64,000 bases of DNA from Nitrososphaerales archaeon. Lineage in GTDB: Archaea; Thermoproteota; Nitrososphaeria; Nitrososphaerales; UBA213. The position numbers and the translations under genes are program-made. The notes beneath the pieces were generated by a model. That model was given only the letters and a program-made list of their open reading frames with translations. It was not told the DNA's origin and searched no databases. Each line of letters begins with the position of its first letter. The stretch's first letter is position 1. Shown piece by piece: positions 1-64,000 of this stretch. The stretch is from the NCBI GenBank assembly GCA_965197925.1, contig CBDAOC010000020.1:160001-224000 (forward strand), written 5' to 3'.

Positions 1-334
1 CTTAGATTTTATATTTTGTTAGGGCTTGAAAAATAGCTGAAATTTGGAGGGGCTCACAATTCATTAAAGGTACTAAATTTGTATACTATTTTCCATAATA
101 GAACAGCATTTAGGATATCATGAATTTTTTCCTGGCAAAGACCAGCTAGAGAGAGCAATACAAATAGATTCCAATAAAGACGTAGCGTGAAGAATATCAC
201 GGCGTTAAAAAAATATGAACTAATAGTAGATAATGGCTTACTTGGTTAAAGTGAAATGTGTTTTAATATATCCAAGAAATTAGGGAATTCAGTTTAGAAA
301 AGCAATTTTTACTTCTATATTCTAGATACTACTC

Positions 335-400
335 GGACAAACTATGAAGACTCTAGCCCTACTGATTTGATGAAGACGATCTTGAGTACGGAGTTTGTCC
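335..400 (+). ncRNA. candidate box C/D methylation guide sRNA
   Basis: 9-bp terminal inverted repeat GGACAAACT/AGTTTGTCC enclosing C (ATGAAGA 344-350), 11-nt guide, D' (CTGA 362-365), C' (ATGAAGA 370-376), 12-nt guide, D-like CGGA (389-392). Confidence 0.65.
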
Positions 401-453
401 ACATCCATAAACTTCATAAACTTGATAAGTGACTCCTGTGTTTTTACCTACTA

Positions 454-939
454 TTGGTTGTCATACAAACTAGCGCTAGATTGGAAAGTTTCAGGAGATA
501 TGTGATCTTCAGTACATGCCGTTCATTCATGCCTGAAAGTTATCTCGAGGATCCTGAAGTCTTCCCCGAGCGTGAACAAGCTCCAGGGACAATTTATCTA
601 GAAGCTGCCGATAAAGTCACACTCAAAAAAATCAGAGAAATAATTTTTGTAAATGCGAAAGACATACTTGGTATAATTTATTCATCAAAGAGTGGAAACA
701 CAAAATTGAAGTGGAGGCAGATCAGACGGGGGATGGGTAAAGTTACAGGGGAGGCATCTGTCAATTCATTGGTAAATTTGGTAGAGGCCGGTGTAATAAC
801 AAGAGAGTGGACTGACAATTACCTGCGCAGAACAAGAGATAGTGACATGGATAGATCTTCTGAATATATTTCACAAGGTTCAACCATTCAACAGATCCCT
901 GACCAGACAGATGTTTCTGATGGATCCCTTATCTCTTAG
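454..939 (+). CDS. conserved thaumarchaeal hypothetical protein
   Basis: 161-aa ORF (TTG start); N-terminal ~120 aa resemble a conserved AOA hypothetical family. Confidence 0.7.
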   Translation: MVVIQTSARLESFRRYVIFSTCRSFMPESYLEDPEVFPEREQAPGTIYLEAADKVTLKKIREIIFVNAKDILGIIYSSKSGNTKLKWRQIRRGMGKVTGEASVNSLVNLVEAGVITREWTDNYLRRTRDSDMDRSSEYISQGSTIQQIPDQTDVSDGSLIS

Positions 940-1124
940 CTTCTTACAAACTATTTTTTATCTATTAAATTTTGGATAGATTTACTAAATACTTTCCTAG
1001 CTGCTGAAGTTCATTAAGAATATCTTATGAAGAATTTATTTACTTAAACACAATTACATATTTACTCATATATTCCTTCTAATACTCGAACTGATAAATA
1101 TTGTAGAGAGCTTGATGTAACTAT

Positions 1125-1605
1125 TCCATATTATTGCTACATTAGCATAATAAGATGAAGTATTACTGGATTTAAATCCCGATACATCTAACCAACGAAC
1201 ATTTTCCTTACCTTCGTAAGAGGGGTGAATGAACTGATTATGCTGCGTAGCAGTATATCCTTCATCATTAAAGCGAATTTCTGTTACTGTGTAATAGGAT
1301 ACCCTATCTGATTGTTGGGATATCCTCTGGTATTATACGTCATGCAGCCATTCCATAAACCTCCTGTAGCTCTTCCCCTTGTACTGCCTTAATGTTAGAA
1401 TGATCTTTTGCATGCCATACAGGGTAGATGTGATTGCTCTTCCAGTGCATGTAGAGGCATTCTGGCCTCCATCAACACATTCAACAATGTTTTGGCAAGT
1501 TTGACATATCTAGACTCTTTCATGATAAGTATGGAGGGATCTAACAGTTTATCTGATGATGCAATTCTGTATACAATGGGTTAAAATCTGTGGTTTTACA
1601 GAGCC
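1125..1605 (-). mobile_element. IS5-family remnant, 5' half (degraded transposase N-terminus plus left end)
   Basis: Broken frames read MKESRYVKLAKTLLNVL..HWKSNHIYPVWH..LTLRQYKGKSYRRFMEWL..SIISSF..DVSGFK; end GGCTCTGTAAAACCA at 1605-1591 matches GGCTCTGTAGAAACCA at 27822. Confidence 0.75.
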
Positions 1606-1731
1606 ATATGATTAATATATTCAATAATATTGAAACTTTCCATGTGACACTCCTGCTCTTTAATCACCTAAAGTTGTATTTATTATACTCTCTTTGTTTT
1701 AGTGAATGGCTAAATTATTCAGATACAAAAG

Positions 1732-2049
1732 TCAACCTCCAATACTATCAGCCATCCACTGCAAATAGCTATTACTTGCACCATTCATCGTTATCTCAAC
1801 AACCTCAGGAACCTCATATGGATGAGACTGTTCAATAGCTTCCTTCAAATTTTTTGCTGTTTTACCAATGCTTTTGAATAGTGCTAAACATTCATTGGAA
1901 TACTCTATTTTTTCATTCCACCAGTAAATTGATCTAATACTTGTGAGGTTAACACAAGCAGCTAATTTAGATTCTAGGATATCCTTAGCTATCTTCGAAG
2001 CAGTCTCTTGGTCAGGATAGGTAGACAACACTATAATACCTTTCTCCAT
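1732..2049 (-). CDS. cutA: divalent-cation tolerance protein CutA
   Basis: LAACVN, SIYWW, HPYEVPE motifs; likely start MEKGII at 2049. Confidence 0.9.
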   Translation of the reverse strand: MEKGIIVLSTYPDQETASKIAKDILESKLAACVNLTSIRSIYWWNEKIEYSNECLALFKSIGKTAKNLKEAIEQSHPYEVPEVVEITMNGASNSYLQWMADSIGG

Positions 2050-2091
2050 AGCAACCGATAAATCCCCCTTAGATGATAAAAGGTTAACTAA

Positions 2092-3303
2092 ATGGCGTTT
2101 GAATTCTTTGAACAAAACTCCAGCATTTTCATGTTGCTGATAGCATGGGTACTAATCCTTGCTGGAGCGAAGGCGTTAAAGCTCGAGAAACATGGATTCG
2201 AAATAAAGCCTTTTATGCTGACGTATAAGAATCATAACATTTCAGGTACGCTGGACAGAATGTTGTCACATAAAACAACTATTGGAATATTTGCCGATAT
2301 TAGTGTGGTATCAGGTGCTATAATGATGGCGTTTTCATTATGGTTCCTCATCAATAATTTAAACAACTTTTTCGTTGCTACCGAGCAGTTCTCTGAAGTA
2401 ACCTTACTCATACCAGGAGTGACAGTAAGAAGCCTTCCGAACCTTACGTATTTCCTGCTAGCCGCTCCAGTCGTACTTGTCATACACGAAGTGGCACATG
2501 GCATAGTTGCTAGACTAGAGAAGATCAAGATAAAATCGGGCGGATTTGCAATAATAATAGCGATAATCGCCGGTTTTGTAGAACCTGATGAGGAGGAGTT
2601 TGAGAGAGCAAAGAGGAGGTCAAAAGTTCGGGTTATTGCTGCTGGTTCTACATCAAATGTACTCTTTTCCTTCATAATTGCAGGTCTTATGATATTTAAC
2701 CCTATGTTTGGTAACATTTTGGATCTTGTAAGCCCTGAAGTTAGAGGTTTGTTTTACAACGATCCCATAGGGGTTCCAGTACTCCAGGTAATGGAAGGTA
2801 TGGGAGCAGAACTTTCTGGCATGAAGGTAGAGGACATAATTACTAACATTAATGGGGTTCCAATACGAACCCCTTCAGACTTTGCAAATGTCAATTTGAC
2901 ACCTGGAGAAAGTGCAACCGTTATGGTATTAAGGAAAGGACAGATGATGAACTTGAATGTTCCAATAAATAATGCGCCCGATGACCCGAGTAGAGGACTG
3001 CTCGGGATAATAAGAGGTGCATTTTCCTATGTTCCCCCAAAAGTTCCCTACTACATTGATTGGCCTAGACCTATTTTCACATTTTTGCTGTGGTTGTGGA
3101 TGCTTTCATTTTTTATAGGAGTATTTAACATGCTCCCTATGTTTCCTCTTGACGGTGAAAAATATATTAGCTCTATACTTGGGGACAGGGTTTCGAAACG
3201 GTATTTACTTGCGACTAAAATAGGAATCACCGTTGTAGCCCTTGGACTATTGGGCGGTAATATAGCAGCAACTGTGATAAAATCAGGATTCATAACGATA
3301 TAG
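2092..3303 (+). CDS. site-2 (M50) membrane metalloprotease with PDZ domain
   Basis: HEVAH zinc motif, NMLPMFPLDG motif, TM segments, PDZ-like segment. Confidence 0.9.
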   Translation: MAFEFFEQNSSIFMLLIAWVLILAGAKALKLEKHGFEIKPFMLTYKNHNISGTLDRMLSHKTTIGIFADISVVSGAIMMAFSLWFLINNLNNFFVATEQFSEVTLLIPGVTVRSLPNLTYFLLAAPVVLVIHEVAHGIVARLEKIKIKSGGFAIIIAIIAGFVEPDEEEFERAKRRSKVRVIAAGSTSNVLFSFIIAGLMIFNPMFGNILDLVSPEVRGLFYNDPIGVPVLQVMEGMGAELSGMKVEDIITNINGVPIRTPSDFANVNLTPGESATVMVLRKGQMMNLNVPINNAPDDPSRGLLGIIRGAFSYVPPKVPYYIDWPRPIFTFLLWLWMLSFFIGVFNMLPMFPLDGEKYISSILGDRVSKRYLLATKIGITVVALGLLGGNIAATVIKSGFITI

Positions 3304-3304
3304 T

Positions 3305-4222
3305 ATGAGTATTGTATGTGATCGTTGCAACGGTAAAAGTGCATATCATAGGAATTATTCTGGAGAAAGTTTATGTGGAAAATGTTTTTCCAAGTCTTTG
3401 CAGGATAAGGTATCTAAAACTATATCAAAATATTCAATGCTAAAATATGAAGATAATGTGACAGTGGCTGTCTCCGGTGGCAAGGACAGTCTATCTCTAT
3501 TACACATGATTGTCCCAATATGTAAGAAACGTGGAACGAAAATTTGTGCAATTACGATTGATGAAGGGATAGAGGGGTATAGAGATGAATCACTAAGTAT
3601 CGTGAAGGAATTTGTATCTCGTATGCATGTTGAACATAGAGTATTCTCATATAAGCAATTTTTCAAAGTAAGTCTAGAAGAGAGTTTGCTTCTGAGGAAA
3701 GGGAGTAAGATGAGTTCCTGCTCTATCTGTGGTACCTTTAGAAGAAGAGCCATTGACGTCGCGGCAGAAATTGTTCGAACTAATGTTGTGGCAACAGCAC
3801 ATAACCTAGATGATGCACTACAAACATTTCTGATCAACATACTAGCAGGTGATGTTGATAGGATAGGATGGAATTACCCAAAAGCAATTGAGTATGCAAA
3901 AGGGTTGAGGAAGATTAAACCTCTTACTGAAATTTATGAGCATGAAATCGCGTTCTATGCATTAATTAATGAAATACCATTTCAATCTGAAGAATGCCCA
4001 CATATGAATGAGGGAATCAGGACAAATATTAGAGAATTTCTGAACAATTTAGAAGATAAACACTCGGGTATAAAATACAATGCTTTTAATACTATGGTAA
4101 AAATAGCGAACAGGATAAAAGATTCTTCTGAAAAAAATCATCGTAATTGTGTTTTATGCGGGAGAGATTCAAGTGGTCACATATGCTCCGTATGCGAACT
4201 GATGATAACTCTAAAAAAATAA
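3305..4222 (+). CDS. tRNA 2-thiolation PP-loop protein (TtuA/NcsA/Ctu1 family)
   Basis: SGGKDS PP-loop, CSIC, ATAHNLDD, N- and C-terminal CxxC zinc fingers. Confidence 0.9.
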   Translation: MSIVCDRCNGKSAYHRNYSGESLCGKCFSKSLQDKVSKTISKYSMLKYEDNVTVAVSGGKDSLSLLHMIVPICKKRGTKICAITIDEGIEGYRDESLSIVKEFVSRMHVEHRVFSYKQFFKVSLEESLLLRKGSKMSSCSICGTFRRRAIDVAAEIVRTNVVATAHNLDDALQTFLINILAGDVDRIGWNYPKAIEYAKGLRKIKPLTEIYEHEIAFYALINEIPFQSEECPHMNEGIRTNIREFLNNLEDKHSGIKYNAFNTMVKIANRIKDSSEKNHRNCVLCGRDSSGHICSVCELMITLKK

Positions 4223-4262
4223 GAAGAAAATGCAAATATAACTGAAGTACATAGTACTCTTG

Positions 4263-4581
4263 CGGTAGTAGGTAGGGCCAGGGTGTTAGCCGTACCCTTT
4301 ACTCGAAACCGGCTTCATGCGAGGATCAGTAACCGTCAGGTAAATCCGTAGTTGATATGTACTTACTGACTTTGCTTATATGAACCCACGCCGTGATGGG
4401 TGCTTGCAGGTAACAGACCATCTGAAGGGATGGTGCTGATCATCGAACCGCCGAAAGGGGTGAGGTCCGGGAGGGAGCAACCCTAAGGTGGAGTAGGCAC
4501 GCTGTCACGTCTACGTGGTGGATCTTGCGATGTCAGAGATTTGGCTTATTGTCTACGGCGGAACTGATGGAACTACTACCG
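4263..4581 (+). ncRNA. ffs: archaeal SRP (7S) RNA
   Basis: Terminal helix CGGTAGTAG/CTACTACCG; helix 6 CCGAAAGG; helix 8 AGGTCC-GGGA-GGGAGCA; 319 nt, GC-rich. Confidence 0.9.
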
Positions 4582-4634
4582 TTTAATTAGTAATTTGATA
4601 CAACACAAAAATAGGAGTTAATCCAAGTAACGAT

Positions 4635-4970
4635 ATGAATAAGTTTGAAATACATGCTAGACAACCTAAAGTATCAGGTGAAGATTATATATCAAAACTG
4701 GATGGGTCTATTAAAGATATTTTCCAAGACATCAGACGTTTCGTCTTGTCATTAGGTTCAAATGTGATAGAAGAGGTTAGACCTCATAGGATAGTTTATT
4801 CCAAATCTTTCAATTTTAGAACATTCCTGGATATAGAACCTCTAAACAACACTTTAATATTAAGTGTGAAGAAGAGACCAAAGGATAGCCCAAATAAGAT
4901 GAATGTTACTTCCAAAGAACAATTACAGGATATAAAGGACACCATTAAGATAGCTTATGAGAAAATTTAA
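4635..4970 (+). CDS. hypothetical protein (DUF5655-like)
   Basis: 111-aa ORF; pattern FVLSLG..V.EE...RIVY...F.DI...IK.AYEK. Confidence 0.6.
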   Translation: MNKFEIHARQPKVSGEDYISKLDGSIKDIFQDIRRFVLSLGSNVIEEVRPHRIVYSKSFNFRTFLDIEPLNNTLILSVKKRPKDSPNKMNVTSKEQLQDIKDTIKIAYEKI

Positions 4971-5248
4971 TATAATATAGTGAATTTATCGAACTCTCCT
5001 TTATAAGGCTCATATTCAACTTTGACATCGTCTACTTTAGCTTTATGGGTACCTACATGACACCATTCAATTACTTCAGTAACATCCATTTCCACACCTT
5101 CCAGAATTATCTCAACCCTTCTATCTCGTAAGTTTCTTACCCATCCGTTCACTTTGAGCTTTTTGGAGACCATGCGCATGTTCTGCCTGAAGCTTACACC
5201 TTGTACTTTACCTTTGACAAATATGTGAGCTCTAATTAGTTTTACCAA
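4967..5248 (-). CDS. acyP: acylphosphatase
   Basis: VKGKVQGVSFR and GWVRN motifs. Confidence 0.92.
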   Translation of the reverse strand: MVKLIRAHIFVKGKVQGVSFRQNMRMVSKKLKVNGWVRNLRDRRVEIILEGVEMDVTEVIEWCHVGTHKAKVDDVKVEYEPYKGEFDKFTILY

Positions 5249-5289
5249 GTATACACAATTCGAAGAAAGTATGTATAAAAAATGTTATG

Positions 5290-6636
5290 CTAAAGATTTC
5301 CACCCTCTTCTGCAAATAAATGTTCAATCGTTGTTGCTTTCCTTACTAGTGTATAATGACCATTACTCTTCATCACAATTGAAGGTTTTGTTTGGCAGTG
5401 AAATGGCATGTTGAATACAATGGAATATGCGCCAACATTGTAAAACAAAACATATTTGTTCAGTTCAGCATTATGCAGCTGTGACACCTTTGAGATAGGA
5501 AAAACATCATAAGTATCACAAAGTCTTCCTGCCAAATGGACTCTGTTATTATTTATTGTATTCACATTCAAATTATTGTTATCACTCTGTTTACTGTCGG
5601 TGATTACAACTTCTTGTGGATATTCTTGCTTCAACAATGCTGAATCAAGTAGTAAATGATAACCAGCGTCAACTATTACGAATTTATCGTTTGCATATTC
5701 TTTCATGTTTATTATCTTGCTTACCAGCATACATGCTTCTGCAGTTAGATATCTACCACTCTCAATTATCACTGAAAAATTACCATGTGTATCATACATT
5801 TGATTTAGCTTGCCAATGAATGATGACGCTACCTCTCCCGGGGTTGGTACACTTTCACCATAGAATACTGGAGTGCCTCCTCCAATATCTATTGTGTTTA
5901 CCTTGAATTTTGGATTCTCCTTCTTCATCTTTGTCATAAACGAATCAAGTTTCTCCAATGCATTTGTGAAACATGAAAAGTCCGTGATCTGTGAACCAAG
6001 ATGGAAATGAAAACCTTCAAACGTGAGTATATCGCTCGAGAGTATTTCTTTTATAAGATGAGTTGCACTATCAACCTTATTTCCGTTAAAAGGAACGCCG
6101 AACTTTCCATGCCTGTATGATGCCCTGATTTCTGCCTTTACGCCCACTTCCGGATTTATCCTTACCATGGTTAATGGTTTAACATTCAAGGCCTTTGCTG
6201 CTTCTAACAAATTAATCAGTCCGTTGAAAGAGCTAACAACTATTTTTTTTATATCGTTCTTTAATGCATGTTCATATTCTTCGAGCTCTTCAGTAACACT
6301 TGTGTAGACTATATTGTCTGGATTCCCTTTACACTTATTATAAAAATACAATTCGCCTGTAGAAGTTGCATCAAACAGAATATTATCCTTCATAAACGCT
6401 TTAACAACTGAGGGATTGAAATTTGCCTTTATCGAATAAGCCACCCTTGCGGAACCTTTGAATTTTTTATAAGCTTCCAAAAGCTCTTTTACTTTTTTGT
6501 GTAATACTTGTTCATCAATAACATACATCGGTGTTCCAAACTGTTTTACCAATACAGCAAGATCTTTATTATTGATGAACCTGCTTAGATTGGATGATTG
6601 TGATAATTGTAAAGTCCTAACGATTTCTCCCATCAT
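5290..6636 (-). CDS. lysA: PLP-dependent group IV decarboxylase (diaminopimelate decarboxylase-like)
   Basis: YSIKAN, KFG, HFHLGSQ, DIGGG, ESGRY, CDTYD, GAY motifs; substrate not proven. Confidence 0.8.
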   Translation of the reverse strand: MMGEIVRTLQLSQSSNLSRFINNKDLAVLVKQFGTPMYVIDEQVLHKKVKELLEAYKKFKGSARVAYSIKANFNPSVVKAFMKDNILFDATSTGELYFYNKCKGNPDNIVYTSVTEELEEYEHALKNDIKKIVVSSFNGLINLLEAAKALNVKPLTMVRINPEVGVKAEIRASYRHGKFGVPFNGNKVDSATHLIKEILSSDILTFEGFHFHLGSQITDFSCFTNALEKLDSFMTKMKKENPKFKVNTIDIGGGTPVFYGESVPTPGEVASSFIGKLNQMYDTHGNFSVIIESGRYLTAEACMLVSKIINMKEYANDKFVIVDAGYHLLLDSALLKQEYPQEVVITDSKQSDNNNLNVNTINNNRVHLAGRLCDTYDVFPISKVSQLHNAELNKYVLFYNVGAYSIVFNMPFHCQTKPSIVMKSNGHYTLVRKATTIEHLFAEEGGNL

Positions 6637-6697
6637 TTCGTAGGCGTATTTGAAAAATATTTATTTAAAAACATTTCGTTCCATATTTTAACAATAA

Positions 6698-7426
6698 TTA
6701 AATCCTTCTAACCCTTGATCTACCAGTTTTCCTAGGAGCTATGTTTCCAACCTTTCTTCCAGGTGGTGCTGTTCTGCCGACAGAAGTTTGTTTGCCAGGG
6801 TGTTGATGCCTTCCACCTCCATATGGATGGAAAACAGATGCCATCGCTGTTCCTCTAACTCTAGGATACACCTTTCCTCTAACTTTCATCGCATAAAATT
6901 TCTTACCGGCTTTAAGAAACGGTTTCTCACCCGCACCTCCACCAGCAATAATACCAACAACAGCTTTGCAGTTAGCATTCAACGTAAGAAGTTTTCTAGA
7001 AGGCATCCTTAAAGTCACGCCATGTCCTGCATGAGCAAATACTGTTGCTGATGAACCAGCCGTCTTTACTAGCCTGCCCCCATCACCGGAGTTTCTTTCA
7101 ATATTACAAACTATAGTCCCATCTGGTATATTATTTAGATTTATGATATTCATGGAATCTATAGATGCATTTGAACCAATTTCGATCCTAGATCCAATGT
7201 TGACGCCTTCCGTGGCCGGGATGTAAACGTACTTACCATCATCAAACTTCACTTTTGCTAATGGTGCATCCCTTCCTGACTCATGAACAAGATCCACTAT
7301 CTCACCTACATGATGTTCTTCACGCAAATAATTTGGGTACCTAGCGGATTTTATTTTGCCTGTGGTAGCAGATCTAAATTGTTTCCCTCCACGTCCCTTC
7401 CGCTGGACCAGAATCCGTTTACCCAT
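6698..7426 (-). CDS. rpl2: 50S ribosomal protein L2
   Basis: MGKRILVQRKGRG, PRVRGTAM..HPYGGGRHQH. Confidence 0.98.
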   Translation of the reverse strand: MGKRILVQRKGRGGKQFRSATTGKIKSARYPNYLREEHHVGEIVDLVHESGRDAPLAKVKFDDGKYVYIPATEGVNIGSRIEIGSNASIDSMNIINLNNIPDGTIVCNIERNSGDGGRLVKTAGSSATVFAHAGHGVTLRMPSRKLLTLNANCKAVVGIIAGGGAGEKPFLKAGKKFYAMKVRGKVYPRVRGTAMASVFHPYGGGRHQHPGKQTSVGRTAPPGRKVGNIAPRKTGRSRVRRI

Positions 7427-7467
7427 TGTTAGATTGTTAGCAAAATCATATGATTTTAACCTTATGA

Positions 7468-8037
7468 TTATATGATATGTTTAATGTTGTCACTCATATT
7501 GAAACCAAAAGCTTCGGACGCTTCTTCCAGAGCTTTATTGGAATTGGGGCCTAGTAAGCATCGGAAAGCAATAATCTGAACAGGGGAAAGTTCTAGCTCC
7601 TTCAATACGCAATCAATTTCTGACTGTATCTTAAGATCTTCTTCTACTAGCGTTCGGAGCCTATTTACTACAATCTTTATTCGCATTTTTAACATTTTCT
7701 TGCTATAAGTTCTCTCTTTAAGGGTTTGAATATTTGAAAGTGAATTAACTTTGTATTCTCCGGAACCTATATACAGGCACAAAATACCGCTTCTGAAAAT
7801 ATATCCTAATGCTAATGGTTTACTAAGCGTATAAACAATCCTAACTTTTGGAACTGAATTAACTTTAACCTGTTCTACAAGACCATTTTTCTCTAATATG
7901 GCTAGATGCTTCAAGACAGCTTGCTGTGTAACACCAAGTATTCTAACGAGTTCGTTAATGCTCCTTGCTCTCTCACAAAGCAGCTCTAACAATCGTAGCC
8001 TGGTTACAGAACCTATCATCTTAAGTAGTTTTAACAA
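7468..8037 (-). CDS. ArsR-type wHTH regulator, probable heat-shock repressor (HSR1/Phr-like)
   Basis: TRLRLLELL..SINELVRILGVTQQAVLKHLAILE; divergent from hsp20-cdc48. Confidence 0.8.
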   Translation of the reverse strand: MLKLLKMIGSVTRLRLLELLCERARSINELVRILGVTQQAVLKHLAILEKNGLVEQVKVNSVPKVRIVYTLSKPLALGYIFRSGILCLYIGSGEYKVNSLSNIQTLKERTYSKKMLKMRIKIVVNRLRTLVEEDLKIQSEIDCVLKELELSPVQIIAFRCLLGPNSNKALEEASEAFGFNMSDNIKHII

Positions 8038-8064
8038 TTCCTACGAAAATCATGATGCCAAAGA

Positions 8065-8088
8065 TTTATAAATGTAACCTATGGTTAC
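8065..8088. promoter_or_regulatory. palindromic TATA box plus GTAAC-N5-GTTAC operator
   Basis: TTTATAAA 8065-8072 followed by inverted repeat GTAACC-TAT-GGTTAC 8074-8088 between regulator and hsp20. Confidence 0.7.
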
Positions 8089-8100
8089 TAACCACTTGTT

Positions 8101-8589
8101 ATGCCAAGAAGAATCGGAAAGCTTGATGTTCTCGAGGCTTTGGAAAAGATGATAGAGTCTCTACAAAATGATTTTGAACAATCATTCAATGAATTTGGGA
8201 AATTCGGAAACGAATCAAAGCCATTGATGTATGGATTTCTTATGGATATGGATCCTAATGGTGAACCAATAATAAAGACCTTTGGAGATAAAGCATTTAA
8301 TTCTGGTTTCAGGGAACCGGTTTACGACCAGTTTGTCAAGGTCGATACAGACGAACTGATAGTAACCATAGAGATACCGGGGATTACTAAAGAGGACATT
8401 GAGTTGAAGGTAACAGAATCCAACATTGTAGTAACTTCAAATTGTGAGAGAAAATACAAATCATGTATCGATCTGAAGGTTCCCGTCGTTCCAGAGAATG
8501 CTAAAGCTGCTTGCAGAAATGGTATACTAACCGTGACCTTGAATGTCAAAGGTAAGAGTAATAAAGGATTAAAGATAAATGTTGAGTGA
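8101..8589 (+). CDS. hsp20: small heat shock protein Hsp20
   Basis: YGF....[29 protein letters not shown] alpha-crystallin motifs. Confidence 0.9.
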
Positions 8590-8594
8590 GAAAT

Positions 8595-10775
8595 ATGAGT
8601 CAGAATACACTATCGCTTAAAGTGTTAGAGGCCTATACCAGAGATGTAGGTAGGGGTGTAGCGAGGATAGATTATGATTCCATGGATTCTTTAATTGCTT
8701 CGACCGGTGATGTTGTAGAGATTAAGGGAAAGAGGCGAACCGTTGCAAAATGTTTACCGTTATACCCTTCTGACGAAGGTAAAGGGATAATTAGAATTGA
8801 TGGTCTGGTTAGGAATAATTCTGGTGTAGCAATTGGAGATACAGTTATAGTGAAAAAGATTAAAGCTGTCCCTGCAGAAAAGGTGATTGTAGCCCCGCTA
8901 GAAGCAATACCCCCAATAGATGAGCGCTATCTTGCTGATGCCCTTGAAAGTGTTCCACTGATCAAAGGTGATAACGTTATGGTTCCGTACTTCGGAGGCA
9001 GGCTAACCTTCCAAGTAATAGGTGTTAATCCGGCTGCTGATGCCGTTCTTGTTAACCAGAAAACTATATTCCATATAGCTGAAAAGGGGGAAACACTCAG
9101 AGGTGTCCCACAAGTTACATATGAAGATATCGGCGGTTTAAAGGATGAGACACAGAAAGTCAGAGAAATGATTGAACTTCCATTAAGACATCCTGAAATT
9201 TTTGAGAAACTAGGTATAGAAGCTCCAAAGGGCGTATTATTATATGGACCCCCAGGAACTGGTAAGACATTATTGGCTAAAGCTGTTGCTAACGAAAGCA
9301 ATGCACATTTTATTAGCATCAGCGGACCAGAAATCATGAGTAAATTCTACGGCGAAAGTGAAGCCAGACTTAGGGAAATATTCAAAGAAGCTAAGGAAAA
9401 GGCGCCGAGCATTATATTCATTGATGAAATTGATTCTATTGCACCAAAGAGAGAGGAAGTTACTGGCGAAGTGGAAAGGAGAGTGGTGAGTCAATTGCTG
9501 TCGCTTATGGATGGTCTTGAGGCAAGGGGAAAGGTAATAGTTATTGCTGCCACAAATAGACCGAATGCTATAGACCCTGCTCTTAGAAGACCTGGAAGAT
9601 TTGATAGAGAAATTGAGATAAAGGTCCCGGACAAACGTGGTAGGCTTGAGATACTACTAATACACACCAGAAATATGCCGCTAGCTACAGGAGATGACGA
9701 CCAAGTGGATGTAGAGAGAATTTCAGCTGTGACACATGGGTTTGTAGGTGCTGATCTTGAGGGTCTCTGCAAAGAAGGGGCTATGAAATGCTTACGGAGA
9801 CTACTTCCAGAACTTAACATGGAAGATGAAAAGTTACATCCTGATGTTCTTAACAAACTAATAGTTACAATGAGTGACTTCAAAAATGCCATCAAAGAAG
9901 TGATGCCCTCCGCGATGCGAGAAGTTTATCTTGAAACTCCCGATGTGAAGTGGGTAGAAATTGGTGGCTTGGAGAGTATCAAACGTGAATTACAAGAAGC
10001 CATAGAGTGGCCATTGAAATACCCAGACTTATATCAAAAACTTGGTCATAATATGTTTAAAGGTATATTGCTACACGGCGTAAGTGGTACAGGTAAGACA
10101 TTGCTTGCTAAGGCTGTTGCCACGGAAAGTGAAGCCAATTTCATAAGTGTAAGAGGACCTGAACTCCTCTCAAAATGGGTTGGTGAATCTGAACGAGGTA
10201 TAAGGGAAGTATTCAGGAGAGCAAGGCAGGCAGCTCCTTGTGTGATCTTCTTTGATGAAATAGACTCGATTGCTCCGATAAGGGGGATAGGAGGAGAAAA
10301 CATGGTAACCGAGCGCGTCGTAAGTCAATTGCTAACCGAACTCGATGGTATTCAATCTTTACAGGGGGTTGTCGTTCTTGGAGCCAGTAATAGGGCTGAC
10401 ATGTTAGATACTGCGTTACTAAGGCCAGGTAGATTTGACAAATTGATCCTTGTGCCTATGCCAGACAAGGATGCCAGACAGAAAATATTAGAGATCCACG
10501 CCAAAGAAAAGCCATTAGAAGTGGATGTCGATCTGGTCAAACTTGCAGAGATGACCGAGGGGTTCAGTGGTGCCGATGTTTCATCAGTAGCCAACACTGC
10601 GGTTTCACTGGTATTGCACGAGTATTTGGCTAAATATCCGTCGCCAGAAGAGGCTGCAAACCATGCAGGAGAAGCATCTATATCATTTAGACATTTCGAA
10701 GAAGCAGTAAGGAAAATAAGACAACAGAAGGAAGGAAAGCCAGGCGAGAAGGTTGCTGTCCCATACTATAGATGA
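8595..10775 (+). CDS. cdc48: CDC48/VAT AAA+ ATPase
   Basis: Two AAA modules ([16 protein letters not shown]), N-domain [11 protein letters not shown]. Confidence 0.97.
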
Positions 10776-11036
10776 AATTCAATAATTTTTTAGTAGATTT
10801 CATTACACATAGCTGGAGTATGAAGAAATATTGCTTAATATCTTAACACAGTTGTAATTGATGATTTGATAGCCATAGGATGTCAATTAAGATTATTTTT
10901 TCAAAATCACTTTTATTCCCTTCCTAGTGTTTAGTTTATCTATATTCTGCTGAACCTATGTCGTTTATTCACAATCTTAATTTGTAATTGACTATGTATA
11001 GTAATTCTTTAATGCAGTATAATATTTACCTGCTTC

Positions 11037-12356
11037 ATGTCAGAATTAACGGGATATAAGGGGAAAGTCTTCAATATACTATTTGATCATAACCTTTCTG
11101 TGGGAAACACACTATTGGTAAAAACTCATCGAGGTCTTTATATAGGAATTCTCATGCCAAGATATGAATTATCAGATGAAAATCATATAGTTATCAAACT
11201 AAAGAATGGCTATAACATAGGCATACATTCAGATAAAATTATTGGATTAGAATTGATGCAGGTTGAAGATGCAAGAATTAAAGGTAGTGAGAAGATTGAG
11301 CCAGCGATTAATCCAAATCTACCCAAAATTTTGATGATTAGTACCGGAGGAACAATTGCAAGCAAAATAGATTATAGAACTGGTGGTGTTGGGGCCCTCC
11401 TTACAGCTGATGAGCTGTATAACTCTATACCAGAATTGTCGAACTACGCGCAAGTAGATACACAAATACTTTTTAGCGAATACAGCGAAAACATATCAGT
11501 AAAACATTGGACCGAAATGGCGAAGAGTGTATATGAAAAAATAGTAGATGGTTATGAAGGTATAATATTAACTCATGGCACCGATACAATGCATTACTCT
11601 GCTGCTGCACTAAGTTTTGCACTAAACGAGGTGCCAGTCCCGTTAGTTCTTGTTGGTTCTCAAAGGTCTTCAGATAGACCTTCTTCAGATGGGGTGTTAA
11701 ATCTTATAGGAGCAACGCAGTTTGTATCCAAAGCAAAGGTTTCTGGTGTGTATGTCGCAATGCACAACAGCACAAACGATAATTTAATAGCCATTCATGT
11801 TGGTACACGAATTAGGAAAAATCATACAAGTAGAAGGAATGCATTTGAGTCGATAAGCCTTTCACCAATAGCTTTTGTTGACGGGGACAATATTGAAATA
11901 AACCAAGAGGTTATAACTAGACTAAAGAAACCTGGAAAATTTCTTTTAAGACCACATTTCGAAGAAAAAGTTGCATTATTGAAGTTTTACCCTGGCATGG
12001 ATCCAAGCGTAATTGAACATTATATCGATAAAGGTTATAGGGGTCTTGTAATAGAGGGAACAGGATTGGGTCATGTTGGAAAACAATGTTTTAGTGCATT
12101 AAGAAAAGCTATCGATAATGATATGATTGTTTGTATGTCATCACAATGCATATGGGGTAGGACTGGGATGACGGTGTACGAAACTGGAAGAGATTTGCTC
12201 AATTTTGGAATTATTCCATTATCAGATATGACTAGTGAGACAGCATTAGTCAAAACAATGTGGGCTCTTGCAAATTCCAAAGATAGGGAAGAAACTAGAG
12301 ATCTAATCTTGAAGAATATAGCAATGGAATATTGTGGAACATCACAATTTGATTGA
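11037..12356 (+). CDS. gatD: Glu-tRNA(Gln) amidotransferase subunit D
   Basis: KLKNGYNIG, STGGTIASKIDYRTG, HGTDTM, SQRSSDRPSSD. Confidence 0.97.
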   Translation: MSELTGYKGKVFNILFDHNLSVGNTLLVKTHRGLYIGILMPRYELSDENHIVIKLKNGYNIGIHSDKIIGLELMQVEDARIKGSEKIEPAINPNLPKILMISTGGTIASKIDYRTGGVGALLTADELYNSIPELSNYAQVDTQILFSEYSENISVKHWTEMAKSVYEKIVDGYEGIILTHGTDTMHYSAAALSFALNEVPVPLVLVGSQRSSDRPSSDGVLNLIGATQFVSKAKVSGVYVAMHNSTNDNLIAIHVGTRIRKNHTSRRNAFESISLSPIAFVDGDNIEINQEVITRLKKPGKFLLRPHFEEKVALLKFYPGMDPSVIEHYIDKGYRGLVIEGTGLGHVGKQCFSALRKAIDNDMIVCMSSQCIWGRTGMTVYETGRDLLNFGIIPLSDMTSETALVKTMWALANSKDREETRDLILKNIAMEYCGTSQFD

Positions 12357-12395
12357 AATTAAGATTTAATATCTGTACACTTACTAGATAGATTA

Positions 12396-14306
12396 ATGGA
12401 GCTGAAGAAAAACAAGACAACCCCATCTGAATTAGGGCTGATGGTTGGAATAGAAATTCATCAACAACTAGCGGCGAGGGGTAAATTGTTTTGTGAATGT
12501 AAATTTGTGGAACAAGAAAAGTATAAATCAGAATTTGTAAGAAAGTTGAGACCCACAAAGAGTGAACTGGGGGAGTATGATCCAGCAGCTCTTTTTGAGT
12601 TTAGAATGGGTAATCAGATCAAATATCTTAGAAGTTCTACAGGAAGTTGTCTAGTAGAAGCAGATGAGGAACCGCCGCACAATGTGAACCATGAAGCTCT
12701 TGACACAGCCTTGATAATTGCATTATCACTAAAATCAAATGTAGTTGATGAAATTCACGTGATGCGTAAAATAGTTTTAGATGGCTCAAACACTAGTGGT
12801 TTTCAACGCACGATGTTAGTAGCAATGGGGGGTGAGATTCAAGTTGACAATAAAAAAATGGAGATACAAAGTATATCACTTGAGGAAGACGCAGCTCAAT
12901 TGATCTCTAAACATGATACAATGCGAACCTATAGACTAGATAGACTTGGAACTCCATTGATAGAGGTTACTTTCAAACCCACTACAGGAACTGCTGAAGA
13001 AATAATGAATGTGGCATTAGCGCTGGGCCGACTTATGCGTGCCAGTAGACGAGTTTCAAGGGGTTTGGGGACGATACGACAAGATGTTAACATATCAGTT
13101 GATTCCGGAGGTGTGGTAGAGGTTAAAGGTGTCCAGAAATTGGATCAACTAGTTGGTGTTATAGAGTATGAAATTAAACGACAACATTCTATGGTATTAA
13201 TAGCAAAAAAACTTGCGGAACGTAAAATCAAATCTGATGGCATTGGTGATCTATCACTTGATATTACTAGTATGTTCAAGAATTCTAGATCCAAAGCAAT
13301 CAAGAGAGCGCTAGATGATAATGGAATTGTACAGGTTATTAGGTTAAAGGCTTTTGGGAATATACTTTCATTTGAACCCTATCCTAACATTAGACTGGGT
13401 AAAGAATTTGGGGAACTTGTCAGGTTCTACGGTCTTGGTGGTGTATTCCATTCAGATGAGCTTCCTGCATATGGAATAAGCGACAGTGATGTAGAGGTTA
13501 TTCGACAAAGGTTATCTCTGGATGAAAGAGACGCATTTGTGATACTTGTAGGCAAAAGAGCAAATGTTGAGGCAGCTGGACGTGCTATCATAGATAGGGC
13601 AATAAACGCATTGGTTGGTGTTCCATCAGAGACCAGAGCGGCGACATATGATGGAGAGACTAAATATAGTAGACCTCGAGCTGGCTCAGCCAGAATGTAT
13701 CCTGAGACGGATATACCACCCTTACCTATAACAAAAGAGAAACTGGATCTGCTGAAAGGTTTGATTCCAAAGCCATGGAATACAATAATCAGTGAGTTAT
13801 GTACGAAATACGGCTTGAATGAAGTTTTGGCGAAGAAAATATTTGACTCTGAATATATAGATACCTTTGAGGAAATAGCTTCTGACTCAAAGACACAGCC
13901 AACCTTCATAGCGGCAACACTAGCAGAATCTTTAGTAAAGTTGGAAAGAGAAGGTCTAGATACTGACCTAATCACTGAAGATCTTATCAAAAATACCTTT
14001 ACTCTTGTTGATAAGGGTAATATTGCTAAAGAATCTGTTATATTGATATTTGAAAAGATGATAAAGAAAGAAGCCATATCATTAGATGATTCTATACAAA
14101 AACTTGGTTTGAAGACTATAAACGATGAAAGTATAGAACAAATATTGGATCAAATAGTTAAGGAGAACAAACAAATCATAGCTTCCAAGGGAATTGATGC
14201 TATTAGCTTACTGATGGGAAAGGCAATGAATATCTTGCGTGGGAGAGTAGACGGACTAAAGGTAAATACTTTGTTAAGGGAAAAGATCGAAAAAATTGCG
14301 GATTGA
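12396..14306 (+). CDS. gatE: Glu-tRNA(Gln) amidotransferase subunit E
   Basis: GIEIHQQL, DGSNTSGFQRT, RMYPETDIP. Confidence 0.97.
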   Translation: MELKKNKTTPSELGLMVGIEIHQQLAARGKLFCECKFVEQEKYKSEFVRKLRPTKSELGEYDPAALFEFRMGNQIKYLRSSTGSCLVEADEEPPHNVNHEALDTALIIALSLKSNVVDEIHVMRKIVLDGSNTSGFQRTMLVAMGGEIQVDNKKMEIQSISLEEDAAQLISKHDTMRTYRLDRLGTPLIEVTFKPTTGTAEEIMNVALALGRLMRASRRVSRGLGTIRQDVNISVDSGGVVEVKGVQKLDQLVGVIEYEIKRQHSMVLIAKKLAERKIKSDGIGDLSLDITSMFKNSRSKAIKRALDDNGIVQVIRLKAFGNILSFEPYPNIRLGKEFGELVRFYGLGGVFHSDELPAYGISDSDVEVIRQRLSLDERDAFVILVGKRANVEAAGRAIIDRAINALVGVPSETRAATYDGETKYSRPRAGSARMYPETDIPPLPITKEKLDLLKGLIPKPWNTIISELCTKYGLNEVLAKKIFDSEYIDTFEEIASDSKTQPTFIAATLAESLVKLEREGLDTDLITEDLIKNTFTLVDKGNIAKESVILIFEKMIKKEAISLDDSIQKLGLKTINDESIEQILDQIVKENKQIIASKGIDAISLLMGKAMNILRGRVDGLKVNTLLREKIEKIAD

Positions 14307-14357
14307 GGAAAAGATCGAAAAAAAGGTTTTATACATCTTTGTAACTCCAATTGTTAT

Positions 14358-14867
14358 ATGTCATCTAACAACGTTAAGATTAAGGTCAAGTTTGGTACTA
14401 ATGAAGTCGAGATTGAATCTCCTCTTGATTCTATCCATGATGCAGTTGATGCAATACCGAATATAATTAAGAATTTGGGGAGTAATGTAAGGATGGTTGA
14501 AGGTGTTAGGAAAGGGCTTACAGAACATATTGGTGGTATAGGGACAAGATCACAGATTGATATGCCAGAAATAAAGATAGACAAAGTCGATTCAATGAGC
14601 GATATAGTTGTGAAGATGTTCAAGAATTCTTGGGGGAGGCAGTCAAGGAAATTATCAGATGTTAGGCAAGCCCTTGACACATATGGATTATCATATCCGA
14701 AACAGTCTGTAGCAGTTACTCTCTTAAGGCTTGCTAAAAATGGCAAGTTGCGCCGTTACAAGGGAAGTGACGGAGATTTTCTGTATATAGCAGCCAACGC
14801 ATTATTGGGAGATGAACATTTAGTCGCTAGCGATGTGGTATCCGTGGATGCGCTTGAGGAACAATAG
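14358..14867 (+). CDS. hypothetical protein with C-terminal winged helix
   Basis: KLSDVRQAL..G....KQSVAVTLLRLAKNGKLRR wHTH-like pattern. Confidence 0.75.
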   Translation: MSSNNVKIKVKFGTNEVEIESPLDSIHDAVDAIPNIIKNLGSNVRMVEGVRKGLTEHIGGIGTRSQIDMPEIKIDKVDSMSDIVVKMFKNSWGRQSRKLSDVRQALDTYGLSYPKQSVAVTLLRLAKNGKLRRYKGSDGDFLYIAANALLGDEHLVASDVVSVDALEEQ

Positions 14868-14870
14868 GAA

Positions 14871-15386
14871 ATGTCAGAACTGCCGGAAAATGCCCAAGTC
14901 AATATTATCGTAACCTATGGCGAAACTACTGTAAAGTTTCATGGTGCTCCAGAGACCGTGATGGAATCTGTTTTGAGATTCATAGCAAAAGAAATCCCGG
15001 GCATTGAATTGGCAAAGAAGATTACTTTGAATTACCAAGTATCTGAATTAATTGATATGTATGCTGATTACATAAAGATCACCCCTGAAGGCCCGATTGT
15101 CATGAGTGAAGGAAAAAAATTAAGTGAAAAGGACCTTATTGGACTACAACTAGTTGCATACAAGCTAGCTAATGAATTAGGAAAGTCAGACAATAGTGAC
15201 ATGTCAGCACAAGATCTCCAGATTGCAACAGTACTAAATCCCAAATCAGTGAGTTCTAGGCTGAGTGAGCTTGTTAAATTGAGCTATGTTCAGAGAAGTA
15301 ATGACGAGAAAGGAGTAAGGTATAAAATGACTACCCAAGGTATATTTTGGTTGAATTCAACGCTGATGAAGAAAATCAAGGACTGA
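14871..15386 (+). CDS. hypothetical protein with C-terminal winged helix
   Basis: MSAQDLQIATVLNPKSVSSRLSELVK..YV......YKMT wHTH pattern. Confidence 0.75.
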   Translation: MSELPENAQVNIIVTYGETTVKFHGAPETVMESVLRFIAKEIPGIELAKKITLNYQVSELIDMYADYIKITPEGPIVMSEGKKLSEKDLIGLQLVAYKLANELGKSDNSDMSAQDLQIATVLNPKSVSSRLSELVKLSYVQRSNDEKGVRYKMTTQGIFWLNSTLMKKIKD

Positions 15387-15780
15387 CTTCGGGTGGTTTT
15401 TTTTGTACATATCTGTATGAACGCATAGTACCAGTTCTTGTCAGAATATTTTCTCTAACAAAATCTGTTAGCGAATGTGATACAGCCGTCCTGTCGTAAT
15501 TGTATCCACGTCTTGACAATTCTTCATGTACTTCTGCAAGACTTTTTTCAGCGATAAACCATCTCTCCATCCACAATGCTTCTATCAATCCTTTACAAGT
15601 CGCAGAACTATGTGGCTGTTGCTTCCTATCTAAGAGTGTATTTGTGCCTTCTTTAACCACGTTTTCCATACCAGATAAAAGATTTTCTACTACTTGCTTG
15701 ACTTTGCCCTCTGGGCAAGAGAATTCTATCTCCCACGAACCCTTTTTAAGTTTCACCTTCACTACTTCAGGATCACTCAT
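15376..15780 (-). CDS. hypothetical protein with C-terminal winged helix
   Basis: KSLAEVHEELSRRGY.YDRTAVSHSLTDFVRENILTR. Confidence 0.75.
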   Translation of the reverse strand: MSDPEVVKVKLKKGSWEIEFSCPEGKVKQVVENLLSGMENVVKEGTNTLLDRKQQPHSSATCKGLIEALWMERWFIAEKSLAEVHEELSRRGYNYDRTAVSHSLTDFVRENILTRTGTMRSYRYVQKKPPEVSP

Positions 15781-15793
15781 ACTGACACCTTAT

Positions 15794-15874
15794 TATTGTT
15801 CATATTGTTCATATTGTTCATATTGTTCATATTGTTCATATTGTTCATATTGTTCATATTGTTCATATTGTTCA
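15794..15874. repeat. perfect tandem repeat (TATTGTTCA)x9
   Basis: Nine identical 9-bp units read directly. Confidence 0.97.
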
Positions 15875-15979
15875 TGTTGCGCAATATTTATAGGCAACCT
15901 AAACTGTATATTGTTGAACAACATGCACATGCAATTAAACCTTGTTCCTTGGCTAGAAGTGATTGATCTTGGTCAGATA

Positions 15980-16936
15980 ATGTATAGATTTGAGGAAGTG
16001 GTAAACGCAACAATGAAACCAAAAATAGACAATTTATTTGGAAAGCAGGTTTTGTTTAGTTCCAGCGATAAGGAATTCTACCCAATGGAGGATTGGGGAC
16101 CGAAAAGTAATTTTTCGAATACAGTTAAGATAAAAGCGATACATGAAGCTACAAATGTTGCAGCAATAGACTCTAGCTGTGTGTTAATTGGTGAAACCTC
16201 AGAAGGTTCAATTTATTCTGCCAAGTGCTGCTTGGTTTTATCTTGCATTGGTAAATCTCTAATACATTTCAAGGTTGGACCTATGCTTTTTTACATAGAT
16301 AATGATATCAGCAAATCATCTATAATCGAAAAGAGATTATTGAATTTTGCTTTATTGGATCCTGCTACAACAAAAAGGATGATCAGGATCAGGATTGAGC
16401 GTATAATGCAAAATCAAATATCAAAATTGTTCAGTAATACGATTATACTTGTAGATGGTTCACTCAAAAGATCCTTATTTGAAGATGAACACAACGGATT
16501 CAATACCATATTACAAAATTGCAAAACATGGGGAAACCAGTTGGTTGGAATAAGTAAGACTACTAAACTAAAAGTTCTTGATAAATTTTCATCATCGTTG
16601 ATGCGAAGGAATGATGCTTGTTACATCGATGTTTCGTATATAGTAAAGAGATTGGTCAGTAATATTATAGGTAATTCTTTGCTTGCTAAACTCAGCCCTA
16701 ATGGATTAGCATTAAGGACAGATGTTTTAAATGACCCTAGTGAGGTATTAGGAAGATTAGTTACAAATGATGTTATTGTTAATGGTTATCCAGAAACACT
16801 AAGACTAGCGCATCATGTCTCAACATTCACAACGACGGAGATGACTTGTCTAAAAGGCCTAATACTTAGCAAGTTTGGAGCAAAAGAGATAATGTGTGAA
16901 GATGTAAGACGAACTTTATTAGGAACATTCCTGTGA
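15980..16936 (+). CDS. nurA: NurA-family nuclease
   Basis: AAIDSS, ILVDGSL, VGISK, GYPETLRLAH motifs; overlaps herA start; start chosen downstream of the repeat. Confidence 0.8.
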   Translation: MYRFEEVVNATMKPKIDNLFGKQVLFSSSDKEFYPMEDWGPKSNFSNTVKIKAIHEATNVAAIDSSCVLIGETSEGSIYSAKCCLVLSCIGKSLIHFKVGPMLFYIDNDISKSSIIEKRLLNFALLDPATTKRMIRIRIERIMQNQISKLFSNTIILVDGSLKRSLFEDEHNGFNTILQNCKTWGNQLVGISKTTKLKVLDKFSSSLMRRNDACYIDVSYIVKRLVSNIIGNSLLAKLSPNGLALRTDVLNDPSEVLGRLVTNDVIVNGYPETLRLAHHVSTFTTTEMTCLKGLILSKFGAKEIMCEDVRRTLLGTFL

Positions 16937-18405
16937 GTCAAGTGAGAATATTCAACAAGGAAGGCAATGAATTATCTCTACTTGCAATAACAGAAGATGC
17001 TATAGAAAAAGGTGATTATCTCATTATCGAAGACAGAAAGACCAAACGTAGACTATTGGCTCAAGTGTACGAGATGGAGTATTTGAGCATACCAACGCTT
17101 TTACAGGATATCGTGAAAGAAGAAGTAGTAAACGCATCAAGTATAGAGGATAGCCACGATCCTCTGAATATAAGTTGCCTTTCTATGATGGTTAGAGACT
17201 CTAGATTGCTCAGATGTAAAATCAGGACGTCTCTACAAAATGGAAAATTGAGTAATGGTGTTTCATGGTTGCCGTCTAGGGTTGATTCGAAGATAAGTAA
17301 GTTGAAAATATCTGAACTTGATATTATATTGAGAAGAGGAGGTCTATTTCCTATACATATAGGCGAAACCAAAGATAATGAACAGTTTAGAATATATGGA
17401 GAAGAACTTGATGGAAATCTGAATGTAATAACAGGCAAAAAGGGATCGGGAAAATCACATCTTGCGAAAATGATTGTAAAGAAACTTACAGAGTATGGAG
17501 CTTTTGTTATAATCTTTGATCTTAACAATGAATATTCTGGACTTGCTTGGAATAGGGATGGTACTCCAAGCACCGTAAATGAACGTGTTATCATGTTAGA
17601 TCCTGGTAATGGCTTGCAATTTAGCTTAGACGATATAGGGAAAGGGGCTGTTACAACAATGCTAGAACACACATTGGACTTGCCTGCCGCATCAATGCGT
17701 GAATTCTTCAGAATTTGGGATCGGCTCAATGCAAGAAACTTGCTAGGTATAAAAAATTTGAGCAATGCAATAAACACCTGGGAAATGAACGAACTTGTAA
17801 GGGATGCTCTACTTTCTAGACTATATTCTATAGAATCCTCAAAGCTTTTTACAGATGATTACAAAAAATCATGCAGGCTTGAAGAGATAATTAAGAAACA
17901 TGATAACGGTGCTGCTCTAGTGGTTGGAATGGGTGAAACATCACCCATAGTAAGAAGAATGACTGTAGAACTTTTGCTCAGCAAACTCATAGAACTTTTG
18001 CAGGGTGGTAAAATTGCTCCTATATTCCTTTTTGCAGAGGAGGCACACCTTTATGTTCGCGACACCTACTGGGAAGATATCATAACTAGAATGAGACATT
18101 TCGGCCTTTATACAACATTCATAACCAATCAACCTGATGCTATCAGTGACGGTATATACAGACAGGTAGATAATATATTCCTGTTCAATTTTACAAATGA
18201 TTTTGATCTGGAAAGGATCTCCAAAGTGTCTGGTGCAGACACTGACACAATAAAGTCTATTGTAAGAACTTTACCACAAACAAATTGCTTAGTTATTGGC
18301 AAGGCAGTTCATGATCTACCAGTCGTGGTAAAGACTAATCCTGCAGAAGTATTAACTTTGGGAGAGACTAAACTATTTTTCAAGCACCTACAAGCCAAAA
18401 ACTAA
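16933..18405 (+). CDS. herA: HerA/FtsK-like ATPase (DUF87)
   Basis: N-terminal HAS-barrel-like region, GKKGSGKS, FDLNNEY, FAEEAH, RMRHFG, TNQP. Confidence 0.85.
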   Translation: MSQVRIFNKEGNELSLLAITEDAIEKGDYLIIEDRKTKRRLLAQVYEMEYLSIPTLLQDIVKEEVVNASSIEDSHDPLNISCLSMMVRDSRLLRCKIRTSLQNGKLSNGVSWLPSRVDSKISKLKISELDIILRRGGLFPIHIGETKDNEQFRIYGEELDGNLNVITGKKGSGKSHLAKMIVKKLTEYGAFVIIFDLNNEYSGLAWNRDGTPSTVNERVIMLDPGNGLQFSLDDIGKGAVTTMLEHTLDLPAASMREFFRIWDRLNARNLLGIKNLSNAINTWEMNELVRDALLSRLYSIESSKLFTDDYKKSCRLEEIIKKHDNGAALVVGMGETSPIVRRMTVELLLSKLIELLQGGKIAPIFLFAEEAHLYVRDTYWEDIITRMRHFGLYTTFITNQPDAISDGIYRQVDNIFLFNFTNDFDLERISKVSGADTDTIKSIVRTLPQTNCLVIGKAVHDLPVVVKTNPAEVLTLGETKLFFKHLQAKN

Positions 18406-18409
18406 AAAA

Positions 18410-18754
18410 TTAAAGCGCGTCATTTCCTCTTTTCTTTGTTCCTATGTCTACAACATCCTCTACCGAGAAAATAAATATTTTTCCGTCACCCTTACTACCA
18501 GTACCAGCTGCATTTGTTATAGCGCTTATAACTGCTTCAACTTCAGAATCATCCACTACTGTCATTAAACTAGTTCTGGGATGAAATTCAGGAACGAACC
18601 GAGTCGTACCTCTTGATCCATGTATTGCTTCCCTTTGCCCAGCCCCTCTTCCTTTGCCATCTACAAACGTTATCCCACCTACCCCGATCTTCTTTAAGGC
18701 ATCGATTACTGCACTGCACTTCTCAGTAACAATCACAGCTTCAACCCTCTTCAT
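18410..18754 (-). CDS. glnB: P-II nitrogen regulatory protein
   Basis: MKRVEAVI, GKGRG, TGSKGDGKIF. Confidence 0.92.
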   Translation of the reverse strand: MKRVEAVIVTEKCSAVIDALKKIGVGGITFVDGKGRGAGQREAIHGSRGTTRFVPEFHPRTSLMTVVDDSEVEAVISAITNAAGTGSKGDGKIFIFSVEDVVDIGTKKRGNDAL

Positions 18755-19199
18755 AGTAGGTATAAATATATTAATTAATATAAGTCTTACAAAATAAATT
18801 AATAAAGTAATTTAATATATCCTTAATATCTTTATACGGTGTAATTAACATAAAAACTTGTGATTTGATGCTATCTACTGTTTACCTGCGCGGACGATAT
18901 GTTTGTGCAGTTGCCTGGTAACCAACCAGTCAGGATTGATGATCAGCGGGTGCTTGTATCTTTATCATAGGAATAAAAGAGACTGATAACTTTGTAAATC
19001 TAGACAATTTACTCGTTTAGGAATAGGTAGAATGGTGAATAAAAAGGGTTCCTAGTGAATTATAACAAATGTGATCATAATCAACCAACATCCTCTTGAA
19101 TATTTCTTCATAGTTGAATTAATTAGATTCATTCAACAATAGCAATTATACCAACCCAAAAATTTAATTAAACATAGACACAATTGTTCTTGTAGAAAA

Positions 19200-19604
19200 T
19201 TGTTTAGAAGAATAGGAGCTGTTATACTTCTAGTATCAGACATGCAACGGTCTATCGATTTTTATCAAAACATTCTTGAATTACCCTTGAAAAATAAATC
19301 ACATGAATGGGTGGAGTTCTTTAAAGATGGCACAACGATAGCTCTTCATCCTTTAAAGAAAAAACTACAAGAACATGCGAAATCGAAAATAGGTATATTG
19401 GTTGGTTTTATGGTTCATGACATGGATAAAACATGTGAGAAGTTAAAAGCAAAAAATGTAAAATTCATCAAAGAACCAAAGGATGAAGTGTTCGGAAAGC
19501 ATGCAATAATAGCAGATCCCGATGGGTATATGATATCCATAGCACAACTGACTTCAAAGAATGTAGAAGAAATAGATTTGTTTGGAGCTCTTGGGATAGA
19601 ATAA
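19200..19604 (+). CDS. VOC/glyoxalase family protein
   Basis: VSDMQRSIDFY, FMVHDMD, DPDGY. Confidence 0.85.
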   Translation: MFRRIGAVILLVSDMQRSIDFYQNILELPLKNKSHEWVEFFKDGTTIALHPLKKKLQEHAKSKIGILVGFMVHDMDKTCEKLKAKNVKFIKEPKDEVFGKHAIIADPDGYMISIAQLTSKNVEEIDLFGALGIE

Positions 19605-19910
19605 AAAATGAATTAGCGTGTATTATTGTGAAACAACTAAAGGAGATAATAGAAATGAAAAAGATCCTTTCCAATTTTATATAAAGTCAAAGTCCAAATG
19701 AATTAGATTTTATTTTTGCAGACTATAATTAAATCTAGTGAACTATGTAGATGATGGATCGAACTATCTGTGGAAAAGAAAAAATCTTATTGACGAATTC
19801 TAGATTTATGCAAAAATTATTCAGATTGTGATAACACATTAGAAAGGGTTTTTGGTACCATTGGCATAAACCTGATAAAGGGTTGACTCTGGTTTTAGGC
19901 TAAAAAAATA

Positions 19911-20946
19911 ATGCCCAAAGTTGGAGAAGTTGTTTCCATTAAAAAATTAATAGGTGACATTAATACGGATGATCAGGGTACTATTATCGCGATTGAATCT
20001 GAAAGACCTTATCCGTATATAGTTAAGGTTAAAGACACCCAACTCATCTCAAAACCCTACAATACATCAAAAATGATGCAAGATTAACAAATGCCAGGTA
20101 GTTTTCTGCCGTTCTTTCATACCTGATTCTTGTTCTGTGAAATCCATTCTTGAGCCATGCAAGGAATCTCTCAACTACAAATCTTGTCTTGCTGTAATGT
20201 TTGTAATCATTATTTTGCAAGATGAACTTGGAATTTATTTTGTATGGGATGCAACATGCAATATTTCTATCCCACAAATACATTCTGATGTATTTTGCAT
20301 CATTTTGTCTGCATAAACTGGTTCTATCTGTTGTATTGAATCATCATCAAGATAGTCTGAAATTGATTCTATAACATCCATGCATTTTGTACTGTCATGT
20401 TCATTTGCTGGACTCAACAGTATGGATATTGGAAATCCGTTACCCTCTACTGCGGCATGTATTTTTGTACCTGTTATTCTCTTGAATCCATTATATCCAG
20501 TTACATTGCCCCTTTTTTATTAGGAATGGATGAAGAGTCAACTGATATTTTTTGTAGATTAATTTTGCCAGATTTATGTGCTGAGTGAATAGTACGCGAT
20601 AGAATCTTTTTCCAGATTCCTTTTTGTTGCCATTTGTTTAACCTTCTGTTTGCAGTAGAATCATCACCATATCTTTTTGGCATATCGTCCCATCGGCATC
20701 CAGTAGTTAGAACATGGATTATTCCGTTAATGATTTTTCTATCATAATCCCTAGGCCTGCCAGTTTTTGCATGTGGTGGTATGTGTGATTCCATCATACT
20801 CCACTGTTTGTCTGATAATTCTTGGAATTTCATAAAATAATTTTAGATGTCGCTATTCATAGATCTAAATGGCCGCTAAAAATTGTCTAAATGGTTAGTT
20901 TTGAGATGAGTTGACTGTATTCACTAAACTGGATGACTTCAATTAA
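19911..20946 (+). pseudogene. small 53-aa protein interrupted by IS5
   Basis: 19911-20039 joined to 20914-20946 gives MPKVGEVVSIKKLIGDINTDDQGTIIAIESERPYPYIVKVKDT-TVFTKLDDFN*. Confidence 0.6.
20040..20913 (-). mobile_element. IS5-family element with fragmented transposase
   Basis: Perfect 16-bp IR CAACTCATCTCAAAAC/GTTTTGAGATGAGTTG; orfA LSDKQW..GRPR..TGCRWDDMP; AAAAAAG slippery site; orfB pieces RFVVERFLAWL, RYER. Confidence 0.92.
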
Positions 20947-20995
20947 TTTGATGGTAAAACTAAGAAAAAATGACAATTTTTAATTGAATTAAACG

Positions 20996-21095
20996 TGCGG
21001 GAGGTGGGATTTGAACCCACGAACCCCTGAGAGACGAGGTTTCCCAAGGTATCTATCTGAGCCTCGCGCCTTTGACCATGCTTGGCAACTCCCGC
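20996..21095 (-). tRNA. tRNA-Leu(CAG), 15-nt intron at 37/38
   Basis: GCGGGAG acceptor, CGAGG-CTCAGA[intron]A-CCTCG anticodon arm, long variable arm, GGTTCAAATCC. Confidence 0.93.
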
Positions 21096-21385
21096 AACTC
21101 AAAATGCTTTATCCTCCTAACATAATAGTATTTACAGAACACCATCAACTGGAGCCATAGTACTACTAAGACCAAATCATATATCTCTTTGACAATCAAA
21201 TATTATTTTATGTTTAGGACATTCATCCATAGGTCAAATCAGCAAGGCTTACTCTAGTAATTGCTATGACTGGTCCTTGTAGAGATCAATATTGTCTATT
21301 TAACTGCAATAGAAATTGAAAATTATATTGATTCTTGTTATTGAATAAAAAATGTAGAAAATTGAAGTGAAAAATCTATTAATCA

Positions 21386-21982
21386 TCATTTATCCATATT
21401 CAAGAAAGTTCTACATCTTGAACCTGTAGTCGAATTTTCGTGTAGATCTGAGATTATATTTATAGATTCAATTAGTTTTTTTATCCTGATTATCTTCCTG
21501 CTATTAACTTCTCTGTTCCAAGGTTGGTCATAAAGCAAAACATTACTACCCTTCGAAGCCATCCTCTCTACATTATGTGGTGAATCATCTATGAACACGT
21601 CATAATCCAATTTAGCCTTATCTCTTCCATCAAACACTGACACATATTCATTGAATTTAATACCATTGTGTTCTAGCCAATTGATCACATTATTCGTGCT
21701 TTCTTTATCCCTTGCAGTAACGATATCAACTCTACCTAGAGAATGAAGTCTATCTACAGCAGATGCAATGTCATTCTCAGTGGGGGGGACATCCTTCCAC
21801 CGCTCCCAGCTATTTGATAATTGGCGATAAAATTCATACTTGTCTAATCCAATCTTCCTCCAAAAGTCCCATTGGTTTATATCTTCCTTGTTTATTGATT
21901 TTTTATATTGTTTGTTATGATTTTCTATCCATGGGTGTATAATATCAGCCAACACACCGTCAAGATCTAACGCGATTTTCAT
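21386..21982 (-). CDS. HAD-family 5'(3')-deoxyribonucleotidase-like protein
   Basis: LDLDGVLAD, IVTAR, FIDDSP, QPWN. Confidence 0.88.
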   Translation of the reverse strand: MKIALDLDGVLADIIHPWIENHNKQYKKSINKEDINQWDFWRKIGLDKYEFYRQLSNSWERWKDVPPTENDIASAVDRLHSLGRVDIVTARDKESTNNVINWLEHNGIKFNEYVSVFDGRDKAKLDYDVFIDDSPHNVERMASKGSNVLLYDQPWNREVNSRKIIRIKKLIESINIISDLHENSTTGSRCRTFLNMDK

Positions 21983-22014
21983 TTATATCATGTTGTATTA
22001 AACATATTTGAGGT

Positions 22015-22576
22015 TTACTCAAATATCATTTATTCGCCGTCATGCTTTCAGTCCTTCGTTTCAAAAGTTTGAGTACCATTTTTGAGTGTTAATGTAGCAT
22101 CGACTGATATATTACATCCTACAGAAATATCTCCTCATTTTCATTTCTTTGTATTTACCTTTTGATCGTATCATTGATGTATTTTTATTTTCAATGATCG
22201 TTATCCCTTTCCTTATTAACTCCAAGAATTTCTTCAACTACTCGACGCTCCTCATTTGAATTGGGGATATCAGCAGCTAGTCTTCATTTTTCTAAGGGAA
22301 ATCTTGCCGGACTTATCATAAACAAGCTATATAGTATCTTTTTCCCTTATAACATCTTCAATCAGGACTTGATGTTATTCGATAACCAAACACAAATCGT
22401 TTCCATTATGTAGGGACTGCTAAGGTGATCCGCGCTGTCTTACAAATTCCTTCGGTAACTTGCCCTTAAGTTTTCAAGGTCTTTTGGAACGTCCTTTCAA
22501 CCTCTTCATTATTTCTTCGATTTTATTGTGCCTTGGACTTCACCGTTCTAATGACTATTCTAAACCCGTTACCCAT
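22015..22576 (-). pseudogene. heavily decayed second hsp20
   Basis: Broken frames GKLPKEFVRQR..FVFGYRITSSPD..IRE..RRVVEEILGVNKE..KNG; directly downstream of dnaJ. Confidence 0.6.
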
Positions 22577-22625
22577 TCTGATAACAAATTAGATTAGAAC
22601 ATATCCAAAATTTTAATTTTAATTT

Positions 22626-23741
22626 TTATTCCTTTCCAAATTCCTTTTCTAATTCTATAAACAATGATTTTTGTCTATCATTCAACTTTGTAGGAAGCTT
22701 CACGTAAACTCTAACCAATTCATCACCCCTTCCATAACCGTCATTTTTTGGTAACCCTTTTCCTTTAATTCGCAAGACAGTATCCGGCTGTGTTCCCTGG
22801 GGAATTTTTATTAATGTGTTACCATCAAGCGTTGGTACTCTTACTTCAGCACCTAGCGCGAGCTTCGAGATTGATAATTCCATTTCGTATAATAAATCGC
22901 TATTGGATCGTTTGAAAATGTCATGAGGTTTTACCTGTACTTTTATGTATAAGTCACCACTAGCACCACCGTTTGAGTGCTCGCCTGCACCTTCGATTTT
23001 CAACATATTATCATCTTCAACACCCGCCGGTATCTTGAATCGCAATTTTTGGGGTTTTCTTACATGGCCTCTACCCTTACATGTCTTGCACGGTTTGTCA
23101 ATTATCAAGCCTTCACCACTACAAGTTCTGCATGGTTCAACCGTAACGAAGGTAGAAAACCTCGACTGATTCATAACATGCCTAACTTGACCTTTACCAT
23201 TGCATATAGAACAAGTTCTAGGCCTCGTTCCAGGTGCACTACGACTTCCCTTACATTCATCACAATTAACAGTTGTATACACCTCGATCTCTTGTTCTAC
23301 TCCATGTAGAACATCTTCAAGAGTCAACTCAGCTTCATAGACAAGGTCTTGACCACGTCTATTAGTGCCAAAACCAAATGGGTCACCCCTTCCAGAAAAT
23401 ATGTTAAATATATCCTTGAAACCAAAATTACCAAATCCAAACCCTATATCTTTGAATATTTCTTCAAAATTGGCTTCTGACCCTCTGAAGATATCTTGTT
23501 GGCTTGAATATCTTCCTGATAACCCTTCATACCCATATGTGTCATACAATTGCCTCTTTTCAGTGCTGGATAACACTGCATAAGCTTCAGAAATCTCCTT
23601 GAATTTGTCTTCGGCTTCCGGTGCCTTATTTCTATCAGGGTGATACCTTAATGCTAACTTTCTATATTCTTTCTTGATCTCATCAGCACTTGCATTTTTA
23701 GATACACCTAAGACTTCATAATAATCTCTCTTGTTGCTCAT
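22626..23741 (-). CDS. dnaJ: chaperone DnaJ
   Basis: HPD J-domain, four CxxCxGxG-type repeats. Confidence 0.98.
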
Positions 23742-25705
23742 TGCTGTTCCTGCTTGCCTTCTTCAGTACCTGTAGTCTGGTCTTGGCTTGCTCCTGTAGT
23801 CTGGTCTTGGCTTGCTCCTGTAGTCTGGTCTTGGCTTGCTCCTGTAGTCTGGTCTTGGCTTGCTCCTGTAGTCTGGTCTTGGCTTGCTCCTGTAGTCTGG
23901 TCTTGGCTTGCTCCTGTAGTCTGGTCTTGGCTTGCTCCTGTAGTCTTTCCTGCTGCCTGATAAACCTGTGCGCTTACCTCACCTAAAATATTTTTTAGTT
24001 CTTGAATTTTTGTTTTCAAGGTATTGATATCACTACCAATCACTGCTTTCATAGCAGCAACCGCTGTATTGATCTGTTCTGTCTGTTCGCTTGTAAGCTT
24101 ATCTTTAAGATCTTGTTTGACCAATTTCTCCGCAGTATAAATCAAATTATCAGCTTCGTTTCCACTTTCCGCGTCTTCCTTCCTCTTTTTATCTTCCTCA
24201 GCGAATTGGTCAGATTCTTTCTTTAGTTTCTCTATCTCCTCCTTCGAAAGTTTTGTGGTTGCCGATATAGTTATCTTCTGTTCCTTCGCAGTTGCAAGAT
24301 CCTTTGCAGATACATGTAGTATCCCGTTGGAATCTATATCAAATGTAACTTCTATTTGTGGAACACTTCTTGGAGCAGGAGGAATTCCATCGAGGTTGAA
24401 CATTCCCAATGATATGTTATCAGCCGCCATCGATCTCTCACCCTGCACAATATGTATTGTGACCGAAGTCTGATAATCTGCAGCAGTTGTAAATATCTTG
24501 CTCTTCTTCACAGGTATAGTTGTGTTACGCTCTATCACTGGTTCACGTAAACCACCAAGAACCTCTACTCCAAGCGTTAGTGGGGTTACATCTAACAGTA
24601 CAATATCCTTTGAAATATCTCCCCCAATAATTGCACCCTGTATTGCAGCACCAATAGCTACTGCTTCCATTGGATCTACTCCTCCTTCGGCTTCCTTACC
24701 CATCACTTCTGCCACAAATTTAAGTAGAATTGGCATTCGAGTTGGCCCGCCTATTAAAATAATTTTATCAACTTGATCTGGCTTTAGTTGTGCATCTCCC
24801 AATGCTTGCATAATAGATGATTTGCAACGCCCAACTATCGGCCTAACAATATCCTCCAATGTAGAGCGGGTAGATTGCATTGTTAGGTTCTTGGGAGAGT
24901 TGGTAGACTTATCATATGAGATAAATGGTAAATTAATTTCTGTAGTCATAGTTGATGATAATTCTATTTTCGCCTTTTCTGCAGCTTCCCTTATTCTGGT
25001 CATAGCGGTTCTATCACTGGTTAGATCCGTACCACTTTCTTCTCTAAACTTGTTAATTATGTCATCTACCAACACATTATCCATGTCTGTACCACCGAGT
25101 TGTGTATCACCTGATGTACTTTTCACTTCAAATACACCACCGCCCAACTCCATTATAGTAACATCTAAAGTACCTCCTCCAAAATCAAAGACCATTATCT
25201 TCAGATCCTTCTCTGCCTTGTCAAGACCATAAGCTAGGGAAGCAGCTGTTGGCTCATTGATTATCCTTACAACTTCCAAACCTGCAATAGTACCCGCATC
25301 TTTAGTGGCTTGCCTTTGATTATCATTAAAATATGCAGGAACAGTTATCACTGCTTTATCGACAGGTTCGCCCAAAAAGGTTTCCGCATCTTTCTTGATC
25401 TTCTGTAGTATAAATGCCGAAATTTGTTGTGGTGTGTATTCCTTTCCATAAACTCTGAACTTGAAGTCAGAGCCCATCTTGCGTTTTGCTGCAATAACCG
25501 TACCGCCAGGATTGGTTACAATTTGCCTTCTTGCAGGTTCACCAACCAGTAGCTCCCCATCTTTGGTTAGAGCAACTACAGAAGGAAAAGCCTTTCCACC
25601 CAGAGTTACCCCTTCAGCAGCAGGTATAATAGTAGGTTTGCCACCAACTATAACTGCCGCTGCACAATTGCTAGTACCCAAATCTATACCAATTATCTTG
25701 CCCAT
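23738..25705 (-). CDS. dnaK: chaperone DnaK
   Basis: [22 protein letters not shown]. Confidence 0.98.
23769..23946 (-). repeat. perfect 24-bp tandem repeat x7.4 encoding (TTGASQDQ)7 in the DnaK tail
   Basis: CCTGTAGTCTGGTCTTGGCTTGCT units, identical. Confidence 0.97.
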
Positions 25706-25710
25706 ACAAA

Positions 25711-26235
25711 TCATTCCTCATCAGGTTTAATATTAATTTTCTTTGAAATTTCTACTAGGCTAGGTCTTACAACTCTACTCCTTGACATATATCCTTTCCT
25801 GATCTCTGCGGTGATAGTATTTTCTAAATATTCATCGTTATCTATGAAGAATACAGCTTCGTGTATACTAGGATCGAATTTTTTGCCAACGGCATCTATT
25901 TCCTTAATTCCTTCCTCTTTCAGAGTGAAATCAAGATTCTTAAGGATTGATTCCAAACCGTTAACTAGTTCTGGATTGTCTCCACTCTTCACAGTTTCCA
26001 TTGCACGGATATAATCATCTTTCAATTCAATCAGTTTAATTAAAAATCTTTCAATCTCTTTCCTTAACATTATTTCTGATTCCCTTTCAACTTGTTTCCT
26101 ATAATTTTGATATTCTGCAAGAAGATATTGGTATTTGTTATGATACTCTTCAGCGTCAGCTTGCTTTCTCATTAATTGTTCCTTGAGTGTTTCTATTTCT
26201 CCATCATCATTGGTTTCCACCAAGCCAATCACCAA
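25711..26235 (-). CDS. grpE: nucleotide exchange factor GrpE
   Basis: [21 protein letters not shown]....VVRPS.V. Confidence 0.95.
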
Positions 26236-26284
26236 TACATAATCACTGTAACATTATAACAATTTTTAATAGAGACCTATAAGC

Positions 26285-27421
26285 TTATCCCTGTATCTCA
26301 ACTTCACATAGGGGATTAGCTTTCACAAGTATCATATCAGATTTTGGGTTGTTCTTGGTAATTCTTTCATAATCATGTTTTGAGCATGCTATGGTAATGA
26401 CAGTTTTATCTTTATGGTATACATCGAACGTCTCTCCACGGTGACTTTCGACATCCCCAATATAGTCCTTTAATTTCAATTCAAGAGTTGCAAGCAGATC
26501 CAATTTGTCTCCACGCATTTCATTTGCATCAATTGTCCAAGCTATAGCAACTCTTGTTCTGCTAGCCTTAAGCTCTTTCTTCTTCAAGACTTCCCGTACC
26601 TGATCAATTAGATATTTAACATAGTTTTCGCTGCTTTTTATACTTCCATTAACTAGATACATTAAAGGCCCTGCGCTTTCGAGTGAGGAGCTTACGGCGC
26701 GAAGATCAAAGAGGCCATTGGTCATATCGTCAAAATATAGTTCCTTGAACTCCTCTTGATCCAACTGTTCCTTTGCAGTAGAATCATGTACATGTTTGCA
26801 CATCTCAAATATACTAGCAAGATATGAATAGTGAGCCAAGACTCGTATAGCATGTGTAAATTCTGCAGTGCCGAGATCGACGATTTTGGGTTTTCCTTCA
26901 GAATCCTGCAAAAATTTTACCATATTATTATCATTCTTAGATTGAAAAGACCCAATTGGATGATTCTCAAATTTTTCTGGGCCAATAGGCATGTAGTAAT
27001 AGTTAATGTCCAAGCCGACCTTCATTCCCGTTATGTGTTCAATCAATACTATGTTTTCATTGTTTCCACCCAATCCAGTAGGAAGATTATAGATTACCGA
27101 CGAGTCTTTTTTTAGCGGTTTAATTGCATCCTTGAATTTAGTAGAAATATCTCCTCTTACTTCCTGTCCGGTTCTCCTTATCCTGGGCGCAAAGAAGAGG
27201 TAGTTTGCATCCCGTATGGCCGAGTCGACCGGTTCCAAACCCAACAAGGGTTCATCATCTAATAAGGAATTGACATTAGGATAGGTCCTGGCAATCTCTG
27301 AGTGTATAGTAATTGCACTTCCTTGCAATTCGTCTATGATAGCAACTTGGGCATTCTTTTTCGCAAGAATAGATGCTATCTCATAGCCTTCCGTGCTTAA
27401 ACCATACACTACTGCTTTCAT
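26285..27421 (-). CDS. hypothetical protein, degenerate nucleotide-sugar dehydrogenase fold
   Basis: Rossmann-like start MKAVVYGLSTEGY; AEFTHAI; catalytic Cys motif not seen. Confidence 0.6.
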   Translation of the reverse strand: MKAVVYGLSTEGYEIASILAKKNAQVAIIDELQGSAITIHSEIARTYPNVNSLLDDEPLLGLEPVDSAIRDANYLFFAPRIRRTGQEVRGDISTKFKDAIKPLKKDSSVIYNLPTGLGGNNENIVLIEHITGMKVGLDINYYYMPIGPEKFENHPIGSFQSKNDNNMVKFLQDSEGKPKIVDLGTAEFTHAIRVLAHYSYLASIFEMCKHVHDSTAKEQLDQEEFKELYFDDMTNGLFDLRAVSSSLESAGPLMYLVNGSIKSSENYVKYLIDQVREVLKKKELKASRTRVAIAWTIDANEMRGDKLDLLATLELKLKDYIGDVESHRGETFDVYHKDKTVITIACSKHDYERITKNNPKSDMILVKANPLCEVEIQG

Positions 27422-27698
27422 CTCAGCCAAATCATTTTTTAAGGAATGTATCTGCACTAAAAGCTTTTCACATGCACAATTCTGTATTATTGCACAGTTG
27501 ATATTTGCGTGACCGTTTAGCACATATTAGTATTGAATTTCAATATGATGAGTAACCGGAGAAGAACTGGAAAAAATATGACTACATAAATGAGGCTTTA
27601 ACAACCTTTATTCCTTAGGATAATCATGTATTTGTATACGGGATCAGTATATCAAGTAAAATTATAAGGATGAGAATGAGTAAGACGAATGGCCCGGA

Positions 27699-27792
27699 AG
27701 CCCGGTGGAGAATCACTTTATTCGCCGAATGTAGCGGTCAAGCATAGGGGCCTTTGGAGCCCTTGACCCCAGTTCGAGTCTGGGCCGGGCTA
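27699..27792 (+). tRNA. tRNA-Gln(TTG) with 21-nt non-canonical intron at 10/11 (27709-27729)
   Basis: A1-U72 acceptor AGCCCGG/CCGGGCT; GGGGC-CTTTGGA-GCCCT; BHB-like motif defines the intron. Confidence 0.92.
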
Positions 27793-27821
27793 CTTTCAAT
27801 ATATAGTCCCTCTTAGCACCG

Positions 27822-28030
27822 GGCTCTGTAGAAACCATACTATAAAGACAGTCATTCTGTGCATATTGTAGGCAATTACCCTAAATGTAAATTCCCTGTT
27901 CTGCATCTTAGCAAGTCTTGATGTCGCATACTCTCCAAACATTCTCTTTGTCACTAAAAATGTAGTCTTATTCTTGTTCCTTTGATAGCAAAGTTGTTTG
28001 TAGAATCTCCTCTTCATATGCTTCCGGTAT
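27822..28030 (-). mobile_element. IS5-family remnant, 3' end
   Basis: YQRNK..T.F.V.KRMFGE..SR...QNRE..FRVIAYNMHR..FLQS; end GGCTCTGTAGAAACCA. Confidence 0.8.
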
Positions 28031-28094
28031 CTACTGATTGCAAGAAGTCTATGAATTAGGCGATGAACAGATAAGAGTTAAGGAGGGATAAATC

Positions 28095-28289
28095 ATGCAT
28101 GAAATTAAATCTGCATTATTGAGAAGGTCGGAAATAAAGTGGCTATTAGTCAAAAAAGACGTATCCAAGTCGTATGAATACTACATGAAGAGCAATATAA
28201 AGAAGAAGCAAAAGACTTTAGTAGAACTGGAATTACCTTTACTTATAAGTAATGGTTTCACAAGCAACATGGACCTGTGTATTTACTAA
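28095..28289 (+). CDS. small hypothetical protein of a type often found beside tRNA-linked islands
   Basis: LLRRSEIKWLL.KK.VSKSYEYYMKSNIKKK...ELPLL; preceded by a GGAGGG RBS-like site. Confidence 0.5.
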   Translation: MHEIKSALLRRSEIKWLLVKKDVSKSYEYYMKSNIKKKQKTLVELELPLLISNGFTSNMDLCIY

Positions 28290-28397
28290 GAATCTTAGAG
28301 CTAATTCTAATGGAATAGGGGAGACAAGTCATGTTGAAATTGTAGACGAAAATATACAGATTTTATCTATAAATAACAAGAAACAAAAAGAAATTGA

Positions 28398-28550
28398 GTT
28401 GTTCCCCGTATCTGACCCACAAGGAATCACAGGTAGCTACTCGCTTTACCTCCTCCCGCACTCTCTACGGGGTGCCTGCTGTTGCACAGCTGGGTGAAAC
28501 CGAGAATCATTATTTTCATCTCAATCCGTCTCTGTGCGTTTTTGCAGGCA
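28398..28550 (-). ncRNA. candidate two-hairpin H/ACA pseudouridylation guide RNA
   Basis: Hairpin 1 GCACAG/CTGTGC + A-ACA with TGA..TGA K-loop; hairpin 2 CCCCGTA/TACGGGG + A-ACA; pocket-to-ACA spacing 14 and 16 nt. Confidence 0.7.
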
Positions 28551-28574
28551 TATGAAATAAAACTTAAGGATCTA

Positions 28575-30215
28575 TTAAATTTTCAAAAGGTCAGAAATGT
28601 TGAACTCGAAGACAGAAATTGGTACACGCATCTTGAATTTATCAATAGTTTCTTTATTTACTTCTCCTATTCTACCCACACTTTTATTATTAAGGATGAT
28701 CTCTGCAGACTTGCCATTAACAAGTATTGGGTGGCTTACAGATCTTGTTTCGAAATGTATATTAAATAAGGATTGAAGTGTCGATTGCAAATAAGATCTC
28801 GCTTCTGTATAATCTGCATCCTTGTGAGCTATTGCAACAGCAATACTCCAAGATTCTTCAGCGGTCAAATTAGCAAAAATGACTTTCCCGACTTCGAATA
28901 TTCTCTGTGGATAAGGCTCGTGAATATTTTTAGAGAGAGTGAAAATAATTGATGGGAGAAGAGAATTCCGGAGCACAATAGGCCCAATACTCTTTGATCG
29001 TTCGATTGCAACGATGTTGTTTTGGTTCCTATTCATTAGGTTGTAATCAACTTCGTTACTTACAAGAGTGGAGTTCATCACCTCAATCATCCCAAGTGCA
29101 ATTAGAACTTCACGGACTTTATCCAGTATAGAGGAAAACAAATCTCTTGAGCCCACAGAACTTGATTGAGGATATGTTGCATCAAGTCTGTAGATGCCGT
29201 AACCTATGGCAATGTCTTCGACGAGATCAATATCATGCATTACATCTGTCCTATACCGTGGGATTTTACATCTTACAGCATTCCCATTCTTAATTGCGCC
29301 TATTCTACTCCTTTGCAGACAATTCACTATCTCAACTGCACTAAGATTAAGACCAAGAAGCTTATTTACATAATCAACCTTCAATTTCCTAATATTCTCC
29401 TTCATGTTTGGTGTTTCCACTCCCTTGCGCCCATAGTTGACCTTTACTGTATTGATCTTAAACTTTGCATCGTACAGAGTAACTGCTAGGATGGCAAGAG
29501 CATCTTCTGCCGCTTTAAAGTCCGTAGCTGTTACTTCAATAAACAAGTTCTTATTTCTTTCAGTTACTTTTGTTAGTTCAGAGTTGATAATAGGTGGGAA
29601 TGACAAAACGTTTCTATCTCCATCCTTAATAATCGGATGCCTTGTACAATTGTCAAGAATAGAACTATATTGTCTACCAACATCAGTATTTTCTGAAATT
29701 TCCTTCAAACTCATACTCCTATCAGAATTTAATGGAATAAATTTAAATTCTGAATTTTCAGTAGTGTATAAAATTGGCGATTTGATTACATCATAATTAT
29801 GAATCCCTATTGAAATTCTCTTTCTATTTCTTCCAATTCCCTTATGAATATCTTCCTGCATCGATATTATCTGCCGTATTCCCTCTTTGTCCAACTTGCC
29901 ATTCATAGCCACCAATGCGACAACGTAGGGTCTTACTTTGTTTACGCTTTGATCTATATTTACAGAAATTCCACTTTTCCCATATTGGAATTTTGGTAAG
30001 CCCTTATCGATTGAAAATATTCCATTCAAAGCTCTTGCAATTCCATAATCTGTTGAAAAGTCGGGTCTGTTGGGATTGTATTCTACTCTAACATAATCTT
30101 TAGCTTGTTCCTCAATATCCAATGCGATTTGTGGTAACATTTCCAGTATTTTCTCTACGCTCTTTCTTCTGACAAGCTTCTTCAAGCGATTATGGTAGAG
30201 AGTTACAACGGGCAA
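28575..30215 (-). CDS. pheT: phenylalanine--tRNA ligase beta subunit
   Basis: NPNRPD, SFPPIINS, YRTDVMHDIDLVEDIAIGYG; TTG start at LPVVTL. Confidence 0.96.
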   Translation of the reverse strand: MPVVTLYHNRLKKLVRRKSVEKILEMLPQIALDIEEQAKDYVRVEYNPNRPDFSTDYGIARALNGIFSIDKGLPKFQYGKSGISVNIDQSVNKVRPYVVALVAMNGKLDKEGIRQIISMQEDIHKGIGRNRKRISIGIHNYDVIKSPILYTTENSEFKFIPLNSDRSMSLKEISENTDVGRQYSSILDNCTRHPIIKDGDRNVLSFPPIINSELTKVTERNKNLFIEVTATDFKAAEDALAILAVTLYDAKFKINTVKVNYGRKGVETPNMKENIRKLKVDYVNKLLGLNLSAVEIVNCLQRSRIGAIKNGNAVRCKIPRYRTDVMHDIDLVEDIAIGYGIYRLDATYPQSSSVGSRDLFSSILDKVREVLIALGMIEVMNSTLVSNEVDYNLMNRNQNNIVAIERSKSIGPIVLRNSLLPSIIFTLSKNIHEPYPQRIFEVGKVIFANLTAEESWSIAVAIAHKDADYTEARSYLQSTLQSLFNIHFETRSVSHPILVNGKSAEIILNNKSVGRIGEVNKETIDKFKMRVPISVFEFNISDLLKI

Positions 30216-31645
30216 TGCGGAATACTCCTTAGCCATGATAACTTGTTACTGTAAAGTTCCCTTACATCATCGAGTCCATACCTCAACATTGCAATCCTCT
30301 CTAATCCACCACCCCATGCAAGTACTGGATTTTTTATACCAACTGGTAAAGTAACTTCAGGTCTGAAAATACCCATTCCAAACAGCTCAACCCATTTACT
30401 CAGCTGTTCATGGTAAACCATTGATTGCAACGATGGTTCCGTATAGGGAAAGAATGAGGGCCAGAATTTGACCTTTTTCAAACCTAGTTTATAATAAAAT
30501 TCTGTCTGAAGACCCATCAGATCACGCAAAGTAACGTTCTTGCCAACCACTACTCCTTCTACTTGATAAAATTCAGCTAAATGCTTATATGTTGATTTTT
30601 CATTTCTAAAGACCCGCCCAGCTGAAAATACCCTAGCCTCAGCAGGTTTATTGTCAGCAAGATAACGGATCGTAACAGGAGTTGTATGCGTTCTTAATAC
30701 TAATTTACGCGCATCGTTAATATTCCATTTGTAGCCCCAACCTTTTTCATGAATACGCGAAACACTATTTACCATTTTCTTATCAGCAACACTACTATCC
30801 CGTAGATCTGCAATGTAATAGGTATCCTGCATATCTCTGGCAGGGTGATCCTGAGGTGTGAAGAGGACATCGAAGTTCCAGAAGCTGTTCTGCACCAACG
30901 GACCCTCAATCTCCTGAAACCCCAAGCCTATGAAAGTTTCCCTTACTTCATCAATAATATCCTGTAAAGGATGCTTCCTACCTGCAAATATTATGGGTGC
31001 TGATGCGGTTACATCTATAGCTATTCTTGTTTCTGGTTGCTTATTTACCGCCTCAACTAAAGTAAGACCCTGCTGTGATAGTTCGATTTCCTTGCTCTTC
31101 GTTTCACTCTCTTCAACATAATTTGGTCTTCTTCTTAACGAATGATAAGCGGCAAGCTCCTCTTCATGCAAAATATCTACTGAAATCCGGCCTCTTGCCA
31201 ACCTTGCAAGTAAAATTTCTTCATTTGATTCTTCTAAATTATTGGAAGCTGTAATCACCGAAGTTTTGTCTATAAATCTTATCCATCCCTTTCTCTTAGC
31301 AATTGAGATAGCTATATTAAATTCATTATCGTTGAGCCCGAACAGCTTTTTTGCTTCTAGTATTGCAACTTGTCTATTGAGTGAACGTAAAGAATTAATG
31401 AATTTCCTTTCAGGTAGCCCATTTAACACGGCCTCAGCACCCTCACTTCCAATGTTTAGGAATTTCGCAATATTTTCATTAACATTAATCAGACCCTTGT
31501 GCTTAAGCCACTCTATTCCTCTCCTTACTTGATCTTCATTCAGCCCTGTTTGATGAGTTAGAGTAACAAGTGTCAGCTTGCCTTGAGAAAGTTCTTTTAT
31601 CAGGATGCGCTCGATTTCATGAAGTGTATTAATATCGAAAGTCAT
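30203..31645 (-). CDS. pheS: phenylalanine--tRNA ligase alpha subunit
   Basis: HPARDMQDT, LRTHTT, FFPYTEPS, GLERIAM. Confidence 0.97.
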   Translation of the reverse strand: MTFDINTLHEIERILIKELSQGKLTLVTLTHQTGLNEDQVRRGIEWLKHKGLINVNENIAKFLNIGSEGAEAVLNGLPERKFINSLRSLNRQVAILEAKKLFGLNDNEFNIAISIAKRKGWIRFIDKTSVITASNNLEESNEEILLARLARGRISVDILHEEELAAYHSLRRRPNYVEESETKSKEIELSQQGLTLVEAVNKQPETRIAIDVTASAPIIFAGRKHPLQDIIDEVRETFIGLGFQEIEGPLVQNSFWNFDVLFTPQDHPARDMQDTYYIADLRDSSVADKKMVNSVSRIHEKGWGYKWNINDARKLVLRTHTTPVTIRYLADNKPAEARVFSAGRVFRNEKSTYKHLAEFYQVEGVVVGKNVTLRDLMGLQTEFYYKLGLKKVKFWPSFFPYTEPSLQSMVYHEQLSKWVELFGMGIFRPEVTLPVGIKNPVLAWGGGLERIAMLRYGLDDVRELYSNKLSWLRSIPHCPL

Positions 31646-31683
31646 TTATTCATCCAAGAGAAAAAGACTTTTTAAACGTTAAG

Positions 31684-32814
31684 ATGATGGTAGCGCAAAT
31701 GGCAGATCGCGATGCCTACACAGTTACTCCTTGGACTGTAGAAGGTGAGATTGATTATGACAAATTAATGCAAGAGTTTGGTACGCAAGCAATTGATTCT
31801 GAAATTATGGAAAAGTTAATGAAATATACAGATGACATGCATCCATTTCTAAAACTGAAATACTTCTTCAGCCACCGAGATCTTGACTGGATACTGGATA
31901 AGTATGAAAGGGGTGAGAAATTCTATCTATATACTGGTCGTGGGCCTTCGGGTTCTGTACATTTAGGTCATATAATGCCTTGGATATTTACAAAATACAT
32001 TCAGGACAAATTTGATGTAGAATTGTTATTCCAATTGACTGATGATGAGAAATTTCTTTATGATGATGGTAAGAGCATGAATGAAATAAACAGATATGTA
32101 TATGAGAATATTCTAGATATCATTGCGGTAGGTTTTGATCCCGGAAAGACAAGGATACTTATTGATACGAAGCATATAAACCATCTTTATCCAATTGCCC
32201 TTGAAATAGCTAAGCTTACCACCTTCTCAACTGTAAAGGCCGTGTTTGGATTTCGGAATTCTACCAATATCGGTATGATTTCGTTTCCGGCAGTTCAAGC
32301 AGCACCCTGCTTCCTACCATCGAAAATCGAAGAAAGAAATATCCCTTGTTTGATACCGGCAGCCATAGATCAGGATCCGTATTGGAGGGTTACTAGGGAT
32401 ATAGCAGAGAAGATGGGCTACTATAAACCTGCACAGATACACTCGAAGTTCTTGCCTGGACTAGGAAAAAATGGAAAAATGTCTTCATCAAAACCGGAAA
32501 CAGCAATATTTACCACTGATGACCCTGAAGTAATCGAGAAGAAAATATCAAGCTCTTTTACCGGAGGACAACCGACTATTGAATTACAAAGAAAGTTGGG
32601 TGCGAATGCGGATATATGTCCTGTATTCTGGTATCTTCGTTACATGTTTGAGAATGAAAAGAGCTCGAATGAGCGTTATGTAAAATGCAAAGGAGGAGAT
32701 TTGCTCTGCCATGAATGTAAGCATGATCTCAATAGTACTGTTAAACCTTATATGAAAGAATTCCAGAAAAAAAGAGAAAAGGCAAAAGATAAAGTAAACG
32801 AATTCTTATTCTAA
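31684..32814 (+). CDS. trpS: tryptophan--tRNA ligase
   Basis: VTPW, YTGRGPS, HLGH, AIDQDPY, KMSSS. Confidence 0.97.
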   Translation: MMVAQMADRDAYTVTPWTVEGEIDYDKLMQEFGTQAIDSEIMEKLMKYTDDMHPFLKLKYFFSHRDLDWILDKYERGEKFYLYTGRGPSGSVHLGHIMPWIFTKYIQDKFDVELLFQLTDDEKFLYDDGKSMNEINRYVYENILDIIAVGFDPGKTRILIDTKHINHLYPIALEIAKLTTFSTVKAVFGFRNSTNIGMISFPAVQAAPCFLPSKIEERNIPCLIPAAIDQDPYWRVTRDIAEKMGYYKPAQIHSKFLPGLGKNGKMSSSKPETAIFTTDDPEVIEKKISSSFTGGQPTIELQRKLGANADICPVFWYLRYMFENEKSSNERYVKCKGGDLLCHECKHDLNSTVKPYMKEFQKKREKAKDKVNEFLF

Positions 32815-33285
32815 TTAATGTTTAAGCAAATTACCTTCCCTATCTATTTCCCCACTTTTTATACGCGTCGAGGATATGCGTTTACCGTCTTTCGCGAGCA
32901 CGAGGTCAACAATAATTACATCAACTACAGGTAGGCCCCTTTCGGCCCTCGTCTTGTTTAGTATCACACCTTTCTTTTTTGTTTCCTTACTCACGACCAA
33001 TGCTTCCACATCCTTTGTGTAGAGTGTCGGACCAAAATCTTCCTGCAACTTTCTTATTTCATATTTACTTCTTGGAAAAGAATTTTTTAACAATTTCTTA
33101 AGGTTAACAATTCTAATTTTGTAACTATTTCTTACACATTTACCACGTTGTGCAGCAAATGTATCTGTCGTGACTCCAATAATTACTGATTCACTAATGT
33201 TGAATGCGTGTCTCAATAATTCTACATGTCCCTTATGTAATATATCGAAAGTTCCGCCCATTGCTACTAGTTTATACTTACACAC
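32815..33285 (-). CDS. coaD: phosphopantetheine adenylyltransferase
   Basis: GGTFDILHKGH, VVSKET, ISSTRI. Confidence 0.88.
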   Translation of the reverse strand: MCKYKLVAMGGTFDILHKGHVELLRHAFNISESVIIGVTTDTFAAQRGKCVRNSYKIRIVNLKKLLKNSFPRSKYEIRKLQEDFGPTLYTKDVEALVVSKETKKKGVILNKTRAERGLPVVDVIIVDLVLAKDGKRISSTRIKSGEIDREGNLLKH

Positions 33286-33393
33286 AACGATCTTTAACTA
33301 CGTTATAACAATTAACCATTTTCTAATAGCTTATAGGTATTGGTATACATTGTAAACTTGCACGATATATATTAATCACAGAAAAGATTTCTC

Positions 33394-34152
33394 ATGTATC
33401 CAAGTTGCAACGTAATGTCAAGAATAATGATAGTTCCCATAGTTGGACTCCTAATACTAGCCCAAGGAGCACATGCACATCATGTGGATGATAGGTTTGG
33501 CATATTCATATTGATAACACCACAAAAATACAATTTTGATACAGGAGAAACCGTAACTATAGATGGAGAGGTACATGCGTTAAGAAATGGCTCTCCCGTA
33601 CTGTTAAAAGTCTATAACTCCAAAAATTCTGCCTGCAGCTTTCAACAACTATCCCTAGAACATGATATGAAGTTCAAGGCTCAACCCATAATTCTTCTGG
33701 GTGACCTATGTAGTGTTGAGGGAGAATATAAAGTGACTGCACATTATGGTAGTGGAAGATCTTTAACAACGTTCAGTGTTGCTGGGTCTACTGAAGAAAT
33801 GGTGGTAGGTGAAGCAGAGGTGATAAATGCACAGATCGTCTCTAACTTTCTTAGAGTAGACAACAAGTACCCCATCGATATGAACTGGGCTACAAATGCA
33901 ATTCTTCTCAGGAGTAACATGAATCAAACATTAACGTTCTACATGATGTTAAATGAATTTGACGCAAATGAAATCGCAAATAAAATTTCCTATAGAGAAA
34001 TAAAACTTGAACCTTTCAAGAAGGAATATATAATTGCACCATTTGTCCCTCAGATCATCGATGGAAAACCTAATGGATATTTGCATGTGTTTGCATGGAC
34101 CTCATTGGAAAATCCAACGCCTCTTCATCCAGGACTTTACATACCGTATTAA
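33394..34152 (+). CDS. secreted hypothetical protein
   Basis: Signal-peptide-like N-terminus (AHA), beta-rich Ig-like segments, C-terminal FAWTSLENPTPL. Confidence 0.75.
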   Translation: MYPSCNVMSRIMIVPIVGLLILAQGAHAHHVDDRFGIFILITPQKYNFDTGETVTIDGEVHALRNGSPVLLKVYNSKNSACSFQQLSLEHDMKFKAQPIILLGDLCSVEGEYKVTAHYGSGRSLTTFSVAGSTEEMVVGEAEVINAQIVSNFLRVDNKYPIDMNWATNAILLRSNMNQTLTFYMMLNEFDANEIANKISYREIKLEPFKKEYIIAPFVPQIIDGKPNGYLHVFAWTSLENPTPLHPGLYIPY

Positions 34153-34458
34153 TATCTGTTCAAAAACATATAATGCGGTATTGAGATAAAGAGAATGGGC
34201 TATTGACAATATTAAGAATAGGAAGAAATGGATATTCTTCAGAATGCTTTTGGGTCGAAATCTACAGTAATTAAGTTATCCTTTTTCATATGCGTAAAAG
34301 GATAAAGTGTATGATTATAGATACCCAGTTTTAATGTGGAAAGTTCTAAAAACTAGCCTGCCAGGAACAAGTGTTAAATTAGCTCTAACGAAGAATGTAT
34401 TAATGCTAGTGTTTAAAATAATTTTTCTTCGGTAACAATTGAAATTGGTCTTAAAATA

Positions 34459-34591
34459 TGGACTGGGAGGGATTTGAACCCTCGACCTCTCGTGGACCAT
34501 GGATTTATCCATAAAATCTTCCGCGTGCAAGGCGGACCTTAGCGGATTTGAAATTCATTCAAATCCTGTTCTACCCCTGAACTACCAGCCC
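34459..34591 (-). tRNA. tRNA-Ala(TGC) with two non-canonical introns (25/26, 30 nt; 43/44, 31 nt)
   Basis: G3:U70 acceptor GGGCTGG/CCAGTCC; TCCGC-CTTGCAC-GCGGA; two hairpin inserts with relaxed BHB motifs. Confidence 0.9.
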
Positions 34592-34632
34592 ATGGATGTA
34601 TTGCATTTCGATAATGATTTAAGTGTTTATTG

Positions 34633-34791
34633 TTAAAAAAAATCCTCTTTTAGAGGATTCAGAAATATTGTGTCGTTACAATCATCCAAATGCTCCTTGA
34701 TTTCTTCTCTAGTGTTTAGATCAGTACAGCATGAGATACAGTGATATACACCAAAAACTTCTTTTTCACATCTATCGCATTGTTCACTCAT
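34633..34791 (-). CDS. 52-aa Cys/His-rich microprotein (zinc-finger-like)
   Basis: MSEQCDRCEKEVFGVYHCISCCTDLNTREKIKEHLDDCNDTIFLNPLKEDFF*; below the ORF-track cutoff. Confidence 0.6.
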   Translation of the reverse strand: MSEQCDRCEKEVFGVYHCISCCTDLNTREEIKEHLDDCNDTIFLNPLKEDFF

Positions 34792-34910
34792 GAAATAACC
34801 AGACTGAAGGTTTCTTATGTCTTAGCGGGTCAGATAATCTTCGCTTTCTACTTTGCTAAAAGTTTCGTACCTTTTGACAAATATAAATATCGGTCAGATT
34901 CTGAAATGTT

Positions 34911-35003
34911 GGGCCTGTAGCTCAGCTTGGCTGGAGCGTTCGGCTGATAACCGAAATGTTATCGACACGGGATAGGTCATGGGTTCGAATCCCATTAGGC
35001 CCA
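34911..35003 (+). tRNA. tRNA-Ile(GAT) with 18-nt intron at 43/44
   Basis: GGGCCTG/TAGGCCC acceptor; TTCGG-CTGATAA-CCGAA; BHB-like ACCG/CGGG helix. Confidence 0.92.
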
Positions 35004-35176
35004 CAATATTATAAATACAAATAAGATAATAATCTATAATAATACGGAAAAAGTTTTTAGCAAAAAGTAATACAGCCCGCTAGCAGTATTCTTGTATGGA
35101 CTTTGCATCAGAGAGTAGGAAACAACATCCAATCAGATTGGAATTCCTCAATAAGTTCAAATTCTTATAATTATTA

Positions 35177-36243
35177 GAGAATGGGTATAATTAATAATAA
35201 TATTTCGATATTGTTTCTTTAACTTCCCAGTATGTGTTTCAATGGTCTCAGAGCTCTTCCTGTCAAATTGTAGTATACTATCAACTAGTATTGCAATATA
35301 GAAATCAGAACGATGCTCGTAGCTTTATCAAATCCTTAAACAGGTAATGGATCTATCAAATACATCCTTTATATGCTCTGCCAATGGTTGAGCGCTTATG
35401 CTTTGCGAATTTACATACTACCCAAATTCAGATTGATAGAACTGTAATAATGCTAGCCTATCATGCTTTGTATGCTTGTAACTTCTTTCTATAGGGAATA
35501 CAAGGAACACTTTACTTGCTGAACTGATATAATTCATGGTTATCATATCCCTCATCTACAGCAACGTACCTAATTCCTTCTGGCAATAATGATGTAATAC
35601 CCGATAAATATTATCATTATGAATATTGGTTATAGTGAGGTCAACAGATAATGGTACAATCAATGAACCTATACTAGATGTCATATCCACCTTGTATCCA
35701 AGTATCCATCACTTGGTTTTGCCGTAGCCCCACTTGTATTTGGATCTATTCCAGGGTATGGATTAATATCCTTCATCATGCTTGATTTGTGCCATACATG
35801 TCCATTATTCTATAAGCATCTATCAACAGATACAATGAATGGATCCACCAATCCTTCTCTTACAAACAGAAGTGTCATTACATCTATTCTTGACTTTATG
35901 TCATATTATATCGTCTTAAACCTTCTGTTGAAAGTTCTTCTGTTAGGCAATCTACCAAGACCACATGATTTCATTACTCTTGTTGTATTCAATGTTTAAA
36001 AAAATATTGATGTAATAGATTGTTGCTAGGAAGTCCTAGCCACATTGGTAAGATGAAGCACCTAAGCATTACTATTGGTGAATATTAGAAGGGTCTACTT
36101 CTTTTCCTATTAGGTTTTGGTCAAGGAATCACACCAATTAAAGATAATATACGAAGAAGTATCGAGTCTGAGTTACACATATCAACAATAAAAACTGGAA
36201 ATTGTTCTTATCGTTTCGAGTTACTTAATTACCCCCAAGCCTC
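35177..36243 (-). mobile_element. decayed DDE IS, same family as 54348-55436
   Basis: Colinear nucleotide similarity to the 54-55 kb element, shared end CCCAAGCCTC, many frameshifts. Confidence 0.85.
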
Positions 36244-36525
36244 AGTTAGCTACAAACTATATTTTTGAAAAGTGATCCTTAAGACATAGAACAAATAGAA
36301 TAAGAATATAGGAAATTGTCACGTATACAAAGTATATGTATATCTCTTCCAAGATGTGCTTGTAAGAAAATTCATGAACTTTGCATGTATGGTGCGACGG
36401 AATCCTGCAAGAAATAAACATCTTAATTATTCTCAGTTTTCACTTTAGGTAGAATATTTTAGGGAGAAATGCAAATTCAAGTAGTAACTTAAATACCTGA
36501 AACATAAAATTTTCTATGAAATCAA

Positions 36526-38385
36526 TTGTTACCTAGCGTAACTGAATTCCTTGGATTGTTGGTCCTACTCCTTGGAGGAGCAATGGTTGGGGCTGCACTT
36601 ATTAAAAAAATTCGTTATCCCCCTGTTCTTGGTTTTATTCTTATAGGCGTAGCCATCGGACCCTTTGGCTTTGGGGTAATAACAGATCTTGAACTTGTTG
36701 ATCTGTTAGCAGAATTTGGGATAGTAATTCTACTTTTTGTGGTCGGTCTTGAATTCAGCATTGGTAAGTTGAGGGAAGTTGGAGGTACAGCTCTCATAAT
36801 TGGTTTGATCGAACAATCCATCATGTTCTTTGTAGGTTTCATAATTGGTTCTCTGTTAGGGTGGAGTATAACAGAATCACTCTACTTGGCAGGCGTTCTC
36901 GCTATTAGCAGTACTGCAATTGCAATAAAATTACTGAAGGATGTCGGCATACTACATACAAAAGAAGCAGGTACGGTTATTGGTACATTAATCATAGAAG
37001 ACCTTACGGCAATACTAATACTAGCTATACTTACAAACGTTAGTAGCGGGGATGTGGGGATATTCGAGGTCTCTATAACCGCAGCAGAGACCATAGCATT
37101 TTTCATTATTACGCTAGGAATAGGACTAAAGGTTGTGCCGAAGATAATAGAAACCGTCGATAGACTTGATATCGATGAGGCTCCATTCTTGACAGCTTTA
37201 GCATTAGGATTTGGTCTTGCATTCCTAGCAAATTATTTGGGACTAAGCACAGCCATCGGAGCCTTCCTAATGGGTATGATGATAGCATCTGCTCCTAAAG
37301 CAGATGCAATAAAAAACAAAATTGTTCCATTACACGACTTTTTCGTCACAATATTTTTTGTATCGATAGGTATGCTGATCAACATTAGTTTATTTCCAGA
37401 TTATGTGTGGATATCGATCCCAATCATCTTAGTGGCAATAATAGGCAAATTTACAGGGAATTTCTTGGGGGCATTTCTCTCAGGGCATAGTAGGGAGGGA
37501 GCTGCAACTGTAGGTATAATAATGGTTCCAAGAGGAGAGTTTTCTTTTATCATTGCCAAACAAGGCATAGACCTGAATGCTGTTAGAGAAGCAATCTTTC
37601 CTATTACAATGTTAGTATCTTTTGTAAGCATAGTTGTTGTACCAATTCTAATGAGAATTCTCCCAACTATCAGGGACTCAAGAACAATTATCCCTACTCG
37701 ATTGTTTACTCCCTTGGAGCTATTAGGCACTTTATTCAGGAACTTTATGCTAAGCTTCCAGCAGAGGGAAAGTGTCAAAGAAGCTATGCATATCATCATA
37801 CCAAAAATGGTAATAAATATTGCTATAATAGCAGCTTTACTCTCTGCACTTTCACTAACAGATCCCTACGTTCTTAGACTGTACCAGACTTTTTCGTCAT
37901 TACAAATAGTAACATATGAAATATTCAAACTATTGCTCACTGTGGTCGTTTTAGCATATCCAATCATAAGTATTTTTGGTAAAACTGGAAAGATTACGGA
38001 ATCACTGTTTGACTCTACCCAAAGCAGGATTATTAAAGCTCCTATACACATTGGTGGGATGAACTATGTCCATAGAATTATCAGGAATGTTGTAACTGGT
38101 GTAGCAGTATTATTGGTATCAAGTTTTATTACACCATCAGTTTCTGTAATTACCGATATTGATATGATATTGCCTATATCGTCATTCGTTACACTCGCAG
38201 TTTTTGTCTATCTCCTGTCGGATACATTCTTTGTGATTAATAGAAGAATGGAACGAGGCATAATTACATCATTATTAAATCCTATAGTAGACACAAAGGA
38301 ACAGGAAGTGGTCCCCAAAAAAAGAGAACTGCAAGATGGAGACGAAAAGTGGAAAGAAAGTTCTGACAAAGAACTAGGTCTATAA
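36526..38385 (+). CDS. cation:proton antiporter (CPA2/Kef-like)
   Basis: LAEFGIVILLFVVGLEF, ISSTAI, LIIEDL, PRGEFS; many TM helices. Confidence 0.92.
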   Translation: MLPSVTEFLGLLVLLLGGAMVGAALIKKIRYPPVLGFILIGVAIGPFGFGVITDLELVDLLAEFGIVILLFVVGLEFSIGKLREVGGTALIIGLIEQSIMFFVGFIIGSLLGWSITESLYLAGVLAISSTAIAIKLLKDVGILHTKEAGTVIGTLIIEDLTAILILAILTNVSSGDVGIFEVSITAAETIAFFIITLGIGLKVVPKIIETVDRLDIDEAPFLTALALGFGLAFLANYLGLSTAIGAFLMGMMIASAPKADAIKNKIVPLHDFFVTIFFVSIGMLINISLFPDYVWISIPIILVAIIGKFTGNFLGAFLSGHSREGAATVGIIMVPRGEFSFIIAKQGIDLNAVREAIFPITMLVSFVSIVVVPILMRILPTIRDSRTIIPTRLFTPLELLGTLFRNFMLSFQQRESVKEAMHIIIPKMVINIAIIAALLSALSLTDPYVLRLYQTFSSLQIVTYEIFKLLLTVVVLAYPIISIFGKTGKITESLFDSTQSRIIKAPIHIGGMNYVHRIIRNVVTGVAVLLVSSFITPSVSVITDIDMILPISSFVTLAVFVYLLSDTFFVINRRMERGIITSLLNPIVDTKEQEVVPKKRELQDGDEKWKESSDKELGL

Positions 38386-38386
38386 C

Positions 38387-39328
38387 TTACTGTTTGGATT
38401 TCTTATACAATTCTTCAGCCCACTGTACCACTGAGTCTAGGTTATTGACATAAAGGTCAGCTCCTAGTTCATTAACCTGTTCATCTTCTATATCGATAGC
38501 GTCACCTTCCACAAGGATAAACATTTTTTTGTTGAATTTTGATCTAATAGATTTTATTGTCTCACTTGTACTCCGGAGATGTTCTTTTTTCATTATGGAT
38601 ATACCCAGTATCATTAACCCTCTTCGAGTTTTCCAAATATTGTTCAGGAACTTTAATAGATCAATGTCAAACAACAGATCCGTTTCCGATGCTATACTTC
38701 CCAAAAAGTAAGAATTCCATCCTTTTACGTAGAATGCCACTGATATTATCTTTGGATTTACAGTGGCCGATTCTCCCTGCGCGCTCATGAAAACAGTATA
38801 TGCGTTTGGTTTAATGTTATCTCGTGGAGAATTAAATTTTATTAGATCTATAGACTCGCTGATCAAATTACCTATGAACACAGATTCACTAATGGTGATC
38901 CTCCCTCTCTTGTATAACTCGTAAGTAGTGTTTAGGGCGGGAGTTATGACAGAAGAAAGAAGTTCTATAGTATCCAGGCCTGAATGTAAAACGTTAACTA
39001 TTATTCTCCTCGCTTCACCTTCAGAATGAGCCAATACGGCATTCAAATACCTCTGATGAACCTCAAGGATATCAATGGGTAGCTCGAATTCAGTAACTCC
39101 CTCAGCAAGATGCCAAACATTTACTGAACCTACCTCCTTCTTTTTTACCAACCCAATGGTCTGCAAAATATTAAGATACTTAGCAAGGGTAATCCTGTTG
39201 ACACCGATCTTTTTAGCCATCTCTACTCCTGAAAGACCAGTATCAATGTCCTCAAGAGCTTCGATAATCTTGTGTTTAATCTCCTGGTGGGAATATCTTT
39301 TCAATATGTTGATATTGCTAATGAACAT
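38387..39328 (-). CDS. HTH regulator with cobalamin-binding-like domain
   Basis: N-terminal HTH (GLSGVEMAKKIGVNRITLAKYL) plus B12-binding-like helical cap and Rossmann region. Confidence 0.75.
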   Translation of the reverse strand: MFISNINILKRYSHQEIKHKIIEALEDIDTGLSGVEMAKKIGVNRITLAKYLNILQTIGLVKKKEVGSVNVWHLAEGVTEFELPIDILEVHQRYLNAVLAHSEGEARRIIVNVLHSGLDTIELLSSVITPALNTTYELYKRGRITISESVFIGNLISESIDLIKFNSPRDNIKPNAYTVFMSAQGESATVNPKIISVAFYVKGWNSYFLGSIASETDLLFDIDLLKFLNNIWKTRRGLMILGISIMKKEHLRSTSETIKSIRSKFNKKMFILVEGDAIDIEDEQVNELGADLYVNNLDSVVQWAEELYKKSKQ

Positions 39329-39378
39329 GATAAAAGCTTATCAATGGTGATTAACATAAGTATCCGAGAAAACAACAA

Positions 39379-39559
39379 TACATCAAACAGAGCCGATTTT
39401 TCAGGTGGATGGCTGATTATTCCCTAAAGGGCATTTCTAGGATGTTATCCTTACACTTAGAATTGAAGAATGTAAAGTAAGGCATGAGTCAGGTGCTAAT
39501 CCCGTATGGGATAGCATTTTTAGATCATTGTAAACAAAAAATGGCTTTGATCTGATGTA
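39379..39559 (+). ncRNA. candidate structured RNA of unknown class
   Basis: Nested closing stems TACATCA/TGATGTA, CAGAGCC/GGCTTTG, ATTTTT/AAAAAT enclosing several hairpins. Confidence 0.45.
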
Positions 39560-39612
39560 CTCAAACACTAGTAGATATTTATTTTGGAGTGCAAGTCTCT
39601 GCATAGAGAGTC

Positions 39613-41427
39613 GTGTTGGAAGGCAAGTTAGTGCTAGACACAAGCATAATCATCGGTGTTAGAATATCGGAGATGCTTGAATTAGGAGAGATAGAAAATG
39701 CAGAAATAATAATCCCCCTTGCCGTTCTTGATGAACTGCAGGCACAAGCATCCACAAACAGGGAGACTGGATTTGTTGGACTTGCAGAGATAAAGAAGAT
39801 AAGGGAACTCTGCAAGGATGGAGGAGTAACTATACGGTATACTGGAGAGAGGCCTAGTATGGATGACATAAAATTAGCAAGGCATGGTCGAATAGATGCT
39901 CTGATAAAGGACGTAGCAAAAAATGAGGATGCTACACTAGTAACTGCGGACCGCGTACAAGCATTAGTTGCAGAGGCTGAAGGTATAAACTCCAAATATA
40001 TGAGCCCGCCAATGAAGGTAACAAATCTCTCCTTTGAAAAATTCTTCGACAACGAAACTATGAGTGTGCATCTTAAGGAGGGCGTTACCCCAATGGCAAA
40101 GCGTGGCAAACCGGGTAATGTTCAACTTGTTAGATTAAGCGAAGAAAAAAGTTCCTATAATGAATTAAATCAGATAGTTAGAGAGGTATATGAAGCCTCA
40201 AGAGTTAGTGGGTTTGGTTCTACCGAGATAAATAGAAATGGTGCTACAGTTATACAACTTGACAGATATAGGATAGCAGTAACAAAACAACCATTTTCAG
40301 ACGGACTAGAAATTACTCTTGTAAGACCTATCGTAAGATTGACTCTTGAAGATTATAGTGTGCCCAGCAAGCTCTTAGATAGGTTGGAGGGTAAAGACGA
40401 GGGTGTGATGATTGCCGGACCTCCAGGATCTGGGAAAAGTACTCTTGCCAGCAGTCTAGCAGATTTTTATGCATCACATGGAAAGATTGTCAAGACATTC
40501 GAATCGCCGAGAGATCTTCAGGTGAGCGAACATGTGACTCAGTACTCCCCCTTAGAGGGAAGTTTCGATAAGGCTGCCGAAATCTTGCTTCTAGTAAGAC
40601 CAGACTACACAATATTCGACGAGGTTAGAAAGGCAAACGACTTTCTTGTCTTCACAGACATGCGTCTTGCCGGTGTAGGCATGGTTGGAGTGATACATGC
40701 GAGCAGCCCATTAGACGCTGTCCAGAGATTTATTGGAAAGGTAGACTTGGGTATGATACCCCACATTCTTGATACAATAATATTTGTGAAGGAGGGAAGG
40801 ATAGAAAAAGTGTATGAGCTGGATTTGACTGTCAGAGTTCCTACTGGTATGATGGAACAGGATCTTGCAAGGCCAGTAATTAATGTAAGAGATTTTGAGA
40901 CAGGAAAATTGGAGTATGAAATTTATACTTTCGGGGAGGAAAATGTTGTAGTGCCCATAACGAAGGAGTCTAATGGGTATGGCATTCGAAAGCTTGCGGA
41001 AGATAGGATATTGGAGTTTATTAGAAGATTTGATAAAAATGCTGAAGTTGAAATAACTGCCAAGAATAAAGCTGTTGTAAAAGTTGAGCAATCAGCTATA
41101 CCAATTCTTATCGGCAAGGGGGGTTCTACTATAAATGAATTAGAGAAGATCTTAGGTATCAAAATAGATGTTGAACCAAAACTGAAATCATTAGGAAAAG
41201 ATGTGCATTTTGATATTAGTGAAGTGGGGAATTCCGTTAACATATTATTTGGTGATGAAACTATAGGAAAATCAGTTGATATTTATGTTGATAGTGAATA
41301 TCTTTTCTCTGCAATGGTGGGAAAAAAGGGGAGGATAAGAGTGTCAAAAAAAGCCGATGTTGGTAAGAAGATCATTAATGCCTTGATTACAGGAATACCA
41401 TTAAGGGTTATTACGCAAGTTCGGTAG
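39613..41427 (+). CDS. PIN-domain ATPase with KH domain (PINA)
   Basis: VLDTS PIN start, GPPGSGKS, FDEVR, LIGKGG KH motif. Confidence 0.93.
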   Translation: MLEGKLVLDTSIIIGVRISEMLELGEIENAEIIIPLAVLDELQAQASTNRETGFVGLAEIKKIRELCKDGGVTIRYTGERPSMDDIKLARHGRIDALIKDVAKNEDATLVTADRVQALVAEAEGINSKYMSPPMKVTNLSFEKFFDNETMSVHLKEGVTPMAKRGKPGNVQLVRLSEEKSSYNELNQIVREVYEASRVSGFGSTEINRNGATVIQLDRYRIAVTKQPFSDGLEITLVRPIVRLTLEDYSVPSKLLDRLEGKDEGVMIAGPPGSGKSTLASSLADFYASHGKIVKTFESPRDLQVSEHVTQYSPLEGSFDKAAEILLLVRPDYTIFDEVRKANDFLVFTDMRLAGVGMVGVIHASSPLDAVQRFIGKVDLGMIPHILDTIIFVKEGRIEKVYELDLTVRVPTGMMEQDLARPVINVRDFETGKLEYEIYTFGEENVVVPITKESNGYGIRKLAEDRILEFIRRFDKNAEVEITAKNKAVVKVEQSAIPILIGKGGSTINELEKILGIKIDVEPKLKSLGKDVHFDISEVGNSVNILFGDETIGKSVDIYVDSEYLFSAMVGKKGRIRVSKKADVGKKIINALITGIPLRVITQVR

Positions 41428-41457
41428 ACATTTATCGTTTGGTTCGGAAATTAATTT

Positions 41458-42029
41458 ATGGTTATCAAGATTGATACATCTTGTGTGTTACTAATAATCG
41501 ATTTACAGAATGATTTCATGCCAAGTGGATCTTTGCCCTTGCCCGATTCTGATAAAATTATTCCGGTTCTAAACAGGTATATCGACCTTTTTGAAAAACA
41601 TAAGTTGCTCATATACGCTATTAGAGACTGGCACCCGCCTAATCACATCTCGTTAAGACAGTATGGTGGCATATGGTCGATGCATTGTGTCAAGGATACT
41701 ATAGGAGCAGGATTTCCTGCCGGATTGATTCTACCAAGAAGGACTGCAAAAATCTCCAGGGGGTATGAGTATGACAAGTTGGGATATTCTGCTTTTGAGG
41801 ATAAGGAGCTTGTCGAAAACTTGAAGAAAATAAGATCAAGCGATTGTTAGTCGGTGGCATTGCAACAGACTATTGTGTCAAATCTACTGTGTTAGATGCG
41901 TGTAGGCTTGGTCTTGAGGTTATAGTATTGCAAGACGCTGTAAAAGGGGTAAAGAATAGTGATACAGCTATAAATGAGATGCAAAGTAAGGGTGTTAAGA
42001 TAGCCAAAATAGACGAAATAGTATTCTGA
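41458..42029 (+). pseudogene. pncA: nicotinamidase, frameshifted
   Basis: IIDLQNDF, DWHP, YSAF in ORF1; GIATDYCV in ORF2; 1-nt deletion in an A-run near 41827. Confidence 0.85.
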
Positions 42030-42485
42030 TCACTTGTTACTTAACTTTTTGATTAATTCCGGATTACCCTTTATTGCTTTAACAAAATTTTCCAGCTTTT
42101 CCAGTGTATCGGGTTCAAGGTAATGCTCGATGCCTTCAGAATCTCTATTTGCTGTTTCTTCGTCAACACCAAGCATGATAAAAAATTCTGCAAGTATATC
42201 GTGGCGCTGGCGCATTCCTTGCGCTACTTCAATGCCCTTGGATGTAAGGTTTATTCCTTTGTACCTTTCATATACTAAATATCCCGTTTCATCTAGTCTT
42301 TGCATCATTTTTGTGACACTTGGTGAGCTAACGTTAAGGTAATCGCAAATATCGCCAGTAGTAGCATATCCCTTTCTTCCCACTAATTCATAAATTACTT
42401 CTAGATAATCTTCCATCCTTCCTGTTCTTGGACCCTGCTTGGAATGGTGAGCAGTTTTTATCGACTCCAGTCTATTACTTTCCAT
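42030..42485 (-). CDS. mntR: DtxR/MntR metal-dependent repressor
   Basis: MEDYLEVIY, SPSVTKM, RHDILAEFF, EGIEH. Confidence 0.9.
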   Translation of the reverse strand: MESNRLESIKTAHHSKQGPRTGRMEDYLEVIYELVGRKGYATTGDICDYLNVSSPSVTKMMQRLDETGYLVYERYKGINLTSKGIEVAQGMRQRHDILAEFFIMLGVDEETANRDSEGIEHYLEPDTLEKLENFVKAIKGNPELIKKLSNK

Positions 42486-42591
42486 ATCAATCAGATTTAT
42501 ATTCTCTATCACCGACTTATATTTCAGACGGTCAAGAAAAAAAATAACAATAATAAGAACAATCATAAGAATAATAATTATGTAATGGGTT

Positions 42592-43383
42592 ATGGATGTG
42601 TTAATCAGTCCTAGTGAGTTAAACAAAAAAATACAGGAGCATGATTTGCTTGTTATAGATACAAGATCATGGAAAGAATATACCGCTGGACATTTACATG
42701 GGGCTGTTAATCTAGATCTGTTTGCCTTTCACTGGGCAGATACATCAAAAGGGGGGATGCGAGCATTCAATAAACAAATGGTTAAATTACTATCAAATGT
42801 TGGTGTTTCATATAACAAATTCATTGTATTTTATGATGATGTATCAGGTAAACTTGCTCCTAGAGGAGTGTGGCTGCTTGAGTATTTTTCCCATGAAAAA
42901 GCAGCCATTTTAGATGGTGGAATTAGAAAATGGATTAGAGATGCGTATGAGGTACAGAGGGAACCTGTATCATACAAACCTAGTGATTTTACCCCTAGAA
43001 TTAATGAAGACGTTCTTGCGACATATAGATGTGTTTTGAATAATATGAATAATGATAAAGTTAAGATCGTTGATACTAGAAGTGTTTCTGAATATTCTGG
43101 GGAGTCGGGTAGAGCTGTAATGGCAGGTCATATACCAGGTGCCATAAACGTCAACTGGGAAGAAAATATTACGAATGATGGTATTTTCAAATCAAATAAT
43201 GAACTGGAGCAATTGTATGAAAAAGTTGGTAAAGATGATGAAGTTCTTCTGTATTGTCAAGGAGGGTATAGGGCTGCCAATACCTATCTAGCTTTGAAGA
43301 AATTGGGGTATAAAAAATTACGTGTATATCTAGGCTCTTGGTACGAATGGGGTAACATGCCTGAACTTCCTGTTGAAAGATAA
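42592..43383 (+). CDS. thiosulfate/3-mercaptopyruvate sulfurtransferase (tandem rhodanese)
   Basis: GHLHGA, LDGG, GHIPGA, YCQGGYRA, YLGSWYEW. Confidence 0.93.
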   Translation: MDVLISPSELNKKIQEHDLLVIDTRSWKEYTAGHLHGAVNLDLFAFHWADTSKGGMRAFNKQMVKLLSNVGVSYNKFIVFYDDVSGKLAPRGVWLLEYFSHEKAAILDGGIRKWIRDAYEVQREPVSYKPSDFTPRINEDVLATYRCVLNNMNNDKVKIVDTRSVSEYSGESGRAVMAGHIPGAINVNWEENITNDGIFKSNNELEQLYEKVGKDDEVLLYCQGGYRAANTYLALKKLGYKKLRVYLGSWYEWGNMPELPVER

Positions 43384-43415
43384 TGTAGAAAACAATAGAG
43401 ATTTCTAATCAAAGA

Positions 43416-43787
43416 TTATAGATCCTTATTGTGTCTTAATTCACAGTGCTTTTCTAAACAACTTTTTGAACAAAACTGGGCATTACAATTTTCATCGTAA
43501 CATGGAAGTGGTTCAGTTTCATTAAATATTGCTCCGCAGTAGGTACAAATTGTTTCCAGTTCTGAATAATTGTAGTTCATATATCTGGAATCACAATTAC
43601 GTTTCTCTTTGAACCACAAAACATCTAGCTTGTGCTTCTCCGCATGTGTAAGGACAGCGTCATATGCTTCATAATACCCTTCTGCTCTGAATTGACGTAT
43701 GAACGATTTGCCTTTTCTTCTGAACGATACAATCCATTTTTCTGTCAGAATCATATCCTCGTCATTCTTGATCGCTTTGTTACTCAT
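43416..43787 (-). CDS. hypothetical protein with C-terminal zinc finger
   Basis: CTYC..C....C...FCSKSCL..H....H. Confidence 0.7.
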   Translation of the reverse strand: MSNKAIKNDEDMILTEKWIVSFRRKGKSFIRQFRAEGYYEAYDAVLTHAEKHKLDVLWFKEKRNCDSRYMNYNYSELETICTYCGAIFNETEPLPCYDENCNAQFCSKSCLEKHCELRHNKDL

Positions 43788-43873
43788 GCATCATCTCCTA
43801 ATAACAGATTAATTGAGCTTCTGGAATATATGTTTCTTCTAGGAACTACCATTGGTTCGTGACATGTAATTAA

Positions 43874-44921
43874 GAGCCTATCCTAAAATTCTAGCTGATA
43901 GTTAACGATTGGTAGAAATGATAACATTTAGAATGCAAGAATATTAGTTCATACTGCTAGGTTTAGTTTTCTTACTATTGATTTTATTAGTATTGTAGAT
44001 AGTAGATACTAGAAACAGTTGCATTAACGTGTTTATGACACTACCAATATATCCCTCTACTCTATTAAGCAGTTAGCAAATTCTACTAGCGCCTGATAAT
44101 TTTCCTTCTTCTTCTCGAACCTTACCAATAACTTTCTGAACCTGTTATGCCAAGATGCGGTTCTTTCTACAACCCATCTCTTTGCTTTGTACAAATTCTT
44201 TTTCAACACTTCACCCTTATGACGAATGTGATCCACATATCCCCTTCCTAACTCCATATTTCATACTCTATCTCAGGGAAATCATATCCTATTCATGCAT
44301 ATGTTCTGTTTAACTTTGGGCCTATCAACAACAATGCTATCTATTGTAGGAAAGGCTGATTTCATATCGTGCTTGTTTGCTCCAGTAATTACAGATGAGA
44401 GAGGAATACCTCTTCTATCAACCAGCATGTGACGTTTGGTACCTAGCTTGCCTCTATCCGTTGGGTTTGCTCCGGCCGTTTTCCCCCTAATGGGGCCTTC
44501 AGTAACGCTATCCATGGATTGCCAGTCCCATCCTATACCCTTCAATTCATCATATATTTCCAGCAGCCTCTTCCATACCTTCTTGAATACTCCTATCCCA
44601 ATCCATTCCTGAAATCTTGCGTGGCAAGTTGAGCCAGAACCAAATTCTTTAGATACTTTCTTCCACTGGCATCCAGTTCTTAATACGTACAGTATTCCAT
44701 TCAACACTTTTCTAAATGGCACAGCTGGCCTTCCAACTGTTCTTGCTGGTTTCCCTGGCGGCAGTACTAGTTTGAACTCTACCCATAGATTGTCTGGTAT
44801 ATGCCATATGGTTGGCATGCTCTTTTTCTTTGATTTTCTCACAAATTTAGCTAGAGAGAACAGATCTAGATCTGTTTCGGTATAAACAATTAGGCTATGA
44901 TGTTAATTTTCGGATAAGCTC
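43874..44921 (-). mobile_element. IS5-family (IS1031-like) element, frameshifted transposase, copy 1
   Basis: IR GAGCCTATCCTAAAATT/AATTTTCGGATAAGCTC, TAA duplication; LRTGCQW, DRGKLGTKRH, RWVVERT. Confidence 0.93.
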
Positions 44922-45079
44922 TAAGTAAAAGTGTTGATGATACTTCCCCTTTCTTTGAGTTGCTTTCTGGAGTTCTTCCTTCACTTTCTATCTGACCCTA
45001 ATAGAATAGGAGAATCTAGTACGCTGATTGTTGCTTATCTGCTATTTGTTATTGTAATTATTATAGAATCGATTTGCTT

Positions 45080-45471
45080 CAACAATGATCTCCTTGAATA
45101 ACTCGATTTGAATCAATCTTTCGGACACTCCATTTACGTAGATTTCTTAACTTCTCTTCCTATCTGAAAGCACGATGCTCATTTTGTAGAACTATGGGTT
45201 CATGTCCACTTTTTTGATGGAAATAGGCGTATAATTTACCAGGCTTATGGAGCATTACTACATTGACGTTTGATTCTACTAGGTATTTTAATGCTTCAGT
45301 AGAAACAGAGTCATTCCATTTGATGATTACATCATCAAATGGACAGGTCCTTACGGGCAGTTCTAAAACATCTCTTTTGTTAGAGAAAGGATCTATTCCT
45401 TGAGAAAATATCAACCTTGTATTCTTCACTTTGATCGAAAGTCCATAACCACGTAAGAACAGGCTTTTCAC
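45080..45471 (-). pseudogene. cas1: stand-alone Cas1 (casposase-like) N-terminal relic 1
   Basis: LFLRGYGLSIKVKN.RLI, VII...SVSTEAL.YL..NVNVV.L...GK, then broken KIDS-IELFK: Cas1 N-terminal signature. Confidence 0.75.
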
Positions 45472-45551
45472 AATAGGATCTAAGGCAATAGTGATCTAAA
45501 GCTTTACGACAGAGCGTCAGATTTCCGTGCGTAAAAGGGGGGATAGTATTT

Positions 45552-47081
45552 TTATTGAGGCTCAATAGTTGCTGGAGGTTTGCTTGAGATAGCATAGGTG
45601 ACCCAGGTCACACTTTCAATTTCGTTACTTATCCTGTTAGATATCTTTTCAAGCAATTCATATGGCAGTCTAGTCCAATCTGCTGTCATAGCGTCAACAG
45701 ACTCTACAACCTTTACAGTGACAATGCTGCCATGTACCCTCTCGTCGCCCAGAACTCCAACCGCTTTGTCATCTCCAACCACTGCAAACGCCTGCCATAT
45801 CTTGTCATACATTTTCGACTTTAAAAGTTCATCTTCAACTATTTTACTGGCTTTTTTACATATATCGATCTTTTCTCTTGTAATTTGCCCAATTATTCGT
45901 ACTGCGAGTCCAGGGCCTGGGAAGGGATGGCGCTTGATCAAGCTTTCAGGTATATCCACTAGTTTACCAACTTCCTTTACCTCATCTTTGTACAAACTAC
46001 GTAACGGTTCTATCACTCTAAAGTTCAGGTCTTTAGGAAGTCCAGCCACGTTGTGGTGTGTTTTTATTAACGAAGCTGGCCCCTTGGAAACGCCGCTCTC
46101 TATCACATCAGGGTAAAGGGTGCCTTGTGCTAACCACTGGACAAGTCTATGTTCATTCGCAACCTCTTCAAATATCCTCCCAAACTCCTCACCAATTATA
46201 ATACGCTTCCTTTCTGGATCAGTTACACCTTTTAATTTCTTTAGAAATCTTTCCTCAGCATCAACATAAATTAGATTGATACCAAAATTATCCTTGAATA
46301 TTTTGATTACTTCCTCCACTTCACCTTCTCTAAGTAACCCATGATTCACAAATACACATAACAGCTTATCTCCAATTGCTTTATGGACTAACAAAGCAGT
46401 AACTGTGGAATCAATACCACCACTAGTAGCACATATAATCGTCTCACTTCCTATCTTTTGCTTAATCTCAGTAACTATTCTATTTACGAAGTCTTTCATA
46501 TCCCATTCTTGTTTTGCCCCGCAAATTTTCAACACAAAATTCTTCAAGACCGCCATTCCTCTTTCCGTATGTGCTACTTCAGGGTGGAATTGTATACCAA
46601 AGATGTTTCTTTCTTTATTGACTATTGCAGCAGCAAATGAACTGCTAGTATGAGCAATGCTTTTGAAGCCATTTGGAAGCTGTTCAGTAGCGTCACCATG
46701 GCTCATCCAGCACCTAATTGTAGAATCTAATCCATTGAAAAGATCTGAAGGATCATCGATTATCAATTCAGCGCTACCATATTCTCTATTTGCCCTTTTG
46801 ATTTTGCCTCCAAATGAATGCACAAGCGTCTGGTGTCCGTAGCATATGCCGAGTATGGGTTTGTCCAGTTCTAATATCCACTTATCACAGATTGGCGCAT
46901 TTTCTTCGTAAACACTTGCAGGTCCTCCAGAGAATATTATTCCCTTTGGTTCCATCAGTTCAAGTGCCTCTGAAGATATATTATATGGAACAAGTTCCGC
47001 GTAGACATTGAATTCCCTTATTCTTCTACAGATCAAGTGTGAGTATTGGGAACCGAAATCTAGAACCACAATTTTATCCAT
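45552..47081 (-). CDS. guaA: GMP synthase (glutamine-hydrolysing)
   Basis: LDFGSQY, GICYG, QFHPEV, SGGIDS, HPFPGPGL, KPPATIE. Confidence 0.98.
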   Translation of the reverse strand: MDKIVVLDFGSQYSHLICRRIREFNVYAELVPYNISSEALELMEPKGIIFSGGPASVYEENAPICDKWILELDKPILGICYGHQTLVHSFGGKIKRANREYGSAELIIDDPSDLFNGLDSTIRCWMSHGDATEQLPNGFKSIAHTSSSFAAAIVNKERNIFGIQFHPEVAHTERGMAVLKNFVLKICGAKQEWDMKDFVNRIVTEIKQKIGSETIICATSGGIDSTVTALLVHKAIGDKLLCVFVNHGLLREGEVEEVIKIFKDNFGINLIYVDAEERFLKKLKGVTDPERKRIIIGEEFGRIFEEVANEHRLVQWLAQGTLYPDVIESGVSKGPASLIKTHHNVAGLPKDLNFRVIEPLRSLYKDEVKEVGKLVDIPESLIKRHPFPGPGLAVRIIGQITREKIDICKKASKIVEDELLKSKMYDKIWQAFAVVGDDKAVGVLGDERVHGSIVTVKVVESVDAMTADWTRLPYELLEKISNRISNEIESVTWVTYAISSKPPATIEPQ

Positions 47082-47086
47082 GACAC

Positions 47087-47638
47087 TTACCCTGTTTTTT
47101 CATGCATCCTTGCAAGTACCCATGCAGCAGTGTTAATAATCTCGTCTAATCTTTCCTTATTCCCGTAATTATTTATCATGATCCTTTGTATCATACCATC
47201 TTCATCATCAATGTAATAATCAATGATCTCACTTTGTTGTAACTCTCCACGCTCAACACGTTCCATATCTTTATCTTTCATTCCCTCGAGTATTCTTTTT
47301 AAGAAGAATGATTGGAACGGAGGAGTGTTAACATTGAATTTCATATCACTTGTAGGTACGATGGCAACTGAATGCGTTGCTGGGTAAGCATTTGCAAGTA
47401 TCATGTTATTTTTACTCTTCAATTGTCTCATATCCGAGGTTTCATATTCCTCTCCCACCTGACGGCTCAGCGCAACTGCTGGTTTGAAACTGACATCTTT
47501 GAGAGTATTATCTATTACAATCAATGTCATCTTTAGTCTCTCAACCTCATCTTCCTTTTCGTTGATCTGTTTAACAAGCCACTCTCTTACTTCTGCTAAA
47601 CGCTTGACTCTATCCTCGGAATAATTCACAGTTTTCAT
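47087..47638 (-). CDS. conserved hypothetical protein
   Basis: Coiled-coil N-terminus, SFKPA, TPPFQSFF, INNYG..ERL; upstream ORF extension looks spurious. Confidence 0.7.
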   Translation of the reverse strand: MKTVNYSEDRVKRLAEVREWLVKQINEKEDEVERLKMTLIVIDNTLKDVSFKPAVALSRQVGEEYETSDMRQLKSKNNMILANAYPATHSVAIVPTSDMKFNVNTPPFQSFFLKRILEGMKDKDMERVERGELQQSEIIDYYIDDEDGMIQRIMINNYGNKERLDEIINTAAWVLARMHEKTG

Positions 47639-48479
47639 AAAGTAATCTTGTATAATAAATTTAATCGGGTACAAGTTATCGTCAATGGATAGGATTATTG
47701 TAGACTTTGGTAGTGTGAGAATGTAAAATGCTGAGCCTGCAAATCGATTTGGTTTGTATCCCCTCCTCAAAACTATGATATCCTGTGTAGAGATATCAAC
47801 ATCAAAGTAACTAAGATCATACTTCCTTGGGAAAGACATCTTTCTAGAAGGAATATAATATGTATCTACCTTACCTCGTTAAAGAGTTAATATTATTATT
47901 TTCTAGAGTAGAACGTTTTGATTACTTTTTTTAGTTAATTATATATGGTCATTAGGTAGGGGTAATGGTATAAGGAAATTACTAGTTTTACTATGATATA
48001 CTATAGGGTACCCAATAAATAAAATAAAGATAAAACAAGTAATCAGAGACAGTAGCATGGTTGGGCGGTTTTTGAGGGTATTACCTATTGCCGCTAAAAG
48101 TGCCATTCAAAAGACGATACCTATTGGGCTAGACTAACATTACATATGATTTTAGGTATCGAATCTAAAATGATGGAAGCTAATTGAGAGGTTGTTGAAG
48201 TAAGATGATTAAATTGACCAGGAGATCGTGGGAAAGATGATTTTAGCAACCAATAGATCGAAGAAAAGGTGAATGCCACGAAAGGGGTTGTCCTCAATAT
48301 TAAATATATGAATAGTAGGTTTATTGGTAAGAAATCTATATGTGAAGAACTAGAAGTCCAATTTATAACGAAATGAAAACAAAACCTTGAATTCAAATAT
48401 AATTGAAAACAGGAGAAAAAAAATAATAAATACAAACAGAGTGTCTAGAGTTCTGGTGATTATCCTACTCACATCGAAA

Positions 48480-49232
48480 TTAGTTCACTTTATCCAGAAT
48501 CTCGATATTGTTTAATGTTATATTCTCGAATCCTATTAATGTGTTGGGTGATATATTGTATAAACGTGCTTTTGAAAATGTTGCCAGCCACTCTAACAAT
48601 TCACGCCCAACATCCATCTTTGTAACCTTTAGTTTTGTATCACCTATTTTTGTTTTTGAGAATTTGCCAATCTTATTTCCAAAGTCCATCCCTATTAATA
48701 CAATATTCATTGCATTGAATTCGCTTGCCAAAAATACTGCACGATCACCATCTGTGAAACCACCAAAGTTATATATTTGATGTAAGGGTTTTACCTGAGT
48801 TGTTCCTATACATCGTTTCATCTTTGGAACCAAATTTCTCAATAGATGCACATTATCTCCATGTGCATGTATGATCATTATAGAGCCCAAGTTATCAGCT
48901 TTTAGCAGATGTTCATGACTTCCGTCCAGATCGGTTACGACTATATCTGGTTTAATATCATTCTCAATAAGCGCCTCTAACGCACTATCGGCAGCTATTA
49001 TGATAAAAGATCTTAGATTCTTAATAGTTTCAATTCCATTTTCTAACGATGGACCAGATCCGACGACTAGAACATTTTTACCCGCAACTAATTCCTTCAA
49101 AATATGTGGGTCAAGACTCTTACTTTCTAATATCTCACTCAATAACTGGGCCGAGCTTTGATCTTCTACAATACTATAGCCAAATTTTGATCGTATCTTG
49201 TCATACCATCGTAGCCATAAATCTACCTGCAT
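48480..49232 (-). CDS. mptE: 6-hydroxymethyl-7,8-dihydropterin pyrophosphokinase (DUF115)
   Basis: GSGPSL, IAADSA, VTDLDG, HAHGDN, GGFTDGDRA. Confidence 0.9.
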   Translation of the reverse strand: MQVDLWLRWYDKIRSKFGYSIVEDQSSAQLLSEILESKSLDPHILKELVAGKNVLVVGSGPSLENGIETIKNLRSFIIIAADSALEALIENDIKPDIVVTDLDGSHEHLLKADNLGSIMIIHAHGDNVHLLRNLVPKMKRCIGTTQVKPLHQIYNFGGFTDGDRAVFLASEFNAMNIVLIGMDFGNKIGKFSKTKIGDTKLKVTKMDVGRELLEWLATFSKARLYNISPNTLIGFENITLNNIEILDKVN

Positions 49233-49507
49233 TTTACGTGATCTACTATTGCTACCAAATAAACTTCTTTACTATACACAATAAATCTATAGGGAACTAA
49301 TAGGAAATGGAACTAGTAAACCTAGATAAAATGAGCTATAGTTAAAGTTTGGCAAATCTGGAACATTTAAATTTTGGATGGTAATGATTTGAATTAGTTT
49401 CTAAAGTACAGATGAAGGGTTGATAAAGAATCGTAAAAAATATCACAAATTTCAAACCCACTGAAGAAATAGCACCGATAATATTACCATATTATCAACG
49501 ATAAGCA

Positions 49508-50371
49508 ATGAAACAATGCTTCCTCGGAAGAGTTCCGATTGATAGGTTAAGAATAATGGGTGTGATCAATGTTAGCCCAGAATCCTTCTACAAAAAGTCC
49601 ATCAAAGTTTCCGCGAAGGAGATTACTAAAACTGCATCTGAAATTGAGGAGCAAGGTGCTGACTTCATAGATATAGGGGCGATGTCCACTGCCCCCTACC
49701 TCAAGACGATGATATCACAAGAAAATGAAATTGAAAGAATCAAGGTTGCAGTACGAGCCACGTTAGATGCATGTAATTTACCCATTTCTGTGGATACGCC
49801 TCGAGCGGCAACAGCAGATACCGCACTTGGTCTTGGGTCTACAATAGTGAATGACGTGACTGGCTTGAAATTTGATGACAACATGTCTAAAATCATTCAT
49901 GACAACGATGCCTCTGTGATACTTTGTGCATACGAAAAATCTATCGTATCAAGAGATGTGGTAAAAGTTACAATAAACACTCTAGAAAGGAGCATACACT
50001 TGGCAAGGGATGCTAACATAGGATCAAGGAAGATTGTTATAGATCCTTCAATTGGTTTTTTCCGGAAGAAGGGTAGTCATCCATTCTTTACTAGAATGTC
50101 AGGGAGTAATTGGTTCGATAGAGATCTAATTTTAATAACTATGTTAAAACGCTTGCACACTCTTCATAAACCCATTTGCATCTCTGTGTCAAGAAAGTCC
50201 TTCATAGGCAAGATTCTAAATCTAAAGAATCCTGATGATAGATTGATCGGATCAGTTACAGCTGAAGCCATCTGTGTTCTTAATGGAGCAAATATAATCA
50301 GGACACATAATGTGAATGAGACCAAACATGCCGTCAAAATAGCACAGTCTTTGTTAGAACATTCAAGATAG
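49508..50371 (+). CDS. folP: dihydropteroate synthase
   Basis: MGVINVSPESF, DIGAMST, DPSIGF, SRKSFIG, RTHNV. Confidence 0.93.
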   Translation: MKQCFLGRVPIDRLRIMGVINVSPESFYKKSIKVSAKEITKTASEIEEQGADFIDIGAMSTAPYLKTMISQENEIERIKVAVRATLDACNLPISVDTPRAATADTALGLGSTIVNDVTGLKFDDNMSKIIHDNDASVILCAYEKSIVSRDVVKVTINTLERSIHLARDANIGSRKIVIDPSIGFFRKKGSHPFFTRMSGSNWFDRDLILITMLKRLHTLHKPICISVSRKSFIGKILNLKNPDDRLIGSVTAEAICVLNGANIIRTHNVNETKHAVKIAQSLLEHSR

Positions 50372-50722
50372 ATTTCCAAAAACTATTAAGATTTCAAATT
50401 GTATTTGATTAATACCAAATTGAAACAAAGACGTCTAAATAATTGTTTTCAGTATTATATAATCAATTGTATTTGTTGGAAGTATAGAAAGGTGTGAAAG
50501 GTCTTTGTTAAAAGGAAATTATTAAATAAGAATACTTTAAACTTTGGAACTCAAAATATAGTTTTACTCAGCATTTTGAGAATATTATTTAGAATTAGAT
50601 TTGAATTTCAAGATTGTCAAGATTGTATCAAGATTTACCTGCTATCATTGAGAATGCACCAAATTTAATTGATCTCAGGATAGATTATAGTTGTTACTTC
50701 TGATTTGTTTGTAAGTAACTTA

Positions 50723-51779
50723 GAGCTTATCCGAAAATTAACATCATAGCCTAATTGTTTATACCGAAACAGATCCAGATCTGTCCTCTCTAGCTAAATT
50801 TGTGAGAAAATCAAAGAAAAAGAGCATGCCAACCATATGGCATATACCAGACAATCTATGGGTAGAGTTCAAACTAGTACTGCCGCCAGGGAAACCAGCA
50901 AGAACAGTTGGAAGGCCAGCTGTGCCATTTAGAAAAGTATTGAATGGAATACTGTACGTATTAAGAACTGGATGCCAGTGGAAGAAAGTATCTAAAGAAT
51001 TTGGTTCTGGCTCAACTTGCCATGCAAGATTTCAGGAATGGATTGGGATAGGAGTATTCAAGAAGGTATGGAAGAGGCTGCTGGAAATATATGATGAATT
51101 GAAGGGTATAGGATGGGACTGGCAATCCATGGATAGCGTTACTGAAGGCCCCATTAGGGGGAAAACGACCGGAGCAAACCCAACGGATAGAGGCAAGCTA
51201 GGTACCAAACGTCACATGCTGGTTGATAGAAGAGGAGTACCTCTCTCATCTGTAATTACTGGAGCAAATAAACACGATATGAAATCAGCCTTTCCTACAA
51301 TAGATAGCATTGTTGTTGATAGGCCCAAAGTTAAACAGAACATATGCATGAATAGGATATGATTTTCCAGAGATAGAGTATGGAGTATGAAATATGGAGT
51401 TAGGAAGGGGATATGTGGATCACATTCGTCATAAGGGTGAAGTGTTGAAAAAGAATTTATACAAAGCAAAGAGATGGGTTGTAGAAAGAACCGCATCTTG
51501 GCATAACAGGTTCAGAAAGTTATTGGTAAGGTTCGAGAAGAGAGAGGAAAATTATCAGGCGCTAGTAGAATTTGCTAACTGCCTAATAATATACAGAGCG
51601 ATATATTGGTAGTGTCATAAACACGTTAATGCAACTGTTTCTAGTATCTACTATCTACAATACTAATAAAATCAATAGTAAGAAAACTAAACCTGACAGT
51701 ATGAACTAATATTCTTGCATTCTAAATGTTATCATTTCTACCAATCATTAACTATCAGCTAGAATTTTAGGATAGGCTC
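50723..51779 (+). mobile_element. IS5-family (IS1031-like) element, copy 2
   Basis: Near-identical inverted copy of 43874-44921; TTA duplication; same frame breaks. Confidence 0.93.
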
Positions 51780-52042
51780 TTAGCTAAACGTCCTGTACAA
51801 ATGATGAATGTTTAATATTATGTGGAGTGTTGCAATATCCAAATTTCATCACAATGAAGATTTCTGAGTCTGGATTTAACTCGATGTTTTCACATAAATT
51901 TCAAAGCCTTTATTACCTTCAATTTGTTGATTTAACCCTGATCTTGGAGTACGGCTTGTCAAGAGGAATTATAAAGTCAATCATAATTCCCATCCAAATT
52001 CATCCATCTTAGAAAGTGTGATAAGGAGATGAAATTTAGGGA

Positions 52043-52585
52043 TTGCATAAAAAATTATTAGAAATTGAATCTTATCCCCCTTCTGAGGATACGTTTTTTT
52101 TGGCTGACTATATTAAAAATGCAAAAGGCCGATCTGCATTAGAAGTTGGTACTGGTTCTGGTTATTTGGCTGATCTATTAGCAAAATCATTTTCTTTTGT
52201 CGTAGCTACCGATATAAATTTCAATTTCTTAAAAAAACAAAACTACTATACGTTCAATAATATTTGCTGTAACGGAGCTGATTCCCTAAACTATCAGTTT
52301 GACCTTGTAATTTGCAATATGCCCTATCTAAATACTGATGAAATATTGGACGTCAGAACAGACGGTGGAAAAGAAGGATTAGAAATTCCGATGAATATTA
52401 TCAACTCAGTTAAATCACGAATAAAACTAGATGGGAAATTAATCTATATCACTTCGTCACTCTCTAATTATAAAAAATTAATTGCCTTTACCGAACTTGA
52501 AGGTTTCAATGTAAGTATTGGTGCAAGAAAGAAATTGTTTTTTGAAGATTTGATACTTGTTGACGCAACCAGATTAGATTCTTAA
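52043..52585 (+). CDS. HemK2/PrmC-like SAM methyltransferase
   Basis: YPPSEDT, LEVGTGSG, NMPY, DGGKEG. Confidence 0.85.
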   Translation: MHKKLLEIESYPPSEDTFFLADYIKNAKGRSALEVGTGSGYLADLLAKSFSFVVATDINFNFLKKQNYYTFNNICCNGADSLNYQFDLVICNMPYLNTDEILDVRTDGGKEGLEIPMNIINSVKSRIKLDGKLIYITSSLSNYKKLIAFTELEGFNVSIGARKKLFFEDLILVDATRLDS

Positions 52586-52854
52586 GTTTTCTTTTCCAAT
52601 CATAGTTGTTACATCTACTATCTGAGACGTGTTATCGTTTACACCAAAATCAAAATGATTGTTTATACTTTTTTGATTATATGTTCGGCACCTGAAGGGA
52701 TTGCATCTTTTATCTGAGGCTCTCCAAAATATTCACCCACACAAGCTCCAGCAAGAATATTTGTCGTTAGATTAACTTCGTCCTACCAATTGAATATATT
52801 ACTTCCGAAAGATTTAGATCATTGTCTTCCTATACTCTTCATGACCTACGATGG

Positions 52855-53235
52855 GTTGCATTAAGGAACTCTATCCGTGAAACAATGGTTCAGAATTTAT
52901 CCATTTCTTGAGATAATCCACATTTATTTTATTCCTAAAAATGTCGTATTGATGACATAGTATTACTGATTCATGTCCTCCAATCTAATGGAGGTGATAA
53001 ATTATCCATCTCATACAATATTACTAAATTGATATTCGATTCAGTTAGATAATGCAAAGCTTCTATGAAAGCTAGCCTGCCTTGTATCAATAACTTATCA
53101 AATGGACAAGGACCTAACAGTGAGCATCATTTTTTTTCTATTATTAGATATGGGATGTATTCTTGAGAGTCCTAAACTTGTATTTTTTAATTTAATTGAC
53201 AGGCCATACCCATTTACGAATAGACCCTTCGCCAC
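52855..53235 (-). pseudogene. cas1: stand-alone Cas1 (casposase-like) N-terminal relic 2
   Basis: Broken frames KGLFVNGYGLSIKLKNT..CPFDKLLIQG..EALHYLTESNINLVIL..GGHESVIL.HQYDIFRN..IVSRIEFL, colinear with relic 1; absent from the ORF track. Confidence 0.72.
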
Positions 53236-53378
53236 GTATTATTCGTTTTAATGATCTACAGCTTTAAAACGAGGGATCAGATTTCCATGCGCAAGTGGGG
53301 ACATCACTTTTGCTGAACCTCAATAAAGAGATTAATTCTCATGACGAATTTCTTTCAACTTTAATGGGCTAATTAGTA

Positions 53379-54296
53379 CTAGACGGCGAATTTTGAAAGT
53401 TCTCTTGCTAGCTCGATCGTTCTTTCCACGCTATAACCCTCACCAGCAGATTGACCGAGCACGACTCGATTGAAACCTATTTCCTTTAACTTTGCAATAT
53501 CAGCTCCGATCTCCTCGATTGTTCCAGTCATTGGCATTCTTTCATCAGAGCTATTTTGAATAAGGCGAGGAAATGTCAGGGTCGTCATATCAAAATCATC
53601 GGGAGCTTTCTCAGCTTTTTCTATCTCCCGTTTAATAGAATCAAGAACTTGTTTTAACTGATCAATTGGGCCTCCCACTACTCCTAGCCATCCGTCAGAG
53701 TATTTTGCAATTCTTTGGAATGTTTTTGACGAAAATCCTCCAAGCAATATTCTTGGATGAGGTTTCTGAAGCGGCTTGGATCCAATATTAGAAGCCGGGA
53801 TATTGTAAAATTTACCCTTAAACTCAACAATATCATCAGTCCATACCCTTTTCAACGCTTCAAGAAATTCATTCTGCCTATTACCCCTATTCTCAAATGG
53901 AACGTTTGAGGTCTGATACTCATATTTTGACCACCCGATTCCTAGTCCTGCAATTACTCGCCCTCCTGATAAAACGTCAAGAGTTGCAAATTCACGCCCT
54001 AAGACAACGGGATTATGAAAAAGAACATCGATAACACCTGTTCCTAGCAAAATTTTTTTTGTAAAAGCAGCAACATAGGAGAGTAGGTTTATGGGATCGT
54101 AGATATTCTGCCATTCTACCGGCATAATTCCGTTAGCGGAGCCGGGATACTTTGATTGTGGATTAATTGGCCACAAGAGTCTCTCAATCACCCATAAAGA
54201 TTCAAGATTTTCTTTTTCAGCAGCCTGAGCTAATTTGATCACATTTTCTCTCGTTGCATTCTTACCTACCTGTGGAAGCATTAAACCCAACTTCAT
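53379..54296 (-). CDS. LLM-class (F420-dependent) oxidoreductase
   Basis: ATLDVLSGGRVIAGLGIGW, KPLQKPHP, DGW. Confidence 0.9.
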   Translation of the reverse strand: MKLGLMLPQVGKNATRENVIKLAQAAEKENLESLWVIERLLWPINPQSKYPGSANGIMPVEWQNIYDPINLLSYVAAFTKKILLGTGVIDVLFHNPVVLGREFATLDVLSGGRVIAGLGIGWSKYEYQTSNVPFENRGNRQNEFLEALKRVWTDDIVEFKGKFYNIPASNIGSKPLQKPHPRILLGGFSSKTFQRIAKYSDGWLGVVGGPIDQLKQVLDSIKREIEKAEKAPDDFDMTTLTFPRLIQNSSDERMPMTGTIEEIGADIAKLKEIGFNRVVLGQSAGEGYSVERTIELARELSKFAV

Positions 54297-54347
54297 CTAC
54301 CTTCTACCTCGATCCAATATTCGATATTTCAATTCAGTCATATATTT

Positions 54348-55436
54348 GAGGCTTGGGCATAATTCAATTATAATATTATTTTGAAATTGGTTCTTTAGCT
54401 TCCCAACATGTGCTTCAATGCTCTCAGAGGCCTTCCTGTCAAGTAGTAGTATACCATCAGCTGGTATAGCAATATAGAAATCAGAACGATGCTCCTAGCT
54501 TTATCAAATCCTCTAACTGGCAATGGATCTATGGTAAATACATCCTTCATATGCTCTATCAATGGCTCAACGCTTATGCTCCTCCGAGAATATACATGCT
54601 GCCCAAATTCAGAGTTATAGAACTGCAGCAATGCCAGTCTATTATTATCTGTAGTATGCCTATACCTTTCCAATGGGAATACAAGCAGGAATCCTCTATA
54701 CCTGCTGAAATCACATAACTTGTGATCATCATATCCTTCATCTCCTACAACATACATCACCATTCCTGTAGGCAATGAAGATGTGATGCTTTCATACATC
54801 ATGTTATCAGTAATGTTAGCTGTTGTGAAATCAGCTGATAATGGAACTATCAACGAACCTGTGCTACATGCTAGATGCAGTTTGTATCCGAATACCCATC
54901 CCTTGGTTCTGCTGTAGCCCCATCGAGCATCTGTATCTATACCAGAGCGTGGCACTTCATTCTTCTTCATGCTAGATTTGTGCCATACATGTCCCTTTGC
55001 TTTCAACAATGAACTGTCAACGGATATTATGGCTGGGTCTACCAACCCATCTTTTATGAAGAGCATACCCATAGCACCTATCCTTGATCTTATGTCAATT
55101 GATACGGCCTTGACCTTCTGTCGAATGTTCTTCTGTCTGGCAACCTATCAAGACCACATGCCTTCATTACCTTCCTGTTGTATGGCATGTCTATCGAATA
55201 GTATTCATGCAAAGCATTGTTGCTTGGTATTCTTACCCATACTCTAACGATGAAGCATCTACCATAACTGTAGGAGAATAGTAGAATGGTCTACCCCTTT
55301 TCCTATTAGGTTTTGACCAAGGAATCACGTCAATCAAAAATAATATACGAAGGAGTATCGAGTCTGAGCTAAACATATCAACAATGAAAAATGGAACCTG
55401 ATCTTATCGTTTCGAACTAAATTACGCCCAAGCCTC
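54348..55436 (-). mobile_element. DDE IS (IS982/IS5-like), frameshifted transposase, 8-bp TSD
   Basis: IR GAGGCTTGGGCATAATT/AATTACGCCCAAGCCTC; ATATATTT on both sides; DSS, GYKLH, GDEGYD, R..VE. Confidence 0.92.
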
Positions 55437-55576
55437 ATATATTTAATGGTTTTTCGAGTAATAAAATCATGATTTGATTAACATACTATCACACCTGTCA
55501 ACAACTTTCAAACAAATCATACCGTGGATTGTTATGAATTTTTATTCTGAAAAAATTTCCAAGGTATCAGATACTT

Positions 55577-56602
55577 TTATTGCGATTGAATATTATTAAA
55601 AAATTTTGATACTTCCTGTAACGTAGGAGATTCAGTCCTCGATATATAATAAGCTGCACATACATTTGCAAATAATAGTCGTTCGCTTGCCTGTAATCCG
55701 CATAGGTATCCAATAATATCTGCAGCATCCCATACGTCACCTGCACCTGTAGAGACTACAGTATCAAAATCTAAAGATTTCACAAACGAAGTTTCGACAC
55801 CATTGGATGTGGAAGAGCCAATGGGAGTGTGTATATCTACATTAACCGACAGTTTGGAAGAGAGTGCCTTCGCAGCAGCACTAATGTCCTTATTGGAATA
55901 GTTTATTGGTAGAGGTAAGAGACTTAAGGATTCCATGGTTAATCTACATTCGTTTTCATTAAGACTCAATACATTCATGTGACCAGAAAGTTCATCCAAG
56001 CAATGTCTGAAATCTTTTTTCCTAGTGCTTATATCTGCAGGGTCCATGAAGCATAATGCGTCTTTGGGAGTGTTTTTGAATACCTTTAATGCTAGTTCTG
56101 TCCCCTTAATGTTACTTGCCCAGTTGGCGATCACAACAGCTGATGCTTTTCTTATCATATCCATTTCATTCTTACGAAGTTCTTTGGCACCAAAATTTTT
56201 CATATCTCCAACATCGCTAATCATCACATTTGCCTTTCTCTTGTCTTTCCTTTCAATCTCGAATGATACAGTATTCCCCTGCTTTCCATCTGTGATTAAG
56301 AATTTTACATTCTTATATTTTGCAAACATATTCTGAAGAATATTTTTTCCTAAATTATCTGCAATTGTTATTACACATACTTTTGCGCCAACTTTTGCTA
56401 AAGCGTATGCAATGTTGATTGCGTTACCTCCTATCATCTCTTTTTGTGCTATGTCGCGTATGCTACCACCGCCTATCTTCGACTTCGCCTTAACTTCAGA
56501 GAATAATAAGTTAAGATCATTTATCATGACAATTCTATCAACGAAGAAATCATGCATTACAACTATCTGTTTAGATTCAATATCCCTTATGTTATTAAAC
56601 AT
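55577..56602 (-). CDS. PfkB-family carbohydrate kinase
   Basis: GGNAINIA, NENE, STGAGDVW. Confidence 0.88.
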   Translation of the reverse strand: MFNNIRDIESKQIVVMHDFFVDRIVMINDLNLLFSEVKAKSKIGGGSIRDIAQKEMIGGNAINIAYALAKVGAKVCVITIADNLGKNILQNMFAKYKNVKFLITDGKQGNTVSFEIERKDKRKANVMISDVGDMKNFGAKELRKNEMDMIRKASAVVIANWASNIKGTELALKVFKNTPKDALCFMDPADISTRKKDFRHCLDELSGHMNVLSLNENECRLTMESLSLLPLPINYSNKDISAAAKALSSKLSVNVDIHTPIGSSTSNGVETSFVKSLDFDTVVSTGAGDVWDAADIIGYLCGLQASERLLFANVCAAYYISRTESPTLQEVSKFFNNIQSQ

Positions 56603-56625
56603 GAAAATAAAATGGGTTTTGGACT

Positions 56626-58323
<1,698 letters not shown>

Positions 58324-58615
58324 ATTATCACCTAAAACTAATTCAAATGAATCTGGTGTAGTTTATAAATTTTATTAAATAAAACTGGAAAAAATGATGA
58401 GTAAGCAGAATAAGCTCCTTTAGTCATTACAAGCTACCAAGGATATATTCTTAATATTTTCCGGAGTTCGCAAATTAATGTAGTTTATTTTATAATCCAT
58501 CCCCAAGTTTGATGTGTTGATGTCTCCAAACTCATCCTTGCAGGCTACTTGTAAATAATGAGAAGATAATCAAAGAAAAACCCATATTAACAATATCACT
58601 AGTGTACTATCGGGA

Positions 58616-60397
58616 TTATTCCTTTACGAATATACTAGCATATTCTCTCTTCTTCACATTCACCATACCATTATCTGTAAAGCGTATCTCAGGCAATGAC
58701 ACGAAGGTAACGAATAGCAAAGTCTTTAGAGGTTTATCGAATGGACAACCTAGCTTCTTAAGTGTAGCATTCATCTCTTTATATTCATTAGATGCTTCCT
58801 CAAAATTCTTCGATGACATAATACCAGCTATATCCATGTCATATTTTGTTAGAATCTTCCCCTCCTTTACTGCCACTACACCGCCTTTCATCTCAATAAT
58901 AGCATTCGCTGCAACGGCCATCTGCTCTTCATCGGTACCAATTACTACCAGTTGATTTTCACAAACATTGATTGTACTCGCAAAAGCATCTATATCGGTC
59001 TTGAAGCCTTTCTCGAATCCCAAGCCAATTCTGCCAGACCTGTGATGCCTGTCAATGACGGCAATTTTCCAAACGTCTTCATCTCTTGACGGCCTAACGT
59101 TATTGTTAACCACAGTAAGTTCAGCGGTGCCAAACTTTGTTATTATGTCACTAGACATATTAGCAACTACAACCTGTACCTTGTTATCCTGATTCCTTTG
59201 TTTAGGAGGACTAATATGAAAATCTGTAGCAGTAAGATTATCTTTCACATTGATAGTGCTCCTTGCCCATGACGGATGTTCAAATTTCTTATTCTTAACC
59301 AATATGGTGCTATCGTCAACAACCAACCGACCATTTACGAATACTTTAGCCACTCCGAAATCTACCAGGTCTTTGAATACCACGATATCAGCCAACCTCC
59401 CGGGAGAAATTCCGCCCAGATCGCTATCCAATCCGTAATAAGTTGCCGTATTAAGAGATGCTAACTGCACCGCTCTAGCTGGGTGCATACCGGATTTTGC
59501 ACAAAGTCGTATACAGTGATCAATGTACCCAATTTTGATCATATCTTCAGGATCAACACCATCAGTTGCCATCATGACCCTAGAGAAGTTGATCTCATTT
59601 CTCATAAGTTCTGATATAATTGCTTCCATATCCCTCCTTGTACTACCCTCTCGAAGCATTACCCACATTCCTAGCTGGAGGCGTTCCATGAATTCAGTGT
59701 AGTTGATAGGTTCATGACAAGAAAATATGCCTGAAGATATGTATGAGGCAAGCTTAATCCCTCTGGCACCTGCTGTGTGCCCATTGATCAGTTTGCCTTT
59801 TGCAAGAGCATACTTCATGATCTTGAAAAGTTCCTTCTCCTTGCCAGTTACTCGAGTCCACGAAAGAACCTCACCGAGACCCAACACATCATCATTCTTA
59901 AGTGCATTAACAACTTCCTGATACTTCATGTATCTTGAATTGCTAAACTTCGGATCCTGAGGCAGGGCCACGGGTACCATCGTCAAGACACGAATTGGTA
60001 GCGATCTAGCCTCTTTTAGGAAGAGATTGAAACCTTTATGGCCCAAGACGCCAACCATGTCAACAGGGTCTGCAAACACTGTTGTTGTTCCATGCAATAA
60101 TGCTTGTTTTGCGAACTCTGTTGGTGAAACTAGAAAATCCAGATGTGTATGTGCATCCATCAAACCAGGGGATATGAACATACCTTCCAAATCTATTATC
60201 TTATTTACTTTGATATGTGATGCATCATGACCCACAAACGCTACTCTATCCTCGTAGATTGCTACTTCCATTTTATCTACTATCTCACCGCTGTAAGTAT
60301 TCAACAAGCTGCAGTTCTTAAGCACTAGATCTGCAGACTTGTTCCCTAGAGAAACATCAACCAATTTACCAACTATTTGTGCAAGTTTCCTTGCCAT
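58616..60397 (-). CDS. ade: adenine deaminase
   Basis: PGLMDAHTH, GLGEV, HE, LREGS, TDG, LPEIR. Confidence 0.9.
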   Translation of the reverse strand: MARKLAQIVGKLVDVSLGNKSADLVLKNCSLLNTYSGEIVDKMEVAIYEDRVAFVGHDASHIKVNKIIDLEGMFISPGLMDAHTHLDFLVSPTEFAKQALLHGTTTVFADPVDMVGVLGHKGFNLFLKEARSLPIRVLTMVPVALPQDPKFSNSRYMKYQEVVNALKNDDVLGLGEVLSWTRVTGKEKELFKIMKYALAKGKLINGHTAGARGIKLASYISSGIFSCHEPINYTEFMERLQLGMWVMLREGSTRRDMEAIISELMRNEINFSRVMMATDGVDPEDMIKIGYIDHCIRLCAKSGMHPARAVQLASLNTATYYGLDSDLGGISPGRLADIVVFKDLVDFGVAKVFVNGRLVVDDSTILVKNKKFEHPSWARSTINVKDNLTATDFHISPPKQRNQDNKVQVVVANMSSDIITKFGTAELTVVNNNVRPSRDEDVWKIAVIDRHHRSGRIGLGFEKGFKTDIDAFASTINVCENQLVVIGTDEEQMAVAANAIIEMKGGVVAVKEGKILTKYDMDIAGIMSSKNFEEASNEYKEMNATLKKLGCPFDKPLKTLLFVTFVSLPEIRFTDNGMVNVKKREYASIFVKE

Positions 60398-60473
60398 AAC
60401 ACTCGATCTTCCCCTTCATATAAATGAGTTACCAGTATGTATCTTTAAATTATAGGAACAATTAAGACTGTAT

Positions 60474-60755
60474 ATGAAGGTGCCGAAGGAGATTAGGATG
60501 CACTGTCCAAGGTGTAAGAAGCATACTGCCCATACTGTAAGTTTGTATAAGAGGGGGAAACAGCGTAATTCTTCACTTGGAGCTAGAAGACATGCAGAAG
60601 ATAAAAAGGGCTATGGTGGACAGAAATTTCCTGAATTGAAAAGAACTGCAAAAACTACAAAGAAACAAACATTGATGATGAAGTGTAAGGTATGCAAATA
60701 CATTATTCAGAAACATGGTATGCGTGTACGTAAACTGGAGATTGTTGCTCGTTGA
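60474..60755 (+). CDS. rpl44e: 50S ribosomal protein L44e
   Basis: CPRCKKHT, GYGGQ, KTTKK. Confidence 0.97.
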   Translation: MKVPKEIRMHCPRCKKHTAHTVSLYKRGKQRNSSLGARRHAEDKKGYGGQKFPELKRTAKTTKKQTLMMKCKVCKYIIQKHGMRVRKLEIVAR

Positions 60756-60949
60756 AGAAGAAACATATTCTCCATCCGGCGCCAAGGAGTAAATTTCTTT
60801 TTGTCAAGTGCAAGCAGTGTGACAAGGAGAGTATTGTTTTTTCTCATACAACAACTGATATTAATTGTAAATCATGCAGTTCAATCTTGGCTGAAAGCAG
60901 TGGTAGTAAGGCTAGACTATTCGGTAATGAATTCAAACCATTAGATTAG
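60752..60949 (+). CDS. rps27e: 30S ribosomal protein S27e
   Basis: PRSKFL.VKC..C.....FSH.....C..C. Confidence 0.95.
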   Translation: MKKKHILHPAPRSKFLFVKCKQCDKESIVFSHTTTDINCKSCSSILAESSGSKARLFGNEFKPLD

Positions 60950-61552
60950 AAATTTTTCGGCTGTCCGAAGATCGTGCTTTGTATTAGTGTTAAATGCTAG
61001 TTGCACTTTATCCATTACAAGAAATTCTTCATCCATTTTTGAGTAACCATATACTTTCGATGAGTCTATTATACAGACTCCAGTATTACATATTTTCTCA
61101 CCGTTGTATTCCAAGGAGTAATCTGTTTTAATCCCAAGATCGTCTACCATTGCCTTACTAACCATAACTGTGAGACAAGGTTTGTTACTCAAGTCATATC
61201 TACTGACTACTTTTTTGATCGTAGATTGATCTATCAATGGCATATCCGCAGATATAATGAATACTTTATGGGGTCTTAATAGTTCTAACCCATAATTCAA
61301 ATCCTTCACATAATCATCTCCGGAACTACTAGCTACTTCTACGCCAGCGCTCGCCAGAAATTGTTCGGTTCTGGGAGTATTGGAGCTTACCATTGCTACT
61401 ATCTTCTCAAAGCAATTGGAATTAATTAATCCAGTAAGAACATAACTTATCATGGGTTTACCCTTAATCATCAACATAGGTTTCTCCTGTCTGGATTCCA
61501 TCCTTGTCCCCTTGCCACCAGCCATTATTATTGCAAGTATGTAAATCACCAC
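60941..61552 (-). CDS. cobY: NTP transferase, adenosylcobinamide-phosphate guanylyltransferase-like
   Basis: MAGGKGTRM..EKP, YVKDL, ADMP, NTN. Confidence 0.82.
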   Translation of the reverse strand: MVIYILAIIMAGGKGTRMESRQEKPMLMIKGKPMISYVLTGLINSNCFEKIVAMVSSNTPRTEQFLASAGVEVASSSGDDYVKDLNYGLELLRPHKVFIISADMPLIDQSTIKKVVSRYDLSNKPCLTVMVSKAMVDDLGIKTDYSLEYNGEKICNTGVCIIDSSKVYGYSKMDEEFLVMDKVQLAFNTNTKHDLRTAEKFLI

Positions 61553-62114
61553 TCTGTATTTGAAGGGTATTTATCATCAATTTGATTGGCCATTTTTCTA
61601 CGTAATAATAGATATAACGATCCTGATATGTTTTATTGTATAGGAATATTGTGTACATTAGTTATAAGATCAATAATAGGTACGGTGCTTGTCGCTTTGG
61701 GTGAAACTGGTAACGCAATAAACTACTTTCCAACATTATCTGCCTTATCCTTATCTCTCTCAACCACGATTCATCCTTGTGGACTCCTTCGAATCTAACA
61801 AGTTTGCGGAAATAATCTTACTATTTTGAATATGGGTTATATTTAGGGATCTAGTAAGTTATTCGTATGCAGCATCCTAGCAATAGACAATGAACAAGTT
61901 TGGAAAAATATGTTTTTACCGACTAGATTAGATAGAATTAGAATATTCATCTTGGACTATTTTCTTGTGCTCGTAGAAAATGAAAATATCAAACAATTTA
62001 AGAGTTATTGACCAAATTGATGTAATTTTTAATTCCCTACTGTTAGGATCAAAAGCGATACTTCATTATAAGAAAGTTGGTATAAATATATGGAATGTCG
62101 TCGCGGGATAATTA

Positions 62115-62879
62115 ATGGTTAAAGAATTAATTGTCATTGTGTTACTTCTTTCATGCTCATTATTTAGCCAAGCATATTCCTCTATGCTTAGCAGTCAAAT
62201 CGATCTAACATCAATAGAAGGGGATGAAGCAGTAGTCATCTTTCTACCAATGATTAGTAACTGGAAAAAAGAGTTTTCATTTGAAGACAAGTACGTAAAA
62301 AGTGAACTCCAGCAAGATGCTACAATGGCATTTCGATATACAAATGAGAAAGACAGTTCGAGGGTGATTTGGGTTGCAATTCAAATATCCAAGGGCAGGC
62401 ACATGTGGGAGGATTCACTCTTAAAAGAACCGGCGAAGCGAGGCGAACCTGGGGCCAATGTAATAGAACATAAAGATTTGATGTTGATTGAAGAACCAAT
62501 AACCAACGCCAAACTCTTTATCTTTCAAAGACATGCCTCTGCACAACCGAAGCAATTTTGTATTGGTTCGTGACAGCAGAATTCAAGATAGGTGAATTTA
62601 CCGAAAAGAGAAATGTCCTGATATCATTATGGCAATATACTACTTCTCTGGAAAATTCAGGTTTGATCAGCGATGAGGCTAATACTGAGGAGATCGAAGA
62701 ACTTTACATCTCCTTTGCTAAACCAATTGCAAATCACTGAGAAAATAGCTGAAAAAGAAAGTACACTAAATTACGATAGCCCATACTTATGGTTTCTTGC
62801 TGCAGTCCCTCTTCCTGCTTATTTCGCATTAAGGGCTATACTTCACAAGAAGCACCTGGATCAAGCCAGTGAATGCTAA
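62115..62879 (+). pseudogene. secreted/membrane-anchored protein split by two frameshifts
   Basis: Three overlapping + ORFs: signal peptide in the first, C-terminal TM with basic tail in the last. Confidence 0.6.
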
Positions 62880-63051
62880 GGTAGAGTTTACCAACCCATG
62901 GATAGACCAGGGGCATACTGGAAGAATGAGGAATTAATTTTGTAACCTTTACAGACAGCGTTCGTGTTGCAACATAACATTGATTGTTTTAATTCTATAT
63001 TACTTTTCAGTGATTCAAACTATGAACGAGATGTGAGGATCACTAAATATT

Positions 63052-63303
63052 TCATCTAGGCGCAGCCTCTAAATAATCTTCAGGGATTCCGAATTTCTTC
63101 TTGCGCCATTTTGCAATCTTTTTTCGCAGCTCATCTAGTTCTCTACCATCCATGGCTTGAATAATCATATGAAATTCCTCATGGTCCCTGGCCCCAACCA
63201 TTTCTTGAAGCTCGTAAGCAGTGGGAGCTGTTTCTCCTGTGGACAACCCTAGGAATCTTCTTATAATAATATCACATACCACAGTTGAATAAGAAAGACT
63301 CAC
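63052..63303 (-). CDS. small hypothetical protein
   Basis: 83-aa ORF with helical, protein-like composition. Confidence 0.55.
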   Translation of the reverse strand: MSLSYSTVVCDIIIRRFLGLSTGETAPTAYELQEMVGARDHEEFHMIIQAMDGRELDELRKKIAKWRKKKFGIPEDYLEAAPR

Positions 63304-63469
63304 TTATTTAACTTAGCAGATAAGAATTTCTAATCTTCAGCAAGTAATAATCTACTTGTTATTAACGATAATTTTCTAAAAAGAGATTATTAGCAAAGAA
63401 AATTTTACTACAAACAAATACTATTACCCGGGTGAATGTCTTATTACTAATAAACAGTTTTTAGAAATC

Positions 63470-64000
63470 ATGAAAAAACTGAAGATTCCACTTAACCTGA
63501 TCCATGCACATTTCATGTTCGTTGATATTGTAGGTTTAACAGACCCAAAAAGAACAATAATGAGGCAGATCAAGAAGATTAGGGCTCTTAATACTGCGAT
63601 ATCATCATGTGAAGCATTCAAAAATACCGATCCAAATTTGATTGTGTTTTTGCCGACTGGGGATGGTATGGCCATAGGATTTCTCCAAGGTCCTGAACTC
63701 CCCCTGAAGTTGGCAATAGACCTTCACAAGAAACTCAAGGTGTACAACAAAGTCTGCAGATGACGTATTGCTGATAAGAATAGGATTGAACGATAGTCCA
63801 GTATTTGTTGTGAATGGTATACAAGGAAATCAAAACGCGTGGGGTCCTGGTATCATACTTGCTAGAAGGATTATGGATATTGGCGACGAAATACATATAT
63901 TAATGAGCCAAAAAATAGCTGAAACCTTACGTGAACTGTCTGATGAGTACAAGATATGGATCCATCCATTACATGATTTTCCCATCAAGCATGGGAGGAC
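63470..64000 (+). pseudogene. class III adenylate/guanylate cyclase domain protein, frameshifted, runs off the window
   Basis: FVDIVG, TGDGMAIGF; after a frameshift near 63760, RIGLNDSPV..NAWGPGIILARRIMD. Confidence 0.85.

Follow-up and report, generated by a model that had tools for sequence, protein, structure and literature searches.

Two casposase relics beside guaA in a Nitrososphaerales genome, most likely the outer ends of one decayed family-1 casposon island

Introduction

It is in Thaumarchaeota that the family-1 casposons NitAR1-C1, NitAR2-C1, NitNF5-C1/C2, NitDev-C1/C2 and NitEve-C1 were described (PMC4046053, PMC6563490, PMC8464041). Their casposase links the two ends of the element to the DNA at positions 13 bp apart, in a target having A1, A11 and T13, and this target is duplicated by the repair that follows the joining (PMC8464041). 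The published targets are ef-2, the phosphoribosylamine-glycine ligase gene and an intergenic site. In Methanosarcina, solo terminal inverted repeats (TIRs) and inactivated tandem casposons were found at 14-bp targets, either tRNA-Leu or intergenic (PMC4779613). More recently, family 5 casposases, mostly without PolB, were proposed, and thus the idea of a polymerase-less Cas1 transposon is already in print (PMC9755687); that family, set apart here by its description, is a different clade close to type I-A Cas1 and comes from hot springs.

The locus described here lies in a 64-kb stretch of a Nitrososphaerales genome, all of which was analysed and which we call the window. It resembles the family-1 casposons in the start of its TIR, in the 13-bp A1/A11/T13 target beside relic A, in lying where a protein-coding gene ends (3'), in the apparent tandem reuse of one site, in the protein-primed PolB (pPolB) and small core genes of its intact relatives, and in its sister position in the Cas1 tree. 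It differs in that its target is guaA, its casposase clade has diverged from the ef-2 type, and the copies in the window are dead. With the Methanosarcina cases it shares lone ends and an apparent tandem with a common target copy and one inactivated partner; unlike them, it belongs to family 1 and keeps 5' casposase scraps beside both ends, with a foreign host gene between. We propose, with a probability of about 0.8, that relics A and B represent both outer ends of a single decayed family-1 casposon island at the guaA stop codon.

Results

Two casposase relics, each beside an element end

An earlier note on this DNA had seen two N-terminal cas1 pseudogenes on the - strand, each preceded by the same non-coding block. 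Both pseudogenes are present, with coordinates slightly shifted (A to 45471-44961, B to about 53235-52883), and the peptide landmarks GYGLSIK.KNT, CPFD, EAL.YL.ESN.N.V.L and GHE are legible in both translations. The block is also real, and the published TIR table identifies it as the family-1 casposon TIR. The features are as follows.

44961..45471, - strand: casposase relic A, spanning residues 1-172 out of about 370 (tblastn with P0001; tree)
45490..45553, - strand: TIR A, element end, read inward AAAAATACTATCCCCCC..., matching published family-1 TIRs
45554..45566, - strand: 13-bp target copy ATTGAGCCTCAAT, the last guaA codons, fitting A1/A11/T13 (PMC8464041)
52883..53235 (about), - strand: casposase relic B, split over three frames, residues 2-120 (tblastn; tree)
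53248..53311, - strand: TIR B, element end, read inward AAAAGTGATGTCCCCAC..., decayed (alignment to TIR A)
53312..53324, + strand: probable decayed distal target copy GCTGAACCTCAAT, 10/13 versus the guaA target

Relic A aligns in two frames with an intact 370-aa homologue (69% and 51% identity; tblastn, query P0001), carries stops and a frameshift, and has lost the catalytic C-terminal part. The Pfam Cas1 model matches its 103-aa ORF with E=2.9e-4 and 20.5 bits, below the 22.3 cut-off, and a longer read-through with E=3e-5, above it. Relic B matches the same intact homologue with E=6e-18 (tblastn), is absent from the output of the Pfam Cas1 family search, and has decayed further, with a branch length of 1.34 in the Cas1 tree vs. 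0.47 for relic A. The intact proteins closest to the two relics are P0001, P0003 and P0037. Intact members of the clade are about 370 aa long and have the conserved E/H/D-E columns; a C-terminal HTH would be absent from them, as judged by length only. The relics terminate at residues 172 and 120, and because both end ahead of the catalytic part, neither can be active.

In the Cas1 tree, which has 112 rows, a 28-row clade (SH-aLRT 100) takes in A, B and C18, another relic of the same genome, and is sister to the ef-2-type family-1 casposases (support 99), with relic A in the guaA clade, while 30 CRISPR-type rows stand separate (support 96); this tree is a quick run in which the relics occupy 21-41% of the columns and the CRISPR rows were labelled without an array check. 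Casposases of the guaA clade share only about 38-40% identity with the ef-2 type, compared with which they contain an insertion of about 34 residues. In the PDB, the intact homologue best matches chain 6opm_A (E=2e-27), which we take to be the M. mazei casposase. The phylogenetic placement, a check that the earlier note had proposed, thus sets the relics with casposases and apart from CRISPR-type Cas1, and supports reading both as casposase remnants adjoining an element end.

Two other assignments were considered and rejected. CRISPR-associated Cas1 is contrary to the tree grouping and to the lack of cas2 or an array nearby: there are no CRISPR-type repeats among the 20 largest of the 24 direct-repeat families of the window, no match in the window to the genome's own CRISPR repeat, and no further cas genes in the 27 of 98 window ORFs scanned against Pfam, and to the extent of these scans the absence of an array or other cas gene, noted before, holds. 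The inactive Cas1-solo group 1 of Methanomicrobiales, compared by description since the tree has no sequence of that group, does not fit intact homologues that keep the catalytic residues and sit in elements with TIRs and pPolB.

The shared motif is a terminal inverted repeat

Published thaumarchaeal family-1 TIRs begin TAAAAA-n-CCCCCC, as does TIR A, which a model built from 40 TIR ends of relatives only recovers with E=7.5e-4. TIR B is weak on the same model (E=8.9) and is recognised by its alignment to TIR A, with 42 of 53 columns matching, a score reached in 0 of 2000 shuffles. Relic A starts precisely at the guaA stop codon, behind the 13-bp target, and the first two A's of TIR A complete that stop codon. 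Genome-wide, 10 TIR copies were first counted by a model trained on those copies themselves, and the independent model recovers 8 of them at E <=0.2. TIR relics lie at other sites of the genome, one of them a solo copy at the stop codon of ef-2, and no Rfam family overlaps the motif.

Given that the motif precedes cas1 in both copies and that a CRISPR-type cas1-cas2 is present elsewhere in the genome, one might take the motif for a mere promoter or leader, and the two copies for products of one local duplication or for CRISPR cas1. This we consider extremely improbable, since the motif matches published TIRs and also occurs without cas1 behind it, head to head, and in inverted pairs with duplicated targets, and since the tree sets the relics apart from CRISPR-type Cas1. 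The divergence of A from B speaks against it as well: the two differ at 67 of 118 third codon positions vs. 24 of 117 second positions (p=8e-9), and so they diverged as working genes and are not local duplicates, which rules out the segmental duplication of a pseudogene. A and B are different genes from two different elements. A DNA tree of 16 rows has no starred branch to support or oppose a sister relation of the two; A-derived states are common to B at 16/62 positions and to the relative G005 at 14/62, that is, at similar rates.

The segment with relic A is inverted between two IS5 copies

The surroundings of the relics comprise the following features.

43871..44922, - strand: IS5-family insertion sequence, left inversion breakpoint (DUF4096 and DDE domains)
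44923..50721, no strand: inverted segment between the IS5 copies, with relic A, guaA, an ORF, mptE and folP
45552..47081, - strand: guaA (GMP synthase), intact target gene (Pfam GATase and GMP_synt_C)
50722..51783, + strand: IS5-family insertion sequence, right inversion breakpoint (Pfam domains, synteny, repeats)
53379..54296, - strand: F420-dependent LLM oxidoreductase, past the probable distal target copy on the pfkB side
55577..56602, - strand: pfkB, far island boundary, converging on guaA at empty sites (G001, G006 and others)

The guaA product ends in IEPQ-stop, identical to that of empty-site relatives. The two IS5 copies, of an element with about 50 near-full copies genome-wide, are inverted and 97% identical, and the left one lies about 40 bp beyond the end of relic A. 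The segment between them is reversed compared with family relatives (synteny with G001, G005, G006 and G008), and when this inversion is undone, A and B face each other; the IS target duplications, TTA on all four sides, are uninformative on the inversion. In three of four public runs, which may include the source sample, contigs match 44897-50746 and about 51755-54375 without differences. None bridges either IS copy, and the order and orientation of the blocks therefore rest on the present assembly and on synteny, with a non-inverted or empty allele not observable in these runs.

The A copy of the target fits the family-1 rule fully, and the distal copy matches it at 10/13, the two pairing only after the inversion is undone. 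A search for the exact partner end of A (13-mer, one mismatch, query offset by one base) found none beside a TIR genome-wide. The B flank matches targets of elements outside guaA at <=8/13, and 0.56% of the consensus-like 13-mers of the genome match the guaA target as well as it does; the guaA target is nearly palindromic, with 9/13 in the opposite orientation.

Alternatively, B could be a family-1 end inserted independently at a guaA-like site near the LLM oxidoreductase gene, a gene not found at the corresponding place in relatives, with its proximity to A due to chance or IS shuffling. The locus is indeed rich in IS copies, TIR relics including the same-clade C18 lie away from guaA, and on the - strand the B flank shows the published TTT leader, A1 and A11. 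However, far-end guaA junctions of relatives, which the B flank resembles in shape, also show TTT, as the complement of the A run that follows; the flank is closer to guaA targets than to others; and B sits, pointing inward, at the expected far end between the de-inverted guaA and pfkB. We therefore regard an independent B as unlikely. Of the two independent insertions formerly suggested, the two different elements stand, and the unrelated sites are not supported, in view of the B flank, the inversion and the position of pfkB. The second end, formerly thought not to be visible, is most likely B itself, which would be the distal end of this one guaA island, masked by the IS5-bounded inversion.

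Complete relatives and the missing polymerase

The same guaA/TIR junction as at relic A is duplicated perfectly around a complete 7,760-bp element at guaA in the relative G351. The duplication is 13 bp long, and the element encodes a 371-aa casposase, which is intact, and a pPolB of 621 aa. In a set enriched in such loci, 18 of 34 distinct guaA ends carry a TIR and 16 are empty. The guaA-type junction is found in 20 of 28 loci with an A/B-type casposase, the ef-2-type junction in none of these, and the guaA-type junction in 0 of 54 sister-type loci; these counts are unaffected by dropping one row with a junction near-identical to that of the unpublished G270, on which no claim rests. Intact members of the clade of A and B lie at the guaA stop codon, inside elements that are bounded by TIRs and carry pPolB.

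In the window itself, a search with 392 element ORFs found the casposase as the sole match, with no remnants of pPolB or the small core genes, in agreement with the earlier note as to PolB. Upstream of pPolB, family-1 elements have three or four small genes that are conserved; these are absent here but present in the intact relatives and in C18, where they accompany a broken pPolB. An inner TIR-target-TIR junction is likewise missing from the window. The original gene content is therefore inferred from relatives, and the locus is classed as a relic rather than a full family-1 member. The position of cas1 right next to the element end, stressed before, was correctly seen, yet is ordinary for family 1 (110-140 bp in 5 PolB-bearing elements).

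Could the two relics derive from compact, IS-like Cas1 transposons for which a polymerase was never necessary? Of 33 complete elements in relatives, three (3.1, 3.3 and 4.1 kb, one of which carries a Pycsar defence pair) combine an intact casposase and a perfect 13-bp duplication with the lack of pPolB and core small genes, and their genomes have no pPolB by protein query or Pfam PF03175; in A's own clade, the locus L117, whose far end was not located, has no pPolB match within 10 kb although its casposase is intact. But all three belong to the sister clade, where they fall, surrounded by PolB-bearing elements, into three separate subclades, a pattern that independent losses would produce, and they are nested inside family 1, unlike family 5. 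In the clade of A and B, pPolB is present in both complete elements whose casposase is intact, whereas the complete elements that lack PolB have a broken one, and in G005, where the same guaA site is occupied, a short, weak pPolB-like match (E=8e-4) persists downstream of cas1. A compact origin is accordingly very unlikely at this locus, and of the two options formerly offered the decayed casposon is the right branch, given the clade, the TIR and the guaA junction; the element family is not a new one, since family-1 casposons were already known.

A foreign HemK2 gene between the relics

Two further features lie between the right IS5 copy and relic B.

52043..52585, + strand: HemK2/MTQ2-family protein methyltransferase, xenolog from family f12 (TIGR00537)
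52675..52782, - strand: 3' scrap of an isocitrate/isopropylmalate dehydrogenase gene (tblastn E=5e-8)

This HemK2, the sole copy of the genome above the family cut-off, groups with family f12 at support 100/100, with up to 61% identity to f12 vs. 36-42% to its own family, and by its sequence it is a xenolog from another archaeal family. The dehydrogenase scrap has DNA matches to f12 loci only, the f12 protein being Pfam Iso_dh, and in f12 genomes this gene is the convergent neighbour of HemK2. No intact casposon in the set examined carries HemK2.

Discussion

In the proposed history of the single guaA island, the older element, with its casposase at the far end (B), would have inserted first, and the newer one, with its casposase at the near end (A), would have reused the guaA-proximal junction and displaced B outward. 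Deletions would then have taken both polymerases together with the inner TIR-target-TIR junction, an IS5 would have inserted behind A, and the stretch flanked by two IS5 copies would have flipped. With less confidence, one of the elements may have brought the f12 chromosomal piece, HemK2 and the scrap of its neighbour; this HemK2 would have replaced the native one and hence been kept while the rest decayed.

No casposon at guaA was found in the open literature examined or in the supplements of PMC6563490, subscription papers being outside the scope of this search. The guaA-specific clade and the PolB-less family-1 elements were not found in the literature examined, and otherwise the locus is the decay of a known element. 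We offer only tentatively, as a doubtful possibility, the broader idea that family-1 casposons are site-specific shuttles of cargo across families of ammonia-oxidising archaea, with the guaA branch delivering a HemK2 that replaced the native gene, and with the PolB-less elements having an intact casposase still mobile in an IS-like manner.

The window itself is a fossil, and its value lies in what it points to. If a casposon delivered HemK2, a Cas1 transposon would have replaced a housekeeping gene of its host across families. The PolB-less elements with an intact casposase offer a direct test of whether casposon movement needs a polymerase. Finally, the guaA and ef-2 types form a natural pair, with the same TIR, a different 13-bp core and a 34-residue insertion, through which one can ask how Cas1 integrases choose and change their target, a question that bears on how CRISPR leader-repeat recognition arose and on tools for site-specific integration.

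Two casposon relics in the window

Both Cas1 fragments and the common non-coding block claimed by the earlier note were found in the window (C20:160001-224000 of the 2.9-Mb assembly, G000). The observation is real and mostly explained, the two genes being dead ends of family-1 casposons; a casposon may also have carried in a replacement gene, and PolB-less elements may be mobile.

45471-44961, minus strand: relic A, broken casposase gene, residues 1-172 of the intact 370-aa homologue P0001
about 53235-52883, minus strand: relic B, broken casposase gene, residues 2-120 of P0001, split over three frames

Of 77 candidate matches to the 103-aa ORF of relic A, 43 are longer proteins; each of these has Pfam Cas1, identities reach 71%, and P0001 is the best of them. 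The motif copies beside A and B (TIR A and TIR B) align in 42 of 53 columns, scoring above all 2000 shuffles. As had been stated, the locus shows no CRISPR array and, with 27 of the window's 98 ORFs scanned against Pfam, no other cas gene; nor does any Rfam family cover the motif. A type I-B cas1 that shares a single ORF with cas2 and has a cas4-like ORF ahead of it lies at C20:39-40.6 kb (L005:1090-2819), and CRISPR repeats distant from it at C20:871-874 kb. Perfect tandem repeats occur in window ORFs (24 nt, 23745-23970; 9 nt, 15785-15888 and 56625-56723).

The motif is the family-1 casposon TIR: thaumarchaeal TIRs begin TAAAAA-n-CCCCCC (table, PMC6563490 supplement 3), and TIR A reads TAAAAATACTATCCCCCCTTTTACG. 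A profile built on 40 TIR ends of relatives (those with names are Nitrososphaerota), with no G000 sequence included, returned 8 sites in G000 at E <= 0.2, with TIR A at E=7.5e-4 and TIR B weak at E=8.9. The inverted partner ends and target duplications that had been proposed as a check exist in relatives, where the motif forms inverted pairs with 13-bp duplications, bounding 33 complete elements (32 distinct, plus one dropped by an A/T-only-target filter).

A casposase clade paired with guaA

A quick IQ-TREE analysis of 112 Cas1 rows puts A and B, along with a third relic (C18) and one from a relative (G005), into a single clade (SH-aLRT 100). Its sister group (99) consists of the casposases of ef-2-type family-1 elements, and 30 CRISPR-type rows, a label not based on arrays, stand apart (96). 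Members of the guaA clade share an insertion of about 34 residues. Guided by patterns defined after the data were seen, and counting loci without de-duplication, guaA-type junctions occur at 20/28 loci with a guaA-clade casposase (ef-2-type, 0/28), and ef-2-type junctions at 23 of the 54 with a sister-type casposase (guaA-type, 0/54). A guaA-specific casposase clade is well supported and absent from the literature examined.

Directly before TIR A stand the last codons of intact guaA, ATTGAGCCTCAAT, the TAA being completed by the first A's of TIR A; the guaA stop is the target of relic A's element. This target obeys the A1/A11/T13 rule described for the N. koreensis casposase (PMC8464041), but its leader is ACT, not TTT. 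The 34 distinct guaA ends in a sample enriched for casposase loci divide into 18 with a TIR and 16 empty ones. In one relative (G351) the guaA stop is occupied by a complete element of 7,760 bp, with a 371-aa casposase 66% identical to A and a 621-aa polymerase (PF03175). Published thaumarchaeal targets are ef-2, phosphoribosylamine-glycine ligase and one intergenic site (PMC6563490), and literature searches found no guaA casposon (further papers drawn on: PMC4046053, PMC6614799, PMC9939771, PMC13343696).

A 2.2-kb guaA element (L075:5253-7500, G162) has near-identical TIRs and scraps of both casposase types, one per end. At C1:77845-77930 of G000, a solo TIR truncated by an IS follows TTT and ATTGATAAAGAAT, one base off the published family-1 target, at the ef-2 stop. 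The only intact casposase found in G000, full-length, ef-2-type and with catalytic motifs, lies between IS elements on C1 (L002:9613-10809), with no convincing TIR close by. C-terminal pieces of Cas1 from a different lineage, one belonging to neither family-1 clade, occur at C17:38228-38686 (the one included in the tree), C18:209338-209706 and C20:1036342-1036527.

Two elements, probably one island

Relics A and B are 59% identical, with differences at 67/118 third and 24/117 second codon positions, which means that the two genes evolved apart under selection, each in its own element, as had been proposed; copies of one local segmental duplication are thereby ruled out.

The gene order Zn-ribbon, folP, mptE, ORF, guaA and convergent pfkB is identical in two relatives (G001 and G006), and two more (G005 and G008) follow it as far as guaA. 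G000 is insertion-sequence-rich, one IS5 being present in about 50 near-full copies, and in the window the stretch from folP to relic A is flipped between two inverted IS5 copies 97% identical. With the flip undone, the order becomes guaA, target, TIR A, relic A, IS, HemK2, relic B facing back, TIR B, GCTGAACCTCAAT, LLM gene, IS and pfkB. The flip could be a true inversion or an assembly orientation, and the facing arrangement holds either way; in three public runs, contigs confirm every unique block, but none spans an IS.

Beyond TIR B, GCTGAACCTCAAT matches the guaA target at 10/13 positions and targets outside guaA at 8/13 at most; 0.56% of consensus-like 13-mers match the guaA target equally well, and this target is itself near-palindromic (9/13 in the other orientation). 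GCTGAACCTCAAT is built like the junctions seen at the far end of guaA elements in relatives. Most likely, A and B are the outer ends of one island at one site, whose inner TIR-target-TIR junction is gone from the window. New elements would enter next to guaA, displacing the older element B outward, and the lesser decay of A (tree branch 0.47 vs 1.34) is as expected from such entry. Tandem reuse of a site, inactivated partners and solo TIRs are already known for casposons (PMC4779613; PMC6563490).

A second casposon wreck (L001:4143-12016, C18:187-195 kb) has a broken protein-primed polymerase (pPolB) with family-1 small genes and head-to-head TIRs within a perfect inverted repeat of about 300 bp, followed by a TIR, a guaA-clade relic, another TBP gene, which is 85% identical to the one on C17, three CRISPR repeats, and a sister-clade casposase scrap with a TIR facing back. 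Like the window, it has two facing casposase scraps around a host gene.

A foreign HemK2 between the relics

The HemK2 methyltransferase of the window, the only G000 copy above the TIGR00537 cut-off, is 36-42% identical to six orthologues of its own archaeal family, which share 52-80% among themselves, and up to 61% identical to those of another family (f12), with which it clusters (100/100). For guaA the pattern is the opposite, with 72-78% identity to its own family vs 64-65% in f12 loci. A scrap of an isocitrate/isopropylmalate dehydrogenase, an f12 neighbour gene, lies between HemK2 and relic B, and no HemK2 follows ksgA in G000, its place in G002. From this affinity, scrap and vacancy it follows that a piece of f12-type chromosome replaced the native gene. 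Its position between the relics suggests that a casposon may have delivered it; no intact element in the set contains HemK2, and an unrelated transfer into this junk-rich site is possible too.

Compact elements without a polymerase

The 33 complete elements fall into four groups: in 19 both casposase and pPolB are intact, in 2 the casposase is intact but pPolB broken, in 3 the casposase is intact and pPolB lacking, and in 9 the casposase is broken or absent. The three PolB-less elements with intact casposase measure 3.1 kb (G129), 3.3 kb (G052) and 4.1 kb (G180), and no pPolB was found elsewhere in these genomes by protein query or by PF03175 (G180 being one contig, 99% complete). The catalytic H and D/E motif was matched by pattern in two of the three casposases and missed in the third. 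The G180 element (L089:2105-6189) is an ef-2 casposon with identical TIRs and a Pycsar-like cyclase and effector (PycTM) pair. Short TIR-bounded units (0.8-3 kb) with the same 13-bp target between them form arrays of CRISPR-like layout at L178, L179 and L090.

PolB-less casposases were previously proposed in another clade (PMC9755687). The three elements here belong to the sister clade, in three separate subclades, which suggests that PolB was lost independently. The earlier idea of a compact, IS-like Cas1 transposon finds no support at the window locus, but these PolB-less elements keep it alive for family 1.
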